Counted from the first letter of the stretch, positions 1 through 64,000 are shown. The stretch: 64,000 nt of DNA from Minisyncoccota bacterium (GCA_018062765.1 JAGORR010000001.1:10087-74086); one strand, 5' to 3'. Notes: a model not told the origin generated them from the letters alone. Numbers and translations: made by a program.

Positions 1-451
1 CGAGGTCGCCGCCGTTGTCGTCATCATCACCGTCCGGCATAGAGACCGAACCGCCGACCTTAGCCCGAGTGATCGGACCGAAGTAACCAGCGGCTGGCAT
101 GATGCCTACCGATGCCTGATAAGCCGCAAGAGCCGACTGGGTCTGGGCACCGAAGTAACCAGTTGCACCTGCCGGAATCGAGAAGCCCTTGCCCATAAGC
201 CAGGTCTGGAGCGCCGTAACATCAGCACCCGTCGAGCCGATCGTGAGATCGCGCGTGAAGGTTACCGAAGCCGAAGAACCACCTGAAAGTGCCGCGAGCT
301 GAGCCTGGAGCGCAGCGATCTGCGCAGCAAGGTCATCCGCCGTCGCTGCCCGTGCAGGAACTGCAAAGGACGCGAACGACATCGCGACGAGTCCGAGACC
401 CGCGACGACAGCTGCGACTTTCGCAACTGCGTTCGTGTTCGTAATGCTCAT
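1..451 (-). CDS. Partial CDS (N-terminal part; gene runs off window start): secreted/anchored protein with peptidoglycan-binding (PG_binding_1-like) domain
   Basis: ATG at 449-451 (rc). My translation reads MSITNTNAVAKVAAVVAGLGLVAMSFASFA... then LQTWLMGKGFSIPAGATGYFGAQTQSALAAYQASVGIMPAAGYFGP, a PG-binding repeat-like motif. AAGG RBS upstream. Not in ORF track because it has no in-window stop. Confidence 0.5.
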   Translation of the reverse strand, partial: MSITNTNAVAKVAAVVAGLGLVAMSFASFAVPARAATADDLAAQIAALQAQLAALSGGSSASVTFTRDLTIGSTGADVTALQTWLMGKGFSIPAGATGYFGAQTQSALAAYQASVGIMPAAGYFGPITRAKVGGSVSMPDGDDDDNGGDL

Positions 452-967
452 AATTTATTTTAGTTTTTTACCTTTCGGAACGTCGTGCAAGGCGGTAATA
501 AAGGTGCCTTGCGCGCCGTCCTTCTTTCTTTGTAATGCTCCCGAGGGAGCGTTGGTACTGCACTTTCACACTAGTCCTGCGGGGCGCGGTATCGCCTTGC
601 GTCCCACAGGCTAGTTGGTAAGGGTTTGGTCGTACAGCCGTACATCCGTAGCATTCAAAATCATCCGTACTTCCCCATAACTCCTCTATAAAAAGGAGAC
701 GGGAAATGCTGCCGTTCCTTACGGAACGGCGTCATACCTACATACGATATTCACTTGTCAATAAACCGTGCGCCCCTTGGCACACTAGACCCTAGTATAC
801 GGGAGGCAGGCCTGCCCACCATATATAAGTGAATGTGGATAACAGGTGAATCCCGACAGGTACGAGAAAAAGGCCGTCTCCGGCCGCTCGTCGCCCTATC
901 GAGCCGTATTCGCTCGGTTGCCCACATGGGCACCCTACTCTTTGGGACGCGTCCCGTCAACGCGTCC

Positions 968-1741
968 TTAATGCGAGCCCGCAAGACTATAGGTCGTCCA
1001 CCTACGCTTCCCTTCTTGCTTTACGACCCCCTCCTGCACCAAAGCCTGCAGTTCTCGCTGCACCGTCTTCTCACTTACGCCCCGTATAGTCGTGGATACG
1101 TCCTTTATATACGCCGAGCCCTTCTCCTTAAGGACATCAAGTATGAGATTCCTCCTTGAACCACGCTCCGGACTGTCCGATACAACGCCTCTATCATGTC
1201 CTTTAGGTTTTGGTTGCGAACTTGGCGCAGGTTTGCGATTCTGAACGGACTTAGTAGCTACCCTGACCTCGCCTCGCTCAGAAGTCTTATGAAGCTCAGC
1301 TAGCGAAGGCGTATCGCCTAACAGCAGGCGCGGCTCCTCGTACCCGGCAATCTCGTGAAGCAAGTTCTCAGCCTCCTTGGCGATCATATCGGCGTTCATG
1401 GGAGAAAGGAGGCCCGTAGTTCGTGCGAGCGCCATCAGGCTCGAGAGAGACAGGAGTTCCCGGGAAAGGGTCACTCTGCTCTCAAGCGGCGGAAGCACTG
1501 CTCCATCGATGAGCGCAATTGCCGTACGCTCTGAGCGTTCACGAAGTGCATCAGAATGTCCGAAAGCCGGTGTCACCAAGTGCACCGCTCGCGCAAGTCT
1601 CTCTGCCTTCTTGTATATGTACACGCGACGTATGTCCTTATCGAATATGTTGGAGAATATAGCTTTTTCTAAGACAAAATCATTGTTTCCACGTGCTTCG
1701 TTGCGCGTTGTTTGAGACAGATTATGTCCTTTAGAATTCAT
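968..1741 (-). CDS. Hypothetical protein with C-terminal winged-helix (DeoR-like) HTH, putative transcriptional regulator
   Basis: C-terminal segment RRNLILDVLKEKGSAYIKDVSTTIRGVSEKTVQRELQALVQEGVV resembles DeoR/HTH_11 winged helix. Confidence 0.4.
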   Translation of the reverse strand: MNSKGHNLSQTTRNEARGNNDFVLEKAIFSNIFDKDIRRVYIYKKAERLARAVHLVTPAFGHSDALRERSERTAIALIDGAVLPPLESRVTLSRELLSLSSLMALARTTGLLSPMNADMIAKEAENLLHEIAGYEEPRLLLGDTPSLAELHKTSERGEVRVATKSVQNRKPAPSSQPKPKGHDRGVVSDSPERGSRRNLILDVLKEKGSAYIKDVSTTIRGVSEKTVQRELQALVQEGVVKQEGKRRWTTYSLAGSH

Positions 1742-1969
1742 GTATGCCCTTTACGTGTCCTTTATTATACTCCCCCGCTGTCCGCAACGACAAGGACGCG
1801 CATTCGGTCTACAGCCCCACTAAAGGGCGGCACCGCGACTCGAGGGGTTTTGTATCTCGTTTGTGCGGGTTTCTGCACACGCGACTTAGGTGAACCGAGG
1901 GTACCGCAAAGGTGCCTGCCGGTGCCCGAATATGCACTACTTACGCCGTTCCGATGGTAAAATTCGTAC

Positions 1970-4156
1970 ATGAAAAAGAAGAGCGAGCGCGAGAAGAAGT
2001 CCCGCAATACGGGCCTTCTTCTTAAATCAGTTAGCATCATCGCTCTATTCGCATTCGGCCTCATCCTCCTCCTTTCTGTGTTTAAGCTTGGAGGTCCCGT
2101 TGGTACGGCGCTCTTTAATCAAGCATTCGGATTTTTGGGTATTGCCGCCTACGTGCTTCCGGTAGGCATACTCGGGCTTGGCGTTTCGCTTCTTATAGGA
2201 CGCGCGATCGTCGATACCATCACTGCAGCCGGAATCGCGCTCATCGGAATCGCGCTCCTAGGGCTTCTTGGTATGGTCGTTTCCGCGTGGGGCGGCGCTG
2301 CCGGAAGTTTCCTTTCAGCGACCGCGTCCGAGCTTGTTGGCATATGGGGGGCCATCGTGGTCCTTGGCGGTATGGCTGCAATAGGACTCGTGCTCGCCGT
2401 AGGCGCAGATCGTATGCAAGTGGCGTTCATGGCGCTTTTCGCTCGTGCCACAAAAGCATCCGACGCATTGCCTGAGGTGGCGCTATCTGGAGCAGGCAGC
2501 ACTGATGCAACTCCTGCCATCGAAACCCCTTCCCCGTCGGCCTCTGTACCGGAGGAATCAAAAGAGCCTACCGTCACTATGTTCAATCGCACCGACACCG
2601 GAGGCGCAGCCCGTCAAGCCGATATGATCCGGAACTTCGACGCGGAGTACGATCCTCCTCCACTTTCTCTTTTGGGCGCTGATACCGGCCGCCCAGGGAC
2701 AGGCGACATCAAAGCGAACGCCAACATCATCAAGCGGACCTTCCAGAACTTCGGCATTCCGGTCGAGATGGACGAGGTGTCGGTCGGACCTACCGTCACT
2801 CGCTACGCCATAAAGCCCGCAGAGGGCGTCCGTCTCTCAAAGATAGTGTCCCTGGTCACGAACCTCGAGCTTGCGCTAGCGGCACACCCGGTGCGCATCG
2901 AGGCTCCTATCCCAGGAAAATCCCTCGTCGGTATCGAAGTCCCTAACACCACGAAGGCGATGGTGGGCCTCGGCGGCGTCCTCTCGGCTCCCGAATGGAC
3001 CGAGAACAAGAAGCCGCTACTTGCTGCTATTGGCCGCGACATCACTGGAACGCCGCATTATGTAAACGTCGCGAAAATGCCGCACGGGTTAGTCGCAGGC
3101 GCGACCGGCTCCGGAAAATCAGTCGCGATACACGCGCTTATCACCTCTCTCCTGTACCGGAACGGCCCGAACCAGCTCCGCTTCATCATGGTCGACCCTA
3201 AGCGCGTTGAGCTCACCTTATATAACGGCATTCCCCACCTTCTAACCCCTGTCATCACAGACCCTAAGAAGGCCATCCTCTCGTTGAAGTGGGCTGCCAA
3301 GGAGATGGAGCGCCGCTATAACATCCTCGAGAGCGAAGCGGTGCGCGATATCGAGTCGTACCATACCTCTATCTTCGAGCCCGCGAAGAAGAAAAAGGCC
3401 GCTGACATGCCTGAAGCGATGCCCTATATCATCGTAGTCATCGACGAGCTCGCGGACATCATGCAGAGCTACCCGCGCGAACTCGAGGCAGCTATCGTGC
3501 GCCTCGCACAGATGTCGCGCGCGGTCGGTATCCACCTCGTCCTTTCGACCCAGCGCCCGTCGGTAAATGTCATCACGGGACTCATCAAGGCGAACGTCCC
3601 TACCCGCATGGCCCTGCAGGTCGCCTCACAGATTGATTCGCGCACCATTCTTGATCAGGGCGGGGCGGAATCGTTACTAGGCGCCGGCGACATGCTCTAT
3701 CTTTCTTCCGACATGCAGAAGCCGGTACGTCTCCAAACTGCCTATATCGGCGAGAACGAAGTGAAGAAGATCGTCGCGCACATAAAATCGAAGAACGCGG
3801 GCGAACTTTCCACGCTGGACCTCGGCGGAAGCAATAACGCGCCTGGCGAAGGGCCTTCCCATGCAGCAGACGCTATCGGACTCGCCTCCGCTTCCTTTGA
3901 GGATGAGGATATTGACGACGACCTCTACCAGCAGGCGAAGCAGGCGGTTGAAGAAGCGGGCCGTGCCTCTACTTCCTACTTGCAGCGAAAGCTCCGTATC
4001 GGGTACTCACGCGCCGCGCGCCTCATGGATGTGCTCGAACAGAAGGGCGTCATTGGGCCAGCTGATGGCGCAAAGCCTCGTGAAGTACTCTCACGCGCAG
4101 GCGCCGCGGCCGCTCCTGCCCCCGGCGCTGACGAGGATATGAACCGCGACTTCTAG
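1970..4156 (+). CDS. ftsK: DNA translocase FtsK/SpoIIIE
   Basis: N-terminal TM segments, Walker A GATGSGKSVAIHALITSL, and the FtsK motor domain (RFIMVDPKRVEL, VVIDELADIM). Confidence 0.95.
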   Translation: MKKKSEREKKSRNTGLLLKSVSIIALFAFGLILLLSVFKLGGPVGTALFNQAFGFLGIAAYVLPVGILGLGVSLLIGRAIVDTITAAGIALIGIALLGLLGMVVSAWGGAAGSFLSATASELVGIWGAIVVLGGMAAIGLVLAVGADRMQVAFMALFARATKASDALPEVALSGAGSTDATPAIETPSPSASVPEESKEPTVTMFNRTDTGGAARQADMIRNFDAEYDPPPLSLLGADTGRPGTGDIKANANIIKRTFQNFGIPVEMDEVSVGPTVTRYAIKPAEGVRLSKIVSLVTNLELALAAHPVRIEAPIPGKSLVGIEVPNTTKAMVGLGGVLSAPEWTENKKPLLAAIGRDITGTPHYVNVAKMPHGLVAGATGSGKSVAIHALITSLLYRNGPNQLRFIMVDPKRVELTLYNGIPHLLTPVITDPKKAILSLKWAAKEMERRYNILESEAVRDIESYHTSIFEPAKKKKAADMPEAMPYIIVVIDELADIMQSYPRELEAAIVRLAQMSRAVGIHLVLSTQRPSVNVITGLIKANVPTRMALQVASQIDSRTILDQGGAESLLGAGDMLYLSSDMQKPVRLQTAYIGENEVKKIVAHIKSKNAGELSTLDLGGSNNAPGEGPSHAADAIGLASASFEDEDIDDDLYQQAKQAVEEAGRASTSYLQRKLRIGYSRAARLMDVLEQKGVIGPADGAKPREVLSRAGAAAAPAPGADEDMNRDF

Positions 4157-4158
4157 GT

Positions 4159-4482
4159 ATGTTGGTGCGCGGCGCGATTTCCCTCGTTCTCGTCCTCTTG
4201 GCAGGGTACGGTTTCTTTGAAGCCGCCCCCCTGTTACGAGGGCCACAACTCACGCTTGATGCTGGCTCCTACGCGAACACAGTGGACGGATTCATTACGG
4301 TTGCCGGTACTGCCTCCCACACACAATCACTCTCCCTTAATGGCGCGCCGCTTTTAATCGACGAGGAAGGGCGATTCCAGAAAACACTCCTCCTCCCCTC
4401 CGGAAACGCTATACTGACGCTTACCGCGGGCGACCGCTTCGGGCGGATGGTGGCGAAGCGCCTTGAGGTGAGCGTGCCCTGA
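4159..4482 (+). CDS. Hypothetical small membrane-anchored protein
   Basis: Starts 3 nt after the ftsK stop and has an N-terminal hydrophobic helix. No recognisable domain. Confidence 0.3.
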   Translation: MLVRGAISLVLVLLAGYGFFEAAPLLRGPQLTLDAGSYANTVDGFITVAGTASHTQSLSLNGAPLLIDEEGRFQKTLLLPSGNAILTLTAGDRFGRMVAKRLEVSVP

Positions 4483-4512
4483 CGATTATTCCCCGGTTAG
4501 ACAGAGACTTTT

Positions 4513-5568
4513 ATGCCAAAGAAACCTACTAAAGCCGCCAAAACCATCGAACCATCCGCTAAGGCGGCGGGTGCGGATGCCGTGAGCGCACGCGCAAGAT
4601 CCATAGAACTCGCCATCAAAGAGATAAAGACGAAGTTCGGCGACGAAGCCATCATGACCTACGGCTCGGGAAAGGTTGCTGCCATTCCCTCCATATCGAC
4701 CGGTTCCATCGGGCTCGATGCCGCGCTTGGGGTTGGGGGTCTTCCCCGCGGTCGCATCGTTGAAATCTATGGCCCGGAGTCCTCAGGCAAGACGACGCTT
4801 TCCTTGCACACCGTCGCCGAGGCGCAGAAAGCCGGCGGCGTATGCGCGTTCGTCGACGCAGAGCATGCGCTTGACCCCGAGTACGCGAGAAAAATTGGCG
4901 TGAAGCTCGAGGAGCTCCTTATCTCGCAGCCTGATACCGGCGAACAGGCACTTGAGATAGTCGAGTCCCTGGTCCGGAGCGGCAACGTGGACGTTATTGT
5001 TGTCGACTCAGTTGCAGCACTCACTCCGAAGGATGAAATCGAGGGAGACATGGGCCAGCAACAGATGGGAAAGCAGGCGCGCCTCATGTCGCAGGCACTT
5101 CGTAAACTTACGGGCATCGCCTCAAAATCGAAGACGCTCATCATCTTCATCAACCAGATTCGCATGCAGATAGGCATGATGTTCGGTAACCCAGAGACGA
5201 CGACCGGTGGCAAGGCACTGAAATTCTATACGTCAGTCCGGCTCGATATCCGCCGCATCGCATCCATCAAAAAGGGAGAAGAAGTCGTTGGTGGCCGCCA
5301 CCGTGTGAAAGTGGTGAAGAATAAAGTCGCAGCTCCCTTTAAGACCACCGAATTCGACCTCCTCTACAACGAGGGCATCAGTAGCGAAGGCGAGCTTATC
5401 GCGCTTGGCGAGAAATTCGACCTTGTTGAGAAGGCCGGAGCTACCTACCGCTTCAACGGAGAGAAGCTTGCGGTCGGGTACGACGCGACGCGCACGTTCC
5501 TCCGCGAGAACAAGCCTATCGCCAAAGAGCTCCTCAAGGCGATACGCGAGAAACTCGAGAAGGCCTAG
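4513..5568 (+). CDS. recA: Recombinase RecA
   Basis: [16 protein letters not shown] Walker A and strong RecA-wide similarity. Confidence 0.97.
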
Positions 5569-5903
5569 GCTATCCGTATATCGCGCATGCGCGCGTAAGG
5601 ACGCAAGGCGTCATACATCATCCATACGAGCGCGGCGAATACCGCGACAGATAGAAGCTGCACCATGAATTCAGTGTGAGTAAACGCTGCGAGATAAAAC
5701 TGTGCTGCTGAGAGAAAATCTGCAGGAGCATTTTCGAATACACGCGCGACCCAGACCATGCGCCCGATGCCATAGAGTGCCAGGAGTGCGAGGGCGGGAC
5801 CGAGCACGTACCCGCGGCTTACGGTACGTAAAAGCCGCACGCGATAGACGCGACGCATCACTCCCCTCTCAATGGTTGATTCAGTCTGCATGCTGGTCGT
5901 CAT
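5565..5903 (-). CDS. Hypothetical membrane protein, candidate anti-sigma factor (overlaps sigma gene by 23 nt)
   Basis: Two or three predicted TM helices. It lies immediately downstream of, and overlapping, the ECF sigma gene. Confidence 0.35.
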
Positions 5904-6453
5904 AAGCCTGTTTAAATAATTTCTTTGCGCGGTGCACGCGAGTCTTCACGGCAGGCACGCTCGAGCCCTCCACCTCTGCTACTTCCTCTTGCGTCTTTCC
6001 TTCTAGGAATTGGAGCGTGAGGACTCGGCTCGCGCTCTCTGGAAGCGACGCTAGGGCCGCAATGACCTCATCCTTATGCGTAAGCGTCTCGACGAAGTCA
6101 TCGGTATCCCGCAAGGACTCGTAATGCTCGGGGTCCAAGGGGACCGTGCCGGTCCGCCGCTTCTTCATGCTCTGGTACCGAGTAAATGCGAGCCGGGTCA
6201 GTATCGTGTACGCCCAGGAAGAGAACTTCGCGCCTTCCTGCGCCTGGTACCTATCGGCATAGAGATAGATACGGGTAAAGGTATCCTGCACTACCTCCTC
6301 CGCGTCCTCAGGTACCCGGAGGATGGTGAGGGCCTTCCGTGTGAACGCCGCCTCGTAGCGGCGCACGAGGATACGGAACAGCTCAGGGTTGCGGGCTGAG
6401 GCACGCAGAATCTCCTCGTCGCTTCGTGGGTCTTCGCTTGAAAGCCTGTCCAT
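5881..6453 (-). CDS. RNA polymerase sigma factor, ECF (sigma-70 family group 4)
   Basis: Region 2 and region 4 signatures (LTLQFLEGKTQEEVAEVEGSSVPAVKTRVHRAKKL). Confidence 0.85.
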   Translation of the reverse strand: MDRLSSEDPRSDEEILRASARNPELFRILVRRYEAAFTRKALTILRVPEDAEEVVQDTFTRIYLYADRYQAQEGAKFSSWAYTILTRLAFTRYQSMKKRRTGTVPLDPEHYESLRDTDDFVETLTHKDEVIAALASLPESASRVLTLQFLEGKTQEEVAEVEGSSVPAVKTRVHRAKKLFKQAYDDQHAD

Positions 6454-6550
6454 TACCCGGTACTATAGCGCTATCTTGCCCACCGGGCATTTTTTATAAC
6501 CCCGGGTCCCCGTGCAGGGTTTCCGAACGAAATCGCTAATACGCATCCCT

Positions 6551-7126
6551 ATGGCCGTACTCTCATACAACGAGATAGTCCCGAAAACGATTATCGAATA
6601 CAACAACGAGCCGTACGAGGTGCTCTCCTCGCACGTCTTCCGCATGCAGATGAGGAAGCCCGTGAACCAGACGAAGCTCCGCCAAGTTATCTCTGGAAAA
6701 GTCATCGAAATCTCCTTCCACCAGAGCGAGACCGTAAAGGAAGCGGATATCGAGTGGATGGATGCGAATTATCTCTATACCAATCGCGGCGAGTCTTGGT
6801 TTGCGGAAGCCGGTAACGCAAAGAACCGATTCTCATTCCCTGAGAACGTCGTGCACGACCAGGTACAGTGGCTCGTGCCAAACACGGAGATAGAGGTCAT
6901 GGTGTACAAGGAGAAGCCCGTATCTCTCAAAATTCCTATCAAGGTAGACCTCAAAGTGAAGGAGGCAGCGCCCGCCGTAAAGGGCGACACGGTCTCGGGC
7001 GGCAGCAAGCAGGTGGTGCTCGAGTCAGGTGCCTCCGTAAACACTCCCCTCTTCATCAACGAGGGTGATGTGCTCAAGATAAACACTGACACCGGTGAGT
7101 ATGTCGAACGAGTCAGTAAATCTTAG
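6551..7126 (+). CDS. efp: Elongation factor P
   Basis: EF-P fold similarity across the full length. The ORF-track start at 6512 was trimmed to the ATG at 6551 (MAVLSYNEI...). Confidence 0.9.
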   Translation: MAVLSYNEIVPKTIIEYNNEPYEVLSSHVFRMQMRKPVNQTKLRQVISGKVIEISFHQSETVKEADIEWMDANYLYTNRGESWFAEAGNAKNRFSFPENVVHDQVQWLVPNTEIEVMVYKEKPVSLKIPIKVDLKVKEAAPAVKGDTVSGGSKQVVLESGASVNTPLFINEGDVLKINTDTGEYVERVSKS

Positions 7127-7145
7127 CTAAAAAGGATTAGTAAAG

Positions 7146-7176
7146 AAAAAGCCTCCGCATCGCGGAGGCTTTTTCT
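7146..7176. terminator. Bidirectional rho-independent terminator between convergent efp and rpsR
   Basis: AAAAAGCCTCCGCATCGCGGAGGCTTTTT: a perfect stem with A and T tracts on both sides. Confidence 0.6.
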
Positions 7177-7306
7177 TAGGTCGAGGTCAAAAGGTTCAGA
7201 TACAAGGCGCGGGCAGGGTGGGTGCCGTAGACGTATAGAGCATACGGCGAAGGCGCCCATCCGGGCGCCCGTAACGCAGTAGCTGGAGCTTTTGGACCGA
7301 CCTTGT

Positions 7307-7513
7307 CTACGCTTGGAGGTATGGCAAAAGCGCCATATAACGCGCCCGCTTTATTGCAAGCGCTATTTCGCGCTGGCGCTCGCTTGATACGCCGGTGCGC
7401 TTCTTCGCGAGCATGCGCGCATGCGGATCCGTGAACTGCTTCAGGTACGCGACATCCTTGTAGTCGACGTACTTCTTGTGCTCTATTTCCTCTCGTTCCG
7501 CCTGGTAAGCCAT
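7307..7513 (-). CDS. rpsR: 30S ribosomal protein S18
   Basis: S18 signature, ...ALAIKRARYMALLPY. Confidence 0.9.
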   Translation of the reverse strand: MAYQAEREEIEHKKYVDYKDVAYLKQFTDPHARMLAKKRTGVSSERQREIALAIKRARYMALLPYLQA

Positions 7514-7532
7514 AAAATAGTTGGTAGCTGTC

Positions 7533-7610
7533 AGCTTATAGCTTTTAGCTTTGAATGCAAATTTGAATAATTTCCTAACCTAGTAGCTTATAGCTCGTAG
7601 CTAACAGCTA
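7533..7610. repeat. AT-rich intergenic with two copies of 11-bp palindrome AGCTTATAGCT (7533-7543, 7585-7595) plus TAGCTAACAGCTA palindrome
   Basis: Read directly from the sequence between ssb and rpsR. Confidence 0.5.
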
Positions 7611-8072
7611 GAATGGTATGTCCTCGGGGTTAATCTCCTCATCCGGGTACTGGATAGCGTCGCCGCCTCCTGGTGCCTCCGGCATATCCTGCTCGTTGCC
7701 TCCCTTCTGGGCTGCGCCCGCGCCACGGCTGCCGCCTGCAGGACCTCCGTCCGCGCCGAACTGGAAGTTGTCGACGACGATCTCGGTCTTGTAATTCTTC
7801 TTACCATCCGCTTCCCAGCTCCGGGTCTGCATGCGGCCTTCAACGTAGACCGGGCGACCCTTCTTGAGGTACTGCCCCATGACCTCGGCAACTCGTCCGA
7901 AGGCGACGATATTGTGGAACTCGGTCTGCTCCTTCTGGCTTCCTGATGCCTTATCCTTGTAGGTGCGATTAGTCGCGAGCCCGAAGGTTACTACCTGCTG
8001 GCCGCTTGGTAGCGCGCGGCTCTCCGGGTCGCGGGTGAGGTTTCCGTAGAGAAGTACCTTGTTGAGATACAT
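7608..8072 (-). CDS. ssb: Single-stranded DNA-binding protein
   Basis: OB-fold SSB, Gly-rich linker, and a C-terminal acidic DIPF tail. Confidence 0.95.
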   Translation of the reverse strand: MYLNKVLLYGNLTRDPESRALPSGQQVVTFGLATNRTYKDKASGSQKEQTEFHNIVAFGRVAEVMGQYLKKGRPVYVEGRMQTRSWEADGKKNYKTEIVVDNFQFGADGGPAGGSRGAGAAQKGGNEQDMPEAPGGGDAIQYPDEEINPEDIPF

Positions 8073-8078
8073 GACGAG

Positions 8079-8558
8079 TTAGGCGACGGCGTTCTCGAGG
8101 GCAGCGTCGAGCTCAGTGTCGGATACCGGCTCATCAGCTGCCTCGGCAGGCATCTGGCGAAGCTCCTTCATTTCAGCTGAGTGCTTCGCCTCCTCCTTGG
8201 TGGTGCGGATGTCCAGGTATCGGACGACCTTCGAATTCCCCTTCACGGAGGCGATTGCCGCCTCGTGCCCCTCCCCATCAGCCTCGTAGGCGACCCATCC
8301 GAAGTAGGCAGAGTCGAAATCACGGCGTCCGGCGGTCTCAGAGCGGGAGATGGTGTAGGCGAGCTGGACCTTCTCAAGGGTTCCCTCAGCAACGATTGCG
8401 GAGCCTGCTGCTGCCTTTATCGCCTCATACACCTTCCCTGCCTCGGTCTCCGAGAGCTCGGGGTCGAGGTGGAAGGCAAGCTCGTATACACGTACTTCAG
8501 AACCGCCGTCCTCGGCGGAAATTGCTTCCTCGGCTACTTCTTCTTTCTTTCGTGCCAT
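8079..8558 (-). CDS. rpsF: 30S ribosomal protein S6 (with acidic C-terminal extension)
   Basis: Classic rpsF-ssb-rpsR gene order. S6-like N-terminal half (VRVYELAFHLDPELSE...). Confidence 0.8.
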   Translation of the reverse strand: MARKKEEVAEEAISAEDGGSEVRVYELAFHLDPELSETEAGKVYEAIKAAAGSAIVAEGTLEKVQLAYTISRSETAGRRDFDSAYFGWVAYEADGEGHEAAIASVKGNSKVVRYLDIRTTKEEAKHSAEMKELRQMPAEAADEPVSDTELDAALENAVA

Positions 8559-8605
8559 AGTGGAGAAAGCGTACCACGCACCCTTTCCCTGGGCAAACGG
8601 CCCTG

Positions 8606-9412
8606 TTACGAGGCCGTTTCGACCTTGAATGCCCGGATGGCGTTCCTAAGGACCGCCTCCCGAACCGTCTCCCTATCCTCCCCGCGAATCTCTGCAAGCG
8701 CGGTCACTATCTCCGGTATAGAAAGGGGGTCGTTCCGCTGTCCTCGCCTCGACTTTGGCGCCACATAGGGCGCATCGGTCTCGGTAAGGAGCCGGTCGAG
8801 CGGCGCGAAGCGCACTGCCTCGTCATAATCCCTGGCGAAGGTAAGGACCGCCGTATAGGAGACGGTGAAATCGAGTGCGAAAACGCGGCGAGCGATATCG
8901 GTGTCTCCGACGAAGAAATGCACGTTCCCTCGGAGCTTATCGCCGTGCTCTTGCTTCCCGCTTTCTAGAATCGAAAGCAGATCATGGTACGCGTCCATAC
9001 TCCCTTTCGACGGTCGGCCGTGGATCATCAAGGGCTTCCCGTATTCCACCGAAAGCCCGATGTGCCTCTCAAATAGTTCTCGTTGAGAACGCTTCACCTC
9101 CGCGTTCGCGTCCTCCGGTCTGAAATAATCGATACCGCACTCTCCTACCGCGACGACCTTAGGGCTCGCAAGCAAGGCACGCGTCGCCGCTTCATCGAAT
9201 TGCTCCAAAGGCGTGTCATTCGGGTGATGCCCTGCAGTCGCCCACAAGGTTTCCGAGTCGTGCACTAAATCAAGTGCAGATTCTGACGACTCCTTATCAA
9301 CCCCGACCACGAGCCCGCCGATTCCCTCTTCGCGCATGCGTGTGATGATCGCGTCACGGTCATCCGCGTACTTGTCGAATTGGATATGGCAGTGAGCGTC
9401 GAAGTAGCGCAT
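8606..9412 (-). CDS. tatD: TatD-family metal-dependent deoxyribonuclease/hydrolase
   Basis: N-terminal FDAHCHIQFDKY motif of the TatD amidohydrolase fold. Confidence 0.9.
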   Translation of the reverse strand: MRYFDAHCHIQFDKYADDRDAIITRMREEGIGGLVVGVDKESSESALDLVHDSETLWATAGHHPNDTPLEQFDEAATRALLASPKVVAVGECGIDYFRPEDANAEVKRSQRELFERHIGLSVEYGKPLMIHGRPSKGSMDAYHDLLSILESGKQEHGDKLRGNVHFFVGDTDIARRVFALDFTVSYTAVLTFARDYDEAVRFAPLDRLLTETDAPYVAPKSRRGQRNDPLSIPEIVTALAEIRGEDRETVREAVLRNAIRAFKVETAS

Positions 9413-9414
9413 GG

Positions 9415-10854
9415 CTACGCAGTAAGGCGCGGGAAAAGATTCTCAGGCTTCGTGTTCGCTGCCACCGCTGCAAGTATCGATACCGAGGTCTTCGGCATGA
9501 ATGGAACAAGGTGCGCCGCAACCTTGGCGAGATGCCGCACGAGCTTCTCTATCGCGTCGCGCGCGGCGTCTGCAGTTGCGGCATCCTTTATCTTCTTGTA
9601 CGGCTCCTCACTCGTCATGAACTCGTCGCCCTTCGCCACGTGCTCGAAAATAAGGTCCATCGCTTCGTGAAAAGAAAACCGATTCATCTTCTCCGTAAAT
9701 TCCGCCTCTACGAACGTGTCTTCTTGTGAGAGCGTTACCGGCGCAGAGAGATGATCTTCCGCAAGCTTCATCACGCGCGCAACAAGATTCCCGAGCCCGT
9801 TTACTAGGTTCGCAGTGTACCACTCATCCATGCGCTCCCAGGTGATGTCCGAGTCCTCAAAGGGATGCACATGGCGCAAGAGCAGGTAGCGCGTCGCCTC
9901 CGTCCCGTACTTCGAGACAAGCTCATACGGATTGATGACGTTCCCCAGAGACTTCGACATGCGTTGGCCGCCGGAGTTAATGAACCCATGATAGAAGACT
10001 TGGTCGGTGTTCTTTACTCCTGCTGACATAAGCATCGCCTGCCACATAAGTGACTGAAAACGCACCTGGTCCTTTCCCGCAACCTGCATTACCCGCCCTT
10101 CCTCCCAGAACTTCGCAAACTTCCCTTCCGCGTCCGCGGGCCACCCCAAGGTAGAGATGTAGTTAGTAAGAGCATCGAACCAGACATACATGACCTGACT
10201 TTCGTCGCCAGGTACGGGTACGCCCCACGTAAGCCGCGCCTTCTCGCGGGAGATTGAGAAGTCCTCGAGTCCGCCTTTCACAAACGCGATAGCCTCCTCG
10301 CGCCGCCAATCGGGTGCTATAGAATCCTCGCGCGAGAGGTACTCGAGCAATGCATCCTGATACTTTGAGAAACGGAAGAAGTAATTCTCTTCAGTTATCT
10401 CTTGGAGCGTGAGCGATGGGTGTATCGGGCACTTTCCTTCTACGATGTCCTTCTCGGTCTTGTAGGCTTCGCACCCGACACAGTAGAGGCCCGTGTAACT
10501 CTTCTTATAGATATCTCCCGCTGCTTCGCAGCGCTTCCACATCTCCTTAGCCGCCTCGTAGTGGCGGGGCTCCGTGGTACGTATGAATGCGTGCTCAGAA
10601 AGCCCTAGCGCGTCTCCCAGCTTACGGAACTCCTCGGAATAGTGATCGACATACGTATGGACGTCCTTCCCTGCCTTCTCTGCAGCCTCGAGGATTTTCT
10701 GCCCATGCTCGTCGGTCCCAGTATTGAAAAAGACCTCATCGCCTGCAAGCCGCCAATTCCTTACAAGCGCGTCTGCCTGCACGAACTCGAGCGCGTTGCC
10801 GATATGCGGGTCCGCGTTCACGTACGGAAGCGTCGTCGTGAGATACCGCCGCAT
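9415..10854 (-). CDS. metG: Methionyl-tRNA synthetase
   Basis: PYVNADPHIGNALEF (HIGH-region variant HIGN), KMSKSLGNVI motif, GTDEHGQKI. Confidence 0.95.
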   Translation of the reverse strand: MRRYLTTTLPYVNADPHIGNALEFVQADALVRNWRLAGDEVFFNTGTDEHGQKILEAAEKAGKDVHTYVDHYSEEFRKLGDALGLSEHAFIRTTEPRHYEAAKEMWKRCEAAGDIYKKSYTGLYCVGCEAYKTEKDIVEGKCPIHPSLTLQEITEENYFFRFSKYQDALLEYLSREDSIAPDWRREEAIAFVKGGLEDFSISREKARLTWGVPVPGDESQVMYVWFDALTNYISTLGWPADAEGKFAKFWEEGRVMQVAGKDQVRFQSLMWQAMLMSAGVKNTDQVFYHGFINSGGQRMSKSLGNVINPYELVSKYGTEATRYLLLRHVHPFEDSDITWERMDEWYTANLVNGLGNLVARVMKLAEDHLSAPVTLSQEDTFVEAEFTEKMNRFSFHEAMDLIFEHVAKGDEFMTSEEPYKKIKDAATADAARDAIEKLVRHLAKVAAHLVPFMPKTSVSILAAVAANTKPENLFPRLTA

Positions 10855-10859
10855 GGAGT

Positions 10860-11972
10860 CTATATGCTATTGGAAAGCTCCGCCGCCTTTCGCTTTCCCT
10901 TCTCTATATCAGCGAAGAATTCCTGAAGTGACGCCGCGATAGGAACCGACAGAAGTATGCCAAGGAAACCAGCCAACTCCGCACCGGCGACTAAGGCGAG
11001 GATGACAAGAAGCGGCGGCAAGCCCACCACCTTCTTCACCACAAGCGGATAAATGAGGTTGGATTCGAACTGATTCAGGATGATGTAGAGCCCGGCGACG
11101 ATAACGGCGAGCGCGAGTCCCTCCGCGGAGAACGCGATGGCAACCGCAAGAAGACCCGCGACAAGCCCTCCGAATATCGGTATGAGCTCCGCCATGCCAG
11201 TGATGATGCCAAGCAGAAGCGCGTGCGGAACGCCCATGATAAGGAGTCCGAGGGTCGTCAGTACGCCCATGATGACCGAGAGCAGAAGTTGCCCCTGCAT
11301 CCATAAACCTATCTTTCGCTTCGCGCGCTGCCAAAGGTCGACGACATAATTCTCATGCTTCACTGGCGTGATGAGACGAAGGAAGTCGTCTACGCCGGTC
11401 TCCTGGAGCGCAAAGTAGAACGAAAGGATGACGACAAGGAAGAGCGCAAATATGCTTCCGAAGAAGGCGGCAATAAGCGCGATAACCCCTTCCGTCCCCG
11501 CGGAGAATACGCCACGCAAGGAAACCAGTGTTGAGAACAGAGACTGTGCCTCGCCACCCTCGGTAGTCGGCGCAAGAACCGAGAGCGACTCAGGGATAGA
11601 AAGGTCATCGAGGTACCCCGGTACTGAGGCGATGAAGGCCTGCGCTTCATCGATGATGGGCGGGAAGAAGAAATAGACGACACTGAATACTGACCCGAAC
11701 ACAAGTACGTACATAAGAAGCACTGAAAAGACGCGCGCGATACCGCGACGGATGAAGAATATGACGCCCGGCTCTATCGCTGAAGCGATGACAATCGCCG
11801 TAAGGATGAGGAGGAGGAGGTCCTTAAGGAGCCATGCGACATACGCCGCAACGCCAATAAAAAGCGCGCGGATTATCGTTCCCGGAGTGATGGAGACGTT
11901 CACCATGCGGTCCATGAGGGGCATACTAGCACATCCCTCCCCGGGGCAGGACTTACGCGAGCGCTTCGGCAA
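10860..11972 (-). CDS. AI-2E family transporter (UPF0118/PerM-like permease)
   Basis: Eight predicted TM helices and AI-2E-like architecture. The N-terminus overlaps the glyQS end; the true start may be the internal MPLMDRM. Confidence 0.75.
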   Translation of the reverse strand: MPKRSRKSCPGEGCASMPLMDRMVNVSITPGTIIRALFIGVAAYVAWLLKDLLLLILTAIVIASAIEPGVIFFIRRGIARVFSVLLMYVLVFGSVFSVVYFFFPPIIDEAQAFIASVPGYLDDLSIPESLSVLAPTTEGGEAQSLFSTLVSLRGVFSAGTEGVIALIAAFFGSIFALFLVVILSFYFALQETGVDDFLRLITPVKHENYVVDLWQRAKRKIGLWMQGQLLLSVIMGVLTTLGLLIMGVPHALLLGIITGMAELIPIFGGLVAGLLAVAIAFSAEGLALAVIVAGLYIILNQFESNLIYPLVVKKVVGLPPLLVILALVAGAELAGFLGILLSVPIAASLQEFFADIEKGKRKAAELSNSI

Positions 11973-13290
11973 TACGCTTCTTCACGTCTTCTATTGATAG
12001 ACGTTCTTGTTCCCCACTATCGCGATGGCGAAGCGTCACGGTGCCGAGTAGCTCCGGCTTCTCTCCTAAAGTATCGAAATCGATGGTGATGCAGAACGGT
12101 GTACCAATCTCATCCTGCCGGCGGTATCGCTTACCGATGTTTCCGTTGTCATCGAACGCAGCGACCACGCCAGCTTTCTTTAGTTCCTTGAATACCTCAC
12201 GCGCCTTTTCAACGAGCTCCGGCTTGTTCTTAAGGAGCGGAAATACCGCCGCCGTATATGGCGCCACCTTAGGAGATAGCTTCAGATACACACGCTTCTC
12301 ACCTCCCTGCTCGTCCTCGGCATACGCGTCCGAAAGCACGGCGAGCACGAGGCGGTCGAGCCCGAAGGTCGGCTCGATGCAGTGCGGGACAATTCTCTCC
12401 TTCGTTTCCTCGTCGAGGTAGGTCAGGTTCTCACCGGAAGCAGCAGCATGCGCCGAGAGGTCGAAGTCGGTGCGATACGCAAGACCGAGTAATTCCTTCT
12501 GACCGAACGGGAAATCGAACTCCGTATCAATGCTCCTCTTGCTGTAGTGCGCGCGGTCTTCCGCCGGCACGTCTATCTTATGAATCTTCGACTCATTGAG
12601 TCCGAGTTCCTTAAGGAACGCGACCTGGAGTAGGAACCACTCGTCAAAAATACGGTTGAGCTCCGCTTCGTTGCGCGGATCTACGAAATACTCTATTTCC
12701 ATCTGCTCGAGCTCCCGCAAGCGGAAGATGAAATCGCGCGGGGCTATCTCGTTACGGAATGCCTTTCCGACCTGCGCAAGTCCGAATGGGAGCTTTGGAT
12801 GAAAAGAGTCGATGACATTCTTGAAGTTCACGAACATGCCGCCTGCGGTCTCGGGGCGCAGGTACACCATCGCGGAATCATCATCAGCCGCGCCGGCCTT
12901 CGTCTTGAACATCATGTTGAACGTGCGCGCTTCCCCCAGCGTCCCCTTCTTCTTGCATGAGGGACACGTATCCGGGCTCTCAAGATGGTCGGCACGGAAA
13001 CGGCCCTTGCAATTGGTGCACTCCACCATCGGATCGTTAAACCCGGTGACGTGACCAGACGCCTCCCACGCCTTGGGGTTCATCAGAATTGCTGCGTCTA
13101 TCCCGTACATATCCTCGCGCTCGGTCACGAAAGTCTTCCACCAGAGCCCACGGATGTTGTTCTTTAGGGCGACGCCCAAGGGGCCGTAATCGTAGGTACC
13201 CGCGAGTCCTCCGTAAATCTCTGAGCCCGGATATACGAAGCCCCTGCGCTTTGCAAGCGAGACAATCTCCTCCATAGAAACCTTATGCAT
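11953..13290 (-). CDS. glyQS: Glycyl-tRNA synthetase (alpha2 dimeric type)
   Basis: N-terminal EEIVSLAKRRGFVYPGSEIYGGLAGTYDYGPLG, typical of GlyRS2. Confidence 0.95.
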   Translation of the reverse strand: MHKVSMEEIVSLAKRRGFVYPGSEIYGGLAGTYDYGPLGVALKNNIRGLWWKTFVTEREDMYGIDAAILMNPKAWEASGHVTGFNDPMVECTNCKGRFRADHLESPDTCPSCKKKGTLGEARTFNMMFKTKAGAADDDSAMVYLRPETAGGMFVNFKNVIDSFHPKLPFGLAQVGKAFRNEIAPRDFIFRLRELEQMEIEYFVDPRNEAELNRIFDEWFLLQVAFLKELGLNESKIHKIDVPAEDRAHYSKRSIDTEFDFPFGQKELLGLAYRTDFDLSAHAAASGENLTYLDEETKERIVPHCIEPTFGLDRLVLAVLSDAYAEDEQGGEKRVYLKLSPKVAPYTAAVFPLLKNKPELVEKAREVFKELKKAGVVAAFDDNGNIGKRYRRQDEIGTPFCITIDFDTLGEKPELLGTVTLRHRDSGEQERLSIEDVKKRIAEALA

Positions 13291-13303
13291 ACAGAAGTTC
13301 TGC

Positions 13304-15196
13304 CTACTGTACCTGACCGAAGGAGGATTGATAAGCCGGGTCGCGGTGGGTCCGTATGTCTATCGCAGGCGCAGTTAGCCCGACCGGTGCTTGGGTAAAC
13401 CGGTCCGTACCAGTGACTTTCTGTGCCGAGATGAGGGTCGGCGAGTCACCTTGCTGCGAGATGCTTGGCGTCAATGATACCTGGAACGCCGCGTCCTTCT
13501 TCCCGTGCGCCGGCAGGCTTCCGATGTTCCAGGTAATGGTGCGCGACGCCTCGTTATACACGACGCTCCCATCTGCGGGCGTCGCAAGTCCCGTATAGGT
13601 CACGTAGCTCGGTATCGTCATCGTCGCGGATGCACCTGCAACTTCGTTCACCGTATTCTCGGCTGTGAGCTGAATCGTGTACGTCGTAGGTACGCCCACC
13701 GTCGGTGGCCACGGCCCCTGGTTCTCGAACGGCCCCTGCGTACGCACCGCGCGCGAGTCGAACGTGAATCCGGTCGCAACCTTCACCGTGCGCGTAAGTA
13801 TGGAAGAGAGGCTTTCAGAAACCCCGCTCTCAGAAAGGCGTCTTCCTGCGACCGATACGACGAGGGTTATCTCCTGCTTCGAAAGATTCGCAAGCGCATC
13901 CCCATCTAATGACGCGAAGGAGAACTGGCCGACGCCGGTGTCGCCAGGCGCGAGCTCCCGCAAACCCCGGCTCGTGTCACGGTCGAAGAGGATCGTCATA
14001 TCGCCCGACTGGAAGAAACCGTCTCCGCTTGATACCTCATAGGGGTCAAGTGCGGCGCCCGAGAGCTTCACGGAGATCTTCGCATCAAGGATCGAGGTCG
14101 GGAGCGTATTCTTCCAGTTCACCTGCGCACCGACTCGCTTCCCTGCCTCGATGACCGGTTTCGCGCTCGTATCGCCATCTACCGTAAGCGCCACTTCTAT
14201 AAAAGGACGGGTGATTCCTATCTCGGAAACCGCAGACGCGTACGCGAGATCGAGCTTCCCAGACTCTGCATCCTTCGAGGTGCCCGCACTCCAATTGAAC
14301 ACCCGGGTGTCATCGTTCACTCCCGCAAGCGTTCCCGTCACGGTAAATCGCTTCTCCTCCCCTGCCTCGAGAGTGCCTAAGGAAAAGAACGTGCCGCTGT
14401 TGCGGCTTTGGATAGACGTATTTGTCACGGTGAACCCGTAGGGATATTGGGCGGACAGGGCGACGTTCTCTATGGGCTCGGTCGAGTTCGCCCGCACCGC
14501 CAAGGAGAACGTCACCGATTGTCCGGAGGACGTTTCCTTTATCGAGGTCGCATTCACCGAGAGCGGAGACGTGGTGATGGTGATATCAAACGGTTCGCTC
14601 TTCTGGAACGTCGCGTTCGAGTTCTCGGTCTCGTACTCGACACGCATCGGTATCGAGAGCTTCTGGTTCTCGCTTCCGAACAGGGTCGCGCGCACCGTCT
14701 GCGTGAACCCGCCTCCCGCCTCTATCGTGCCGACGTCGAAGTTCTGGTGCGTGAGCTCCTTATCGGGGTCGTCCGCGTCACGTGTCCCCGGCGGATAGTC
14801 GATGCCGAGGTTCGAGACGTCTATCGCAACCGGATTCCTGTTCTGCACCGTGATAAGGAGCGTGACGGTCTCGCCGGAGGCCGAGGTCGTGGGGCCGTCA
14901 ACCAGGATGTCGACATGCTCGTCCGAGATGGAGCCGCTTCCCCAGATGAGATACGCCGCAGTCAATGAGCCTGCGACCAGGAAGAACAGGAGGGCTCCGA
15001 TGAAGAATTTTACGGCCAGTGGCATACGGGGCTTCGTCCGGTCAATAAGCGTGGGCGCTGGCGCTTGGTCCCAGCCGCGCGCAACAGGCGCGGAAGCTGG
15101 GATAAGCGTATCAGGCGTGACTGAGGGCGCAGCTTTGGACGCATAGAGCCCTTCGCGCATTCGCTCTAAGGCGCCCTTGTCTTCTTCAGGAGGCAT
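13304..15196 (-). CDS. Large hypothetical surface protein, N-terminal TM anchor plus repeated beta-rich (Ig/DUF11-like) segments
   Basis: A TM helix at residues ~60-85, followed by ~540 residues rich in T/S/V/N with repetitive beta-like periodicity. Confidence 0.45.
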   Translation of the reverse strand: MPPEEDKGALERMREGLYASKAAPSVTPDTLIPASAPVARGWDQAPAPTLIDRTKPRMPLAVKFFIGALLFFLVAGSLTAAYLIWGSGSISDEHVDILVDGPTTSASGETVTLLITVQNRNPVAIDVSNLGIDYPPGTRDADDPDKELTHQNFDVGTIEAGGGFTQTVRATLFGSENQKLSIPMRVEYETENSNATFQKSEPFDITITTSPLSVNATSIKETSSGQSVTFSLAVRANSTEPIENVALSAQYPYGFTVTNTSIQSRNSGTFFSLGTLEAGEEKRFTVTGTLAGVNDDTRVFNWSAGTSKDAESGKLDLAYASAVSEIGITRPFIEVALTVDGDTSAKPVIEAGKRVGAQVNWKNTLPTSILDAKISVKLSGAALDPYEVSSGDGFFQSGDMTILFDRDTSRGLRELAPGDTGVGQFSFASLDGDALANLSKQEITLVVSVAGRRLSESGVSESLSSILTRTVKVATGFTFDSRAVRTQGPFENQGPWPPTVGVPTTYTIQLTAENTVNEVAGASATMTIPSYVTYTGLATPADGSVVYNEASRTITWNIGSLPAHGKKDAAFQVSLTPSISQQGDSPTLISAQKVTGTDRFTQAPVGLTAPAIDIRTHRDPAYQSSFGQVQ

Positions 15197-15205
15197 ACGC
15201 CTCGA

Positions 15206-15775
15206 TTATAGCCCGGAAGCGGCGATGCCCATATTGGCGCGAGTGACGAATGCGGTGCGTTTCCTCTCGACATCCCGGAGCGTATCTATCGAGAACGGCG
15301 CTTCCCTATCCCCCGGTAGATCCCCGGTCTCGAGCCCCAGCGCTTCGAGCGTGCGAAGTACCATGAGGCATTCAAGCGCCTCATGCGCAGCTTCCGGCGT
15401 CTCCTTAAGTGCCGTCATAAAAGCGGTTAGGAGTGTAAAGTGGCGCGCATCCTTCTCGTCAGCAGGCACAAGCCGCAATAGAAGCGCAGCGATGCGTGCT
15501 GCTCGCGTGCGCGAAGCGGGAGTAAGGAGCGAAAACCAGTTCGTGCGCGGCACGGCGCCCCGCACTCGCCACCCTTCGCGCCCTGCAACCAGGGTAAGCT
15601 CGCTTTCCGAAAGGGTCTGGAGCGCACCCGCCAGTTTCGCGCCCATCTTTTTCACGCCCTGCGCGCGTGCGTGGATAAGTCCGAGCTCTGACGTCAGTAT
15701 GGAAAGAAGCGCACTCTCCTCCCCCAAGGGGCGCGTCCGGAGCACTACGCCGTCGCTTGCGTAGCTCTGCCGCAT
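15206..15775 (-). CDS. recO: DNA repair protein RecO (short, 189 aa)
   Basis: N-terminal OB-fold pattern GVVLRTRPLGEESALLSILTSELGLIHARAQG. Lacks the usual C-terminal portion. Confidence 0.65.
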   Translation of the reverse strand: MRQSYASDGVVLRTRPLGEESALLSILTSELGLIHARAQGVKKMGAKLAGALQTLSESELTLVAGREGWRVRGAVPRTNWFSLLTPASRTRAARIAALLLRLVPADEKDARHFTLLTAFMTALKETPEAAHEALECLMVLRTLEALGLETGDLPGDREAPFSIDTLRDVERKRTAFVTRANMGIAASGL

Positions 15776-15777
15776 AG

Positions 15778-18700
15778 TTAGGAAGTCTTACGGAGCGTGA
15801 ACGAAACGGGGCCGGTAGAAAGCTCTGCCGTGTAAGGCCCCGCGCCGCGCTCTATTTCGACCGTGTCTTTGGGCGAGAGCCCGAGCGTCTTGCGCGCCTC
15901 CGCAACCGCCCTCTGGAATTGGCGCTCGTCACCTTCTCGCACCAACTCTGGAGTAAGTGACGTATCGAGAGAGACTTCCGTTGCGCGATATAGAACCTTC
16001 TTTACGTTCACCTCGTCCGCAAGTATCGCGGACAGCTCGGGCGATAGCGAGCCCGGTATTGAAAGCGAAGCGAGCGGCTGGCGCACCGCAACATTCGCCT
16101 TCTGACGGAGCATGAGTGCTTCAGACGCAAGTCGTCGCACCTCCTGCATCTCGCTAATAAGACTCTCGTTCGCGCGCGCGCCGAATATGCGGGCCATCAA
16201 AGGCGCCTTGACCGTCGGCCAGTCAGAGAGGTGCACGCTCTCCGCATCGTCCGCACGCTTCACTGCCTGGAATATCTCCTCTGCCACAAACGGAACGATT
16301 GGAGCCGCAGCACGGGAGAAGCGATGCAGAGTTTCGCGCAAAGTCGAAAGCGCTGCCGCCGCGTCCTTCCCTTTCATACGGTCGCGTGAACGCCTGAGGT
16401 ACCAGGTCGAAAGATCGTCTACAAATTCGCGTATGGGGCGCGTCGCGCGCGGCACGTCATAGCGATCGAACGCCTCCGTCATCTCAGCGATCGTGGCGTC
16501 GAGTCGCGCGGTAATCCAGCGATCAAGCGGGTCTGCACTCTTCTGGCTCGTATCCGTAGCCTCATCCGCAAACAATGAGTAGAACGCAAGAACGTTGCGC
16601 AACATGTTGATGACACGGCTGTGCGCCTCCTTCACATCCTCGTCGCGGAAGAAGAGGTCCTCCGCTTGCATGACGACCGAGGCCATCAGGTAGTAACGGA
16701 ATGCGTCCGCGCCATAGCGGTCAAACAGCAAATACGGGTCGGTGTAGTTCTGCTTCGATTTAGAGAGCTTCGCACCATCGCCCGCGTTCACGTTCCCGGT
16801 CGTGATGACATTTCGGAACGACTGGCGGTCGAAGAGTTCAACGGACATCGCATGCATGTAGTAGAACCACGCGCGCGTCTGGCCGATATACTCCGATATG
16901 AAATCTCCCGGGCTCCGTTTCTCAAACTCGGCACGGTTCTCAAACGGATAGTGGTACTCCGCAAATGGCATGGAGCCAGATTCTACCCAGCAGTCAACGA
17001 CTTCCGGTATGCGCGTAAGCGCCTCTCCCTTCTCATTTACGAGCGAGACGCGGTCGATATAAGGCAAGTGGAAGTCGAGTTCGTACCGCGTGTTGTGCGG
17101 AAGCGGGACGAACGCGAGCGGGCAGACCGTTCCCGGCTCAGGATTCATCTCATCGAGAATTTTCTTGGATTTCTCCGGTCCTGCACCCTCGACGATACCC
17201 GCGAAGACCTCGCAGCCAATACCGTGAGACACAATCAGTATGTTCTCGTTCTCGCTTGAGGCCTCGAGCTCATACAGGAATTCACCGAATCGCTCCTTCG
17301 CATCCTGATAGCTCTCGCCGCCTGGCATGCGGTCATCAAAAGACGTGATGTGCTCATCTTCATATGCGAGGAAGTCCGTGAATGCGCGCCCGTGGTATTC
17401 CCCAAACCCGAACTCGCGGAGCCGATCGTCGTACGTGATGCTGTCCTCTGGAATTCCGAGCTTGCGGGCGATAAGGGCTGCGGTCTCTCTGGTGCGTGCA
17501 AATGGAGACGCGTAAATACGCGTTATGCGTTCCTTGCCAAGACGCGCCGCGGCGTCGTTCACCTGCTCCTTCCCTTTCTCGGTAAGCGGCCACTTCTTTT
17601 CGTCGGTTGAGTCGATGACGTTTTTGGCGTTGTGCTCTGCCTCCCCGTGCCTCATCACGAAGTACCGATTCCCGCTCTTTTTGGTGAGTGATTTAAGCTC
17701 CGCAAGAGAGCCGACAACGGTGACGTCGCCCGCCGCGTTCTTCCAAATCGGGAGCGGGCTCGCCCAGAAGCGGTTCCGGGAGATGGTCCAGTCCGGAGCG
17801 GTCTCTATGATGTGGCGGAACCTGCCCTGCTTCAGATGTTCTGGCACCCAGGTGATGTTCTCATTCTCCTCGAGCATGCGCTCTTTGACCGCCTGTATGT
17901 TTATGAACCAGCTTGAAACGGCGTTAAATATGAGCGCCGTGCCGCACCGATAGCAGTGCGGGTACGAGTGCGTGTACGGACCTGACGAAAAATGCAGGCC
18001 CTTTTCCTTCAGGTACTCGATGACCTTCGGATTCGCCTTGCGGATGTATTCTCCGTGGAGCATCTCAGGCGCGTCCGTGTTGTAGGTCGCGTTCGCATTA
18101 AGAAGCTGCACCATCGGAAGCTTCTCCTTCTGTCCTAGCGCGAAGTCGTCCTCGCCGTACATAACGGCGGTATGGACGACGCCGGTACCATCCTCAGTCG
18201 TGACGAAGTCAGCGGCGACTACCTGATACTTTTTTTCCTTTGCGTTCGCAATCTTCGGTACCTCGAACAATGGTTCGTACTCGACACCGACGATTTTCTT
18301 CGCGGGTACATCCTGCGCAGCAGCCGAGAATCCGTTTACCTCTGCCAACGCCGTCGCAAGCACGAAATGCTCGCCGTTCTTTTCGTAAAGTCCGTACGCG
18401 ACTTCAGGGCCCACCGCCAAGGCGACGTTCCCCGGGAGTGTCCACGGCGTCGTCGTCCACGCGAGGATGAATGTGTTTTCCGGAAGACCGTGCTTACCGG
18501 GATTCTTTACGCGGAATTTCACCGTGACCGCCTCATCCGTCACGTCCTTATAAGTGTTGTCCATCGCGATCTCCGCCTTCGCAAGCGGCGTCTCGCAGTG
18601 CGGGCAGTACATGAGGACCTTCCGTCCCTCGTAGAGCCGGCCCTTCTTGTGTATCTCCTTGAGACCCCACCACACGCTCTCGGTGTAGGACGCATCCATC

Positions 18701-19143
18701 GTCTTGTACGCATTATCGAAATCAACCCAGCGCCCGACACGCTCTACGTAGCGCTTCCAGTCATGGACGTAATCGAGGACCATCGAGCGCGCCGCCTCGT
18801 TGAAGGCTTCTATGCCGGTCGCGAGTATTTCCTTTTTATTCTTGAGTCCGAGCTTCTTCTCGACCAGTGACTCTATGGGGAGTCCGTGGGTGTCCCAGCC
18901 CCATCGGCGCCGTACGAAAAAACCGCGCATCGTCTTGTAGCGCGGGATGACATCCTTCGACACGCTTGAAAGCAAGGAACCCGAGTGAGGGAGCCCGGTC
19001 GCAAACGGCGGCCCGTCGTAAAAGACGAACTCTCCGTTAGGCGCCTTCTTTGAGAGAGATTTTTCGAATATCCCCTTCTCCTTCCAGAAGGCCAATGTCT
19101 TTTCCTCCCGGAGGGCTGCCTCCGATTTCTCTGCCTCTGCCAT
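15778..19143 (-). CDS. ileS: Isoleucyl-tRNA synthetase (type 2/eukaryote-like) with inserted histidine-phosphatase (PGAM-family) domain
   Basis: WGWDTHGLPIE, TTTPWTLPGN, WTISRNRFWASPLPIW, KLSKSKQNY (KMSKS variant). The HIGH position reads PHSGS. Residues ~518-680 carry RHGEAEHN...SPFARTRETA...EFGFGEYHG...VSHG, the histidine phosphatase motifs. Start trimmed from 19218 to the ATG at 19143 (MAEAEKSE...). Confidence 0.9.
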   Translation of the reverse strand: MAEAEKSEAALREEKTLAFWKEKGIFEKSLSKKAPNGEFVFYDGPPFATGLPHSGSLLSSVSKDVIPRYKTMRGFFVRRRWGWDTHGLPIESLVEKKLGLKNKKEILATGIEAFNEAARSMVLDYVHDWKRYVERVGRWVDFDNAYKTMDASYTESVWWGLKEIHKKGRLYEGRKVLMYCPHCETPLAKAEIAMDNTYKDVTDEAVTVKFRVKNPGKHGLPENTFILAWTTTPWTLPGNVALAVGPEVAYGLYEKNGEHFVLATALAEVNGFSAAAQDVPAKKIVGVEYEPLFEVPKIANAKEKKYQVVAADFVTTEDGTGVVHTAVMYGEDDFALGQKEKLPMVQLLNANATYNTDAPEMLHGEYIRKANPKVIEYLKEKGLHFSSGPYTHSYPHCYRCGTALIFNAVSSWFINIQAVKERMLEENENITWVPEHLKQGRFRHIIETAPDWTISRNRFWASPLPIWKNAAGDVTVVGSLAELKSLTKKSGNRYFVMRHGEAEHNAKNVIDSTDEKKWPLTEKGKEQVNDAAARLGKERITRIYASPFARTRETAALIARKLGIPEDSITYDDRLREFGFGEYHGRAFTDFLAYEDEHITSFDDRMPGGESYQDAKERFGEFLYELEASSENENILIVSHGIGCEVFAGIVEGAGPEKSKKILDEMNPEPGTVCPLAFVPLPHNTRYELDFHLPYIDRVSLVNEKGEALTRIPEVVDCWVESGSMPFAEYHYPFENRAEFEKRSPGDFISEYIGQTRAWFYYMHAMSVELFDRQSFRNVITTGNVNAGDGAKLSKSKQNYTDPYLLFDRYGADAFRYYLMASVVMQAEDLFFRDEDVKEAHSRVINMLRNVLAFYSLFADEATDTSQKSADPLDRWITARLDATIAEMTEAFDRYDVPRATRPIREFVDDLSTWYLRRSRDRMKGKDAAAALSTLRETLHRFSRAAAPIVPFVAEEIFQAVKRADDAESVHLSDWPTVKAPLMARIFGARANESLISEMQEVRRLASEALMLRQKANVAVRQPLASLSIPGSLSPELSAILADEVNVKKVLYRATEVSLDTSLTPELVREGDERQFQRAVAEARKTLGLSPKDTVEIERGAGPYTAELSTGPVSFTLRKTS

Positions 19144-19170
19144 GATTGAAATATCGTAGCGTTTTCGCGG

Positions 19171-19206
19171 GTAAAAGGAAAACAGGCCGCGCGTAAGCGC
19201 GGCCTG
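19171..19206 (-). terminator. Rho-independent terminator after small-protein operon / upstream of ileS
   Basis: On the minus strand CAGGCCGCGCTTACGCGCGGCCTG is followed by TTTTCCTTTT. Confidence 0.55.
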
Positions 19207-19227
19207 CGGGTTCGGCACAAGGCCGTG

Positions 19228-19458
19228 TCAGGGTGCGGTGGCGGTGGCCCGGCACTTGTTCGGCTGCATGAGCGACCGGGCGGCGTTGATCCGGAAGGAC
19301 GCGATCTGCAAGCGCGGATTATCTCCCGGATGGATGGTGGATCCGTACTTGGACCCCCCAGCATCAACCGCCTCAAGCCGGCACGGCAACCCATGTCGGG
19401 TAGCCATCGCTTCGAGCGCCGGGACGTCCGGCAGCCTCCCCAGATCCTTGTTCCCCAT
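19228..19458 (-). CDS. Hypothetical small protein (76 aa), second gene of a two-gene operon
   Basis: AAGGAG SD 7 nt upstream of the ATG. Followed by a terminator. No recognisable domain. Confidence 0.45.
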   Translation of the reverse strand: MGNKDLGRLPDVPALEAMATRHGLPCRLEAVDAGGSKYGSTIHPGDNPRLQIASFRINAARSLMQPNKCRATATAP

Positions 19459-19473
19459 TGTCGTTCTCCTTGG

Positions 19474-19668
19474 TTACAGCTGCGGTGATTCGATGAGATA
19501 GGAGGGGACGGACCTGCCGTTTGTCCTCACGTGAGCGTGGTGGTGCCGGGACGCGCGACGCGAACCGACGCCAGCCTTCCTGGCCTGCTTCTCGAAATCC
19601 TCGAGTTTGAACAGCTTCCTCTTTCGAGGCTTGGTTACGCGTTCGCGCTTACCCGGTGCCTTAAGCAT
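19474..19668 (-). CDS. Hypothetical small, very basic, His-rich protein (64 aa)
   Basis: AGGGAG SD 6 nt upstream of the ATG. The N-terminus is KR-rich (MLKAPGKRERVTKPRKRKLFK) and there is an RHHHAH motif. Confidence 0.45.
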   Translation of the reverse strand: MLKAPGKRERVTKPRKRKLFKLEDFEKQARKAGVGSRRASRHHHAHVRTNGRSVPSYLIESPQL

Positions 19669-19732
19669 CCGTTACTCCCTGAACTGTTGAAAGGACAAAA
19701 ATACGACGGCGCCAACTGACGCAGTGTTTTGC

Positions 19733-19761
19733 TTTATACGCCTCTCGATTCGATATGGCAA
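19733..19761 (-). promoter_or_regulatory. Candidate sigma70-like promoter for the small-protein operon
   Basis: Minus strand reads TTGCCA, a 17-nt spacer, then TATAAA, ~50 nt upstream of the first small ORF. Confidence 0.35.
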
Positions 19762-19786
19762 TACGTTTGCCGAGGATAGCAGCGAC

Positions 19787-21433
19787 TTACATCCTTTCCG
19801 GCGCTGGGATGCCGAGCATCGAAAATCCTGCTCGCATAGTGTTCGCAAACGCGCGCGCAACTTGCTGCTTGTATGCCTCCTCCGGGCTCCCCAGTATCTG
19901 CTCGGTTGCATAGAATGCATTCCAAGCGGAGGCGAGCTGCGTCAGATACTGCGCGATATGGTGGGGCGCTGAGTCCTGTCGAGCTCGCGCACAAACGCCC
20001 GGGAACCGGAGAAGGAGCCGCTCGATGGTATAGGGTTCCGCCGGTGTCTCTCCTCCCCCGCTCTTGTTGTCGTAGGTCAGTACCTTGAGTGCCCGCACGA
20101 GAGCGTACTGGAGGTATGGGCCGGAGTCGCCTTCAAGGGAAAGTGATTTCTCCGGATCAAAGATGATGTCGCCACCCGGTGCCTGCCGGAGAATCATGTA
20201 TTTGAGTGCGCCTACCGCCACCTGCTCCGCCACAAGAGAGTCCTCGTTCTTCTCCTTCGCCTTCTCTATGACCTCGTCAATTATTTCCTTTGCGGTTATG
20301 ACCGTTCCCTCGCGCGATGACATCTTCCCGGACGTCAGGCGCAAAAATCCATGCGGGATGTGCCGCGTTTTCTTTGCTACCAGGGGCGCGATGTCCTCGA
20401 GTGCGGCGAGGAACACAGCAAAGTGCCCGGACTGCTCTGCGGCCGTGAGGATAATGCTCTCATCGCTCGGCACCCGCTCCTCCTTAAGGAAGGCGAGGCC
20501 GATATCTTTTGCTTCGTAGGTTGGCGTGTCGCGGCTCGTGATGAATACGAGGGTGTGGAGCCCCTTCTTCTCTCCTTTATATATAATCGCGCCCTCGCTC
20601 TCCTCGAACACGCCCTTCGCGAGTCCCTCCTTCACGATACGCATCCCAGGCTCCGCTGTTTCGCTCTCAAAAAAGAAGTAATCGAACTTCGTGCCCATCA
20701 AAGCGTATATCTCGTAGAAGGCCTCCAGGGAAACTTCTCGTGCGCGGCGCCACAAATCCATGAGACCCGGGTCCTCGCCTTTGTATATTTCCTGATTCAG
20801 CGCATCTATCTCTGCCTTCGCTTCCTCACTCTTTTCATACGCCTGCGAACCATGCGCATACGCCTTCCCTATCTCCGCACTGTTTGCGGGCTCGGTAACG
20901 CCATCCTTGCGGAGTGCCCACAATGCCTTTGCGATGTGCGGACCGACGTCCCCGCCGTAGCTGTCGCGAATAACCGTCGCGCTTCCTGATTCGATGACAC
21001 GCGCAACTGCCTCGCCAATAACGGTCGACATGAGGTGACCAACATGCATCTCCTTCATCGGGTTAGGGCAGGAATACTCGACGATGACGCGCTTTCCGAG
21101 TGATTCCTTCGTGCGGCCGAGTGACTCCCCTGCTTTTGCAGCGTGCTCAATTTCCGCACGCACGCTTGCGGGCGAAAGGGTGATGTTCACGAAACCAGGC
21201 CCGGCAGCCTCCACCTTCGTGACGAGGTCCCCGAGAATCTCCGCGACTTTGGTCGCGAGCTCTCCCGCGAGTTCCTGAGGATTCCGGCCAAGCTTCTTTG
21301 CGGCTGCCATCGCGGCGTTCGTCGCGTAGTCTCCGTGGGTTAAGTCACCCGGCCACTCAACCGCAAAGGACGTTCCCTCGACACCCATTTCAATGAGCGC
21401 CTCCTCGACAGCTTTTCGTATCCGCTCCTCCAT
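19787..21433 (-). CDS. argS: Arginyl-tRNA synthetase
   Basis: HVGH motif (NPMKEMHVGHLMSTV) and ArgRS N-terminal add-on domain similarity. Confidence 0.95.
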   Translation of the reverse strand: MEERIRKAVEEALIEMGVEGTSFAVEWPGDLTHGDYATNAAMAAAKKLGRNPQELAGELATKVAEILGDLVTKVEAAGPGFVNITLSPASVRAEIEHAAKAGESLGRTKESLGKRVIVEYSCPNPMKEMHVGHLMSTVIGEAVARVIESGSATVIRDSYGGDVGPHIAKALWALRKDGVTEPANSAEIGKAYAHGSQAYEKSEEAKAEIDALNQEIYKGEDPGLMDLWRRAREVSLEAFYEIYALMGTKFDYFFFESETAEPGMRIVKEGLAKGVFEESEGAIIYKGEKKGLHTLVFITSRDTPTYEAKDIGLAFLKEERVPSDESIILTAAEQSGHFAVFLAALEDIAPLVAKKTRHIPHGFLRLTSGKMSSREGTVITAKEIIDEVIEKAKEKNEDSLVAEQVAVGALKYMILRQAPGGDIIFDPEKSLSLEGDSGPYLQYALVRALKVLTYDNKSGGGETPAEPYTIERLLLRFPGVCARARQDSAPHHIAQYLTQLASAWNAFYATEQILGSPEEAYKQQVARAFANTMRAGFSMLGIPAPERM

Positions 21434-21453
21434 ATATACGTCGGATGATAACA

Positions 21454-21480
21454 GAAAAGGCCCCTTGCGGGGCCTTTTCT
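21454..21480. terminator. Bidirectional terminator hairpin
   Basis: GAAAAGGCCCCTTGCGGGGCCTTTTC. Confidence 0.55.
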
Positions 21481-21513
21481 GTAAGCTGTTCGCTATACGC
21501 TGTCAGCTGACTT

Positions 21514-22020
21514 CTAGTCGTTACCAGCCTTCGCGTTTGCCCAGAAACTAAATCCTGGGAGCTTGAACTTGCTCCAGAACCCTACCTTTTTGCCGTTGTC
21601 GTGTTCATCGTCATCGTTACCCGCATCGTCACTAGACCAGTCGCGAACGATATCAGCCTCAACAGAGGTTGCGTCGGTAAGCGTGCCGGAGAAGCTCACG
21701 TAATCGCCCTCGGATAGATCAGCGAGTACGGTTGAATCCCCATCGGCTTCGTAGAACGCAGTCTCGCTATCCGTGTCTATGGCCCAAGAGAGGGTCACGC
21801 CGTTAACGAGAGTTGTAGCAGTCAGAGAAGAATCGCCAACGTCAGTAATCTTTGCACCACGCACGAGCGTCGAGCCGTCGTTTGCGATGGCGATAGACAC
21901 CTTAGCCGGGTCAAACTGCCTTCCGTCATTACCCTTGCCCTCGCCACTGTTGGCGAACGCAAACGCAGGGACGGCAATAAGCGCACCGACTGCGGTAATA
22001 GCTGCGATTTTTTTCATCAT
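21514..22020 (-). CDS. Hypothetical secreted protein (signal peptide, acidic C-terminal region)
   Basis: MMKKIAAITAVGALIAVPAFAFA signal peptide. Confidence 0.5.
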   Translation of the reverse strand: MMKKIAAITAVGALIAVPAFAFANSGEGKGNDGRQFDPAKVSIAIANDGSTLVRGAKITDVGDSSLTATTLVNGVTLSWAIDTDSETAFYEADGDSTVLADLSEGDYVSFSGTLTDATSVEADIVRDWSSDDAGNDDDEHDNGKKVGFWSKFKLPGFSFWANAKAGND

Positions 22021-22088
22021 AGAGTGGGTATGTAAGGGTTTAGCTTATAACCATGCACCCGTATGAAGACGTCCATGACAACTGGAAA

Positions 22089-22736
22089 TTACACACCCTG
22101 CCTGAATATGAAATCTTTAATCTGCGGAAAATAGTGAGTTAGAGGAATAGTAATTGCTGCAGAGAGTACGGCGCCGATTAGTAAGAGGATTATCTGGTCC
22201 TTATTTCTCGAAAAGAAATTCTTTTGCTTGTATTTTTCATACAGAATCACGGTGCTGTGTCTGAACATTTGTATGTATGCAACCCACAGAATCCAGAGAA
22301 AAGAGAGGCCGGAGCCAATTTTAAGAAGTGCACTTGTTGTGAAAAGGCTAGCTATGACGAAACTCAGATTTGTAAGCATTATAAGAACATACGAATAGGC
22401 CACGCTTGGCCTCCGAAGTCGTCGATGAAGTACTTGAGATGTTCGATAATAAATCCCCGCCGCAATTCCCTGACTCGAAGCGCTATATATACTAGCGATG
22501 TACGCTTCCAGCTCTAAGGAGATATAAGGACTACCCGCTGAAATTTTCAGACTATTTAGAATTTCTCCGTCTCTTTTCCTCGCCAGTTCCTCTATACTTT
22601 CATACTTATGTTCTCCGTCTGAGAGAGTAACTTCCCGTGAAGCCTCCTTTAGGATTTTTTCAATTTCGATCAAATCCTCTATATAGAGCTTGACCGGGGG
22701 GAAATATTTCCTTAAAGAGTTATCAATTCGCTCCAT
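22089..22736 (-). CDS. Hypothetical membrane protein encoded on a low-GC (~40%) insert; ~115-aa soluble N-domain plus 3 C-terminal TM helices
   Basis: Sharp GC drop exactly between the glyA stop (22739) and ~22080. ATG at 22734-22736. No similarity recognised. Confidence 0.55.
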   Translation of the reverse strand: MERIDNSLRKYFPPVKLYIEDLIEIEKILKEASREVTLSDGEHKYESIEELARKRDGEILNSLKISAGSPYISLELEAYIASIYSASSQGIAAGIYYRTSQVLHRRLRRPSVAYSYVLIMLTNLSFVIASLFTTSALLKIGSGLSFLWILWVAYIQMFRHSTVILYEKYKQKNFFSRNKDQIILLLIGAVLSAAITIPLTHYFPQIKDFIFRQGV

Positions 22737-22738
22737 AC

Positions 22739-24001
22739 TTAGAATGAGCTGGGGACCGGATGCGCGAGGGCCATCGCACGAACTTCCTCGCGAGCTTTTG
22801 CTACCGAGGTGTCGCCTCTATCTTTGAGGACTTCGAGCATGAGGGTCGCGACCTGCTTCACCTCATCGACCTTGAACCCACGCGTTGTGAGCGCCGGCGT
22901 ACCGAAACGAATACCGGACGGATCCATTGGTTTTCGGGTATCGTCCGCAATCGAGTTTTTATTGAGCGTGATGCCGGCCTTATCAAGCAGGGTCTCCGCT
23001 TCCCCACCAGGAATACCGAGTGAGCCAAACACGTCGGCCAAGATGAGGTGATTGTCGGTTCCTCCTGCAATCAGACGCACACCACCCGCCTTAAATACTT
23101 CCGCCATTGCCTTCGCGTTCTCGACGACATTTGCCGCATAGGTCTTGAACGAAGGCGCGAGCACCTCGCGGAACGCGACAGCTTTCGCGGCTATCTGGTG
23201 CATGTGCGGTCCGCCCTGAAGCCCGGGAAAAATCGCCTTGTCTATTTTCTTCGCGACCTCCTCGCTCTCGCGCGTCACGATCATGCCTCCTCGAGGACCA
23301 CGGAGCGTCTTATGCGTCGTCGTGGTCATCGCATCGAATCCGTAGTCAAACGGATTCTTTGCTGCGCCTCCCGCGATGAGTCCTGCGATGTGCGCGACAT
23401 CAGCAACGGCGTACGCGCCTACCTCCTTCGCAATATCGGCGAGACGCTTCCAATCGAGTTCGCGCGGATATGCAGAGAATCCAGCAAGAATAATCTTTGG
23501 CTTTTCGGCTTTGGCAGTCTCGAGGAGTGCGTCGTAATCAATCTCCCCTGTCTCGATGTTCTTCATCTTGTACCGGACGAAACGGAAAATCTTCGAGATG
23601 TAGGTCACCGGGTGCCCGTGCGTAAGGTGCCCGCCGTGAGATAAGTCCATACCGAGAATCGTGTCCCCGGGCTCCATGAGCGCCATGTAAAGACCGATGT
23701 TTGCGTTTGCACCCCCGAGTGGCTGCACGTTCGCGTACGCCGCGCCAAATAGTTTCTTCGCACGGTCTATCGCAATCAGCTCTACCGCATCCGTAAACTG
23801 CTGCCCGCCGTAGTAGCGCTTACCCGGATATCCTTCCGAGTACTTGTTCGTAAACGGGCTCGCCATCGCTTCGCGCACCGCCTTCGATACGTAGTTCTCC
23901 GACGGAATAAGCTCCAGCCCTTCCTGCTCGCGCTTCTCCTCCCCTTCGATGGCATCGTAAATCTCTTTGTCTTCGTCGCGGATGTGCTGGTAGTAGTCCA
24001 T
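22739..24001 (-). CDS. glyA: Serine hydroxymethyltransferase
   Basis: LELIPSENYVSKAVREA, PLP-lysine region HKTLRGPRGG. Confidence 0.97.
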   Translation of the reverse strand: MDYYQHIRDEDKEIYDAIEGEEKREQEGLELIPSENYVSKAVREAMASPFTNKYSEGYPGKRYYGGQQFTDAVELIAIDRAKKLFGAAYANVQPLGGANANIGLYMALMEPGDTILGMDLSHGGHLTHGHPVTYISKIFRFVRYKMKNIETGEIDYDALLETAKAEKPKIILAGFSAYPRELDWKRLADIAKEVGAYAVADVAHIAGLIAGGAAKNPFDYGFDAMTTTTHKTLRGPRGGMIVTRESEEVAKKIDKAIFPGLQGGPHMHQIAAKAVAFREVLAPSFKTYAANVVENAKAMAEVFKAGGVRLIAGGTDNHLILADVFGSLGIPGGEAETLLDKAGITLNKNSIADDTRKPMDPSGIRFGTPALTTRGFKVDEVKQVATLMLEVLKDRGDTSVAKAREEVRAMALAHPVPSSF

Positions 24002-24060
24002 GGTTGAAAGTCTTCGGTTAGTAAGAAAAACCCATGGAAGTACTTAGATCATGGCAGCGG

Positions 24061-24690
24061 TTATAGGACTGATGTTACCGCCTTCTGTACGTCGAGCCAA
24101 ACCTCGTCCCGACTGCGGTTCCCATCAACGAATTCGGCCTTCCATCCGGACTTTTCGATAAACTTGCGGTAACCGTCTCGGACGCGAGCATGAAATCCGG
24201 CGTCCCGCGCGTCGAAATGACTCTGCTCTCCGCGCGACGCGACGCGCTCCATGGTTACCTCGGGATTTACTTCGATGACTATCGTGAGGTCCGCTGCAGG
24301 AACGAGCGCAAGGTGCGCATCAAAAAGCCCCTCAAGTTCCGGCATTTCCTGCCCCATTACCTGTATTGCGTAGGTCGAGGAGATATACCGATCGCATATC
24401 ACTACTTTTCCGGCCCGGAGCGCCGGAAGCACGGTCTTCTCTATGTGGTCCGCGCGCGCCGCGATGAAAAGCCCCATCATGGCCATGCCGTTTGCTTCTC
24501 TGCAATCAGGCGAGGTTATGAGCGCACGCACCTTATCCGCCCACGGAGAACCCCCTGGCTCTCGTGTGAAAAGGACATCTCTATCTGGATGCTCCTTTGC
24601 GAGCCACTCTTTAAGCCGCTCCATCTGCGTCGACTTACCCGCACCCTCTCCACCCTCTAAGACCACGAATATCCCCTTTCCGCTAGACAT
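24061..24690 (-). CDS. tmk: Thymidylate kinase
   Basis: FVVLEGGEGAGKSTQ P-loop and DRY-like motif. Confidence 0.9.
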   Translation of the reverse strand: MSSGKGIFVVLEGGEGAGKSTQMERLKEWLAKEHPDRDVLFTREPGGSPWADKVRALITSPDCREANGMAMMGLFIAARADHIEKTVLPALRAGKVVICDRYISSTYAIQVMGQEMPELEGLFDAHLALVPAADLTIVIEVNPEVTMERVASRGEQSHFDARDAGFHARVRDGYRKFIEKSGWKAEFVDGNRSRDEVWLDVQKAVTSVL

Positions 24691-24714
24691 GATGGCTCCA
24701 GTATACTGGCCCCA

Positions 24715-25548
24715 ATGGAACAGCCCTATCTCGACTTACTGAAGGAGGTAATGGACAAAGGCACGGACCGTAGCGACCGCACAGGGACTGGCACGCGCGC
24801 GCTATTTGGCGCACAGATGCGCTTCGATCTCTCCAAAGGATTCCCCGCGGTGACCACCAAGAAGCTTGCGTTTAAGGCGGTGAAAAGTGAGCTTCTGTGG
24901 TTTTTGGAAGGCTCGCAGGACGACAACCGCCTGAAGGAACTGAATGGGAGCGAAAAAACGATATGGACCGCAAACGGCACGGCTGACTATTGGACACCAA
25001 AGGCGAAATTTCCGGGCGACCTTGGCCGCATTTATGGTGTGCAGTGGAGAAAATGGAAGCGCCCAGACGGCACAGAGGTAGATCAGATAAAGGAAGTCAT
25101 CGACCTCATCAAGAAAGACCCTACGAGTCGTCGCCTTATCGTCACCGCGTGGAATCCGGGTGAGCTTAGCGAGATGGCGCTCCCACCGTGCCACATCTTT
25201 TTCCAGTTCTTCGTCGCAGACGGAAAGCTCTCCTTACAGATGTACCAGCGCAGCTGCGACCTATTCCTTGGCGTCCCCTTCAACATCGCCTCCTATTCCC
25301 TACTACTCCACATGATTGCGCAGGTGACGGATCTTAAGGTAGGCGAATTCGTGCATGTGCTTGGCGATACGCACATCTACCAGAATCATTTCGACGCAGT
25401 AAAGGAGCAGCTCTTACGCTCTCCTTTCCCGCCCCCTACCCTCTGGCTCAATCCGGAGGTCAAAGACATCGACAAGTTCACCATGGACGATATCCGTCTT
25501 GAGAACTACGAGTCTCACGATAAGATTGCGGCCCCTATGGCCGTCTAG
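24715..25548 (+). CDS. thyA: Thymidylate synthase (ThyA)
   Basis: RTGTGT, catalytic Cys region PCHIFFQF, and the conserved C-terminus. Confidence 0.97.
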   Translation: MEQPYLDLLKEVMDKGTDRSDRTGTGTRALFGAQMRFDLSKGFPAVTTKKLAFKAVKSELLWFLEGSQDDNRLKELNGSEKTIWTANGTADYWTPKAKFPGDLGRIYGVQWRKWKRPDGTEVDQIKEVIDLIKKDPTSRRLIVTAWNPGELSEMALPPCHIFFQFFVADGKLSLQMYQRSCDLFLGVPFNIASYSLLLHMIAQVTDLKVGEFVHVLGDTHIYQNHFDAVKEQLLRSPFPPPTLWLNPEVKDIDKFTMDDIRLENYESHDKIAAPMAV

Positions 25549-25565
25549 GGTATACTCTCTCGACT

Positions 25566-26270
25566 ATGGCGCTTTCAGATAAGAAAATTCTCGCGGAGAT
25601 GAAGAAGGGCGACATTGTTATTTCTCCGTTTAACCGGAACCAGCTCGCAACCTCCTCATACGACGTTACGCTCGGCGAGTATTTTTATCGAGAGCAGCCG
25701 CCTAAGTACAACCACGCGCTCTACAACATCTGGGACAAGGCGCACATCGAGCATGTATGGGGCGCCGACGATGTGCAGCGCGCAGTGCCTGCCGCAGAGG
25801 CCTTTAAGAAATACAATTTCGATTGGAAAGGCGGCATCCGCCCCGACGATAAGATCATAGTGCTCCGCCCCGGCGAGACCATCCTCGCGCACACGGACGA
25901 ATTCATCGGCGGCAAGGACCACATCACGACCATGATGAAAGCGCGTTCATCCTTGGGCCGCTCATTCATCGAGGTTTGCAAATGCGCTGGCTGGGGCGAC
26001 GTAGGCTACATCAACCGATGGACGATGGAGATTACGAACAACTCCAAGAACTACATCATCCCGCTCGTCGTCGGCCGACGCATTGCGCAGCTCGTCTTTT
26101 TTGAAACGGGAGAAATCGAAGCGAAGGACTATTCGGCAAGCGGCAAGTACTCCTCTTCGACCGACGTAAAGAAACTGCAGAAGGAATGGAAGCCCGACAT
26201 GATGCTCCCGCAACTTTGGAAAGACAGTGACATCAAGAAGACCCAGACGTGGCACAAGAAAAAGAAATAA
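25566..26270 (+). CDS. dcd: dCTP deaminase / dUTPase-family protein with Lys-rich C-terminal tail
   Basis: ISPFNRNQLATSSYDVTLG and ARSSLGRSF...AGWGDVGY motifs of the Dcd/Dut fold. Confidence 0.8.
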   Translation: MALSDKKILAEMKKGDIVISPFNRNQLATSSYDVTLGEYFYREQPPKYNHALYNIWDKAHIEHVWGADDVQRAVPAAEAFKKYNFDWKGGIRPDDKIIVLRPGETILAHTDEFIGGKDHITTMMKARSSLGRSFIEVCKCAGWGDVGYINRWTMEITNNSKNYIIPLVVGRRIAQLVFFETGEIEAKDYSASGKYSSSTDVKKLQKEWKPDMMLPQLWKDSDIKKTQTWHKKKK

Positions 26271-26707
26271 CTCTGACCGAAGCGCTCGCCTCCGCGAGCG
26301 CTTTCGTTACCTACGTCCCGCTTCGCACCGAAGTCCCCTTCCGCGACATTGTTACGCTTCCGGCAAACGCAATTACGTATGAGATAGCGCCGCGCGCGTC
26401 GCTCGACCCATTTCAGGAAGCTGAGAAAGCGATTGCGGCTGTGACTGACCGAAAGACCGCGATTCTCATACCAGGTCGCAGGCTTGATGCTACCGGCACA
26501 CGCCACGGCCAGGGCGGCGGGTGGTACGACCGCTTCTTATCGAAAGTCCCCAAAGAATGGACGCGTATTGGGTTCTGCTACGAACGACAATTCTCCGTGG
26601 ACCCTATTCCCCGCGAGAGCTGGGACCAGCAGATGGATCTCGTCATCGTTCTTTCGCGAGATGGAGCCGTACGAGAATATGCGGCACGCCGCTCAATGGT
26701 CGATTAA
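26249..26707 (+). CDS. 5-formyltetrahydrofolate cyclo-ligase family protein
   Basis: GQGGGWYDRFL (the GxGGGYYDR signature). The start is uncertain because it overlaps the dcd end. Confidence 0.7.
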   Translation: MAQEKEITLTEALASASAFVTYVPLRTEVPFRDIVTLPANAITYEIAPRASLDPFQEAEKAIAAVTDRKTAILIPGRRLDATGTRHGQGGGWYDRFLSKVPKEWTRIGFCYERQFSVDPIPRESWDQQMDLVIVLSRDGAVREYAARRSMVD

Positions 26708-26924
26708 CGTCTCCCTTCCCCGCCTTATCTGCGAGACTCCTATCCGGAAAATAGCTTTGCTCCATCCCGGTGCCTATAGGCACCGGGATGGAGCAAAGGC
26801 GCGGACACTCTCTATAGGACAAGACAGATGTGGTCACGTGCACCGGCTCAGAAGCGAGGCTGATGCGCAGGAGCACCTTTCGGGGTATAAGGACTCCAGA
26901 CTTCACCCCTCACGGAGAAACCCG

Positions 26925-27926
26925 ATGAAACACCTTCCCTTTGTAAGCGCCTTATTCAAGAAGCTCGCGAAGCGCGCCGGCGTCACCGTCAACCTCGAAC
27001 CCGGCTACGGATTCGCAGGCCAGATTGTGACGAAGGACGGTCGCAAGCGGTACTTCCGCGGCACGAAACTCGACATCAATACGCTCGGCGCGACCGAGAC
27101 ATCAGCTGATAAGGATTTCGCTGCGCACTTCATGCGCGAGATGGGTTACCCGGTCCCCGAGGGAGAGGCGTTCTTTTCTGATGCGTGGGCCAAGATGCTT
27201 AAGTCGAAGCGGACCATCGACGCCGCATATCGCTATGCGCAGAAGCTCGGCTTTCCGGTCATCGTGAAGCCCAATTCGAAGAGCCGCGGCATCGGCGTCG
27301 TGAAGGCGGCGAACAAGGCTGACTTCTATCGGGCGTTCCGCGCGGCCGCGAAGGCGGACACGGTCGTCCTGGTTCAAGAGCCGTGCCTCGGCCGTGACTA
27401 CCGTGTTGTGGTGCTCGACGGTCGCATCATATCGGCCTACGAACGTCTGCCCCTCACGGTCGTCGGCGACGGCAAGTCGACGGTACGCGCGCTCCTGCAG
27501 AAACTGCAGGAGCGCTTCGAGCGCGAGGGACGCGATACCCGCATCAACATCAAGGACTGGCGCATAGCGCGAAAGCTCGCGCGCCAGAAACTTACGTTCG
27601 ACTCAGTGCTTCCGAGAACCATCCGCGCTGCCCTGCTCGACAACGCGAACCTGTCCTCGGGCGGGATGTCCGTTGATGTGACGAACGATGTACATCCGGG
27701 CTTCGCGAACATCGCCGTGCGCCTCACGCGCGACATGGGACTCAGGCTATGCGGGGTGGACCTCATGATCGACGGCGACATACGACGACCGCCAAGCGAG
27801 CAAGACTACGCAGTGCTTGAGATCAACTCCGCGCCCGGCCTCGATCACTACGCGTCTCAGGGCAGGAAGCAGCAACGTATTGTCGAAGACCTCTACCTGG
27901 AGCTTCTGAAAAGCATGAGCGCCTGA
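26925..27926 (+). CDS. ATP-grasp ligase (RimK/CofF/MptN/cyanophycin-synthetase-like)
   Basis: ATP-grasp motifs (KPNSKSRGIGV, YRVVVLDGRII, VLEINSAPGL). ORF-track start 26484 rejected because it overlaps the 5-FCL gene; used the ATG at 26925 with a GGAG SD. Confidence 0.7.
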   Translation: MKHLPFVSALFKKLAKRAGVTVNLEPGYGFAGQIVTKDGRKRYFRGTKLDINTLGATETSADKDFAAHFMREMGYPVPEGEAFFSDAWAKMLKSKRTIDAAYRYAQKLGFPVIVKPNSKSRGIGVVKAANKADFYRAFRAAAKADTVVLVQEPCLGRDYRVVVLDGRIISAYERLPLTVVGDGKSTVRALLQKLQERFEREGRDTRINIKDWRIARKLARQKLTFDSVLPRTIRAALLDNANLSSGGMSVDVTNDVHPGFANIAVRLTRDMGLRLCGVDLMIDGDIRRPPSEQDYAVLEINSAPGLDHYASQGRKQQRIVEDLYLELLKSMSA

Positions 27927-27929
27927 CAC

Positions 27930-27964
27930 GCGGCCGACCCCTCGGGTCGGCCGCTTCTTTTTTC
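27930..27964 (+). terminator. Rho-independent terminator after ATP-grasp gene
   Basis: GCGGCCGACCCCTCGGGTCGGCCGC followed by TTCTTTTTTC. Confidence 0.6.
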
Positions 27965-27986
27965 ATCGTGGTATAGTCGGCCCACT

Positions 27987-28688
27987 ATGCAGGTGCGCGC
28001 TATTAAGACGAGAGTATTTAAGGAGGGCGAATCGCTCGCCGACTTCGTCGCGTCTCATCTGAAACGCGTCCCGGAGGGCTCGGTCCTCGTCATTACGTCG
28101 AAGATTGTCGCGCTTGCAGAAGGCCGCACCGCTGTCGCTTCCACCGCCGCGAAGAAGGCGACGCTCATCAGGAGCGAGAGCGTCTCCGCAATAAAGACGA
28201 AGTGGGTTTGGCTCACCATTAAGGATGGCCTCGTGATGCCGAACGCCGGCATCGACGAATCGAACGCGGACGGGAAGATAATCCTTTTGCCGGCGGATAG
28301 TTTCAAGGCCGCTGCCGCTATCCGCCGTGCGCTTATGAAGCGCTTCAAGGTAAAGAAGTTCGGTGTACTCATCACCGATAGCCGTGTCCTGCCGCTTCGC
28401 GCCGGCGTTACCGGCGTCGCGCTCGGGTACGCGGGATTCAAAGGGCTACGGGATTATCGCGGGAAGAAGGATATCTTCGATCGGCCTCTTCGGATGACGC
28501 AGACCAACGTCGCTGACGGACTCGCAGCGAGTGCCGTCTTCCTGATGGGTGAAGGCGCAGAACAGCAGCCGCTCGCGCTCGTAACGGATGCGCCTGTAGC
28601 CTTTTCAGACTTGGTAAAGAAAGAGGAGCTCATGATAGCGCTTAAGGACGATCTCTATCGTCCGCTTTTTCGTAAGGCGGGTCTCTGA
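27987..28688 (+). CDS. CofE-like (F420-0:gamma-glutamyl ligase family) protein
   Basis: VLVITSKIVALAEGR, GIDESN and related motifs across the length resemble CofE/PF01996. Confidence 0.65.
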   Translation: MQVRAIKTRVFKEGESLADFVASHLKRVPEGSVLVITSKIVALAEGRTAVASTAAKKATLIRSESVSAIKTKWVWLTIKDGLVMPNAGIDESNADGKIILLPADSFKAAAAIRRALMKRFKVKKFGVLITDSRVLPLRAGVTGVALGYAGFKGLRDYRGKKDIFDRPLRMTQTNVADGLAASAVFLMGEGAEQQPLALVTDAPVAFSDLVKKEELMIALKDDLYRPLFRKAGL

Positions 28689-28695
28689 TACGCTC

Positions 28696-29223
28696 GTGGA
28701 AGAACCTATGCACACGGAGCCTTACATGCTTGGCCACAGGATTAGCCAGATAGCCGCGATAGACCGCGCTCGCGGACTCGGCAATTCAGGCGATCTAATC
28801 TACAAGATTCCAGACGACCTGAAGCGCTTCAGGGAAATGACATCGGGTCATCCGGTCATCATGGGACGGAAGACCTGGGAATCGCTCCCGGACGCCGTCC
28901 GCCCCATGCCAGGTCGCACGAACATCGTCGTTACAAGACAGGCAGACTACCCTGCGGATGGCGCATCGGTCGCGACATCTGTCGAGGCCGCACTCGCCAT
29001 GGTCGAGGCGGCGCCAGGAAGCCAGGAGATTTACGTGATAGGCGGCGGCGATCTGTATACGGCCGCGCTCCCCTACACCGATCGCCTCTACCTCACACTC
29101 GTCGATGACGAGCGTCCTGCAGATACGTTCTTCCCGGACTACTCCGCGTTCACGCGCGTTATTCAGGATGAATCACACGAGCAGGACGGCATACGCTTCC
29201 GGTATCTGACGCTCGAAAAATAA
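28696..29223 (+). CDS. folA: Dihydrofolate reductase
   Basis: IAAIDRARGLG...IPDDLKRFREMTSGHPVIMGRKTWESLP. The true start may be the internal MLGH at 28726. Confidence 0.9.
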   Translation: MEEPMHTEPYMLGHRISQIAAIDRARGLGNSGDLIYKIPDDLKRFREMTSGHPVIMGRKTWESLPDAVRPMPGRTNIVVTRQADYPADGASVATSVEAALAMVEAAPGSQEIYVIGGGDLYTAALPYTDRLYLTLVDDERPADTFFPDYSAFTRVIQDESHEQDGIRFRYLTLEK

Positions 29224-29225
29224 AA

Positions 29226-29259
29226 CAGCCTCCGCTTGCGCGGAGGCTGTCCTATTTTT
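29226..29259. terminator. Bidirectional terminator between folA and rplK
   Basis: CAGCCTCCGCTTGCGCGGAGGCTG followed by TCCTATTTTT. Confidence 0.6.
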
Positions 29260-29278
29260 GAAACTTCTTGTTTGATTT

Positions 29279-29698
29279 CTATTTGACGTCTATACCCATC
29301 GACCGCGCAGTTCCCTCGATCATGAGTTCTGCCGCTCCCAGCGAGCCGGCGTTAAGGTCTGGCATCTTCTGCTCAGCGATTTCCTTGACCTGCGCCTTCG
29401 TGATCTTTCCGGCTTTGACGGTCGGAGTCTTACCCGAGCCCTTCTCGAGTCCTGCCTTCTTTAAAATAAGGCGAGACGCAGGAGGAGTCTTAAGGACGAA
29501 GGTGAACGAGCGATCCTCGTAGACCGAGAGGTCAACCGGGATGATGTCGCCCATCTTGTCACGGGTCGCCTCGTTAAACTGAGTGACGAACTGACCGATG
29601 TTGACGCCCGCAGGACCAAGGACGGTACCCACCGGTGGAGCCGGAGTTGCCTTCCCTGCCGGGATCTGGAGCTTGATCTTCTTTACTACTTTAGCCAT
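29279..29698 (-). CDS. rplK: 50S ribosomal protein L11
   Basis: [24 protein letters not shown] signature. Confidence 0.97.
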
Positions 29699-29718
29699 AT
29701 GAGTGCGATTACCTTACC

Positions 29719-30288
29719 TTAGAGCTTCCTTACTTGCAAAAAGTCGAGTTCGACCGGGGTCTCGCGGCCGAACATGGCGACCATGACCTTCACCTTGCCG
29801 CGCTCCTCGTCGATTTCCCCCACCTTGCCTTCGAGGTCCTTGAACGGGCCGTCCGCGATGACCACGGGATCGTCCTTTACGAGGTCAATCGTGTGCTTAG
29901 CGACCTCTGCACCCATACGCTTCATGAGGGTCGCGACCTCAGCCTCGTCCATAGGGACGGGGGTGACGCCGGAACCGACGAAGCCGGTCACGCGGGGGGT
30001 GTTACGGACGACGAACCAGGAGTCCTCGTCGACGATCATGCGCACGAGGATGTAGCCCGGGTAAATTTTCTCCTCCTCGACGACACGCTTGCCGCCCTTC
30101 ACGCGGATTTTCTTTTCAGTTGGGACGACAACCTCGAATATCTTCCCTTCCATACCAAGGCTTTCGATGCGCTGCTTGAGGTTACGCTCGACGGCGTTCT
30201 CGTAGCCCGCATACGTGTGAAGCGCGTACCACCTCGGCTCGGTGTTTGCAGCGTCCGGAGAGAATTCAGGAGTTGAGCGTATTTCCAT
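29719..30288 (-). CDS. nusG: Transcription termination/antitermination factor NusG
   Basis: WYALHTYAGYENAV NGN domain plus a KOW domain. Confidence 0.95.
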   Translation of the reverse strand: MEIRSTPEFSPDAANTEPRWYALHTYAGYENAVERNLKQRIESLGMEGKIFEVVVPTEKKIRVKGGKRVVEEEKIYPGYILVRMIVDEDSWFVVRNTPRVTGFVGSGVTPVPMDEAEVATLMKRMGAEVAKHTIDLVKDDPVVIADGPFKDLEGKVGEIDEERGKVKVMVAMFGRETPVELDFLQVRKL

Positions 30289-30299
30289 AGTGGTATCGC

Positions 30300-30494
30300 T
30301 TAAAAGCCGAGAATGAAGGTTTCCACTCCGTACGTGAACCCAGCATCAAGAAGCGCGATAATCACCGCGACCAAGGCGCCTATCACGATAACGAGCACGG
30401 TATGCGCGATAGCCGTGCGGGTATCCGGCCACACCACGTGCTTCATCTCGGCACGAACCTGGGAAAGGTAGGTAAGGAATTTCATGTTCTCCAA
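30300..30494 (-). CDS. secE: Preprotein translocase subunit SecE
   Basis: A 64-aa single C-terminal TM protein. EMKHVVWPDT motif, immediately upstream of nusG. Confidence 0.85.
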   Translation of the reverse strand: MENMKFLTYLSQVRAEMKHVVWPDTRTAIAHTVLVIVIGALVAVIIALLDAGFTYGVETFILGF

Positions 30495-30592
30495 TTAAAA
30501 AAGCCCTGCGGGCCTTGTTGGAATCAGCATACTATGGCCCCATTTTTGCGTCAAATAAGCACACCCCGCACGATACGTGCGGGGTGTCGGGC

Positions 30593-31078
30593 TCAGGAGC
30601 GCTGTACAGGCCGTGCAAGCATGTTCTCGTACGCCTGGTTCCTTTGAGCATGATCGAGGTGGTCGGCGAGCAACCAGATGCTCGCAAGCTCGGTGGCATT
30701 CGGACGGCGCACCCCGCGGATGACATACCGGTAGATGCCGTACACCACAAGCGTCAATGCTGCGCACACGGCGATCATGTCGGTCTGGATATTCCACAGC
30801 ACACTCGACTCTCGCAGATAGAGGCACCAAAATCCCATGAGGCAGACGGCGGTCACCGTCGAGATGAACCAGTAGAGCATCGCGCGCGATGCGGCTTCAC
30901 CAATGAAGACGGCTCGCTTGCTATCCTCGATGACATCCCCGCCGAAGCGCTCATTCCACGTCGCGAGCTTGTCGGATGTCAGTTTGCCTGCGCGATACAT
31001 CCCGAGCACGTAATGCGTCCTTTCAAGATCGATATTTGCCATAAGAACCTCCTTTGTTGTCCGAGCGCATATGAACAC
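30593..31078 (-). CDS. Hypothetical membrane protein
   Basis: Two predicted TM helices. Followed by a strong hairpin, CCCCGCACGATACGTGCGGGG, at 30555-30580. Confidence 0.4.
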   Translation of the reverse strand: MFICARTTKEVLMANIDLERTHYVLGMYRAGKLTSDKLATWNERFGGDVIEDSKRAVFIGEAASRAMLYWFISTVTAVCLMGFWCLYLRESSVLWNIQTDMIAVCAALTLVVYGIYRYVIRGVRRPNATELASIWLLADHLDHAQRNQAYENMLARPVQRS

Positions 31079-31139
31079 TTCGTATGCACAAAGTCAAAGC
31101 CGCCCCTCTGGGGCGGCTTTGCTTCGCTCGATTGGAGTC

Positions 31140-31928
31140 TTACTTGAGTTCGAACGTGACGGAGACGCGGACGACGTACTCACCTTCCCCGACAGGAAGG
31201 CTTGGAGCCTTCATGCCAGCTGCGTCATACGCCATGCTCATCTCTGCGCGTTCATACGGCATCGGATAGCCCGGCTCGGTGTTCTCCCAGAACCCGACAA
31301 CCTTGCCGAGACGGACTCCGAGCTCATCAGCGAGCGCCTGGGCCTTTGCCTTCGCGTCCGCAACCGCCTTGGTGCGAGCCTCAGCCTTAAGGTTCTCCGG
31401 GTCATCGATGGTGAAGTTCGGACCGGAAACATTCTGCACGCCCGCGTCGCCAAGTCCCTGGAGGACGGCGCCGACCTTATCCGTATCTCGGACCTTCGCG
31501 TCTATCGACTGCGAGACCTGGTACGCACGGATAGTAGGAGCGGCACATGGTCCTACATTCGGGCAAATCACGTTGTTGTACTGCGGATAAATAGAGTAGG
31601 ACGAAGTAGTGACGTCCTTCCGTTCGACGCCAGCAGCATCAAGTGCGGCGAGCGCACGATCGGTGCGTGCGGTTGCCGCATCCTGCGCCGCTGCGACCGT
31701 CGCTGCCTCCTCCATAACGCTGAAAGAGATGGATGCGATGTCCGGAGTCGCGGTCACAGTCCCTGTTCCTTCGACACTTATCGAGGTCGATGGATACTCG
31801 TTCTCGTCAAGATCCATGAAAGCCTTCACGGTGAGCGCGAGCAGGAATACCGCCAGGAGTCCTAGCGCTACGGTCGCGACCACACGGATCTGGCGATTGC
31901 TGCCGAATTCAGTCCAAAAATCGTTCAT
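31140..31928 (-). CDS. SIMPL-domain protein (DUF541/YggE-like)
   Basis: N-terminal TM anchor and SIMPL-type fold similarity (ISVEGTGTVTATPDIA...VSVTFEL). Confidence 0.75.
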   Translation of the reverse strand: MNDFWTEFGSNRQIRVVATVALGLLAVFLLALTVKAFMDLDENEYPSTSISVEGTGTVTATPDIASISFSVMEEAATVAAAQDAATARTDRALAALDAAGVERKDVTTSSYSIYPQYNNVICPNVGPCAAPTIRAYQVSQSIDAKVRDTDKVGAVLQGLGDAGVQNVSGPNFTIDDPENLKAEARTKAVADAKAKAQALADELGVRLGKVVGFWENTEPGYPMPYERAEMSMAYDAAGMKAPSLPVGEGEYVVRVSVTFELK

Positions 31929-32040
31929 ACGGATAACGTATATAGGTAATGAGGTAAGTATATACCGGCATATCTTGCGACCGGTCGGTATGTTCCCTCT
32001 GACGGGCGACCCCTCCTTTTATTACTACTTGGAAGGAGGG

Positions 32041-32709
32041 CTACGGCGCGACCTGGAGACTTGAAAGGAGGCGGAGCAAGGTCTGGTGTTCAGGCAGATT
32101 TGCAACGATAAGGTCTGGCTCGGTCCAGTTGGTTATATCACGCTCGATGACCTCGAACGCGAGCACGTCGTTCTCGCGCGGAAGGAAATATGCAGAGTGC
32201 ACCTGTGCCTCGAAACGCTCGATGACGATAGAGAGGAACGTGCGCGATGCGATAACGCGCGGCGAATACTTCTCGATAGATTCCGGGCGCATATCAGATG
32301 GTGAGAGCGTGGTATTCGCGAGGATGACTTCCTCTGCGCTTACGCCTTCCGGAATTGCGTAGCGATGGATGAATATGGTGTGCGGAGGCGTCGTGGTGCC
32401 CGTCTTCTCATAGACCGCGACCATCGACGAGTCGCCCGCAGGGCCCGCGCGAAGCTCGTAGCCATCAGGAATGACGAACGAGAGTCCCGCGTCCGGAAAT
32501 TCCGCGTTCGGGAACGGGCACTGGGCAAATGTGCACTCTGGCCCCGTGCGCCCCAGGCTCGTGCCGTCTGGGCATATCTTCGCGTCCAGCGTACATGCTC
32601 CTACCTGCGGATCATCGAATCGCTCCATCGTATTTCGATAGAAGAACCCGGCGAAGCCGATGACGAGGATGAGTACGATACCTGCAAGAAGAAGTTTCAT
32701 GTCGTTCAT
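32041..32709 (-). CDS. Hypothetical Cys-containing secreted/anchored protein
   Basis: N-terminal TM helix. Its start overlaps the mscL stop by 4 nt. Confidence 0.4.
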
Positions 32710-33095
32710 GCAGACCGCTTGAGGCTGTCTCGAATCTCGCGCAAGACCCGCAGCTCCTCAGATTCTACGGGCGTCGCTGCTTCTTCCTCCTTCTTTTTCT
32801 GGTGCATGAGGCGATTCAGGGTGCGCAGCAACATAAAGAGCGCGAACGCGATGATCGCGAAGTTCACCACCGCCTGGATGAATATTCCGTAGTTAAGGCT
32901 CGCACTACCCATTGGCACTGAAAGCGAGGAGAAGTCGATGCCGCCGATTAAGAATCCGATGGGCGGCATGATGATGTCATCGACGAGCGACGAGACAATC
33001 TTGCCGAACGCGGTGCCGATAATGACGCCGATCGCGAGATCGATAACGTTCCCGCGCATCGCGAACGCCTTGAATTCCTGTAGCAGGCTTTTCAT
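32706..33095 (-). CDS. mscL: Large-conductance mechanosensitive channel
   Basis: [24 protein letters not shown] signature. Confidence 0.95.
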
Positions 33096-33141
33096 ATAGT
33101 GGGAGTATGCCTCTGCACTCCTCGGCGCGCAATACTAGGCG

Positions 33142-33888
33142 CTAGCCCTCAAGCGCCAAGAGCGCGGTCATGAGGAGTACTCCTGCCACAATCGCTACGA
33201 CCTGTACCACTCCCTGCCCTGCCCTGCGCTCCTTATGAAGTTCTGGTATGAGGTCAGAGAGTGCGATGTAGATAAAGCCTCCGGCAGTAAGCGGCAGAAG
33301 CCAGAGCGCGAACGCCTCGCTACTCTCGCCAACAATAAGCGCGACGGTGGCGCCGAATACTGCAGCGAGCGCTGACAGGAAGTTATACCAAAGCGCCTTC
33401 GCCTTCGAGTACCCAGCATGAATGAGCACGCCGAAATTTCCGATTTCCTGCGGAATCTCATGCAGCACCACCGCGATAGTCGTTGCGATTCCCACCTCGA
33501 CCGAGACCATGTAGCTTGCGGCAACGATGATACCGTCAATGAAGTTATGCGCGCCGTCCCCAACGAGCACGATATTCCCTACCGGGTGCGGGTGCTCCTC
33601 AGCATGCTCCGAGGTGTGGTGATGCCAATGCAACACCTTTTCGAGCACAAAAAATAGCAGGATGCCAGCAATGAATGCGAGCGAGATCATCAACGGGTCG
33701 TCGAGTCCCTCGTAGGTCTCGGGAATGATATGTACGAATACGTCACCAAGGAGAGCGCCTACCGCAAGCGCAACAAGAATGAAGACGCTCTTGTTAAGGA
33801 GGTCTCGCTTAAGGAGAAGCGCCGCAGCGCCGGCAAACGATACGAGACTTATGAGGAGCACGCTTGCGAGTGCGTAAAAAGTAATCAT
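33142..33888 (-). CDS. ZIP-family metal (zinc) transporter
   Basis: His-rich loop HHHTSEHAEEHPHP and GDGAHNFIDG motif. Confidence 0.9.
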   Translation of the reverse strand: MITFYALASVLLISLVSFAGAAALLLKRDLLNKSVFILVALAVGALLGDVFVHIIPETYEGLDDPLMISLAFIAGILLFFVLEKVLHWHHHTSEHAEEHPHPVGNIVLVGDGAHNFIDGIIVAASYMVSVEVGIATTIAVVLHEIPQEIGNFGVLIHAGYSKAKALWYNFLSALAAVFGATVALIVGESSEAFALWLLPLTAGGFIYIALSDLIPELHKERRAGQGVVQVVAIVAGVLLMTALLALEG

Positions 33889-33945
33889 GTCGATCTAGTT
33901 ATTGATGTTCAACTCGATGCTATCGTAGTTGCGAATATATCGCAA

Positions 33946-35085
33946 CTACAGATTGTGCGCATGGGCATGTCTATCGAGAGGCGCAGACCCGCTCACCCTA
34001 CCGTAAAGCATCCACGCCGCAATGAGGGTCGTTATAGGAACGGCGAGCACTAGACCAGAGGAGCCGATGAGTATGCGGATGATTTCAGTCGCAAAAAGCT
34101 CCGAGTTCGCAAGGTATTCCATCCCATTTGCCGCCTGGGTGAAAAGCAGAAAAAGTGGCAATGACGCGCCTACGTAGGCAATTGCGAGCGTGTTCACCAG
34201 TGCCCCGATGTGCTCTCGTCCTATCCGTAGACCGCGTCGGTATGCATCGAGGCGCGTGTAATGCGCGCCAGCGCGATAGAGCTCCTCAATAGCTACCGCT
34301 TGGCCAATCGCCATGTCGTAAAGGACACCGAGTAGCCCTATCATCACTCCCCCGAACAGAAGGCCGACCATGTCTATCCTGCCACTCGTGTTGAAGTTGA
34401 GGTACACGTTCTGCTCGCTCGTGAACCCTGACAAGTTCGCAAGGTCGATGGCGAGGTACGCAGCGACACCAGTCACAGCAACGGTAGATACCATGCCGAG
34501 CATGGCCGCCGTGGTGGTGCGGGTAAACCCGTGCGTCACATAGGACCCGAACACGGTTATGAGGGACGCGACGAGGATGGAAAGCAGTATCGGTGATAAC
34601 CCGCCATAAATTCCCGGCAAAAGCACGTAAAAAATAAGGAGTAGACTACCTGCAAGACTCGCGAGACCGCGTACCCCCTGCAAGCCCCCGAACACGATAA
34701 GGAGCACGAGAAATGCAAGGGCAAGCGACACGAGCACGGGCATACGGTAGAGCTCTGCGATGTACCCTGTCTCGATACCAAGCTCCTCGTCGATAACATG
34801 ACGCACGTATACGACGTCTCCTCGTTCTACCTGCAGGTAATCGTTTTCAAACGTAGCCCTCTGGCCCTCGTCCGGGCCCTCGGTAAGCTCGACGGTGATA
34901 GTCTGCCGCTCGTGCTCAACATCGGTACCAGCGATTATTTCCGTGATCGGCTGGGATGCCTCGATTACCCTCGCCTTCTCATATCTAGTCGTCGAAGGAA
35001 GAGGATCCTCGGCCGCCGCAGTAAGAGGCAACAGCATGAGCACTGCTGCGCACGCGAGTAGTCGCATCATGTGCAACGGACGCAT
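33946..35085 (-). CDS. Hypothetical multi-pass membrane protein (YibE/F-like)
   Basis: Signal peptide, a ~90-aa exported domain, then 6-7 TM helices. Confidence 0.45.
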   Translation of the reverse strand: MRPLHMMRLLACAAVLMLLPLTAAAEDPLPSTTRYEKARVIEASQPITEIIAGTDVEHERQTITVELTEGPDEGQRATFENDYLQVERGDVVYVRHVIDEELGIETGYIAELYRMPVLVSLALAFLVLLIVFGGLQGVRGLASLAGSLLLIFYVLLPGIYGGLSPILLSILVASLITVFGSYVTHGFTRTTTAAMLGMVSTVAVTGVAAYLAIDLANLSGFTSEQNVYLNFNTSGRIDMVGLLFGGVMIGLLGVLYDMAIGQAVAIEELYRAGAHYTRLDAYRRGLRIGREHIGALVNTLAIAYVGASLPLFLLFTQAANGMEYLANSELFATEIIRILIGSSGLVLAVPITTLIAAWMLYGRVSGSAPLDRHAHAHNL

Positions 35086-35519
35086 ACCCCGAAAAGCTCG
35101 AGCGCGTGCTCATCGAGCTTGGCGAACCCCTTTGTCTTCTTGAGAACCGCCGGAGCAAGCGTAGGCGGCGGGCACCATTCGAATTCCTCGGTCTTTCCGC
35201 AGCGCGTGCAGACGGCATGGTGGTGGTGACCTGCGCGGCCCGCGAGCTCGTAGTCGGTATGCCCATGCCGCAGATTGAGGCGACGCACGAGACCCGCCTC
35301 TGCAAGGGATTCAAGACCGCGGTACATGGTCGCGGTGTCCATGCTCCCTTTCCTCACCCGCTTTGCGAGTTCCGGAGTGCCTGCTGGCCTTCCAATGGAA
35401 GTTAGCGCCGCGAGTAACTCGATGCGCTGAGGAGTCGCACGCAGGCCCTTATCGCGCAGCAGTGCCGCGTATCGGTCACGCTCAGTAAGAGTCATCTCTC
35501 TAGTTAATCGCACCTGCAA
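35067..35519 (-). CDS. Fur-family transcriptional regulator (likely Zur, adjacent to ZIP transporter)
   Basis: TPQRIELLAAL HTH, HHHH plus CxxC...CxxC metal sites. Confidence 0.85.
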   Translation of the reverse strand: MQVRLTREMTLTERDRYAALLRDKGLRATPQRIELLAALTSIGRPAGTPELAKRVRKGSMDTATMYRGLESLAEAGLVRRLNLRHGHTDYELAGRAGHHHHAVCTRCGKTEEFEWCPPPTLAPAVLKKTKGFAKLDEHALELFGVCVRCT

Positions 35520-35548
35520 AACACTTGCAAGTACGGATTGCTGTGGTG

Positions 35549-36019
35549 CTACGCTTCTATGTCGGTCATCACCTCAGCTGTCTTCTCCCCTATCTCAAAA
35601 TCCCCCCAGCGTATCCAGGTTGGTACGAGCTTGTAGTACCGGATGACCGCCGGATCAAGACGCGTGATAGGCGCGAAGCGGTCTCCCTTCGCCCGCAGAG
35701 TATCGAGGAGCCGCTCCATGCTTGAGCCGAGTGTTGCGGTCTCGGTTTCATCGATAACGCGTCCCTCCATCTGAAGCGTCGCGGGCTTATCGCGGTCCGA
35801 GATGACAAATGCTGCTATGGGATTTGCGGCGAGATCCTGAGCTTTCCGCGTATTTGCATAGGTAAGAAACTGGATGGAGAAATCATCATTCCCTGAATAG
35901 TAGACCGCGCGTGCTCTTGGCGCGCCTGCGGCGGATACCGTTCCCAGGACCCCTAGATCATTAGCCTTAAGGAACGAGAGAGCTGCGTCGCGCTTGTCCG
36001 TGGATTCCTGAGTATTCAT
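35549..36019 (-). CDS. Pyridoxamine 5'-phosphate oxidase-like FMN-binding protein
   Basis: Split-barrel PNPOx-like pattern (GVLGTVSAAGAPRARAVYY). Confidence 0.65.
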   Translation of the reverse strand: MNTQESTDKRDAALSFLKANDLGVLGTVSAAGAPRARAVYYSGNDDFSIQFLTYANTRKAQDLAANPIAAFVISDRDKPATLQMEGRVIDETETATLGSSMERLLDTLRAKGDRFAPITRLDPAVIRYYKLVPTWIRWGDFEIGEKTAEVMTDIEA

Positions 36020-36058
36020 ATCTGCATGATACTCCGCTTACGAGGGCGTCAAGTAAAG

Positions 36059-36580
36059 TCAGTTCAGGAAATAGATGGAAACGTTGAGATAGGTCGCGAA
36101 GCTCACCCAAAGGAGATACGGCACAAGAAGCCATGCGGCGGTGCGGGAAACACGCGCGAACAGAACGATAGTCGCAAGAATAGCTGCCCACAGCACCATT
36201 ACCTCTATCGCTGCCCCGCCGAGACTCTTAATGCCGAAGAACAGGTACGACCAGAGCATATTGAGTACGAGCTGGAAGAGGAATACCGAGAGCGCGATGC
36301 GCACAAATGGCGCAGAGAGTCCTTTGCGCCACACAAGAAACGCAGCGATGCCCATAAGAAAGAATAGTGTTGGCCACACAACACCGAATACCCAGTCGGG
36401 TGGAACCAGGGACGGCCGATTAATCGTGTCGTACCAATCCGCGAGCGCAGGTGTCGTGAATATAGTGCCGAGCGCGCCTGTCGCCTGCGGCACAATGAGC
36501 GCGACTGCGAGCTTGGCGTAATCAGTGCGGGTCATGGCACTAGTATCGCACGCGCTCTCGCCCAGAAACGAGAAAAGCAC
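36059..36580 (-). CDS. tspO: TspO/MBR family tryptophan-rich sensory protein
   Basis: WYDTINRPSLVPPDWVFGVVWPTLFFLMGIAAFLVW, with five TM helices. The likely true start is the internal M at 36535. Confidence 0.8.
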   Translation of the reverse strand: MLFSFLGESACDTSAMTRTDYAKLAVALIVPQATGALGTIFTTPALADWYDTINRPSLVPPDWVFGVVWPTLFFLMGIAAFLVWRKGLSAPFVRIALSVFLFQLVLNMLWSYLFFGIKSLGGAAIEVMVLWAAILATIVLFARVSRTAAWLLVPYLLWVSFATYLNVSIYFLN

Positions 36581-36606
36581 CGCTTGCGCGATGCCTTCCT
36601 ATTCGG

Positions 36607-36680
36607 GGCGACCTGCGGGGCTCGAACCCGCGACCACTGGTACCACAAACCAGGGCTCTACCAGCTGAGCTAAGGCCGCC
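36607..36680 (-). tRNA. tRNA-His (anticodon GTG) with encoded G-1; CCA not encoded
   Basis: Manual fold: acceptor GCGGCCT/AGGTCGC, D-loop AGCTGGTA, anticodon loop TTGTGGT, T-loop TTCGAGC. Confidence 0.85.
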
Positions 36681-36720
36681 ATTCGGCGCACACGTGCGTT
36701 ATACCACGACGCGTGGATTT

Positions 36721-37293
36721 TTATGAACGGTACGAGGGTGATTCACGCTCAATCCCGGCATGTGTATTGGCAAGGCGCGCGAGTGCAAACAGAAGCGAGG
36801 AGAGACGGTTCATAAACGATTTTGCCTCGGGCGAAAGCTCGCGAAGCCCGAGCTCCTCAATACCGACGACGCGGCGCTCCGCGCGGCGCGCTATCGTGCG
36901 CGCGACGTCGAGTATTGCGGAAAGTTCCGTACCTCCAGATATCGTGAAGGTCGTTATGGGCGGCATCACCTTCTCTATCTCATTAACACGTACCTCAACC
37001 CAGGACGTCCTGTCCTCTGCGACACGCTTATCAGAGCCCGCGACTTCCGCCTGAACGATGAAAAGCTGCTCCTGGACTTCGCGGAGTATTTCCGAGGTCT
37101 TCTCCTTCTTTCCGTCTATCTCAACTGCGGGGTCGTGCTCGCCTACCGCCCGAACCTTAGCGAAACCAACATATGAATTGAGCTCATCCAGAGTGCCGAG
37201 GCACTCTGGAAGCGCAGAGGCCTTTGAGATGCGCTCCTTGGAGTCGAGGACCTTCGTCGTTCCGCCGTCGCCTTTTCCAGTAAAGAGTGCCAT
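36721..37293 (-). CDS. ATP:cob(I)alamin adenosyltransferase, PduO-type
   Basis: MALFTGKGDGGTTKV N-terminus. The ORF-track N-terminal extension to 37569 was rejected; ATG at 37291-37293. Confidence 0.85.
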   Translation of the reverse strand: MALFTGKGDGGTTKVLDSKERISKASALPECLGTLDELNSYVGFAKVRAVGEHDPAVEIDGKKEKTSEILREVQEQLFIVQAEVAGSDKRVAEDRTSWVEVRVNEIEKVMPPITTFTISGGTELSAILDVARTIARRAERRVVGIEELGLRELSPEAKSFMNRLSSLLFALARLANTHAGIERESPSYRS

Positions 37294-37349
37294 GGGAGAA
37301 TTGTAACAAAAATTTAAAGGGCCTCGTTTCCGAGGCCCTTTTCTTCGAG

Positions 37350-37859
37350 TCAGGCTCGCTGAAGTGCATGCAGACTCTTGGGGTTTCCGTAGTCCACGTA
37401 GACCAGGCGACCCGCAAGGAGACACACGTGTTCCGGACGGGATAGGTCGTAATCCGATGCATACGCCGCACGAAGAACCTCTGACGTCGCATGCGGGATT
37501 GGCTCGCCGCGACGCATGACGAGAATCATTCCCCAGAGGAGCGTCGTAACGACGGGCGCCAGTGGCCATTCTGGATGCTCCCGAGAGAGCCTCTCTTCTT
37601 GCCAGTTAGCACGAATCCCACCGAACACTTCGTCCAAGAGATACGCGCCAGTAGCGGCACGTGCGCCTGTTGGATTCGCTACCGCAGCCAACAGCCTCGC
37701 TTTGAACCACGCAAACCGAAACGGCGCGCGCATAAGCCTCCACACGGTTGGCAAAAGCCTTATCCGAGCCATCTTTATGGCCCACGATCCCACTAAAAGG
37801 ACCAGACGGGTTTGTCCCGCCCTTACCTGCATCATGGTTTCCTCCGTTTCTTCTCGCAA
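37350..37859 (-). CDS. Hypothetical mini protein-kinase-like protein (169 aa)
   Basis: WAIKMAR (VAIK-like), YDLSRPEHVCL (HRDLKPEN-like) and VYVDYG (DFG-like) motifs. Promoter-like TTGACC, 17-nt spacer, TTAAGT on the minus strand at ~37867-37895. Confidence 0.35.
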   Translation of the reverse strand: MREETEETMMQVRAGQTRLVLLVGSWAIKMARIRLLPTVWRLMRAPFRFAWFKARLLAAVANPTGARAATGAYLLDEVFGGIRANWQEERLSREHPEWPLAPVVTTLLWGMILVMRRGEPIPHATSEVLRAAYASDYDLSRPEHVCLLAGRLVYVDYGNPKSLHALQRA

Positions 37860-38036
37860 AGAAGAGCAGCGAGTCTGAGTGCACTTAACTCAATTTAAAA
37901 GCAGAGGTCAAGTAGCGATGCCCGCGGAGGAGGCAGTGAGGGTCACGGTTTGCGGCTATATTGCTCCAAGCATTCGCAATCTAGCTCGCAACCCCGACCC
38001 GGCCTCACCTGTCGCTTTGCGACATGGTTCCGGCTC

Positions 38037-38086
38037 ACCAAAAGCGAAAAGCCCTGATGCAGATCAGGACTTTTCGTCTTTTGGTG
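38037..38086. repeat. Near-palindromic hairpin element, copy A, overlapping the tRNA-Leu CCA end
   Basis: CACCAAAAGCGAAAAGCCC TGATGCAGATCA GGACTTTTCGTCTTTTGGTG. Confidence 0.6.
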
Positions 38087-38168
38087 CCCAGGAGAGGACT
38101 CGAACCTCCATGCCCTTGCGGGCGCTACCACCTCAAGGTAGTACGTCTACCAATTTCGCCACCTGGGC
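38083..38168 (-). tRNA. tRNA-Leu (anticodon GAG), CCA encoded
   Basis: GCCCAGGTGGCGAAATTGGTAGACGT..., anticodon loop TTGAGGT, long variable arm, 3' end ...TGGGCACCA. Confidence 0.85.
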
Positions 38169-38228
38169 ATGAGTGGACTTGGCTACTATACGTGCAGAAG
38201 CGTTGTATTTCAAACGCCCGTGGCGGCC

Positions 38229-38762
38229 TTACGCCGCCACTTCTTCCTTCTTCTCTCCTCCCTCCTCTGCTGCCACTTCCTCAGGAGTTGTTTCTACTGG
38301 CGCCTCGACAGGTGCCGTCTCCTCTGCTGGAGCTTCAGGCTCGTCGACAATGGACTCGTCGGTCGCAATAGAAACCATGCGCATGTTGCGGAGCTGGCGG
38401 CGGACGGCCTTCGCAGCCTTCTCGCGGATGAAGTAAAGCTTCGCGCGGCGGACCTTGGAGCGGCGTACGATAGTGATGCTCTCAATCGCTGGGGAGTAGA
38501 GCGGGTAGATCTTCTCGACGCCGATACCTGACATGGTGGCGCGAACGGTGAAGGTCGCACCCGCCTCGGTACCGTGCTTAACCGCGATGACGAGACCCTC
38601 AAACGCCTGGGTGCGGGTCGTCTTCGTGGACTTCTCCTTCTTGTCGGCGCCCTTGGACTTCTTAACCTCGGTGATGCGCTGCTCGACACGGACAGTGTCG
38701 CCCGGCCGGATGCCGAGTTTCGCGCGCTCTGCCACTTTGACGGGAGAGATGACTGCGTTCAT
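38229..38762 (-). CDS. rplS: 50S ribosomal protein L19 with acidic C-terminal extension
   Basis: RPGDTVRVEQRITE...KRTQAFEGLVIAVKH. Start trimmed to MNAVIS. Confidence 0.9.
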   Translation of the reverse strand: MNAVISPVKVAERAKLGIRPGDTVRVEQRITEVKKSKGADKKEKSTKTTRTQAFEGLVIAVKHGTEAGATFTVRATMSGIGVEKIYPLYSPAIESITIVRRSKVRRAKLYFIREKAAKAVRRQLRNMRMVSIATDESIVDEPEAPAEETAPVEAPVETTPEEVAAEEGGEKKEEVAA

Positions 38763-38785
38763 GACGCAACACTCTACCACGCGGC

Positions 38786-39526
38786 CTATACGCTCGCAAT
38801 GAAGGCATCTCCGCCCGGAAAACGAGGCAATGCGGCGGCAAAATCAGCCGGAACGGGGGCCGTTATAAGAGTGCGCTCACCCGAAGGTAGCGGTAGGTCG
38901 AGGCTGTAGGCATGGAGGCCGAGCCGGGAAAAGCCGAGGTCCATGGAGTGGTTCGGCGCGTAGAGATTATCGCAAATGACGGGGTGGTGGATGGCCTTAA
39001 GATGTACCCGAATTTGGTGGGTGCGGCCAGTCTCCGGCATCGCCTTTATAAGGGAGTGCGTGCCAATGTCCCCTACCACCTCGTAGCGGGTCAGCGCCTC
39101 GCGCATCGTGCCGCGAGCGCGTGGCTGCGCGGAACGCAAACGAAAATCCTTGCGGCTGCGACCTATCGCAAAATCTATGATGCCCTTCTTTTCCTTCGGG
39201 ACACCGTAGACGAACGCGAGGTACGTCTTATGCACGTCACGGTTCTGGAACGCAGACTTGAGGAACGCATGCGCTTCCGAGGTCTTTGCGAGAACGAGCA
39301 CGCCCGAAGTGTCGCGATCTAAACGATGCACAATGCCGGGCTTCGCTATCGTCTCCCCTGCCTGATTCGTAAGTGACTCGCCCACATCCTTCGCGTCCGG
39401 ATAGCGCGATGAAAACCAATCAGCGACCGTCTCACCTTCTGCTTTCCCGTCAGGATGCGTCATTACGCCCGCCGGTTTTGCTACGGCGACCAGTGTCTCG
39501 TTCTCAAAAAGGATGGGGAGTTCCAT
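38786..39526 (-). CDS. RluA-family pseudouridine synthase
   Basis: HRLDRDTSGVLVLAKT catalytic motif. Confidence 0.9.
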   Translation of the reverse strand: MELPILFENETLVAVAKPAGVMTHPDGKAEGETVADWFSSRYPDAKDVGESLTNQAGETIAKPGIVHRLDRDTSGVLVLAKTSEAHAFLKSAFQNRDVHKTYLAFVYGVPKEKKGIIDFAIGRSRKDFRLRSAQPRARGTMREALTRYEVVGDIGTHSLIKAMPETGRTHQIRVHLKAIHHPVICDNLYAPNHSMDLGFSRLGLHAYSLDLPLPSGERTLITAPVPADFAAALPRFPGGDAFIASV

Positions 39527-39548
39527 GCGGCCACCCTACCACAAGGAG

Positions 39549-40232
39549 TCAGCGCCCGTGCCTGCGTTCGCGTTTACCAAACGTTTCTATGATGGAATCG
39601 AATTCTTCCTTCGTGAATCCTGGCCAATACGTTTTCGTAAAAAAGAGCTCGCTGTATACGGACTGCCATGGGAGGAAGTTCGATAAACGCTGGTCCCCTC
39701 CCGTACGAATGATGATGTCCGGGTCGAGCGTGCCCGCGCTCCACATCGCATCACGGAACGACTTCTCATCGACTTCACCTGCACCCTCCGCGAGAAGCTT
39801 GTTCACTGCCGCGAGTATCTCTGCCCTACCGCCATAGGAAAGCGCGATGAGTATGGTTCCTGCCATATTCCCCTCGGTACGCATTTCCGCTTCCTCCATG
39901 CGCTTCTTGAGGGACGCGGGTAAGCGGTGCCGTTCTCCAATGAAACGTACGCGGAACCCTTCCTCCTCGATGGCACGCAAATCATCTCCGCCGAACGTCG
40001 TCTCGAAAAGCTTCATCAGGTACGCCACCTCCTCCGGCGCACGGTTCCAATTCTCAGTAGAGAACCCGTAGAGGATTACCTCTTTCAACCCTGCTTCGCG
40101 CGCCCATCGCACAAGCTCCTTTATCTTCTCGACACCAAGCCGGTGACCTTCATAGGAGGTCATGCCCCGCTCCTTCGCGTAGCGGCGATTGCCGTCCATG
40201 AGTATGCCGATAGATGCGGGTGTAGCTCCCAT
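39549..40232 (-). CDS. uppS: Undecaprenyl-diphosphate synthase (cis-isoprenyl transferase)
   Basis: IGILMDGNRRYA and FSTENWNRAPEEV motifs. Confidence 0.95.
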   Translation of the reverse strand: MGATPASIGILMDGNRRYAKERGMTSYEGHRLGVEKIKELVRWAREAGLKEVILYGFSTENWNRAPEEVAYLMKLFETTFGGDDLRAIEEEGFRVRFIGERHRLPASLKKRMEEAEMRTEGNMAGTILIALSYGGRAEILAAVNKLLAEGAGEVDEKSFRDAMWSAGTLDPDIIIRTGGDQRLSNFLPWQSVYSELFFTKTYWPGFTKEEFDSIIETFGKRERRHGR

Positions 40233-40264
40233 ACGTATCTCTAACTCTCGATATGCTCCGCGCG

Positions 40265-40588
40265 TTACTCGAATCGGATATCGAAAGACTTCATACCACC
40301 CTTGATGGGGTAATACTCGACTTCCACGGAATCCACCTCCGACAGAAAAGAGCCGGTTTCCATGCGCTTCACGAGCTTTTCCAGGGAGACACGCGGACCC
40401 TCCGCGATAACCTCCACGGTCCCGTCGATAAGGTTCCTGACGTAGCCTACGAGACCAAGGCGGCGCGCGAAGCGCTTTACGTAATCCCGGTACATAACCA
40501 TCTGTACCCTGCCCCGTACGATTGCCTCAAGCCTCTCTGACATAGGGCAATTCTTACACACCCTCCGTGTAAGCGGTACGGCTGTCAT
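40265..40588 (-). CDS. acyP: Acylphosphatase
   Basis: VRGRVQMVMYRDYVKRFARRLGLVGYVRNLIDGTVEV. The true start is probably MSERLEA at 40543. Confidence 0.7.
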   Translation of the reverse strand: MTAVPLTRRVCKNCPMSERLEAIVRGRVQMVMYRDYVKRFARRLGLVGYVRNLIDGTVEVIAEGPRVSLEKLVKRMETGSFLSEVDSVEVEYYPIKGGMKSFDIRFE

Positions 40589-41186
40589 GCGTCACAATAG
40601 ACACATGAAATATTTCCTTCTCGGGCTTCTATTCCTAGTAGCTGCTCCGGCGTACGCGGCAACCGCGAGCGTCTCTGGAAGTGCGTCTGTCTGCACGATG
40701 GAATATGCGCCGGTTTGTGGCTACAAAATCCGCTCTGATAACCAGTGCGTTGGCGAGGAGTGCAAGGTCTATCAAACCTACAGCAATCAGTGCATGCTCG
40801 GTGCCGACGGTGCTAAGTTTGCGCACTCGGGCGAGTGCACCGGTAACGAGACCGACGATGATAAAAGCGACGATGACGAAGGAAAGGGCGACGGAGAAGT
40901 CTACACTCCTCCGCAAGGCTGCGTGGCGTGGTACGACGGCTGCAACTCATGCTCTATGAGCGGAGGCGGCGCCGTATGTACGCTTCGCGCTTGTTTCCGC
41001 ATGGAGCCTGGCTACTGCACGATGTGGGACGAGAAACCAATTCCCGTCGAGCCTGATGGCGGCATAGGAGATACACCGACGCCTCCGATTGCAACGGACG
41101 GAAGCGTTGACGGCGAAGTTGTCGCAAACGACACCGAGGTTGGGTTCTTCACTCGGATCTGGCTCAGCGTACTCTCCTGGTTCTAG
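40587..41186 (+). CDS. Secreted Cys-rich protein with Kazal-type protease-inhibitor-like domains and C-terminal hydrophobic anchor
   Basis: Signal peptide MKYFLLGLLFLVAAPAYA (alternative start 40605). CTMEYAPVCGYKIRSDNQC...YSNQCMLGADGAKFAHSGEC fits the Kazal Cys spacing. Confidence 0.55.
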   Translation: MRHNRHMKYFLLGLLFLVAAPAYAATASVSGSASVCTMEYAPVCGYKIRSDNQCVGEECKVYQTYSNQCMLGADGAKFAHSGECTGNETDDDKSDDDEGKGDGEVYTPPQGCVAWYDGCNSCSMSGGGAVCTLRACFRMEPGYCTMWDEKPIPVEPDGGIGDTPTPPIATDGSVDGEVVANDTEVGFFTRIWLSVLSWF

Positions 41187-41229
41187 GGCGCTTTAAAAAA
41201 ACCGCTGTTTGCGCTACCCTTCGGGATAC

Positions 41230-41302
41230 GCGCGGTTAGCTCAGTTGGTAGAGCAACTCATTTACACTGAGAAGGTCGGGGGTTCAAGTCCCTCACCGCG
41301 CA
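41230..41302 (+). tRNA. tRNA-Val (anticodon TAC)
   Basis: GCGCGGTTAGCTCAGTTGGTAGAGC..., anticodon loop TTTACAC, acceptor GCGCGGT/ACCGCGC. Confidence 0.85.
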
Positions 41303-41328
41303 CAGCTGGCTCTTGCGAGCACTAAGCA

Positions 41329-41412
41329 GCCGAAGTGGTGAAATTGGTAGACACGCTACGTTCAGGTCGTAGTGAGGGCAACCTCATGGGAGTTCGAGTC
41401 TCCCCTTCGGCA
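41329..41412 (+). tRNA. tRNA-Leu (anticodon CAG)
   Basis: GCCGAAGTGGTGAAATTGGTAGACACG, anticodon loop TTCAGGT, long variable arm, acceptor GCCGAAG/CTTCGGC. Confidence 0.85.
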
Positions 41413-43110
41413 CTAATCTCTCATTAACAACCTCGCCAGCCGTATCGTGTCGTACGACACCTTCCCGCCGAGCTTCTCGTAGATGGCCTTCAGTCGCCCA
41501 TCCTTAGATGCCCTTATGGCGTCCTGAGCCTTCTTCACCTCTGTCTCGAATCCTTTGGCGAGTCCACGCAGTTCCGACACTTGCGCCTTTCCGGCTTCGA
41601 CAAGTTTCTCCAGGTGCTCGAGTATCGTCCCGGCAGTCCTGCCGCGCGCTTCAGCTACTTGTCGGAGACTCTTCCCTTCCCGCACCAATTCCATCGTGGC
41701 CTCAAGCCGCTTGGCGCCCTCGCGCGCAGCCTTCGGCTTATCTAGTTCCTCCTTGGTAAACGGCGTTTCGACACCACCTGCGGCGCGTATGAAATTCTTT
41801 TCAAGTTGCGCGAGCTCATCCACTCCAAGGTTCGCAAACGTCTCTCGTGCCGCTTCCGAAAGCTCCTTGAACTCCATATCCTTCTCGCGAATCTCAGGAT
41901 GGACCGCGAGCGCTCGCTCGTTTATTCCGGAAAGCGTAAGCCCCTCTCCGCTCCTGACGCGCGAGAGGGCCACGTACCCCTGTCCGTACTCGAACGCCTT
42001 CGAAAGATCGATTAAGGCGGCGTCGAGCGTAAGTCCCTGACTTTTATGCACGGTAATCGCCCACGCGAGCCTCAAGGGAACCTGCGTCACGGTCGCAAGT
42101 ATTTTTCCTGCATCCTCCATCTTCCACTCGGCGGGCTCAGCGAGCACCTCCTCATTATTCTCAAGCACGACGATAGGATGTCCGCCGGTAAACCCGATGA
42201 CAGTGCCGAGTGTTCCATTCGCGTAGCGGCCCATCGGGTCATTCCGAGTAAACATCACACGGCTTCCGGGCTTTATGGTGAGGAACTCTGGCGAAAGGCA
42301 TCCGCGCTTCAGCGCGTCTAGAAGATGATCCGGGCCCTTCCCTTCCATCTCGTAGCGACGCGAAAGCCCTGAGAGCTTCCCGAGCTCTATCTCATTCATG
42401 CGGTCGACGTCCGCGTTATGGGAATAGAGTCGCGTCACTTCTGCGTCGCCTATCTCCGCTGCCTCTTCCTTCACGCGCGACAATAGGTATTCACGGTGAT
42501 CGTCATCCACGGTTCCCGAGCGTATTGCAGAAAGCACACCGAGAAACTCAGCGTCCTCTTGGCGATGCTGCTCGGCCAAGTAGAGCACCAATGGATTCGC
42601 GGCCGTCCATGCTGGCGAAGAAAATGCGAACTGAGTTGAAGGCGAATCCAAAAATCCCGTCGACTGACGCTTCACGACCGGCGGGAGCTGAAAAAAGTCG
42701 CCCACCATCACAACCTGGAGCCCGCCGAAAGGCGCCTGCGCACGACGAATCTCGCGACAGACTGCGTCAACCATCGATAGGGTCTGTGCCGAGAGCATGG
42801 ATATCTCGTCGATGATGAGGACGGTTGCGTTCCGCACCCGGCGGGCAACACGCTCGTTCGCACTGATGCGATCGAGGTCGTACTCAGTGAGGTCCGAGAG
42901 GACACCGATACCGCTCCAGGCGTGTATCGTCATGCCGCCCACATGGGTCGCAGCAATTCCAGTAGAGGCGGTTATTGCAGGCTCAATCCCGCGCTCATGC
43001 AGCCACCGGATGTACGCATTCACCGTATGTGTCTTTCCGCTTCCGGGCTCTCCGGTAAGAAAAGCGTTCGCGCCGGTCTTAAGTATGGAAAGGGCTTCGC
43101 CTTGGGTCAT
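41413..43110 (-). CDS. Pif1/RecD-like SF1 DNA helicase with ~130-aa C-terminal helical/HTH-like extension
   Basis: Walker A LTGEPGSGKTHT, PIF1-type motif GGLQVVMVGDFFQLPPV. The stop codon abuts the tRNA-Leu discriminator. Start trimmed to the ATG at 43108-43110. Confidence 0.75.
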   Translation of the reverse strand: MTQGEALSILKTGANAFLTGEPGSGKTHTVNAYIRWLHERGIEPAITASTGIAATHVGGMTIHAWSGIGVLSDLTEYDLDRISANERVARRVRNATVLIIDEISMLSAQTLSMVDAVCREIRRAQAPFGGLQVVMVGDFFQLPPVVKRQSTGFLDSPSTQFAFSSPAWTAANPLVLYLAEQHRQEDAEFLGVLSAIRSGTVDDDHREYLLSRVKEEAAEIGDAEVTRLYSHNADVDRMNEIELGKLSGLSRRYEMEGKGPDHLLDALKRGCLSPEFLTIKPGSRVMFTRNDPMGRYANGTLGTVIGFTGGHPIVVLENNEEVLAEPAEWKMEDAGKILATVTQVPLRLAWAITVHKSQGLTLDAALIDLSKAFEYGQGYVALSRVRSGEGLTLSGINERALAVHPEIREKDMEFKELSEAARETFANLGVDELAQLEKNFIRAAGGVETPFTKEELDKPKAAREGAKRLEATMELVREGKSLRQVAEARGRTAGTILEHLEKLVEAGKAQVSELRGLAKGFETEVKKAQDAIRASKDGRLKAIYEKLGGKVSYDTIRLARLLMRD

Positions 43111-43133
43111 CCGCGCATTGTAGCAATCGCCAC

Positions 43134-43409
43134 TTAAATACGCCTTCGAATATACGCGACCACACAAAATATAAGTATGAGAATACAAATACCCTTCCAA
43201 ATAAGCAGCCATTCCAACCCTGGCTCGAAGAAGCTCCTGTCGAGCGACACTTCCGCGATATCGGAGAGTGCGAAAGCGACGAAGCAAACCGCAGCGACGC
43301 GCGAGACGTTTTGTGCCGGATGTCCACGCCTTGCGAGCATGAGTACTGAAACGGCGCACAGTAGCCAGAACCCGCTCTCAAGGAGGTTGAACGTGGTGAA
43401 ATCCATCAT
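43134..43409 (-). CDS. Hypothetical small membrane protein (3 TM)
   Basis: Hydrophobic 91-aa ORF wedged between tRNA-Arg and the helicase. Confidence 0.3.
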   Translation of the reverse strand: MMDFTTFNLLESGFWLLCAVSVLMLARRGHPAQNVSRVAAVCFVAFALSDIAEVSLDRSFFEPGLEWLLIWKGICILILIFCVVAYIRRRI

Positions 43410-43411
43410 TG

Positions 43412-43483
43412 TGCCTCCAGCTGGAATCGAACCAACATCGACGGCTTAGAAGTCCGCAGCTCTATCCATTGAGCTATGGAGGC
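43412..43483 (-). tRNA. tRNA-Arg (anticodon TCT), one A/G mismatch in anticodon stem
   Basis: GCCTCCATAGCTCAATGGATAGAGC, anticodon loop CTTCTAA, T-loop TTCGATT, acceptor GCCTCCA/TGGAGGC. Confidence 0.7.
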
Positions 43484-43504
43484 AGATATACCCTATCGCC
43501 CGCA

Positions 43505-43804
43505 CTACGAGGGGTCAACGAACTGGTATTCGCTCCTGTATCTCGCCTCCTCCGCGCGGCGCTCTTCAAACAGTGCCTTTGCGTTCTCGATGTCGCTCGC
43601 GGCGTTCCCTGCTGCACTTCCATCTACTCCCACGGGCTGGCCCTGCGTGACGCGGATAAACGTCCACGCGCTAACGGTGATGCTCGCAATAAGGATGAGC
43701 CCCGCGAGTATAAGGAGTACGGACCAATCGCGCTGCGGCCGAAGCTCATCTCCGTACCGCACGGCGTGCATTGCCTTCTCTTCTATCTGTTTGAGGGTGG
43801 TCAT
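43505..43804 (-). CDS. Hypothetical single-TM protein, last gene of pilM/N/O cluster (PilP-like position)
   Basis: Positional call only, plus one TM helix. Confidence 0.3.
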   Translation of the reverse strand: MTTLKQIEEKAMHAVRYGDELRPQRDWSVLLILAGLILIASITVSAWTFIRVTQGQPVGVDGSAAGNAASDIENAKALFEERRAEEARYRSEYQFVDPS

Positions 43805-44337
43805 GGCTTTGGTTTGAGGTTCCTTGCGCCCACATCTATCGTCATCGTCGCGCGCCAGATGTCGCTCTCCCCTTCCGCACCGGAAGCCGTATCGAGCGTG
43901 AGCGCGGTCGTTTGGATATCATGCGTCCCGTATTCAAGTGACCCTATCGTGCGCATGACGGATGCGAACGAGCCCTCAACCTTCAAGGAAACGGTAAGAT
44001 GCTGCACCGGATTCAGAACCTCGGTAACGGAGCCTACCGTGATGTCCGCACCTAGGCCTCGCGCCGTATCCTCGACGCTCTCAAGAAACGTGACAATACC
44101 TTCCGGCTCTACAAAATAGCCATGTATGGCCGCGCGCTCCGCCTCAGCCTCCGCAAGTGCGCGCTTTGCCTTCTCCCCAGCATCCTTCTGTGCCCGCATC
44201 TGTCCGATCTCTACAAGGAGCTGTGCGCTCTCTGTACTCCTGGCGCCAAGCGTATAGCTTGAAAACGCGTAGGCGCCTGCCGCCGCAATAACCAGCGCGA
44301 GCGCAATTCCGACATGCATGAGCGGGTTCTTGGTCAT
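43801..44337 (-). CDS. pilO: Type IV pilus assembly protein PilO-like
   Basis: N-terminal TM, coiled coil, then a PilO-like periplasmic domain, following pilN. Confidence 0.45.
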   Translation of the reverse strand: MTKNPLMHVGIALALVIAAAGAYAFSSYTLGARSTESAQLLVEIGQMRAQKDAGEKAKRALAEAEAERAAIHGYFVEPEGIVTFLESVEDTARGLGADITVGSVTEVLNPVQHLTVSLKVEGSFASVMRTIGSLEYGTHDIQTTALTLDTASGAEGESDIWRATMTIDVGARNLKPKP

Positions 44338-44897
44338 GGCCTGAATGCGCCGGTGAGAGTAACGGTGAACGCGATGTCTGCATCGTTTGCGTACGCTCCG
44401 ACCGGAAGCTCGACTGAAGCGACGCCAGGAACACCACGGAGCGCGCGTTCATATGCCTGCAGCGCGCTGCGCGTCGTCGCATCTCCCTGAAGCGTCACCT
44501 TCCCGTTTGCAGCCTCGCCTACCGGCGGTGTGTATGAAATACCGCGCAGCGTAACTCCCGAACGAGGAACATCGAGTATCACGCGCATAGTGTGGCTCGC
44601 GGTCGGTGCCGTCTTAAGGCGCGCAAGCCGGGCCGCTTCCGAGGAAAGCGCGTCGAGCTCCTGATTTGCCCCGCTCCCTTCGGCATCAGTAAGCTCAGCG
44701 CGAAGGCGCGCAGCCTCGCTCTGTCGTGCGGACGTTTCTGCGCCAAGGTAGAGGTACGACGGCAATAGGAGCACGGTATGCACAACAATCAACGCCGCGA
44801 GCATGACGAGCGCTACGACGCCCAAGCGTGCGAAGTAGGCACGGCGGAATGCGCGAACGCGCGAAAGCGGCAATAGGTTAATGAGGTTACGGGACAT
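44334..44897 (-). CDS. pilN: Type IV pilus assembly protein PilN-like
   Basis: MSRNLINLLPLSRVRAFRR start and a TM helix. Trimmed to the ATG at 44895-44897, which overlaps the pilM end. Confidence 0.55.
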   Translation of the reverse strand: MSRNLINLLPLSRVRAFRRAYFARLGVVALVMLAALIVVHTVLLLPSYLYLGAETSARQSEAARLRAELTDAEGSGANQELDALSSEAARLARLKTAPTASHTMRVILDVPRSGVTLRGISYTPPVGEAANGKVTLQGDATTRSALQAYERALRGVPGVASVELPVGAYANDADIAFTVTLTGAFRP

Positions 44898-45972
44898 AGG
44901 TGCGTAGCGCGAGACCGATAGCTGTCGCATATGCGAGCGAGTGATTGTATTCGATAGACGGAAGCCATTTGTCGCGAGGTGCCAAATTCGTGAATACGTC
45001 ACCGAGCTCCACCGGAATCTTGAGCCCAGCGGCAAGGTACTCCGGAAGCCCCTTCACCGTCGCGTTCCCGCCGACGACGATGGCACGCGAGATGGGCTCG
45101 TGGTCACCCTCTCCCACAGCTTTGGTCTGCCAGTACTCAAGACGGCGCGCTATTTCCTCTCGTATTGCGGAAACCGTCGAAAGCATTGCAGCTCGATAAT
45201 CTTCGTTCCCTCCTGCGGCGACGAGTCCGCGCTCTACCTTCACGCGACGCGCCTCCTCCTCAGATACGCCGAAATATTTCTGTACGGCCTGTGTGAGCGC
45301 ATGTCCCCCGATGTCGAGCGTCGTGGCGTAGCGCGGAAGCCGATTCGCAACCACGATGAGTTTCGTCGTCGTCTTACCAATATCGATAATGACGACGGTC
45401 GCGGGGTCCCCCGGGCGCAACACTGCACGCGGCATAGAAAAGAGCTCGCTCTCGATAGCACGTACCGACACGCCGGCGTCATCAAATACTGATAGAGACT
45501 GAGTGATAACGCGCCTGGCGTACCCGACGCCGACGATGTGGGTCTCTTCGCCCTTCTTCCCTGCCGGCACGATATCGAACGCGACTTCAGAGGGCGGGAG
45601 CGGGACGAACTCGTCGATACGCGCCTCAACAGCAGTTGCGAGCGCCATTGGCGTCTTCCCCACAACGTCTGCCTCAAAGAGATAGGTGCGCGATTCTGGG
45701 AGCGCGATGGCAGCGGTGCGGATTTTGTTCTTCTTCGCAATCTCAGTTATTGCTTTGATGACTGCGGCAGTGTCCGTAATCTCCGCCGAGGTGAATGCGC
45801 CTTCAGGAAGTATCTCCTCCGCATACGTCGAAAGCTCGAGGCCATGTGCGTGCTCGGTGAGGAGTGCGGCCTTAATTCCACTTACAGAAACGTCGACACC
45901 GAAAGTTGGCATCGAGAGATATTTTGGCGGCGCGAGGTTCACGCGCGCGAAGCGGGCAAAAGATCCGGCCAT
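44887..45972 (-). CDS. pilM: Type IV pilus assembly ATPase-like protein PilM
   Basis: Actin-like fold (FGVDVSVSGIKAAL...IIDIGKTTTKL). Confidence 0.85.
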   Translation of the reverse strand: MAGSFARFARVNLAPPKYLSMPTFGVDVSVSGIKAALLTEHAHGLELSTYAEEILPEGAFTSAEITDTAAVIKAITEIAKKNKIRTAAIALPESRTYLFEADVVGKTPMALATAVEARIDEFVPLPPSEVAFDIVPAGKKGEETHIVGVGYARRVITQSLSVFDDAGVSVRAIESELFSMPRAVLRPGDPATVVIIDIGKTTTKLIVVANRLPRYATTLDIGGHALTQAVQKYFGVSEEEARRVKVERGLVAAGGNEDYRAAMLSTVSAIREEIARRLEYWQTKAVGEGDHEPISRAIVVGGNATVKGLPEYLAAGLKIPVELGDVFTNLAPRDKWLPSIEYNHSLAYATAIGLALRTYVP

Positions 45973-46075
45973 TACCCAAGTATTATACGACTTTATTTCG
46001 TTAGGAGTGCAACGACTTAGGAAATAAGAAGCACCCCTGTGGTGCCGTGACGCACGTTATTAAGCGGAAGACGCG

Positions 46076-46405
46076 CTAGTGAGCAGCAGTTCCTGGTGGA
46101 ACCGGGCGGTCAGGAGTCACGAACGCAAACGACTCGCCCTCTCCTACTGCAAAGAGCATGCCGTTCGACTCCAGTCCCTTGATAGTGCGTGGCTCAAGGT
46201 TCGTAACGAAACAGAGCTGTCGGCCGACAAGCGACTCCGGTTCAGGAACGTATGCCTGGATGCCGGATACAATCTGACGCGGACCGCTTTCCTCGCCGAA
46301 ATCCACCGTGAGGCGCATGAGCTTCTCGGTCTCTGGAACGCGCTCAGCAGTCTTTACGGTACCGACCTTCACTTCAATCTTTGCGAATTCATCTATGGAA
46401 ATCAT
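46076..46405 (-). CDS. tRNA-binding protein (CsaA/Trbp111, EMAP-like OB fold)
   Basis: FAKIEVKVGTVKTAERVPETEKLMRLTVDFGEE signature. Confidence 0.8.
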   Translation of the reverse strand: MISIDEFAKIEVKVGTVKTAERVPETEKLMRLTVDFGEESGPRQIVSGIQAYVPEPESLVGRQLCFVTNLEPRTIKGLESNGMLFAVGEGESFAFVTPDRPVPPGTAAH

Positions 46406-46812
46406 GGTTTTGGGCGCGAGAGGAAGCTGGTAAGGATGAGGGCCGCGGCGGAGTCATCTACGTCAGCACGGGACTGCGGCTTACGAGAACGCTCGCTCGG
46501 TTCCTGCATACGGCGCGCCTCGCGCGTCGTGAAGACCTCGGGCTCCCACGACACCGCGATGCCGGTTGCGTCCGTGAGCCTCGTCGCGAACGTCTTCGCC
46601 TCGTGCGCGACGGGATTCTCCGAGCCGTCGAGCGCGAGAGACTCCCCCATGACAATGCCTCCGACCGAGCGCTCCGCGATGAGCGCTATGATCTTTGGCA
46701 AGAGCTCGGGGTCATTCGGGAGGATGCCACGAGGGAAACCCATCTGCGCATTCTCATCGGAGAGCGCAAGACCGACTTTTTTGGTACCGTAGTCAATGCC
46801 GAGGTATCGCAT
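46402..46812 (-). CDS. ruvX: Putative pre-16S rRNA nuclease / Holliday junction resolvase-like YqgF (RuvX)
   Basis: LGIDYGTKKVGLALSD N-terminal motif. Confidence 0.9.
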   Translation of the reverse strand: MRYLGIDYGTKKVGLALSDENAQMGFPRGILPNDPELLPKIIALIAERSVGGIVMGESLALDGSENPVAHEAKTFATRLTDATGIAVSWEPEVFTTREARRMQEPSERSRKPQSRADVDDSAAALILTSFLSRPKP

Positions 46813-46861
46813 AGGGGCATGGTAGCAAATGCGCCCGGCACGTACATGGATGGGTGGCAGA

Positions 46862-46905
46862 GTGGTCTAATGCGGCTGTATTGTTCAATGAAGCAAGGAG
46901 CGCCA
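46862..46905 (+). other. Degenerate 5'-half copy of tRNA-Ser (pseudo-tRNA fragment)
   Basis: GGGTGGCAGAGTGGTCTAATGCGGCTGTATTG versus the gene GGAGTGGCAGAGTGGTCTATCGCACCTGTCTTG. It does not complete a cloverleaf. Confidence 0.35.
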
Positions 46906-46938
46906 GCGACTATGCTGAATTAATCCTGGGCTCAGCGC

Positions 46939-47023
46939 GGAGGAGTGGCAGAGTGGTCTATCGCACCTGTCTTGAAAACAGGAGTACTGAAAGGTACCGT
47001 GAGTTCGAATCTCACCTCCTCCG
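46939..47023 (+). tRNA. tRNA-Ser (anticodon TGA)
   Basis: Acceptor GGAGGAG/CTCCTCC, anticodon loop CTTGAAA, long variable arm, T-loop TTCGAAT. Confidence 0.85.
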
Positions 47024-47048
47024 CAGTGTGCCCAGGGAAAACAGTTGT

Positions 47049-47075
47049 GTGCGAGTTCTAATCTCACCTCCTCCG
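47049..47075 (+). repeat. Direct duplicate of tRNA-Ser 3' end (T-arm + acceptor) 26 bp downstream of the gene
   Basis: GTGCGAGTTCTAATCTCACCTCCTCCG versus the gene GTGAGTTCGAATCTCACCTCCTCCG. Confidence 0.55.
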
Positions 47076-47083
47076 TGAACCTC

Positions 47084-47494
47084 TTACACCCAAAGAACCA
47101 ACACAAGCGCTATCGCCAATAACTCCACGAATCCGTGCGCCGCATTAAACGCGAACAGCTTGAAGGGCTTGTTCTCCCAGAGGAACCCGCTAGCCAAGGT
47201 GGGCATCACGAGACCAAGCCACATCCAGAACGCGAGCATAAACGCACCTTCGAATCCTTGCGCACCGAACATCACCGCTACGTGCGCGAGGACGTAGGCC
47301 TTCAAGAGTGCGGTAACGATGCCTCCCGCTATAGCCTGCCCTGCCGTAAGCTTCATCGCCTTCATGGATTCAGGCGTATAGCCCATCATGCGGCGCCACG
47401 GCTTTCCAAATACCGGGCCATACCAGAGCGTACCGATGACCATTACCGCGACCGCGGCAGCAAGAACGGCAAGGTAGTTAATCTCGATTTCCAT
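47084..47494 (-). CDS. Hypothetical membrane protein (DUF1761-like, 4 TM)
   Basis: Four hydrophobic helices. Confidence 0.4.
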   Translation of the reverse strand: MEIEINYLAVLAAAVAVMVIGTLWYGPVFGKPWRRMMGYTPESMKAMKLTAGQAIAGGIVTALLKAYVLAHVAVMFGAQGFEGAFMLAFWMWLGLVMPTLASGFLWENKPFKLFAFNAAHGFVELLAIALVLVLWV

Positions 47495-47508
47495 AGGAAG
47501 CAGTAAGA

Positions 47509-48045
47509 ATGGATAACGATGTAAGTATATCGCTGAGAGCGTACGCGCCCGGTGCTATCATGAATAGCGACATGGCGAAGGAACCTCTATTCGAGTGGTA
47601 TGGGATGGAGTACGAGTCCCCAGAGCGCAGCACTGACTGGTACTGGGCGCTCGGCATTATCGCTATCGGCCTTACCATCGCGTGCATCATTTTCGGGAAT
47701 GTTCTCTTGGCGCTCGTCGTCATCGCGGCGGCCGTTTCCGCAGGCATACTCGCTGCGAAGAAGCAGCAGGAGCACCGCTTTCGTCTCACGGACCACGGTC
47801 TCCAGATAGACGACCGTCTCTACCACTTCGATACGATGCTCCACTTCTCCGTCCTCGAGTACCTCGAGAAGGACGTGCCACCTACCCTTTCTATAAAGAC
47901 CCGGAGCATATTCTCCCCGCACCTCCTGATTCCGCTTGGGGGCGTAGACGCAGACGCGGTCTACTCTTATATGTCGAGCCGTATAGAGGAGGGCCGCCAC
48001 GACGAGTCGGTCATGGATCGGCTGGTCGATATGTTCCAGCTGTAG
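47509..48045 (+). CDS. Hypothetical membrane protein (2 TM)
   Basis: Two TM helices. Start uncertain (MDND... or MNSDMAKE...). Confidence 0.35.
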   Translation: MDNDVSISLRAYAPGAIMNSDMAKEPLFEWYGMEYESPERSTDWYWALGIIAIGLTIACIIFGNVLLALVVIAAAVSAGILAAKKQQEHRFRLTDHGLQIDDRLYHFDTMLHFSVLEYLEKDVPPTLSIKTRSIFSPHLLIPLGGVDADAVYSYMSSRIEEGRHDESVMDRLVDMFQL

Positions 48046-48163
48046 TAGAGTCATTTCGTTCACGACCCTGAGGAAGCCCGGACTTCGCTCCTGTACTCAG
48101 AAGTACAGCAGCTCGTTCGGCGAGAAGGAAATCGAGCCAGCTCGTTTCCTTCTGCCTCACTTC

Positions 48164-48235
48164 GCTCCTGTCGTTCAATGGATAGGACGCATCCTTGCGG
48201 AGGATGTAATGTAGGTTCGATTCCTACCAGGAGCA
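48164..48235 (+). tRNA. tRNA-Arg (anticodon GCG as read; unusual)
   Basis: Acceptor GCTCCTG/CAGGAGC, perfect anticodon stem CATCC/GGATG, loop TTGCGGA, T-loop TTCGATT. Confidence 0.65.
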
Positions 48236-48241
48236 CACGAA

Positions 48242-48274
48242 ACGAAGACACCGCCTGCGCGGTGTCTTCGTTTA
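48242..48274 (+). terminator. Hairpin terminator after tRNA-Arg(GCG)
   Basis: ACGAAGACACCGC CTGC GCGGTGTCTTCGT followed by TTTA. Confidence 0.5.
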
Positions 48275-48402
48275 CGTCGTGCTGGCCGGAGCTATGTTTC
48301 GTCAGCAGACGAAACGGGCGAGGCAGGGCCGTGAAAATTCGTGAGCGACGGCGAACGAATTATTCCTGGCCACAAGTGCTAGAGTGTCTGGGTTCGAAAA
48401 CA

Positions 48403-48474
48403 GCTCCCGTCGTTCAATGGATAGGACACTCCCCTCCGAAGGGAGAAATGCAGGTTCGATTCCTGCCGAGAGCA
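48403..48474 (+). tRNA. tRNA-Arg (anticodon CCG)
   Basis: Anticodon stem CTCCC/GGGAG, loop CTCCGAA, T-loop TTCGATT, acceptor GCTCCCG/CGAGAGC with one C-A mismatch. Confidence 0.75.
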
Positions 48475-48700
48475 CCGATGCTAAGGCGCCGAGAGGCGCT
48501 TTTAGCATGTGCTCTCGGAGGAAAGCGTCTGCACGCTTTCCGTCAGGAATCGAAGGGCGCAGCGTTGATTCGCGAGCACGCGAATCCGCGAGCCGGGGTC
48601 GCGAAAAATCCTGCTCGACGGAGCAGGATTTATTCGTGACCGACTCCTGCCGCGAGCACCAAAAGACAAAAGCCCCATGCGGGGCTTTTGTCTTTTGGTT
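48475..48700. repeat. ORF-less hairpin-rich segment (6 consecutive stem-loops) bounded by direct and inverted copies of the tRNA-Arg 3' end; ends with palindromic hairpin element copy B (48657-48698)
   Basis: TCCTGCCGAGAGCACC at 48461-76; inverted TGTGCTCTCGG at 48511-21; direct TCCTGCCGCGAGCACCA at 48643-59. Copy B reads CACCAAAAGACAAAAGCCCC ATGC GGGGCTTTTGTCTTTTGG. Confidence 0.6.
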
Positions 48701-48707
48701 CGAAATC

Positions 48708-48974
48708 TTACTTCCCCACCCGCGCGATAGCCTTTGCGAGCCGCGACTTCTTGCGGTCCGCTGCGTTCGCCTTGATGATGCCGCGCTTTGCAGCCTTATC
48801 AATAGCCTTGAACGCTGCCGGGAGGAGCTTTTCGGCCTCTGCGGCCTTCCCTGCCGCAATAGCCTTCGTGACCTCCTTGGTCTCGTCGGTCAAAGCACGC
48901 TTGCGGCGTACGTTGAAAACGCGCTTCCGGAGAGATGCGCGGTGGGCTTTCTTAGCACCCTTGGTGATTGCCAT
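48708..48974 (-). CDS. rpsT: 30S ribosomal protein S20
   Basis: KKAHRASLRKRVFNVRRK...IIKANAADRKKSRLAKA. Confidence 0.9.
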   Translation of the reverse strand: MAITKGAKKAHRASLRKRVFNVRRKRALTDETKEVTKAIAAGKAAEAEKLLPAAFKAIDKAAKRGIIKANAADRKKSRLAKAIARVGK

Positions 48975-49027
48975 GTGGGGCTAATGTACGCCATTCGGCG
49001 GCAACGCGCAAATGGTAGGATGCTCTC

Positions 49028-49582
49028 ATGATTAGGGAGATTCGCGGGAAGGTCCTTAAAAAGGAGGTTCTCGGCGCCGTCGTCGAGGTCTCGGGGTTTG
49101 GCATATATGTCCACCTCCCCAACCCCATGCTCCTTACCGAGGGTGAGGAAGCGCATATTCTTACCCATCTGGCAGTAAAGCAGGACGGACTCGAGCTCTT
49201 CGGATTTTTGGACGAGGCAGATCGCAAGTTCTTCGAGCTCTCTTTGCAGGTTTCCGGGGTGGGCCCAAAGACGGCAATGTCACTACTCCGCCGTGCGCCG
49301 CGCGAGCGGCTTGAGGAGGCCATCGCAAAGCGCGACCTCGCCTACCTCACCAAGGTCGCAGGCCTCGGAAAAAAGAGCGCGGAAAAGCTGATGGTCGAAA
49401 TTGGCGAGCGCATCGAGACCTCGAATGTATCTCAGGGCGGCGAGGACGGAGAGATCTTCGACACGCTTATCGCACTCGGGTACACGGAACGCGAGGCGCG
49501 CACCGCGCTTTCTCACATTCCTGCTGATATCTCCGGAAAGGATGCGCGGCTTCGCGTCGCGCTTTCCTCTGCAACACGCTGA
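49028..49582 (+). CDS. ruvA: Holliday junction DNA helicase RuvA
   Basis: IRGKVLKKE...ELSLQVSGVGPKTAMSLL HhH motifs. Confidence 0.95.
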   Translation: MIREIRGKVLKKEVLGAVVEVSGFGIYVHLPNPMLLTEGEEAHILTHLAVKQDGLELFGFLDEADRKFFELSLQVSGVGPKTAMSLLRRAPRERLEEAIAKRDLAYLTKVAGLGKKSAEKLMVEIGERIETSNVSQGGEDGEIFDTLIALGYTEREARTALSHIPADISGKDARLRVALSSATR

Positions 49583-50850
49583 TGAATACGCTGAAGCGCA
49601 TCATCAGAAGCCTACTTCCCCGCCGCCTCTACCGCGCACTCCTCTCTCCGTACCACTTTCTCATCTCCCTATTCGCGGCGCTCCGCTACGGATTCCCCGC
49701 ACGACGCCTCACAGTGATACTTGTCACCGGCACCAAGGGAAAATCATCCGTTACTGAGATGCTCTTCACGGTGCTCCGGCACGCGGGCATCCCAGCGGCG
49801 GTCGCGGGCACCATACGATTTGCGATAAACGACGAGTCGCGCGCGAATCTCTACAAGATGACACTACCTGGCCACGGCTTCATCCAGCACTTTTTGGCGG
49901 ACGCCGTGCGCGCGGGCGCAAAAGTAGCGGTAGTCGAGGTAACAAGCGAGGCGGTACTGCAGCACCGACACCGTTTTCTCTCCCCCAACGCGCTTGTTTT
50001 CACGAACCTACAGATGGAACACATCGAGTCGCATGGCTCCTTTGAGAAATACGCAGCAGCGAAGCTCCGCATCGGGTACGAGCTCGCAAAATCAGGGAAA
50101 CGCCCGCGCGCCATCATCGCGAATGCGGATGACAGAGCGAGCGCGCCGTACCTCGCGCTTCCCGTTGAGAATGTTCTCCCGTATCGCTTTGCGGATGTGA
50201 CGAACATGACGGCCGCGCCCGGCAGCGTCTCGTTCACTCACGACGGCACGAACTACCAGATGAGCCTTCCCGGAAGCTTCTCGGTAATGAACGCGCTTGC
50301 GGTTATACGCGCAGCGCGCTTCGCGGGTGTTGCCCCAGAGAAAATCGCGGACGCACTTCGTGCGCTTGAAAGAATCCCAGGCCGCACCGAGCGCATCGAA
50401 GCCGGACAAGATTTCCACGCGATAGTCGACTACGCGCATACGCCAGACTCCCTGAAGGCGCTCTATAGCGCGTACCCGTGCCGCAAGATTTGTGTACTTG
50501 GGAACACTGGCGGCGGACGCGATACATGGAAGCGCCCCTTGATGGGTGCTATCGCGGACGAATCGTGCGAGGAGGTCATCCTCACGAACGAGGACCCGTA
50601 TGACGAAGACCCTGCAAAGATTCTTGAGGCGATGGCAGGAGGTATGAATCGCGAACCACGCATCATCCTCGACCGCCGGGAAGCAATTAAAACAGCGCTC
50701 TCCTTAGCAAAGTCCGGCGACGCCGTACTCGTCACCGGAAAAGGCACGGACCCGTACATCATGGGAGCGAACGGAGAGAAAGTATCGTGGAGCGACGCAG
50801 ACGTGATGCGCGAGGAGCTCGCAAAACTTGTTTCTACGCGGGCGGCGTAA
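49582..50850 (+). CDS. Mur ligase family protein (MurE-like DYAHTPDSL signature; lacks canonical N-terminal UDP-binding domain)
   Basis: P-loop VTGTKGKSS at residue ~48, DYAHTPDSLKALY, Mur C-terminal domain. ATG overlaps the ruvA TGA (ATGA). Confidence 0.7.
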   Translation: MNTLKRIIRSLLPRRLYRALLSPYHFLISLFAALRYGFPARRLTVILVTGTKGKSSVTEMLFTVLRHAGIPAAVAGTIRFAINDESRANLYKMTLPGHGFIQHFLADAVRAGAKVAVVEVTSEAVLQHRHRFLSPNALVFTNLQMEHIESHGSFEKYAAAKLRIGYELAKSGKRPRAIIANADDRASAPYLALPVENVLPYRFADVTNMTAAPGSVSFTHDGTNYQMSLPGSFSVMNALAVIRAARFAGVAPEKIADALRALERIPGRTERIEAGQDFHAIVDYAHTPDSLKALYSAYPCRKICVLGNTGGGRDTWKRPLMGAIADESCEEVILTNEDPYDEDPAKILEAMAGGMNREPRIILDRREAIKTALSLAKSGDAVLVTGKGTDPYIMGANGEKVSWSDADVMREELAKLVSTRAA

Positions 50851-50866
50851 GCTATCATAGGAAACG

Positions 50867-51793
50867 ATGCAGGCGAACGTGCTTCTTGTAGCCGGAGTAA
50901 TCCTTTTTATATTCCTCGCGTGGGCGTCGAGCGGCGGCCCTGAGCGCGCCGCCTCTTGGCAGCCTCTGCTTGGCTCCCCATTTAAGGTTGCGAGCTCCTC
51001 CATTAGTGACACAGGCGCAGAGCGTTCGGAACGCAATGAGGAGCGTGAGCTCTCGCGCATTCAAGAGGAGGTCGTCGATTTGCAGCGCAGCGCCGTATCG
51101 GCCGCTCGCTTTGGCACCCCGTCTGAGTACCGCGACCGCGTGACGCTGTCGCTTGGCACCAGCGCAACGTCTGATGACCCCGATCGCGAGTACGTGACAA
51201 TCACCGTGTCCACACGCGAGGAGGAGCCGGTGAATGTCACGGGTTGGCGCCTCTCTTCAAGCGCGAAGGGGCGGACAATCGCCATCCCCACCGGCGTAAA
51301 CGTGCCACGCTCATCCACCATAAACATCGAGGAGGCAGTCATCCTAAATCCCGGCGACCGCGCCATAGTGGTGGTCGGAGAATCGCCTGTCGGCTACTCG
51401 TTCCGAGAAAACATGTGCACCGGCTACCTCGACCAGTTCCAGGAGTTTTATCCAAAGCTTGCGCACCAGTGCCCTGCTCCGGTCGATGACTTCGATCGCT
51501 TCTACCTCGGAAGCGAGCGACAACTCGACTCATGCCGCGCATTCCTGCGCGGAGAGAATCGCTGCGAAATTCCACGCGACATCCCCTCATCCGTCGGGAA
51601 CGAGTGCGAAAACTTCATCGACACGCACCTGGATTACAACGGCTGCGTTGACATGCACCTCGGAGACCGCGACTTCCTCTCCTCCACCTGGCGCGTCTAC
51701 CTCGAGCGCGAGAGCGGTTTCTTTACGGAAGACCACGACACTCTGAAGCTCCTCGACGCCTCAGGCAAAACTGTCGACCTCGTTTCTTACTAG
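50867..51793 (+). CDS. Hypothetical anchored protein with lamin-tail-domain (LTD)-like segment and Cys-rich C-terminal region
   Basis: N-terminal TM helix. VTGWRLSSSAKGRTIAIPTGVNVP is an LTD-like motif. Confidence 0.35.
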   Translation: MQANVLLVAGVILFIFLAWASSGGPERAASWQPLLGSPFKVASSSISDTGAERSERNEERELSRIQEEVVDLQRSAVSAARFGTPSEYRDRVTLSLGTSATSDDPDREYVTITVSTREEEPVNVTGWRLSSSAKGRTIAIPTGVNVPRSSTINIEEAVILNPGDRAIVVVGESPVGYSFRENMCTGYLDQFQEFYPKLAHQCPAPVDDFDRFYLGSERQLDSCRAFLRGENRCEIPRDIPSSVGNECENFIDTHLDYNGCVDMHLGDRDFLSSTWRVYLERESGFFTEDHDTLKLLDASGKTVDLVSY

Positions 51794-51828
51794 GAAAGAG
51801 AGAGCGAAAGTGCTAAAAATGGCACTAT

Positions 51829-51901
51829 GCGCCCATAGCTCAGTTGGTAGAGCAGCTCCCTTTTAAGGAGTTGGTCCCTGGTTCGAGCCCAGGTGGGCGC
51901 A
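51829..51901 (+). tRNA. tRNA-Lys (anticodon TTT)
   Basis: GCGCCCATAGCTCAGTTGGTAGAGC, anticodon loop CTTTTAA, T-loop TTCGAGC. Confidence 0.85.
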
Positions 51902-51902
51902 C

Positions 51903-51945
51903 AAACACGAAAATCCTGGTCTGCACCAGGATTTTTCGGTTTGTG
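51903..51945 (+). terminator. Rho-independent terminator after tRNA-Lys
   Basis: GAAAATCCTGGTCTGCACCAGGATTTTTC within an extended stem ACAAACACG...CGGTTTGTG. Confidence 0.55.
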
Positions 51946-52189
51946 CGCGGCGGAACCATGTTTTGCGAGCACGCAAAACGGGTGAGCCAGGGTCGTGGCC
52001 TGAAGCGAGTGACGACGAGCTTCAGAGCTATGACCACCAAGTCCTGACGGGAACGTTTATCTCTTTTTCGTGATAAAATATACCTTGTGAGAATTTTTAT
52101 CCCCTCATACAAATCGTCACTACTGGGACTTTCATACGGAATGCTTGCGGTCCTCGCAATAAACTTTTCATTGACGAATCCGTTCGTAG

Positions 52190-52219
52190 TTCCTATACTG
52201 CCTGCAGGCAGTATAGGAA
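52190..52219. repeat. Perfect palindrome (13-bp arms) TTCCTATACTGCC TGCA GGCAGTATAGGAA, 17 bp downstream of the 52229 gene
   Basis: Read directly from the sequence. Candidate bidirectional terminator or protein-binding site. Confidence 0.6.
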
Positions 52220-52228
52220 CATAGAAGC

Positions 52229-52696
52229 TTACTGACCTAAAAATTTTTCTACAAGTCTCCCGAAGCCCGAAAGGGCTGTTTTCTTTACTCTCGGAAAAAG
52301 TGCGTCTATCGATTCTTCCAATTGGTCCACCTGGACTCTTCTGAAGTTAGGCGCCTCGGGACTGACTATTACAAGCTCTGCCTCAGGCCAATATGCCAGT
52401 AGTTGAGCGATTCCGTGAGCGACATTACGACCACTGCTTTCGGCACCACGAAATTTCACCTTTATCAGCGCCACCTGCACCCCTTTTCTATCAAAAACGG
52501 CGAAAGATGGCGCCGTGGTCAAACGTCCTGCAGCTTTCGATTTATTGAGGACCGCGTCTTCACGAGAAATATTTATTAGCAGACCCTCTTGGGAAATTCT
52601 AACTACCTTATATCCCGCATCCGTAAGCAGTAGCTCGACCAAATGCTCTGCGAGCCTTCCCTTAACTAGAGCTTCTGGAGTTATTTGTGGCATGAC
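52229..52696 (-). CDS. Hypothetical protein, ~47% GC, YraN/Hjc-like (PD-(D/E)xK nuclease fold) resemblance; co-operonic with holA
   Basis: True start MPQITPE is 8 nt after the holA stop, with a GGAGGT SD. GYKVV and FAVFDRKGVQVALIKVKF resemble UPF0102/Hjc, but the usual Glu appears replaced. Confidence 0.4.
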   Translation of the reverse strand, partial: VMPQITPEALVKGRLAEHLVELLLTDAGYKVVRISQEGLLINISREDAVLNKSKAAGRLTTAPSFAVFDRKGVQVALIKVKFRGAESSGRNVAHGIAQLLAYWPEAELVIVSPEAPNFRRVQVDQLEESIDALFPRVKKTALSGFGRLVEKFLGQ

Positions 52697-52704
52697 ATTA
52701 GTAA

Positions 52705-53361
52705 CTACCTCCCCACCCCCAAACTCCAACTTTCCAACCCCTCCCCAAACCCCCTCCCTCCGCTCCTCGCCTCTGATTGCAACTCTATAAGTTCCATCGA
52801 TAATTCTCGCGCCTCCTTCGCGCTCCATGCACGCGCGCCCTTAGTCATGATGTCGCGCGCCTTCCAATGCAACAGGCCGTGAATCATCTCGGGTGCATCC
52901 CCTTCCCGCATTGCCGAAACTATCTCTAGCCACAACGCCTTCCCATCACGTGCCGCAAGCGCGTTCACCAACCCGCTATTGAAACCTCTCGACTCCTTCT
53001 TCGCCGCCGCATCAACCGTAAACACCTTCTCTGCATTCCCCTCTAACTTCTTCATTTGCGCCGCAAGAAGCTTGGGTGCCAGTATCGCGATTGCGTTCGG
53101 AGACTCCGCAAGCGTCTTTAAATGCTCCAGCACGGTCTCTCCGCTGTCTTTCAATGAGAAAGGATCATCAACGACAACCAGCGACTTCGAAAAAAAGAGC
53201 CCACTCGCCCCCGCAGCCTGCGATAAACTTTCCGCACTCACCTCCTCCGGAAGAATCCTTATATATGGAGCCTCTGGCGCCTTCGCGCGTGCGGCTGCGA
53301 CCCAGGCAAACGCCTTCTGGCGCGTCCGGTTAACATCGCTACCGGTAAAGAGATAGATCAT
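52705..53361 (-). CDS. holA: DNA polymerase III delta subunit-like (HolA)
   Basis: MIYLFTGSD N-terminus and HolA-like helical C-terminus. Start trimmed to the ATG at 53359-53361. Confidence 0.65.
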   Translation of the reverse strand: MIYLFTGSDVNRTRQKAFAWVAAARAKAPEAPYIRILPEEVSAESLSQAAGASGLFFSKSLVVVDDPFSLKDSGETVLEHLKTLAESPNAIAILAPKLLAAQMKKLEGNAEKVFTVDAAAKKESRGFNSGLVNALAARDGKALWLEIVSAMREGDAPEMIHGLLHWKARDIMTKGARAWSAKEARELSMELIELQSEARSGGRGFGEGLESWSLGVGR

Positions 53362-53461
53362 AGGAAGCGAGGCGCACCGTGTTCGTGGAAGGAGGTTAAG
53401 ACTCGGCCGGTTCGGCCTGGAGAACACGACTGGAACGAATCACGGTGCGGTGAGCGGTTTA

Positions 53462-55855
53462 TCATAGCTTTTGCATTTCTCCCCAATTCTGTCCGACCTT
53501 CGCCTCCGCAAGTATCGGCACGCCGTTGCGCATTTCTTCCGGCATCACGGACTCCATAATTTCCTTAATGCGTGGCGCGAGCTCTTTGAGTTTCTCGTCC
53601 TTCACTTCGTACACGAGCTCGTCGTGGACCTGCAAGAGTAGGTGGGCGTCATCCGCTACTCCTTCTTTTTTCAACATCTCATCTACCTCGACCATCGCGA
53701 GCTTGATGACATCCGCCTGCGTGCCTTGTATCGGCGCGTTTATTGCCATGCGTTCCGCGCTTGCTCTGATAAACGGCAGCGATGACTTCATCTCCGGAAA
53801 CTGCCGGCGGCGGCCGAACAACGTTTCTGTATAGCCGTGCTTACGGGCAAAGCCTTTCGTCGACTCCAGGTACTGCGCGAGCGTCGTGAACGTAGCAAAA
53901 TAATCGTCGTAGAACTTATGCGCGTCGCCGGTAGAGGTCCCGAGCTGCGTCTTAAGCGCATTCACGCCCATGCCATACAGGATTCCGAAGTTGATGATCT
54001 TTGCGCGTCGTCGCATTTCCCTATCAACCGCATCAGACGCGACCCCGAACACCTGTGACGCCACTTCCGTGTGTACGTCGCGTCCCGAGGCGAATATCGC
54101 CGTCAGCTTCTCGTCCCCAGAAAGTATTGCCGCGATGCGGAGCTCTATCTGCGAGTAGTCGATTGCAAGCAAGGTCGAACCCTTGGGTGCGATGAAGGCA
54201 TTACGGATGACGCGCCCGCGTTCCGTACGTATCGGAATATTCTGAAGCCCCGGGTTCTGCGTCGCCATGCGGCCGGTGACCGCACCCATCTGCAGGAACT
54301 CTGTGTGGAGGCGGTCTTCCGAATCGAGCAAGGGCGGAATGCTCTCTATATAGGTACCGAGTAACTTCTGTATCTGCCGGAACTCAAGGACGTCAGCAAC
54401 GATAGGGTGGAGGTCCCGAATCTTTTCTAGCTCTGACTCCTTGGTTGAGCGCTGCCCTCCTGCAGTCTTCTTCTGCCCTTTCGCCTTAAGCTCCAACTTA
54501 TCAAAGAGCACATCCCCAAGCTGCTTCGGAGAGCTCACATTGAATTCCATCCCCGCGTGCTTGAAAATGCGCGCCTCCACCTCCTCGAGCTCCTTCCGGT
54601 ACTTTTTTTGTAAATTAGCGAGCACCTCTTTATCGATGAGCACACCGTACGCGCTTGCTTCAGCAAGAATTGGAATCAATGGATGCTCGATAGTCTCGTA
54701 TACCTCTTTGAGGCGTCCGGTTGCCGCAAGCAACTGCGTAAGTTCCGCATACGCCTCATCGAACGTATCTTTCTTCGAGTATGAAAGGATGTCGTCTAAC
54801 TCCGGATTCGTAAGGTCCGAGGAGAGTAAGGTAACCATCACCTTCGCCTCCGCAAGTCGCAAAGGATCTATCGACGCAGCGTCGACAACGACAACTCCAT
54901 CACCCTCCTCATGCTCAACCATCTCTGTGCCGCCGGAAAGCACGACACGGACGCGGCCACGCAAGGAACGAAAGCCGAGCCCATCAAAGAGCGCGAGTAT
55001 CGAGATGATTCGCTCCGGACGCGTGTGCCACTCCGTATCCGCGAGCGTAAATTCGATAGGCGCATCAAGCCGTATCGAGGCGAGCATTTTGGAGAATCTG
55101 GCATCCTCCTCATGCTCCTTCAGGAGCCCGATGATGCGGGGCTTTATTCCAACCTCAAGGAATTTCTTATCACTCTTCTTAAGCGCTGCGTACATCTTCT
55201 CTATAGTGCCGAAATTCGTCACAAGCTCCGTCGCGGTCTTCTCTCCTATTCCCGGGATACCGATGATGTTATCGGAGGGGTCACCCCGGAGTCCCTTCCA
55301 GTCTGGAATTAGTTCCGGCGGAAATCCGTAGCGCGCCTCAACCGCCTTCTCGTCGTACATGATGGTGTCGTTGATTCCCTTCTTGAGGGTGTAGACCTTC
55401 ACGCGCCCCGCGTCGATAAGCTGCATCGTATCCATATCGCCGGAGGCGATAACAACCTCGAGTTCTTTATCTTTCTCGGTAAGCTTCACGATAGTGCCGA
55501 GGATGTCGTCAGCCTCGAATCCCTCGTAGTCGTACATCGGGATTCCAAACGCGTTAAACACGCGACGCGAGCCCTCAAGCTGCGCGACAAGTGCATCGTC
55601 CGTCTTCGCGCGCGTTGCCTTGTATCCCTCATACGCCGCGTGGCGGATAGTTGGCTTCGGTAAGTCGTAGCAGGACGCGATGAAGTCGGGCTTCAGGTCA
55701 TCGATGATGCGAAGCAGCATTGATGAGAGCCCGTAGAGTGCGCCCGTGGGCGCACCATCAGGCCCCGTAAAGTCCGGAAGCGCGTGGTACGCGCGATGGA
55801 TGATGGCGTGCGCATCAAGAAGCACGAGCCGCTTCTTCTTAGCTGCCTTAGCCAT
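53462..55855 (-). CDS. polA: DNA polymerase I (5'-3' exonuclease + polymerase domains)
   Basis: N-terminal 5'-nuclease/HhH2, motif A DYSQIELRIAA, motif B RRRAKIINFGILYG, motif C QVHDELV. Confidence 0.95.
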   Translation of the reverse strand: MAKAAKKKRLVLLDAHAIIHRAYHALPDFTGPDGAPTGALYGLSSMLLRIIDDLKPDFIASCYDLPKPTIRHAAYEGYKATRAKTDDALVAQLEGSRRVFNAFGIPMYDYEGFEADDILGTIVKLTEKDKELEVVIASGDMDTMQLIDAGRVKVYTLKKGINDTIMYDEKAVEARYGFPPELIPDWKGLRGDPSDNIIGIPGIGEKTATELVTNFGTIEKMYAALKKSDKKFLEVGIKPRIIGLLKEHEEDARFSKMLASIRLDAPIEFTLADTEWHTRPERIISILALFDGLGFRSLRGRVRVVLSGGTEMVEHEEGDGVVVVDAASIDPLRLAEAKVMVTLLSSDLTNPELDDILSYSKKDTFDEAYAELTQLLAATGRLKEVYETIEHPLIPILAEASAYGVLIDKEVLANLQKKYRKELEEVEARIFKHAGMEFNVSSPKQLGDVLFDKLELKAKGQKKTAGGQRSTKESELEKIRDLHPIVADVLEFRQIQKLLGTYIESIPPLLDSEDRLHTEFLQMGAVTGRMATQNPGLQNIPIRTERGRVIRNAFIAPKGSTLLAIDYSQIELRIAAILSGDEKLTAIFASGRDVHTEVASQVFGVASDAVDREMRRRAKIINFGILYGMGVNALKTQLGTSTGDAHKFYDDYFATFTTLAQYLESTKGFARKHGYTETLFGRRRQFPEMKSSLPFIRASAERMAINAPIQGTQADVIKLAMVEVDEMLKKEGVADDAHLLLQVHDELVYEVKDEKLKELAPRIKEIMESVMPEEMRNGVPILAEAKVGQNWGEMQKL

Positions 55856-56282
55856 GAGTTATTTTCCGCCCATCCTCCACAATCTCGATCTTAAGCGCAA
55901 CGTCCGCAGCCGGGAGCGCGTCCGCGACCTGCTCAGGCCACTCGAGCATGACAAGATTCTCGCGCATCTGGAGAGCTTCAGAGAGTCTCAGCGGCGCGAG
56001 CTCCACGCCACTTTTAAGCCGGTACGCGTCGATGTGTATGAGCCGCACGAACGGGCAGTCCTTTTGGAGCTCGTATTCCTTCAAAAGCGTGAACGTCGGG
56101 CTCGTCACCTCGCCAGGGGCTCCTAGCGCACGCGCCGCCGCCTTCACAAACGCAGTTTTGCCTGCCCCAAGCTCACCCGAGAGCGTAACGAGGGTCGCAC
56201 CCGACTCCTTGGGCGCCAAAGAATGCGCGAACTCGGTCGCGAATGCTTCAAAAGCGGCTAAGTCAGCCACGACTCGTTCCAT
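55848..56282 (-). CDS. tsaE: tRNA t6A biosynthesis ATPase TsaE (YjeE)
   Basis: LSGELGAGKTAFVKA P-loop and TFTLLKEY motif. Overlaps the polA start by 8 nt. Confidence 0.85.
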   Translation of the reverse strand: MERVVADLAAFEAFATEFAHSLAPKESGATLVTLSGELGAGKTAFVKAAARALGAPGEVTSPTFTLLKEYELQKDCPFVRLIHIDAYRLKSGVELAPLRLSEALQMRENLVMLEWPEQVADALPAADVALKIEIVEDGRKITHG

Positions 56283-56327
56283 ATATTCATTGTACCAAGG
56301 TGGGCCAAAGCGCTATATTGAAGGTAA

Positions 56328-58004
56328 ATGGCACCCCTTCCTTTCGACACGAACGCAGAGAATGCCAAACTTGCCCGCTTCCGCGAAGAGGAGGAGGAAG
56401 ATTTGGCGCGCATCCTCTCAGAAAAATACGGTCTTAAGTACGCTGACCTGCGCGCTGCGCCCATTGATGCGGAAGCACTGCGTCTTATCCCTGAAGCGAA
56501 GGCGCGTGAGACGGAAGTCGCGCCCGTGCACAAGGGTGGAACGGATGTGACACTCGCCATTCGCAATCCTCAGAACCCAGGGCTTCCTGTTATCCTCGAC
56601 GACCTCAAGTCGCGCGGTCTTGCGGTGACCCAGGTACTCGTCTCTGCGAGAAGCCTCGAGAAAGCCCATGCGCGGTATGCGGAGCTCTCGTTTGCGAAGG
56701 CCGAACGCCAGGGTGTCCTCACCGTGTCCCCAAGCGAACTCTCGCTCCTTACCGATTCCCTGGTTCAGCCAGCAGAACTACGCCGTTACCTCGAAGAAAC
56801 GATATCAGGGAAGCAAGCGAGCGAGGTGACGAAACTCTCCGAGGCGATATTCGCGGCTGCGTTTGCTATGAAAGCATCCGACATCCACCTGGAGCCCGAG
56901 GAGGAAGGTGCAAAGCTCCGCTTTCGCCTTGATGGCGCCCTCTCCGATGTTTTCTTCTTTGCTCCAGAAACGTACCGCTTCCTCAATTCCCGCCTCAAGA
57001 TTCTCGCCGGCTTGAAACTCAACGTGCACGACCGCGCACAGGACGGGCGCTTCACTGCGGAAATCGGCACCTCGGACATAGAAATACGCGCGTCGGCGAT
57101 TCCCGGGAATTACGGCGAGTCTTTCGTGATGCGCCTTTTGGACCCATCCGCTATTGAGATCGGACTCGAGTCTTTGGGTATTCACCCGAAACTTCTTGCG
57201 CGCCTTACAACCGAGATTAAGCGCCCTACCGGCATGCTGCTTACCACCGGCCCCACCGGCTCCGGTAAAACGACGACTCTGTATGCCTTCTTGAAAAAGG
57301 TGCAGTCGCCGGACGTAAAGATCATCACGATAGAAGACCCGGTTGAGTACCACCTCCCCGGTATTGTGCAGACACAGGCGAACGGTAAGGACTACACGTT
57401 TGCCGGCGGCCTGCGCTCCATCGTACGTCAGGACCCAGACGTCATCATGGTCGGCGAGATACGCGACGCAGAGACTGCAGGCGTCGCTATACAGGCGGCA
57501 CTTACCGGCCACTTCGTATTCTCGACCATACACACGAATGATGCTGCCGGCACATTCCCCCGCCTTTCAGACCTTGGCGTCGACTCTAAAGAGTTCGGCT
57601 CAGCCATCACCGTTGCGATGGCGCAACGCCTCGTGCGCAAACTCGATCCGGAAACCAGCAAGCAGGTAGAGCTCACGGGCGATAACAAGACGCTTGTCGA
57701 TCGCGTGCTTGCGTCAATCATGGATAAGACGCTCATTCCCGAGAACACCACCCACGTTTGGGTTCCAGACCCCACGACGGCCGACCAAACTGGATACCGG
57801 GGGCGCGTCGGCCTGTACGAGGCGATTTTCATGGACGACAAGATGGCGACATTCCTGCGCGATAACCCCTCGGCAAGCGACATCCGCAAAGAAGCAGCGC
57901 GCCAGGGGTATATCACCATGCTCCAGGACGGCGTATTGAAGGCACTCGCGGGACTAACTTCACTAGAAGAAGTTCTCTCCGTCGCCGATATCCCTCGCGA
58001 TTAG
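56328..58004 (+). CDS. pilB: Type IV pilus assembly ATPase PilB / GspE family
   Basis: TGPTGSGKTTTLYAF Walker A and the Asp box. The N-terminal domain resembles the GspE N1 domain. Confidence 0.95.
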   Translation: MAPLPFDTNAENAKLARFREEEEEDLARILSEKYGLKYADLRAAPIDAEALRLIPEAKARETEVAPVHKGGTDVTLAIRNPQNPGLPVILDDLKSRGLAVTQVLVSARSLEKAHARYAELSFAKAERQGVLTVSPSELSLLTDSLVQPAELRRYLEETISGKQASEVTKLSEAIFAAAFAMKASDIHLEPEEEGAKLRFRLDGALSDVFFFAPETYRFLNSRLKILAGLKLNVHDRAQDGRFTAEIGTSDIEIRASAIPGNYGESFVMRLLDPSAIEIGLESLGIHPKLLARLTTEIKRPTGMLLTTGPTGSGKTTTLYAFLKKVQSPDVKIITIEDPVEYHLPGIVQTQANGKDYTFAGGLRSIVRQDPDVIMVGEIRDAETAGVAIQAALTGHFVFSTIHTNDAAGTFPRLSDLGVDSKEFGSAITVAMAQRLVRKLDPETSKQVELTGDNKTLVDRVLASIMDKTLIPENTTHVWVPDPTTADQTGYRGRVGLYEAIFMDDKMATFLRDNPSASDIRKEAARQGYITMLQDGVLKALAGLTSLEEVLSVADIPRD

Positions 58005-58017
58005 AAGCAACTAACGC

Positions 58018-58045
58018 AAAACGCCCCGCATATGCGGGGCGTTTT
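58018..58045 (+). terminator. Rho-independent terminator after pilB
   Basis: AAAACGCCCCGCATATGCGGGGCGTTTT. Confidence 0.6.
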
Positions 58046-58268
58046 ACTTCACGTTCACGATCTTCCAGGCGATCCCATCCGTAAGGATGGGTGGACGAAG
58101 CACCTGAGAAAGCCCCCAGCGGGCCGCGCAAGCGCGGTACCAGAGGAACCTTGGGGAGACGCCCGAAGCCGTCAAGCCTTGCCTGGAAGATCCTGCACGC
58201 GATGTGGAAATTCCTGAGGGCGTTGCCGCCTCCAGGAATGTACGTACGGGCCCCAGGCCCTGTATAAT

Positions 58269-59294
58269 GTGAATGTAGCATACGAGGCTTTTATGTCAAG
58301 TACCCCCACAGACTCCCCTGTCGTCCGCGATCAGCAGCTTGATGCTGCACTGCGCCCGGATTCGTGGGACGAATACGCCGGTCAGTCCCATGTAAAAGCG
58401 AACGTGCGTATCGTTTTGGATGCCGCCAAGAAGCGCGGCGGCATGCCGGAGCATTTTTTGTTCTACGGGCCGCCGGGAGTCGGGAAAACCACCCTCGCGC
58501 ACCTTGTTGCCGTTACCCTCGGCGCACCCCTTAAGACCACCTCGGGTGTCGCTATCGAGCGTGCTGGAGATCTCGCCGCCATTCTTACAAATCTTGAGCC
58601 CGGGACCGTCCTTTTTATCGACGAGATACATCAGCTCTCCCGGAAAATCGAAGAGCTTCTCTACCCAGCGCTTGAAAACGGTACCCTCGACATCATCCTC
58701 GGCAAAGGACCCTCCGCGCGTACGGTAGAACTCGCGCTCCCCCCGTTTACGCTTATTGGCGCGACGACGAAAGTCGCTTCCCTTTCAGGCCCCTTACGCT
58801 CGCGGTTTGGCGGCGGTGTCTACCAACTCGATTTCTATGAGGACGAAGACCTGCGCTCCATCATCACGCGTTCTGCAGGAAAACTTGGACTCAATGCGCC
58901 TAAAGAAGTCATTCATGGTGTCGCAAAGAGAAGCCGCGCAACCCCGCGCGTTGCAAACGCCCTACTAAAGCGCGTGCGCGACTATTCCGAAGTGCACGAT
59001 AAACCACTTTCTGAGCAGGTCTGCGACGAAGCATGCAAGTTGTTTGGTATCGACTCACTAGGACTCACCAAAGATGACCGCCGGTATCTCGAAACGCTTG
59101 ATACAGGATTTCGTGGTGGCCCCGCCGGTATTCGCGCACTCGCAAGCGCGATGCACGAAGATGAGGACACTATCGAACAGGTGTATGAGCCGTATCTACT
59201 CCGGCTCGGCTTCATCGAGCGAAGCCTTCGTGGCCGCATGCTAACGACTAAAGGTCGCGCGTATCTTAAGGGCGAGCCCTCGGCACTGTTTTAA
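58269..59294 (+). CDS. ruvB: Holliday junction branch migration helicase RuvB
   Basis: GPPGVGKTTLAHLVA and LFIDEIHQL. The ORF-track start at 58269 is GTG and sits inside a TATAAT-like box (58263-58268); the likely real start is ATG 58293 with a GAGG SD. Confidence 0.93.
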   Translation: MNVAYEAFMSSTPTDSPVVRDQQLDAALRPDSWDEYAGQSHVKANVRIVLDAAKKRGGMPEHFLFYGPPGVGKTTLAHLVAVTLGAPLKTTSGVAIERAGDLAAILTNLEPGTVLFIDEIHQLSRKIEELLYPALENGTLDIILGKGPSARTVELALPPFTLIGATTKVASLSGPLRSRFGGGVYQLDFYEDEDLRSIITRSAGKLGLNAPKEVIHGVAKRSRATPRVANALLKRVRDYSEVHDKPLSEQVCDEACKLFGIDSLGLTKDDRRYLETLDTGFRGGPAGIRALASAMHEDEDTIEQVYEPYLLRLGFIERSLRGRMLTTKGRAYLKGEPSALF

Positions 59295-59378
59295 TTGCTT
59301 GTGCTGCGTGCATTCGCACACATAACTCGTGTGCGCTACTATCCGCGCAGACGCGTCTTTACGCACACGGAGGTATGA

Positions 59379-59732
59379 ATGGACCGGGTTTTTGGCGAAC
59401 GCTGGCAACAGGCTCGGAAGGAACACTTCTGCGATTTCTGCGGTGACTGGATTCAACCGGGACAGTGGTACCGGCGTCACCTCTGGATATGCCGCGAGAC
59501 CCTTGCGGTTATGAAGGAGCACGACCAGTGCCCACCAAACGAGTTCGAGACGGAACATGTGCGCGAGCTCCAGTCTGAGGTCGTAGTGGTTAGTCTGGTT
59601 TTAAAGCAGATGGCTGTTGTGAAGGTTCTTGCCAACGGAGAAACCGTCGTCGAACAGGAACTTGTGGTCGATATGACGATCGAACCAGAAAGCGAGCCGC
59701 TCGAAGAGTGCGACGAAGAGATCCCCTTCTAA
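59379..59732 (+). CDS. Hypothetical protein with N-terminal Cys-cluster (CxxC...C, Zn-ribbon-like) and acidic C-terminus
   Basis: HFCDFCGDW...WICRE...HDQC. SD ACGGAGG. Followed by a terminator hairpin. Confidence 0.35.
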   Translation: MDRVFGERWQQARKEHFCDFCGDWIQPGQWYRRHLWICRETLAVMKEHDQCPPNEFETEHVRELQSEVVVVSLVLKQMAVVKVLANGETVVEQELVVDMTIEPESEPLEECDEEIPF

Positions 59733-59767
59733 GGTCCCGACCCACTGGTCGGGACCTTTCTTTTTAC
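59733..59767 (+). terminator. Rho-independent terminator
   Basis: GGTCCCGACCCACTGGTCGGGACC followed by TTTCTTTTT. Confidence 0.55.
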
Positions 59768-59795
59768 TGGCAAGCCCTTTTGGTACAGTAACCGT

Positions 59796-60374
59796 ATGGC
59801 CGGACACTCAAAATGGGCACAGATAAAACGCGGAAAGGCGGTGACGGATGCCGCCCGAAGCCGAGTATTCTCGAAATTCGCCCGTGAGATTGCGCTCGAG
59901 TCGAAGAAAGCAGGCGGAAGCCTGTCTTCCCCGGGGCTTGCTGCGGTTATCGCTCGCGCGAAGGCAGCGAACATGCCCAAAGACAATATCGATCGCGCCG
60001 TCACCAAGGGAACATCTAAAGACGCCGGTGAGTTAGACCAGCTTGTCTACGAGTGCTACGGCCCCGCAGGTGTCGCTATTGTCGTCGACGCACTCACCGA
60101 TAGCCGCAACCGCACCACACAGGAGATTAAGCACCTGATGTCCAAAAATGACGTCGAGCTTCTGGTTCCAGGCGCAGCCTCCTGGGCATTTACGGCTTCT
60201 CCTAACAACGACGGTAGTCGCTTCACCCCGAACGAGCCTCTTACAGAAATCACAGGTGACGATGAGGAGAAGCTGCAAACCCTGCTTTCGGCGCTCGATG
60301 AGCACGACGACGTACAAGCGGTCTATACGAACGCGCGCGGATACGAGAGTACCTATGAGAGTGCTGGGAATTGA
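59796..60374 (+). CDS. yebC: YebC/PmpR-family probable transcriptional regulatory protein (short, 192 aa)
   Basis: MAGHSKWAQIKRGK N-terminus, a YebC hallmark. Confidence 0.9.
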   Translation: MAGHSKWAQIKRGKAVTDAARSRVFSKFAREIALESKKAGGSLSSPGLAAVIARAKAANMPKDNIDRAVTKGTSKDAGELDQLVYECYGPAGVAIVVDALTDSRNRTTQEIKHLMSKNDVELLVPGAASWAFTASPNNDGSRFTPNEPLTEITGDDEEKLQTLLSALDEHDDVQAVYTNARGYESTYESAGN

Positions 60375-60849
60375 CCCGGGGTACGACCGACTCGGCCTCG
60401 CCATACTCGAGGGTGACCCGTCAAAACCCGTGCACGTGTGGAGCGAGTGCGTGATTCCGGCGAAGGGTACGGTCGAGGAACGGCTTGCGGCCGTCTCCGC
60501 CGCAGTCCTGAAGGCTATCGAGTCATATGCGCCCGATGGCGCTGCCATCGAGACGCTCTTTTTCAACAAGAGCCGCTCCACCGCGCTTGGCGTTGCGGAG
60601 GCGCGCGGCGCCGTCCTCTCGGCGCTTGGCAAAAAACAGGTACCCGTGCACGAATTCTCGCCACAGTCGGTAAAGCTCGCCGTTACGGGGTACGGCGCCG
60701 CCGATAAGAAGTCGGTCGCTTTGATGATTCCGCGTCTGATGACCCTTCCTCCTAAGAAACGACTCGACGACGAGCTTGACGCAATCGCGGTCGCGCTCGC
60801 CGGCCTCCCCGCTATCCACACGGCCGGCCGCACACGCTTGCAAAGCTAG
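60355..60849 (+). CDS. ruvC: Crossover junction endodeoxyribonuclease RuvC
   Basis: MRVLGIDPGYDRLGLAILEG. ORF-track N-terminal extension rejected; ATG at 60355 overlaps the yebC end. Confidence 0.9.
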   Translation: MRVLGIDPGYDRLGLAILEGDPSKPVHVWSECVIPAKGTVEERLAAVSAAVLKAIESYAPDGAAIETLFFNKSRSTALGVAEARGAVLSALGKKQVPVHEFSPQSVKLAVTGYGAADKKSVALMIPRLMTLPPKKRLDDELDAIAVALAGLPAIHTAGRTRLQS

Positions 60850-61038
60850 GCGCTTTTGAGGAATATAGGATGACTTCGCGTATGGCGAAGGTGATAAAGT
60901 AACTTTTTTCGCATGATGGACGAAGACATGCAGAAGGACGACGCAATGACGGGAGAGGAGGAGACCACCGACACGGACACCGAGGAAGCGATGGAAGTCG
61001 CCGCTCCGGAAGAAGAGGAGACGGAGATGTAAGAGAGA

Positions 61039-61145
61039 ACCCCCGTGAGATAGGATTGTGAGGCGGTGAATAGGCCCGCAAGCTTTTCACTTCTTCTGAG
61101 TCGGAATATATGTCCGAAACCCCTTATCTCACGGGGGTTTTCTCA
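61039..61145 (+). promoter_or_regulatory. Candidate leader/attenuator: ~15-bp long-range inverted repeat enclosing ~65 nt, followed by U-tract 20 nt before PBP start
   Basis: AACCCCCGTGAGATAGG ... CCTTATCTCACGGGGGTT then TTCTCATT. No riboswitch consensus recognised. Confidence 0.3.
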
Positions 61146-61165
61146 TTCCGTGGTAGCATTTCGCC

Positions 61166-63367
61166 ATGAAAAAGAAGCGATTTTCTCTGAAAGCGCTCCT
61201 TCACAGCCGCCACCCCTTGCTGACGGTTTTCTTCATCGTGGGCGGCGTAGCCTTCATTGGCGCGGGCGTCGTTCTCATCTCAATTGCGCTCACCCCGACC
61301 CCGGGACTGTCCTCGTTCGAGAACCGCAAAGTCTCCGAGTCAACAAAGATTTATGATCGGACCGGCGAGACACTCCTCTACGACCTTAATACAGACGCAA
61401 AGCGCGAGCGGGTACCGCTCGCAAGCATTTCTCCGCGTATCCGCGAAGCGACTATCGCAACCGAGGATTCCGGTTTCTATGAGCACGGCGGCATCAGCGT
61501 AACCGGTATCCTACGCTCCATATATAAGGACGTCCTTATCGTGCTCCAGATCTCGGACGGATACACGCAAGGCGGCTCGACCATTACTCAGCAGGTGGTT
61601 AAGAATACGCTTTTGACCGGGACGAAAAGCATCGCCCGAAAGATTCATGAGATTATCCTCGCCATCAAGATCGAGCGCGTCTATACCAAGGACGAGATAC
61701 TGGAGGCGTACCTCAACGAAATGCCGTATGGCGGACCGTTTTACGGTGTCGAAACAGCCAGCCGCGCCTTCTTCGGAAAGTCAGCAGCAGATGTGGGGCT
61801 TGCAGAGGCTGCGTACCTTGCTGCTGTGCTGCAGGCACCTACTTATTACTCTCCGTACGGCAATCACCGCGAGGAGCTTGATGCGCGAAAAAATTTCGTT
61901 CTATCGCGCATGGCAGAGCTTGGCTACATCAGCGAGGATGAACGTACTGCGGCAGCGAACGAAGAAGTCGTATTTTCCCCGCAACGGGCGAGCTCAATCA
62001 TTGCGCCGCACTTCGTTTTCTATGTCCGAGAGTACCTTGAGGAGAAGTACGGCCCGACCGTCGTCGATCAAGGGCTTCGCGTGGTGACAACCATCGATGC
62101 GGAGCTGCAGCATGAGGCGGAAGCGATAGTTGCTGAGTACGGCGAAGCGAACCAAGGAAAGTTCAACGCCTCGAACGCAGCGCTGATGGCGATAGACCCG
62201 AAGACCGGGCAAATCATCTCTATGGTTGGATCGCGCGATTACTTCAATGAAGAGATACAAGGGAGCTACAACGCGGCCCTAGCATCCCGTCAGCCAGGTT
62301 CTTCCTTCAAGCCCTTTGTCTATGCGACGGCACTTTCTAAGGGATACACCCCACAAACGGCGATATTCGACCTCCCTACCCAATTCTCGACCAATTGCGA
62401 ACCATCCGATAACCACAACCACGAATCTCCTTGCTACGCGCCGCAGAACTATGACGGTCAGTTCAGAGGTCCCATGACCTTCACAACGGCGCTCGCGCAA
62501 TCCATAAACATTCCAGCAGTGAAGGTGCTCTACCTTGCGGGTATCCAGGATGTCATCGATCTCGCGCGCGGCTTGGGTGTATCGACTCTCGGAAGCGCGC
62601 GCGAATACGGGCTTTCGTTTGCGCTTGGTGCTGCTGAAGTGAAGCTCATAGAGCTCACAAATGCGTACGCCACATTCGCCGCTGACGGCGTCTACCACCC
62701 CACCTCGGCCATCCTTTCGGTCACAGATGCTAACGGTACCGTACTCGAGGAATACAAAGAAAATGCCACACAGGCGCTTGACCCGGGTGTTGCGCACGAT
62801 CTGTCTTCAATGCTCTCCAATAATGCCGCTCGTCAGCCGTCCTACGCGCCAAACAACCCGATGTACATCCCTGGGTATGACGTCGCCGCGAAGACCGGTA
62901 CCACAAACGATTACCGGGACACATGGACGGTAGGGTACTCCCCTTCTATCGCGGTCGGGGTATGGGCCGGGAACAACGACAACACGCCGATGGTGAAAGA
63001 GACCGCAGGATATATCGTCGCTCCTATGTGGAGGGCGTTCATGGACAAGGCGTTAGCGAAATACCCTACCGAGTACTTCGGCACCCCGCGCCCTATCGCA
63101 CCTGACGCGAAGCCTATATTCTTCGGCAACTATGCGGCCGACGGCATACACGACGTGCTCCACTATGTAAGCCGCAGCAATCCTACGGGACCTGCACCTG
63201 GGAATCCGGCCTCTGATGGCCAGTACCGCTACTGGGAATATGCAGTACAAGGGTGGGCTTTAACTAACCCCTTCGCCGCTGATCAGTTTAAGACTCCTGA
63301 CGAGATTAAGGATGAGGAAGAAGAGGAGGATAATAACGACCGTCGCCGCAATCGCAACAACAACTAA
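61166..63367 (+). CDS. Class A penicillin-binding protein (bifunctional glycosyltransferase/transpeptidase, PBP1A-like)
   Basis: GT51 motifs (ATIATEDSGFYEHGGIS, ITQQVVKN), TPase SxxK/SxN/KTG (KTGTTND). Ends in a Glu/Asn/Arg-rich tail. Confidence 0.95.
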   Translation: MKKKRFSLKALLHSRHPLLTVFFIVGGVAFIGAGVVLISIALTPTPGLSSFENRKVSESTKIYDRTGETLLYDLNTDAKRERVPLASISPRIREATIATEDSGFYEHGGISVTGILRSIYKDVLIVLQISDGYTQGGSTITQQVVKNTLLTGTKSIARKIHEIILAIKIERVYTKDEILEAYLNEMPYGGPFYGVETASRAFFGKSAADVGLAEAAYLAAVLQAPTYYSPYGNHREELDARKNFVLSRMAELGYISEDERTAAANEEVVFSPQRASSIIAPHFVFYVREYLEEKYGPTVVDQGLRVVTTIDAELQHEAEAIVAEYGEANQGKFNASNAALMAIDPKTGQIISMVGSRDYFNEEIQGSYNAALASRQPGSSFKPFVYATALSKGYTPQTAIFDLPTQFSTNCEPSDNHNHESPCYAPQNYDGQFRGPMTFTTALAQSINIPAVKVLYLAGIQDVIDLARGLGVSTLGSAREYGLSFALGAAEVKLIELTNAYATFAADGVYHPTSAILSVTDANGTVLEEYKENATQALDPGVAHDLSSMLSNNAARQPSYAPNNPMYIPGYDVAAKTGTTNDYRDTWTVGYSPSIAVGVWAGNNDNTPMVKETAGYIVAPMWRAFMDKALAKYPTEYFGTPRPIAPDAKPIFFGNYAADGIHDVLHYVSRSNPTGPAPGNPASDGQYRYWEYAVQGWALTNPFAADQFKTPDEIKDEEEEEDNNDRRRNRNNN

Positions 63368-63372
63368 CCAGG

Positions 63373-63624
63373 CTAGTGTATAGAGACAACAACAACTCCC
63401 GCACCCTTAAGAATCGCCTTCAGGTCCTCCGCTCTAAGGAGGATTTCTGATTTAAGCACTGAAGGAACGCGAAAAGTAAGCTTTCCGTCTTTGAACGCAA
63501 CTTGTCGTGCTGAAATAGGATGCGAAAACAATGACTCGGCGGCAGACGCACACACCTGGCGCTGTTCCCGCTCAGCGGCTCCCGGTATCTTATGGTTCTT
63601 GAGCAAGTCGGCAATCAATTGCAT
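63373..63624 (-). CDS. Hypothetical small protein, DUF721/DciA-like (found near dnaN)
   Basis: Size, position next to dnaN, and a weak DUF721-like pattern. Confidence 0.4.
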   Translation of the reverse strand: MQLIADLLKNHKIPGAAEREQRQVCASAAESLFSHPISARQVAFKDGKLTFRVPSVLKSEILLRAEDLKAILKGAGVVVVSIH

Positions 63625-63745
63625 ACGATGTACCTATAGCGTATACCTCTGTGTTTTCGGTGTTATCCCCACCAGTGAATAACGCATAGGTATCGAAAAT
63701 CTTGCTGCGTGGTCGCCGTAAAGCGATAGCTTGCGAAAAAACTTG

Positions 63746-64000
63746 CTATTGATTCATCGGCATCACCAAGTAGAGAAAGCCTGCATCCCCCGCGCCACGC
63801 ATCACCAACGGGCGACCGATACCTGCAGCGGAGACGGAGATACTGTCGGAAGTAAACGAAGAGAATGGTGAGGCCAAGTAGCGGTGATTAAATGAGAGCT
63901 CAAGGGCTTCTCCGGTGAGAGAACCGGCTACCCCTTCATCAGACTCGCCCACCTCAGCATTCTTTGCCGAGAGCATGAGCTTCTTTCCTTTTTGATCAAA
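63746..64000 (-). CDS. dnaN: DNA polymerase III beta sliding clamp, C-terminal fragment (gene continues beyond window end)
   Basis: C-terminal LSFNHRYL...PLVMRG...FLYLVMPM is characteristic of DnaN. The ORF has no start codon within the window. Confidence 0.8.
   Translation of the reverse strand, partial: FDQKGKKLMLSAKNAEVGESDEGVAGSLTGEALELSFNHRYLASPFSSFTSDSISVSAAGIGRPLVMRGAGDAGFLYLVMPMNQ

Follow-up and report, generated by a model that had tools for sequence, protein, structure and literature searches.

A histidine-phosphatase module nested in the CP3 subdomain of a bacterial isoleucyl-tRNA synthetase

Bacterial aminoacyl-tRNA synthetases are seen as lean enzymes, and nested catalytic domains beyond those used for editing lie outside the textbook picture. 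The isoleucyl-tRNA synthetase (IleRS) gene ileS in the window analysed here, a stretch of 64,000 nucleotides from a Minisyncoccota bacterium, had been predicted from its sequence to carry an embedded histidine phosphatase of the phosphoglycerate-mutase family. Is this a genuine enzyme domain, and what might a phosphatase do inside a tRNA synthetase? Here we describe the architecture of the protein, the spread of the module, the conservation of its catalytic set, its fold class and its gene linkage, and weigh the explanations for its presence.

The host synthetase and the site of the insert

The ileS open reading frame extends over 15778..19218 on the minus strand, with an upstream GTG preceding the ATG at 19143. 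The consensus of the aligned relatives starts at this ATG, which gives a product of 1,121 residues and the numbering used below (Table 1). The original prediction had counted from the GTG; its residues ~518–680 are to be replaced by 495–659 for the Pfam domain. The product scored 774.7 bits on the ileS equivalog model TIGR00392, above the cutoff of 621.4, with a match divided into two stretches that flank the insert. Pfam detected tRNA-synt_1, Anticodon_1 and His_Phos_1, with the tRNA-synt_1 match split around His_Phos_1, and the anticodon-binding domain (PF08264, E=2.5e-28) covers residues 874–1024. A CP1 editing domain is present, with the Thr-rich motif WTTTPWT at 229 and GTGVVH at 319, and aligns with editing-domain structures from T. 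thermophilus (1WK8 and others; E=1e-33).

Outside the insert the protein is homologous to the IleRS2 enzymes of T. thermophilus (1ILE/1JZQ) and P. megaterium (8C8V), with E values of 5e-194 and 2e-186, and it shares with IleRS2 the CP1 editing motifs, the KMSKS signature, the anticodon-binding domain and the type-2 C-terminus. In contrast to the solved IleRS2 structures, it has an enzyme domain of 200 residues in CP3 where they have a loop of ~6 residues. It has also lost the cysteines of the CP3 zinc knuckle, which T. thermophilus and insert-less relatives possess, and carries HSGS at the position of the HIGH signature. Only the variants HXGH and G/AXHH have been described for IleRS (PMC10485003). 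HSGS conforms to neither, keeping the first histidine and the glycine. HxG(S/T) occupies this position in ~110 of 121 close relatives, and the HSGS-bearing product is probably an active synthetase.

The gene order argS-ileS-recO is conserved, and ileS is the positional ortholog of the insert-less ileS of relatives; no second ileS was found within the 64-kb window. In some relatives the slot corresponding to the argS-ileS spacer (19144–19786) is occupied by a free-standing phosphatase gene. Here these 640 bp contain no relics of a free-standing phosphatase, pif1, Fic or HAD gene. A search for RNA leaders and riboswitches around ileS returned only a sub-threshold Termite-leu match (24 bits versus 51). 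As part of the best explanation, this gene is most likely the organism's housekeeping type-2 isoleucyl-tRNA synthetase. The NCBI annotation of insert-bearing proteins as 'class I tRNA ligase family protein' is a labelling problem.

Table 1. Features of the ileS locus, in window coordinates; residue numbers count from the ATG.
Feature	Position	Strand	Remarks
recO-like gene immediately 3' of ileS	15206..15775	−	Pfam RecO_N; same place in relatives; synteny marker
ileS, type-2 IleRS with nested phosphatase module	15778..19143	−	1,121 residues plus stop; translation verified
KLSKS (KMSKS signature), residues 792–796	16756..16770	−	motif reading
C-terminal CP3 half (LDFHLPYIDRV...), residues 689–716	16996..17079	−	aligns to T. 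thermophilus from residue 488
Nested histidine-phosphatase module, whole insert, residues 489–688	17080..17679	−	200 residues; translation verified
Pfam His_Phos_1 (PF00300) core, residues 495–659	17167..17661	−	E=5e-34; 118.1 bits, cutoff 21.7
H640-G641, C-terminal catalytic histidine (SHG motif)	17221..17226	−	H invariant in 121/121 and 81/81
E577, predicted general acid/base	17413..17415	−	117 E and 4 D of 121; 81/81 E
R550, second phosphate-pocket arginine (SPxxR motif)	17494..17496	−	invariant in 121/121 and 81/81
RHG motif: R498, nucleophile H499, G500	17644..17652	−	R and H invariant in 121/121 and 81/81
CP2-3 linker (WTISRNRFWA) and N-terminal CP3 half, residues 452–488	17680..17790	−	aligns to T. 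thermophilus up to residue 481
HSGS at HIGH-signature position, residues 53–56	18976..18987	−	motif reading
argS, upstream of ileS	19787..21433	−	Pfam tRNA-synt_1d, Arg_tRNA_synt_N, DALR_1; synteny marker

The limits of the insert follow from the alignment with T. thermophilus IleRS, in which residues 13–481 of that enzyme correspond to 12–488 of the query and 488–818 to 689–1015. Because of this break the insert measures ~200 residues; its existence had been predicted correctly, with a size of ~165 residues that was too small. The full extent includes a last strand and a tail outside the Pfam model. The insert stands in place of T. thermophilus residues ~482–487. This site, originally taken for a short linker, is indeed short in canonical IleRS but lies inside the CP3 subdomain and is not a plain linker. 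On the N-terminal side, WTISRNRFWASPLPIW occupies residues 452–467 and the CP3 half ends in ...ELKSLTK, with the junction TKKSGN kept in all insert-bearing groups; the C-terminal half leads back to the Rossmann fold ahead of DCWVESGSMPF (residues 717–727). The insert is absent from the ordinary type-2 enzymes of T. thermophilus, P. megaterium (IleRS2), yeast and Candida, which speaks against its being a subdomain that such enzymes share.

CP3 is a subdomain of ~60 residues with published boundaries (PMC7191050, PMC7955072), described as structurally variable and exposed. In human IARS1 it serves as a protein-docking surface, with no tRNA contact described there, whereas the CP2-3 linker WxxSRxRxWG lines the tRNA A76/reveromycin pocket. 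CP3 is a natural permissive location for domain insertion in IleRS, and, variable and exposed as it is, may simply be that. The reading frame of ileS is uninterrupted across the insert, and composition is native: GC is 0.57 in the insert versus 0.574 in the remainder of ileS, and GC3 is 0.70 versus 0.74 and 0.70 in the flanks. Hundreds of assemblies, made independently in many projects, share this junction, so that misassembly is excluded in practice. The original view of a genuine, in-frame insertion and not an assembly artefact is thus borne out.

Catalytic residues and fold of the module

The insert gave a strong PF00300 match, and the motifs noted in the original prediction were all found: RHGEAEHN at residues 498–505, ASPFARTRETAA at 545–556, EFGFGEYHGRAF at 577–588 and VSHGIG at 638–643. 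Together they supply the complete branch-1 catalytic set of R498, H499, R550, E577 and H640. Across ~200 sequences, with IleRS core identities down to 41%, this pentad shows little or no variation, and the arginine and histidine of the RHG motif are kept in every tandem copy aligned there. Even so, the insert evolves faster than any other part of the protein, with a mean top-residue frequency of 0.55 versus 0.90 for the N-terminal catalytic part. Judged from these alignments, the catalytic residues of the module are under strict purifying selection.

Structure prediction with AF2 returned a compact PGAM-like alpha/beta domain, as the original prediction had anticipated. The module alone reached a pLDDT of 95.2 and a pTM of 0.91, and in the full-length model, of which it is the most confidently predicted part, its pLDDT was 90–97. 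The best Foldseek matches were CobC, PspA, TIGAR, PhoE, Rv2419c and the riboflavin-pathway histidine-family phosphatase HFP. PhoE, PspA and CobC were matched at probability 1.00 with TM scores of 0.70–0.78; CobC was the top structural neighbour, and cofactor-dependent phosphoglycerate mutases (dPGMs) ranked lower, with lower target coverage. With PhoE (1H2E/1EBB), CobC (6NRU, 6E4B) and PspA (4IJ5/4IJ6) the module also shares the RHG motif, second arginine, glutamate and C-terminal histidine and a size of ~200 residues. Unlike them, it is nested within, or encoded beside, a tRNA synthetase. It is only 20–25% identical to these enzymes and has signatures of its own: GNxY before strand 1, K616, Y624, E645 and a tail of the form F.P...N..(Y/F)E. 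The residues common to the insert and its free-standing homologs are G491, N492, Y494, K616, Y624, E645, N684 and E688.

Every function-specific NCBIfam equivalog scored below its cutoff on the module. The CobC alpha-ribazole phosphatase model (TIGR03162) gave 86.2 bits versus 162.9, and the SixA phosphohistidine phosphatase model (TIGR00249) gave 41.3 versus 74.5 and matched the N-terminal 70 residues only. The best NCBIfam match was the archaeal-type short dPGM (91 bits), and all dPGM equivalogs fell far short (NF038349, 91 versus 225; NF002901, 71 versus 261; NF002339, 41 versus 316; NF002217, 30 versus 320). Residue 642, which follows the catalytic His-Gly, is I, V, D, C or E across the family. 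It maps to the asparagine of the dPGM 'HGN' motif, which binds substrate in those enzymes. On the equivalog scores and the absence of this asparagine we rejected an identity as phosphoglycerate mutase. The proposed membership in the phosphoglycerate-mutase family accordingly holds for the fold, but the module is closer to small-molecule phosphatases than to the mutase itself. In the model its fold resembles CobC, PspA and PhoE, a fold class that suggests a small-molecule substrate. Modules of this kind are acidic, with a mean net charge of −6.9, and of −11 for the one in the window. An assignment as an anti-phage defence component was also dropped, as neither the module nor a free-standing homolog had a PADLOC match.

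Distribution, free-standing homologs and other insertion sites

PF00300 is present in all 120 best homologs of the protein, which come from many sources and are 62–98% identical. The module signature occurs at ~550 loci in species-representative genomes, and the best 80 of these are without exception embedded in ileS and come from Patescibacteria only; metagenomes add 37 embedded cases. As the original prediction had asked, relatives of ileS were sought with and without the insert, and both exist. In many related genomes (for example the P0321 and P0378 loci) an insert-less ileS has no adjacent phosphatase. Since many relatives lack a phosphatase near ileS, the partnership is dispensable for IleRS function as such.

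In other related lineages a free-standing module gene lies 7–24 nt upstream of an insert-less ileS. The encoded proteins (~213 residues; range 190–215) can be aligned with the insert over their whole length, and in 8 of 8 distinct free-standing loci with a readable downstream gene that gene is an insert-less ileS on the same strand. They come from two or more lineages that are only distantly related, of which one is rich in GC and one in AT. The link between module and IleRS is not accidental: a free-standing gene of the same subfamily precedes ileS, and a Rosetta-stone fusion together with a conserved operon is a typical mark of functional partners. Seven further candidates for free-standing or split genes (P0170, P0192, P0121, P0125, P0126, P0128 and P0132) proved to be contig-end fragments or frameshifted embedded genes. 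Toxin genes (PemK, Fic and small toxin-antitoxin-like genes) adjoin some loci, and in one lineage an unrelated HAD sugar-phosphatase fills the slot upstream of ileS.

Other IleRSs, and ValRS, also contain related modules, in 1–4 copies and at three or more sites, with the catalytic set kept in nearly every copy. Further insertion sites flank the KMSKS loop, and a different module subfamily was recruited independently to IleRS and ValRS at several sites. All this goes beyond the original prediction: the free-standing genes next to ileS, the modules in tandem, the additional sites and the ValRS cases.

Among fused enzymes, NCBIfam NF040702 (isoleucine--tRNA ligase, N-acetyltransferase domain-containing) provides a precedent for an IleRS with an extra enzymatic domain. 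The window protein differs from it: its score is 326.7 bits where 1999 is the cutoff, and its passenger is a phosphatase, with no GNAT domain. One relative (P0253) carries in frame both a GNAT domain and His_Phos_1, together with an IS200/RAYT-like transposase domain. The bifunctional RNase H / acid phosphatase (NF005567, PRK07238), of the Rv2228c type, likewise joins His_Phos_1 to a nucleic-acid enzyme. The module scored 84 bits on this model, below the cutoff of 326, and is nested in a different partner enzyme, unlike that end-to-end fusion. The enzyme families themselves are known, but the nested phosphatase-in-IleRS arrangement is undescribed in the literature searched, on the architecture and on IleRS, in agreement with the original statement that it could not be placed in a described family.

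The direction of evolution was approached with outgroup-rooted neighbour-joining trees. The groups E+F and D+E+F each received 100% bootstrap support and monophyly of insert-bearing IleRSs 0%, a pattern that seemed to favour fission. Insert-less IleRSs partnered with free-standing modules are scattered over the tree, and all keep the ancestral zinc knuckle; given this, we dropped the firm claim that the insert-less clade was simply derived by fission. In trees of the modules, one set of free-standing proteins (SA1) nests among the embedded modules (65% for the joint split, 1% for an embedded-only split) and a second set (SA2) is joined to them weakly, at 21%. With these placements, a free-standing gene as donor of the insert was set aside as undemonstrable.

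Explanations for a phosphatase within an isoleucyl-tRNA synthetase

The most likely reading, to which we give about an even chance, is a bifunctional synthetase-phosphatase whose module, as a partner of IleRS, acts on a small phosphorylated compound. At the tip of CP3 sits a complete branch-1 histidine phosphatase of ~200 residues, predicted to be catalytically competent. By analogy with the superfamily, His499 would attack a phosphomonoester to form a phospho-histidine intermediate, with the phosphate held by Arg498, Arg550 and His640 and with Glu577 as general acid/base. The substrate would most likely be a diffusible phosphorylated metabolite or nucleotide and not RNA or protein. Related modules were inserted independently at other IleRS and ValRS sites. 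The coupling between module and synthetase may be mechanistic, or may consist only in co-expression or complex formation.

Could the module be a pure hitch-hiker, that is, an independent metabolic phosphatase in a permissive loop, functionally unrelated to IleRS and retained because its excision would damage an essential gene? The variable, exposed nature of CP3 would suit this, as would the in-frame passengers that related IleRSs tolerate (the GNAT and transposase domains of P0253), the many relatives without a phosphatase near ileS and the HAD sugar-phosphatase in the upstream slot. However, we consider it rather unlikely, as it leaves unexplained both the 8 of 8 free-standing loci upstream of ileS in distant lineages and the independent recruitment of a different subfamily to IleRS and ValRS, and the strict selection on catalytic residues also speaks against it. 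Repair of tRNA ends, a role already among the candidates of the original prediction, is unlikely too. A tethered phosphatase would strip a 3'-end phosphate or pyrophosphate from tRNA(Ile), for instance a 3'-phosphate that remains after ribonuclease cleavage or a pyrophosphate transferred by toxSAS-type toxins, and so restore CCA-OH at the synthetase. Toxins that pyrophosphorylate the CCA end of tRNA and block aminoacylation are known (10.1101/2021.04.30.441581, PMC11559606). The insert follows the linker that lines the A76 pocket, modules occur in both IleRS and ValRS, whose tRNA binding is alike, and toxin-related genes adjoin some loci. The idea is weakened by the strongly acidic surface of the modules and by the multi-copy, multi-site variants, since up to 4 tandem copies at three or more sites could not all face the CCA end. 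The nearest folds are moreover small-molecule phosphatases, the free-standing form would need to locate tRNA unaided and CP3 in human IARS1 docks proteins and is not described there as touching tRNA. Activity on RNA ends is not known for any branch-1 histidine phosphatase.

A protein phosphatase would give the enzyme an immunity or regulatory domain of its own, which would keep the synthetase or a partner dephosphorylated, for example by undoing inactivating phosphorylation by HipA-like kinases or others that target Ser, Thr or His. Some members of the superfamily, of the SixA, PGAM5 and Sts types, act on proteins, and other insertion sites flank the KMSKS loop. HipA-family kinases are known to inactivate synthetases such as GltX and TrpS (PMC6581861, PMC8262856, PMC7029023). 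Against this stand the weak SixA score, the metabolite phosphatases as nearest folds, the lack of a linked kinase gene at any locus inspected and the lack of a PADLOC defence-system match, which together make such a role decidedly unlikely. Very unlikely is a divergent cofactor-dependent phosphoglycerate mutase (PGM) that would fill a glycolytic gap while carried by an abundant housekeeping protein. PGM has been reported absent from several shallow Parcubacteria clades, where its forms are possibly too divergent (Jaffe et al. 2020, PMC7304191), and the short dPGM model is the best NCBIfam match; yet the equivalog scores, residue 642 and the ranking of phosphatases above dPGMs in the structural search all point elsewhere, and the linkage to ileS and valS and the tandem arrays would be left without a reason. 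The notion of a non-functional feature, whether a product of chimeric assembly or a pseudo-enzyme that has decayed or has a purely structural part, could draw on the metagenome-type source and on public relatives that are frameshifted fragments (L084, P0125). It is effectively refuted by the identical junction across assemblies, the unbroken frame and matching GC and GC3, the invariant pentad and the confidence of the predicted fold.

Beyond the bifunctional synthetase-phosphatase acting on a small compound, a broader and more doubtful proposal is that histidine-phosphatase modules serve the class-Ia editing synthetases IleRS and ValRS of Patescibacteria as dedicated auxiliaries, with a mechanistic coupling to aminoacylation. 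Their task might be to remove a phosphorylated block from the 3' end of tRNA, from the synthetase or from an adenylate-like inhibitor. If this were true, nested, tandem and operon-encoded modules would be three genomic forms of one synthetase-phosphatase system, previously unrecognised and recruited several times independently. The module (200 residues) and the free-standing proteins offer easily expressed targets for finding the substrate. In a large, uncultured radiation the essential IleRS harbours an intact phosphatase, and this module, its operon form and the multi-site variants point to a need for phosphatase chemistry beside Ile- and Val-tRNA synthesis in epibionts with reduced genomes.

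Extent of the phosphatase domain in ileS

The ileS reading frame was present on the minus strand of the window, and translation from the ATG that matches the first residue of the relatives' alignment consensus gives a protein of 1,121 amino acids containing all motifs previously quoted for ileS and its phosphatase insert. As predicted, the insert matched the Pfam family His_Phos_1 (residues 495-659, E=5e-34, 118 bits; cutoff 21.7) and was flanked by the two halves of tRNA-synt_1. The NCBIfam ileS equivalog cutoff was exceeded (774.7 versus 621.4 bits) by a match in two stretches. In alignments to solved structures, Thermus thermophilus IleRS residues 13-481 corresponded to residues 12-488 of the query and 488-818 to 689-1015. 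Because this alignment breaks at 488/689, the in-frame insert comprises 200 residues (amino acids 489-688) and not the ~165 of the original prediction. In its place T. thermophilus IleRS has only a loop of some six residues. By the published domain boundaries of Candida and yeast IleRS, the site is not a plain linker but lies inside the connective subdomain CP3 (PMC7191050, PMC7955072). CP3 is small and differs in fold among IleRSs, and the CP2-3 linker WxxSRxRxWG immediately before it lines the tRNA 3'-end pocket (PMC7191050, PMC7955072). With a GC of 0.57 and a GC3 of 0.70, the insert matches the remainder of ileS, in line with the native composition claimed for it. A sub-threshold Rfam Termite-leu RNA match over the ileS start (24.2 bits against a gathering threshold of 51, E=0.077) is probably due to chance.

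The class I HIGH signature reads HSGS (amino acids 53-56), and about 110 of the 121 closest relatives carry HxG(S/T), in which the fourth histidine is replaced. For IleRS2 the published forms of this signature are HXGH and G/AXHH, the latter being the motif of mupirocin hyper-resistance, and the only fourth-position change mentioned is a laboratory-selected His-to-Gln (PMC10485003). HxG(S/T) may represent a third natural variant. About half of the wider insert-bearing set (L003-L082; for example L003, L017 and L011) have G(I/V/L)HH or A(I/L)HH, which is the known hyper-resistance motif, and other members have HYGH. Judged from these alignments, the active-site signature varies to an unusual degree across this radiation.

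Coordinates of features in the window and in related loci (L numbers)
Feature	Sequence	Position	Strand	Remark
ileS ORF	window	15778-19218	-	
ileS	window	15778-19143	-	ATG at 19143
Phosphatase insert	window	17080-17679	-	
CP3 halves (the second with the CP2-3 linker)	window	16996-17079, 17680-17790	-	
HIGH signature	window	18976-18987	-	
Termite-leu match	window	19134-19211	-	
Four synthetase genes	window	9418-21433	-	12 kb
MetRS-like class I gene	window	within 9418-21433	-	short (483 aa); cluster member
Class II synthetase gene	window	within 9418-21433	-	tRNA-synt_2b + HGTP_anticodon; cluster member
argS-ileS spacer	window	19144-19786		640 bp
Spacer ORF	window	19474-19668	-	64 aa, strongly basic; sole ORF
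argS-ileS slot	L085	4116-6672		
argS-ileS slot	L086	5842-6936		
HAD hydrolase gene	L085	6031-6672		
Insert-less ileS	L085	7001-9961		
Small ORFs before ileS	L127	5571-6822		
P0270 ValRS gene	L090	703-5319		two His_Phos_1 modules

Embedded, tandem and free-standing modules

PF00300 was found in all 120 best database homologues (NCBI, JGI, ENA and Logan; 62-98% identity, 1,099-1,185 amino acids), the named ones being Patescibacteria, Paceibacterota or Kaiserbacteria assemblies. A scan with the module signature GN[TRK]Y[FYL][VAT][ML]RHG, in which each species was represented by a single genome, returned 550 loci; the best 80 were all from Patescibacteria and all had the module embedded in ileS. 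Metagenomes added 37 embedded cases, and 424 clusters defined at the 50% identity level reached E<=1e-30 in an exhaustive profile search. The nested architecture is therefore real, old and widespread.

The original prediction called for a search for relatives with and without the insert, and both forms were found. The window's gene order (a MetRS-like gene, AI-2E transporter, class II synthetase, DUF11 protein, recO, ileS, argS) also encloses insert-less ileS in related genomes, so by position the window gene is the orthologue of ordinary ileS rather than an additional paralogue. Neither a second ileS copy nor another histidine-phosphatase ORF occurred within the 64-kb window. The synthetase cluster itself is kept in related genomes. 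Public labels of the best homologues went no further than 'class I tRNA ligase family protein' or 'isoleucyl-tRNA synthetase'; NCBI uses the former for insert-bearing P0004, P0014, P0015 and others and 'isoleucine--tRNA ligase' for insert-less orthologues (P0310, P0318, P0329). Automatic naming thus appears to be broken by the insert.

Among long proteins from the profile search, the IleRSs P0215, P0232, P0239 and P0249 carry two tandem modules in CP3. In others a module sits between DxWxxSG and KMSKS (the second of P0186 and the first of P0187 and P0235) or ~70 residues past KMSKS (P0187, P0235, P0258, P0260). Two proteins are bona fide ValRSs with catalytically intact modules, as judged by residues: P0270 (valS equivalog NF004349, 849 versus 704 bits) has two at two sites, and P0157, with the ValRS-type signature PPNVTG.LHLGH, has four. 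The residues R, H, R, E and H are kept in almost all module copies. In the module tree, tandem and ValRS copies grouped apart from single-copy embedded modules and the free-standing group SA1 (mean distances 1.86-1.95 versus 1.09), which indicates that a different module subfamily was recruited independently. Immediately upstream of the P0270 gene is a gene for a PemK/MazF-type toxin. The partial IleRS P0253 (1,066 amino acids) combines a CP3 module with a GNAT domain at its C-terminus; in addition, its editing domain contains, in frame between WTTTPWT and GTGxVH, a tyrosine-transposase domain of the IS200/RAYT-like kind (NF047646, 81 bits; cutoff 80).

Searching with the insert alone identified the SA1 proteins (P0122, P0123, P0124 and P0127; 211-214 amino acids), which align with it end to end at 40-45% identity, including signatures beyond the Pfam core, namely GNxY ahead of strand 1 and F.P...N..(Y/F)E in the tail. 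Where the downstream gene could be read, SA1 genes stop 7-11 nt upstream of an insert-less ileS, in the context argS-pif1-x-hisphos-ileS-recO; in P0122 the following gene overlaps the stop codon by 4 nt. A metagenome scan seeded with the four SA1 proteins added a second group, SA2 (L127, L129-L134; 192-203 amino acids), from AT-rich genomes, more divergent and with intact catalytic residues. Every SA2 gene is followed on the same strand by insert-less ileS. The gap measures 14-24 nt in six loci, whereas in L127 it extends to about 1.2 kb and holds several small ORFs that look toxin-antitoxin-like by eye; the L127 partner IleRS has the signature GAHH. The downstream gene was ileS in all eight distinct free-standing loci where it was readable; since the searches were phosphatase-seeded, this adjacency is no selection artefact.

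Conversely, five of eight loci examined in the insert-less IleRS clade had a free-standing histidine phosphatase upstream, two had no phosphatase and one (L085) had a HAD hydrolase in that slot. The latter is unrelated and sugar-phosphatase-like (beta-phosphoglucomutase family, 147.7 bits; cutoff 153.35), lies ~330 nt upstream of ileS where close relatives have the histidine phosphatase, and could be a non-homologous replacement or a coincidence. The argS-ileS slot is variable, holding pif1, DUF1653, a Fic gene, a HAD hydrolase or the free-standing phosphatase in relatives; in the window the spacer shows no relics.

Direction of evolution

Junctions of the embedded form are identical in all insert-bearing groups (TKKSGN upstream, PLPHN..YELD downstream), which argues for one insertion event. 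In neighbour-joining trees of the IleRS core (200 bootstraps; the outgroup was IleRS2 of T. thermophilus and P. megaterium, reconstructed from printed alignments), the main insert-less clade fell inside the insert-bearing lineages (groups E+F 100%, D+E+F 100%, insert-bearing monophyly 0%). SA1 modules were likewise nested within embedded modules (joint split 65%, embedded alone 1%). Together this nesting suggests fission. The reading is weakened by the scatter of SA2-partnered IleRSs (three in the main insert-less clade, one sister to the window's clade, two on a deep long branch) and by the ancestral CP3 zinc knuckle (CxxC...CxC). The knuckle is present in T. thermophilus IleRS and every insert-less relative, including L129-L134 and the SA1 partners, and is lost in the window and most insert-bearing IleRSs; L002 was among the loci compared, and L026 has both knuckle and insert. 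The pattern may have arisen by recurrent fission, starting from ancestors that had the knuckle, by ileS alleles being exchanged, or as an artefact of the distance trees.

Catalytic site and proposed functional partnership

R498, H499, R550 and H640 were invariant in 121 close relatives, with position 577 occupied by 117 E and 4 D, and all five were invariant in the wider 81-sequence set, where IleRS core identity to the window falls to 41%. The insert is otherwise the least conserved segment of the protein (mean top-residue frequency 0.55, versus 0.90 for the N-terminal catalytic part). By this pattern the embedded phosphatase looks catalytically alive. Structure prediction agreed with a folded domain: the insert was the most confident part of the full-length AlphaFold2 model (pLDDT 90-97; overall mean 81.7, pTM 0.72), and the module alone reached pLDDT 95.2 and pTM 0.91. 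The chemistry of the histidine-phosphatase superfamily is established, and following its catalytic cycle His499 would form the phospho-enzyme, Arg498, Arg550 and His640 would make the phosphate pocket, and Glu577 would serve as acid/base.

Foldseek against the PDB retrieved CobC, PspA, TIGAR, PhoE, Rv2419c and a riboflavin-pathway histidine phosphatase (TM 0.70-0.78, 20-25% identity), with phosphoglycerate mutases ranked lower. Function-specific NCBIfam models (dPGM, CobC, PspA, GpmB, SixA) all scored below cutoff, and the dPGM 'HGN' asparagine is not conserved. These results make it highly improbable that the module is a divergent phosphoglycerate mutase, even though a gap for this enzyme is reported for some Parcubacteria (PMC7304191). 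With a net charge of -6.9 on average and -11 in the window, the modules are acidic. This acidic surface, the fold class, the autonomous free-standing forms and the tolerance of modules singly or in up to four copies, at varying sites, point to a small, diffusible substrate rather than RNA or protein. Repair of phosphorylated tRNA 3' ends, which exist as toxin products (10.1101/2021.04.30.441581, PMC11559606), is quite unlikely on these grounds, and reversal of synthetase phosphorylation, despite synthetases being targets of HipA-type kinases (PMC6581861, PMC8262856, PMC7029023), is very unlikely.

Fusion and a conserved, tightly spaced operon in distant lineages, together with repeated independent recruitment into IleRS and ValRS, point to the module being a genuine functional partner of Ile/Val-tRNA synthesis. 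A pure passenger in a permissive loop would suit the variable, exposed CP3, which in human IARS1 is a protein-docking surface, but the conserved operon and recurrent recruitment render it unlikely. The proposed partnership may rest on a ligand common to both, on complex formation or on co-expression alone.

Both parts of the protein come from well-known families, and an NCBIfam IleRS subtype with a GNAT domain is an already recognised precedent for an IleRS with an extra domain. The literature searched for this architecture yielded no account of a tRNA synthetase with a nested or partnered histidine phosphatase, nor is the arrangement described in recent papers on IleRS structure and evolution, one of them on nested IleRS domains. 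What makes the arrangement interesting is its scale, a catalytic site that is apparently intact, the occurrence of the proposed partnership in two genomic forms and the convergence of the insertions.

Follow-up and report, generated by a model that had tools for sequence, protein, structure and literature searches.

ORF215, a 215-codon membrane-protein gene situated between glyA and a gene for a secreted protein in the 64-kb stretch of DNA analysed here (the window), has very probably been acquired horizontally. Sequence comparison places it in a large protein family without a name in any database searched, and this family is probably cargo of defence islands or mobile elements. A phage-defence or exclusion effector is a candidate role that we consider possible, if somewhat short of an even chance. 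The full explanation, namely a stand-alone acquired cargo gene with a one-protein, membrane-acting immunity role, would come very near to an even chance. The insertion itself is an instance of ordinary horizontal transfer.

ORF215 differs in base composition from the genes around it

ORF215 lies in the window's string of nucleotide, one-carbon and tRNA-synthetase genes, with the following features:

22739 to 24001, minus strand: glyA, serine hydroxymethyltransferase, the resident upstream gene (Pfam SHMT, 6e-151)
22737 to 22741, minus strand: junction, comprising the glyA stop codon TAA (22739-22741) and the 2-nt spacer GT (from the sequence)
22089 to 22736, minus strand: ORF215, 215 aa, 648 bp (from the ORF list, GC, GC3 and homologues)
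22021 to 22088, minus strand: AT-rich spacer of 68 nt between ORF215 and sec168 (from the sequence and GC)
21514 to 22020, minus strand: sec168, resident gene for a 168-aa secreted protein with a signal peptide and normal GC
21451 to 21482, no strand assigned: perfect 14-bp hairpin ACAGAAAAGGCCCC/GGGGCCTTTTCTGT in the gap between sec168 and argS (inverted repeat I3)
19787 to 21433, minus strand: argS

The ORF215 reading frame starts with ATG at 22736-22734 and ends with TAA at 22089-22091. An earlier interpretation of this DNA, made from the sequence alone (the sequence-only reading), had described a drop in GC content at the glyA stop codon, and had pointed to base composition, the glyA locus of relatives and other assemblies as matters to be checked; all three checks were carried out. 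The drop is real. The GC content of ORF215 is 0.410 compared to a mean of 0.567 for the 64-kb window (z = -5.7, in 648-bp segments), and the minimum of all 64 kb is reached in the 648-bp segment starting at 22103, which falls within ORF215. In 50-bp segments, GC changes sharply from 0.58-0.66 to 0.32-0.40 across 22726-22750. The description of the insert as cleanly delimited, with recovery near 22080, holds on this upstream side only, since the downstream edge is diffuse: GC stays at 0.36-0.46 through the spacer 22021-22088 and into the AT-rich start of sec168, to about 21980.

GC at third codon positions (GC3) is 0.419 in ORF215 vs. 0.665 ± 0.057 across 63 ORFs (z = -4.3), which makes it the window's minimum, and the Karlin codon-usage distance between ORF215 and the rest of the window is 0.568 (z = +2.5), which also marks it as an outlier. 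As both GC3 and codon usage deviate, the skew resides in synonymous sites and is not a matter of amino-acid content alone. GC1 and GC2 are lower as well, as expected for a protein rich in I, L, F, K and N, and this membrane-protein composition accounts for part of the low GC of ORF215. If ORF215 were a native, vertically inherited, lineage-specific gene, its low GC would come entirely from such a composition; the lower GC1 and GC2 agree with this, as does the lack of any mobility gene or repeat alongside. A GC3 that is 25 points under that of the genome's genes disagrees, and with the evidence from related genomes given below we regard a native origin as very improbable.

Five independent assemblies of the same Pacebacteria species encode this protein, unchanged and with the same surrounding genes (two NCBI MAGs annotated as Candidatus Pacebacteria, two from Logan and one from ENA). 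ORF215 is intact in all five and is thus not an assembly artefact. No paralogue of the family was found elsewhere in the 64-kb window.

On the coding strand, the junction reads …TTC TAA GT ATG GAG…, in agreement with the earlier statement that the ATG follows the glyA stop after 2 nt. The C-terminus of glyA is intact, its C-terminal residues matching those of a 92%-identical orthologue in the closest relative (L007). No terminator or promoter-like site was found between glyA and ORF215 in a promoter and terminator scan, which makes it likely that ORF215 would be co-transcribed with glyA by read-through from the tmk-glyA unit, and translated through termination-reinitiation by ribosomes terminating on glyA. 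The 14-bp hairpin downstream of sec168 is likely, from its sequence, to be the terminator that closes a tmk-glyA-ORF215-sec168 unit. ORF215 has no Shine-Dalgarno (SD) sequence, as had been observed before, and this observation is uninformative: an SD-like tetramer of any kind is found in only 7 of 35 window genes, and a TAnnnT box at 8-12 nt upstream of the ATG is common among them. Given that SD-less genes are the norm in this genome, a missing SD was rejected as a sign of foreignness.

sec168 shows a weak DUF5666 match and lies outside the insert. Around ORF215 we found no meaningful flanking direct or inverted repeats, no tRNA or other Rfam match (Rfam gave only tRNAs elsewhere in the window), and no integrase or transposase that would mark the insertion; the neighbours are housekeeping genes. 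In this genome, ORF215 lies outside any defence island.

The glyA-argS junction of related genomes

In order to compare the locus among relatives, a glyA protein scan with one genome taken per species was used, which yielded 80 related loci, and the profile HMM of the ORF215 family was run within ±6 kb of glyA in each. No family member is found near glyA in any of the 80 related species. The gene order thyA/tmk-glyA-argS-ileS is kept across the Paceibacteria/Kaiserbacteria-type relatives. Among 39 relatives, the distance separating glyA from argS varies between 19 bp and 4.5 kb; in 11 of the 39 the start of argS lies under 100 bp from the end of glyA, and this close spacing defines the ancestral junction. 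In the closest relative, L007, whose glyA is 92% identical, a terminator hairpin and a convergent gene follow glyA.

The relative L055 serves as an analogue of the empty site, in which glyA is followed by a 67-nt spacer and then by a sec168 homologue. sec168 is thus resident, and the insert would be essentially the 648-bp ORF plus two bases. The spacer before sec168 measures 68 nt in the window (after ORF215) and 67 nt in L055 (after glyA); no DNA homology between the two is detectable by alignment. The absence from the locus in 80 related species, the empty-site analogue, and the low identity (41%) of the nearest homologue, whose organism has a GC content of 31%, all argue against a native gene.

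In other relatives, the glyA-argS interval holds inserts of its own. These include low-GC SocA/Panacea antitoxin modules (L019 and L021), an MmeI-type type IIG restriction-modification enzyme (also in L021), and peptidase- and DUF-type genes (L017). The glyA-argS junction is a cargo hot spot, which has repeatedly received toxin-antitoxin (TA) and restriction-modification (R-M) genes in relatives. Defence functions are enriched among horizontally transferred Patescibacteria genes, according to a survey (PMC12455944).

Taken together, the absence from 80 relatives, the empty site in L055, the hot spot and the base composition bear out the proposal of the sequence-only reading that ORF215 is a foreign, horizontally acquired single membrane-protein gene.

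A large family with a confidently predicted and unmatched fold

ORF215 has no named family in Pfam (E ≤ 1), PADLOC-DB v2 or NCBIfam. The earlier finding of no homology is correct to this extent; it fails with respect to unnamed relatives, which HMMER reveals in large numbers. Word-indexed protein searching is nearly blind to the family (2 and 6 matches), and exhaustive HMMER was needed. The single relative that came out of a word-indexed search, the 41%-identical nearest homologue, is encoded on a 31%-GC contig. HMMER against 1.84 billion cluster representatives (clusters at 50% identity) identifies 1,202 such representatives as relatives at E ≤ 1e-3, of which 400 also pass E ≤ 1e-10. Every one of the 1,202 measures about 205-235 aa and aligns end to end, with the N-termini in register. 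An alignment of 87 family sequences has 29% mean column identity, with D21, L22, I25, S47, E50, L51, P70, Y71, G94, R108 and S161 as conserved positions. The parts of the protein are placed as follows:

22401 to 22736, minus strand: N-domain, predicted cytoplasmic and alpha/beta, codons 1-112 (AlphaFold2, DSSP)
22128 to 22400, minus strand: membrane part, codons 113-203 (model helices, family hydropathy)
within 22128 to 22400, minus strand: predicted transmembrane (TM) helices TM1 (residues ~114-133) and TM2 (~138-158), basic loop (159-181), and TM3 (~182-203)
22194 to 22217, minus strand: signature FFSRNKDQ, codons 174-181, at the predicted cytoplasmic entry of TM3 (alignments A1 and A2)

Within the signature, F174 is conserved in 91%, R177 in 87%, N178 in 72% and D180 in 92% of 150 sequences.

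An AlphaFold2 model built from the family alignment has a pLDDT of 96.3 and a pTM of 0.83. According to the model and DSSP, the N-domain has the order b-b-a-b-b-a-b-b-b-a over residues 8-105; it is acidic, with a family net charge of -3.8. The membrane part of the model consists of helices 116-132 and 136-158, a short strand 161-164 and a long helix 179-214, and hydropathy averaged over the family has its maxima at 124-149 and 188-197. The ORF list, the model and the hydropathy thus all sustain the earlier description of a 215-aa protein with a soluble N-terminal domain followed by three TM helices. The mean charge in the family is +2.9 before TM1 and +3.1 in loop 2, compared to 0.1 for loop 1 and 0.4 for the C-terminal tail. 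Basic segments that precede TM1 and occupy loop 2 indicate, under the positive-inside rule, an N-in, C-out orientation, in which the N-domain and the loop bearing the motif would be cytoplasmic and the C-terminus would be outside.

Foldseek gives no significant match for this model in the PDB (best E 0.13) or BFVD (best E 0.055). HPr, TBP and phosphoglucomutase-domain-4-like alpha/beta sandwiches appear as loose matches and were set aside as not significant. The family profile likewise retrieves nothing significant from PDB sequences (best E 0.26). Among the 87 family members there is no consistent match to Pfam, PADLOC or PHROGs; PADLOC gives only 4 scattered single-member matches over the 87 and none for ORF215, so that neither the query nor the 87 members reveal homology to any proven defence protein in PADLOC. 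ORF215 does match phrog_3325, ‘TreN-like membrane protein’ (E 2.6e-4, residues 168-210). Since none of the other 86 members shares this match, we discarded it as a coincidental similarity between TM helices. At the sensitivity used, tblastn found no family match in the 50,697 phage records of INPHARED or the 72,556 plasmids of PLSDB, and a pattern scan of IMG/VR found no ORF215 relatives.

These searches bear on whether ORF215 might be a holin-like lysis protein of a decayed prophage, as the sequence-only reading had offered among several options. Three TM helices would suit a holin, one of the 87 members weakly matches the holin profile phrog_689, and one family context has an adjoining terminase. 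A conserved, folded, cytoplasmic N-domain of 112 aa is atypical of holins, 86 of the 87 members match no holin profile, relatives are lacking in the phage databases, IMG/VR and BFVD, and none of the loci has an endolysin or spanin neighbour that would form a lysis cassette. We therefore hold a holin to be a most improbable identity for ORF215.

Family genes recur beside defence and mobile-element genes

Besides the window, we analyzed 19 independent contexts of family genes, many of them on short contigs, with neighbours annotated using Pfam. The narrow alignment A3 had retrieved only 11 metagenome loci. Hallmark defence or mobile-element genes lie close by in 12 of the 19 contexts (a raw count, with no background rate), and this siting recurs in unrelated genomes. 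The neighbours are the following:

L001: OLD-type ABC-ATPase/TOPRIM protein, and a gene that we take to be Gp49-like from reading by eye (no Pfam match on record, none in PHROGs)
L094: AbiEi/AbiEii and an MTES_1575 nuclease-like gene
L090-93: NmeDI-type endonuclease (NmeDI_C) and a UPF0236 transposase-family gene
L099: EcoRI-type methylase, then after 4 nt the family gene, RhuM, then GmrSD
L103: family gene flanked by a DNA methylase and a ResIII helicase subunit, at distances of 12 and 10 nt
L098: terminase
L104: HTH_17 and a tyrosine integrase
L109-111: DUF4145, BrnT and IS1595
L112: serine recombinase with a rolling-circle Rep
L114: DUF3854/AAA_25 primase-like element
L115: IS110 and rve transposases
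L116: integrase, Toprim-DUF3987 primase and Mrr-ResIII helicase

L090 and L091 encode an identical protein (P0009) and share the first downstream gene, beyond which their contexts diverge. The other 7 of the 19 contexts have hypothetical, DUF-family or metabolic neighbours and are mostly short contigs, the longest being L095 with 10.8 kb.

No conserved partner gene exists in 21 loci: in an all-against-all blastp, these share only the family gene itself, which is thus a stand-alone module. Its GC is under the mean of the locus in 14 of 14 contexts, by 0.7-12 points. Its GC3 is lower in hosts of mid or high GC (0.44 vs. 0.60-0.69, 0.26 vs. 0.41-0.45, and 0.45 vs. 0.76) and not lower in AT-rich hosts. 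Such a pattern is consistent with horizontal circulation of a gene pool fed by AT-rich reservoirs. Six contexts, window included, have the family gene beginning 1-12 nt behind an upstream gene of the same orientation; in most family loci no SD-like sequence is present at the start, and no conserved DNA motif or attC-like hairpin occurs at the gene ends in 18 loci, window included.

The lack of a partner weighs against the suggestion that ORF215 represents a toxin from a TA or addiction module, or a remnant of such a module. A small, AT-rich membrane protein whose start mostly lacks an SD-like sequence would be in keeping with a toxin; relatives have TA modules at this very hot spot, and BrnT and the Gp49-like gene lie nearby in two contexts. 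The 21 loci show no conserved adjacent partner, in the window the flanks are glyA and the resident secreted-protein gene, and ORF215 is intact and identical across assemblies. The addiction-module remnant of the sequence-only reading is accordingly abandoned, and a TA toxin in general appears highly unlikely.

Alternatively, the family gene may serve the mobile elements that carry it, as a superinfection- or entry-exclusion protein or an element-stabilising membrane factor, in which case ORF215 would be a stranded remnant. The integrase with the Toprim/DUF3987 primase in L116, the serine recombinase with Rep in L112, the primase-like element in L114 and the terminase adjoining the gene in L098 all point this way, as does a single small membrane protein that has no partner. 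Known exclusion proteins, however, mostly have the functional domain facing the periplasm or the cell surface, whereas the large domain of this family is predicted to be cytoplasmic. In addition, the 50,697 phage records, 72,556 plasmids and IMG/VR returned no match, and some contexts are inside R-M operons that have no element genes. We consider such an element-serving function improbable, though not negligibly so.

A further possibility is that the family consists of non-immune, mobile accessory membrane proteins, e.g. an anchor or regulator, a stress or envelope protein or a transporter accessory, whose defence neighbours merely share the same variable regions. The 7 of 19 contexts with only hypothetical or metabolic neighbours would be explained in this way, and so would the site in the window, within its nucleotide/one-carbon/tRNA-synthetase gene string, and the absence of defence-family homology. 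On the other hand, no metabolic or transport neighbour recurs, family genes are found inside R-M operons and beside Abi, OLD and GmrSD genes, and the same glyA-argS junction takes up TA and R-M cargo in relatives. This, too, we judge unlikely.

Proposed mode of action of ORF215

An abortive-infection-like membrane effector, one of the options of the sequence-only reading, is our best guess for the function of ORF215, and it is prompted by the seat of the family in defence islands and mobile elements. In the scheme that we propose, an insert amounting to little more than the ORF would have been placed immediately after the glyA stop codon, at a junction that is a repeated recipient of TA and restriction cargo in the Paceibacteria/Kaiserbacteria clade. 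The family travels singly, partner-less and AT-richer than its hosts, mostly in defence islands and integrative/mobile elements. Its predicted design is an inner-membrane protein of ~210 aa with an acidic cytoplasmic domain, a TM hairpin, a basic loop that carries an F-x-x-R-N-K-D motif, and a third TM helix. The cytoplasmic domain may sense a cue of infection, upon which the three-helix part would oligomerise and either compromise the membrane (abortive infection) or block the entry of foreign DNA. Three TM helices per chain cannot make a pore without oligomerisation, which counts against the effector reading.

Patescibacteria have tiny genomes with few recognisable defence systems. An acquired gene that stays intact in a core operon of such a genome likely pays its way.

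A broader reading would join all of these elements, and we put it forward tentatively, as rather doubtful. According to it, the relatives, at least 1,200 clusters, would form a widespread new family of single-protein, membrane-acting anti-phage or anti-mobile-element immunity proteins, with a cytoplasmic sensor fold that has no significant Foldseek match in the PDB or BFVD. Their ORF-only cassette would land directly behind host stop codons, even where this separates mod from res in an R-M system, and would borrow transcription and translation from the upstream host gene; for the streamlined Patescibacteria, immunity cargo of this kind would have its dedicated landing pad at the glyA-argS junction.

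The ORF215 family could yield a new compact defence gene and is a concrete candidate for testing, with the glyA-argS hot spot as a useful by-product. If the one-gene membrane immunity module proves true, a compact system would be added to the defence catalogue, and an uncultured phylum would be shown to possess a hot spot for cargo at a core-gene junction. Should the role not be one in defence, ORF215 would still be a clean, dated case of an ORF-only insertion with translational coupling to a housekeeping gene.

Comparison with known systems

ORF215 resembles the mobile single-gene membrane cargo of defence islands; its family is unnamed and its fold is confidently predicted but unmatched. From what is generally known of them, SLATT proteins, the TM effectors of CBASS and Pycsar, the type III CRISPR ancillary proteins Cam1 and Csx23, and the 2TM effectors of retrons combine, as ORF215 does, a soluble cytoplasmic domain with few TM helices. 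They are also small, AT-rich and horizontally mobile, and reside in defence islands or mobile elements. Perturbation of the membrane upon a cytoplasmic signal, which is their likely mode of action, is what would be predicted for ORF215. Unlike these effectors, the ORF215 family has no cyclase, CRISPR locus or reverse transcriptase partner nearby in 21 loci, nor does a conserved nucleotide-signal generator or other partner (SMODS, RT or TIR) occur there, and neither its sequence nor a profile matches any of these effectors. Its own order is an N-terminal soluble domain followed by three TM helices, with the family-specific F-x-x-R-N-K-D motif and a fold unmatched in the PDB and BFVD. The SLATT-like identity that had been suggested from the sequence alone was dropped, as the SLATT Pfam profile matches neither ORF215 (E ≤ 1) nor the 87 members, PADLOC and the rest of Pfam give no match in the query or consistently in the 87, and ORF215 has three TM helices vs. 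the two of the SLATT core.

Integron cassettes are, like ORF215, promoter-less single ORFs oriented with the upstream transcription unit. ORF215 differs from them in having no attC-like imperfect inverted repeat downstream (in the window and 17 other loci), no conserved ends and no intI. A conserved downstream hairpin was absent from the 18 loci, in a search by which a weak attC could be missed, and no integrase lies near the window site.

Stand-alone Abi genes and phage ‘moron’ cargo show, as does ORF215, a single low-GC gene between resident genes with a patchy distribution among relatives. Classical morons carry their own promoter and terminator, whereas ORF215 is essentially ORF-only, lies 2 nt past a stop codon and has no terminator; with respect to Abi families, it has no homology to any in Pfam or PADLOC. 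Finally, core-junction defence hot spots, such as those of P2/P4-like elements and of core genomes, hold varied cargo (TA, R-M or genes of unknown function) in each species, and so does glyA-argS. The latter differs from these hot spots in having no integrase or tRNA, in lying in the ultra-small genomes of Patescibacteria, and in an insert that is a single 0.65-kb gene.

Gene cargo at the glyA-argS junction

The distance between glyA and argS varies from 19 bp to 4.5 kb among 39 related species of the Paceibacteria/Kaiserbacteria, and the genes that these relatives carry in the gap are varied. They include low-GC SocA/Panacea antitoxin modules (loci L019 and L021) and an MmeI-type type IIG restriction-modification (R-M) enzyme (L021), together with DUF2000, C39-like and NlpC/P60 genes. 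The junction has the appearance of a hot spot for insertions throughout the clade.

Cargo in the glyA-argS gap of three relatives
L019, 7288-8241
L021, 7608-11731
L017, 7320-10267

The gene 3′ of ORF215, the membrane-protein gene that follows glyA in the window, encodes a secreted protein, sec168.

21514-22020, (-) strand: sec168, 168-aa protein with a signal peptide and a weak DUF5666 match

A homologue of sec168 is detectable in just one of the 80 relatives, L055, where it directly follows glyA in an empty-site arrangement; this suggests that sec168, too, is patchily distributed.

Homologues of ORF215 at other loci

Genes of the ORF215 family also lie in other contexts, three of which are listed here.

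L103, 1177-4291: family member between a DNA methylase and a ResIII helicase subunit (Pfam)
L001, 661-831: 56-aa ORF matching nucleoside/thymidylate kinases at their P-loop start only
L116, 1-10687: integrative element with a family member

At L103, the family member is separated by gaps of 12 and 10 nt from an N6_N4_Mtase DNA methylase (587 aa) and the helicase subunit, respectively, and with this tight spacing it lies within an apparent type III R-M operon. Its GC3 is 0.24, versus 0.39 and 0.47 for the flanking R-M genes. At L001, the 56-aa ORF stops 1 nt ahead of the ATG of the family gene, and insertion of the latter may have truncated a kinase gene. The L116 element, in which 690 nt lie between the family member and the integrase, also encodes a Toprim plus DUF3987 primase, HTH regulators and a 1,187-aa Mrr_cat_2-ResIII helicase. 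It has the look of a defence-cargo element and resembles P4-type satellites.

Other features of the window

Next to a tRNA gene lies the patch with the second-lowest GC in the window.

51829-51901, (+) strand: tRNA
51900-52230: low-GC patch, directly 3′ of the tRNA
52229-52828, (-) strand: adjoining ORF, without a Pfam match

The patch, whose GC minimum is 0.45 (648-bp windows), is largely non-coding and may be a remnant integration site.

Only 7 of 35 start regions of genes in the window contain an SD-like tetramer. Many of the genes have a TAnnnT box 8-12 nt 5′ of the ATG, which suggests that the mRNAs are leaderless or have very short leaders. The start codons of the divergent tmk and thyA genes are 24 bp apart, and the palindrome CCAGTATACTGG is common to both starts (24691-24714).

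Finally, the isoleucyl-tRNA synthetase is an unusual fusion, in which a histidine-phosphatase (His_Phos_1) domain interrupts the enzyme mid-protein.

15778-19218, (-) strand: isoleucyl-tRNA synthetase, 1,146 aa; Pfam order tRNA-synt_1, His_Phos_1, tRNA-synt_1
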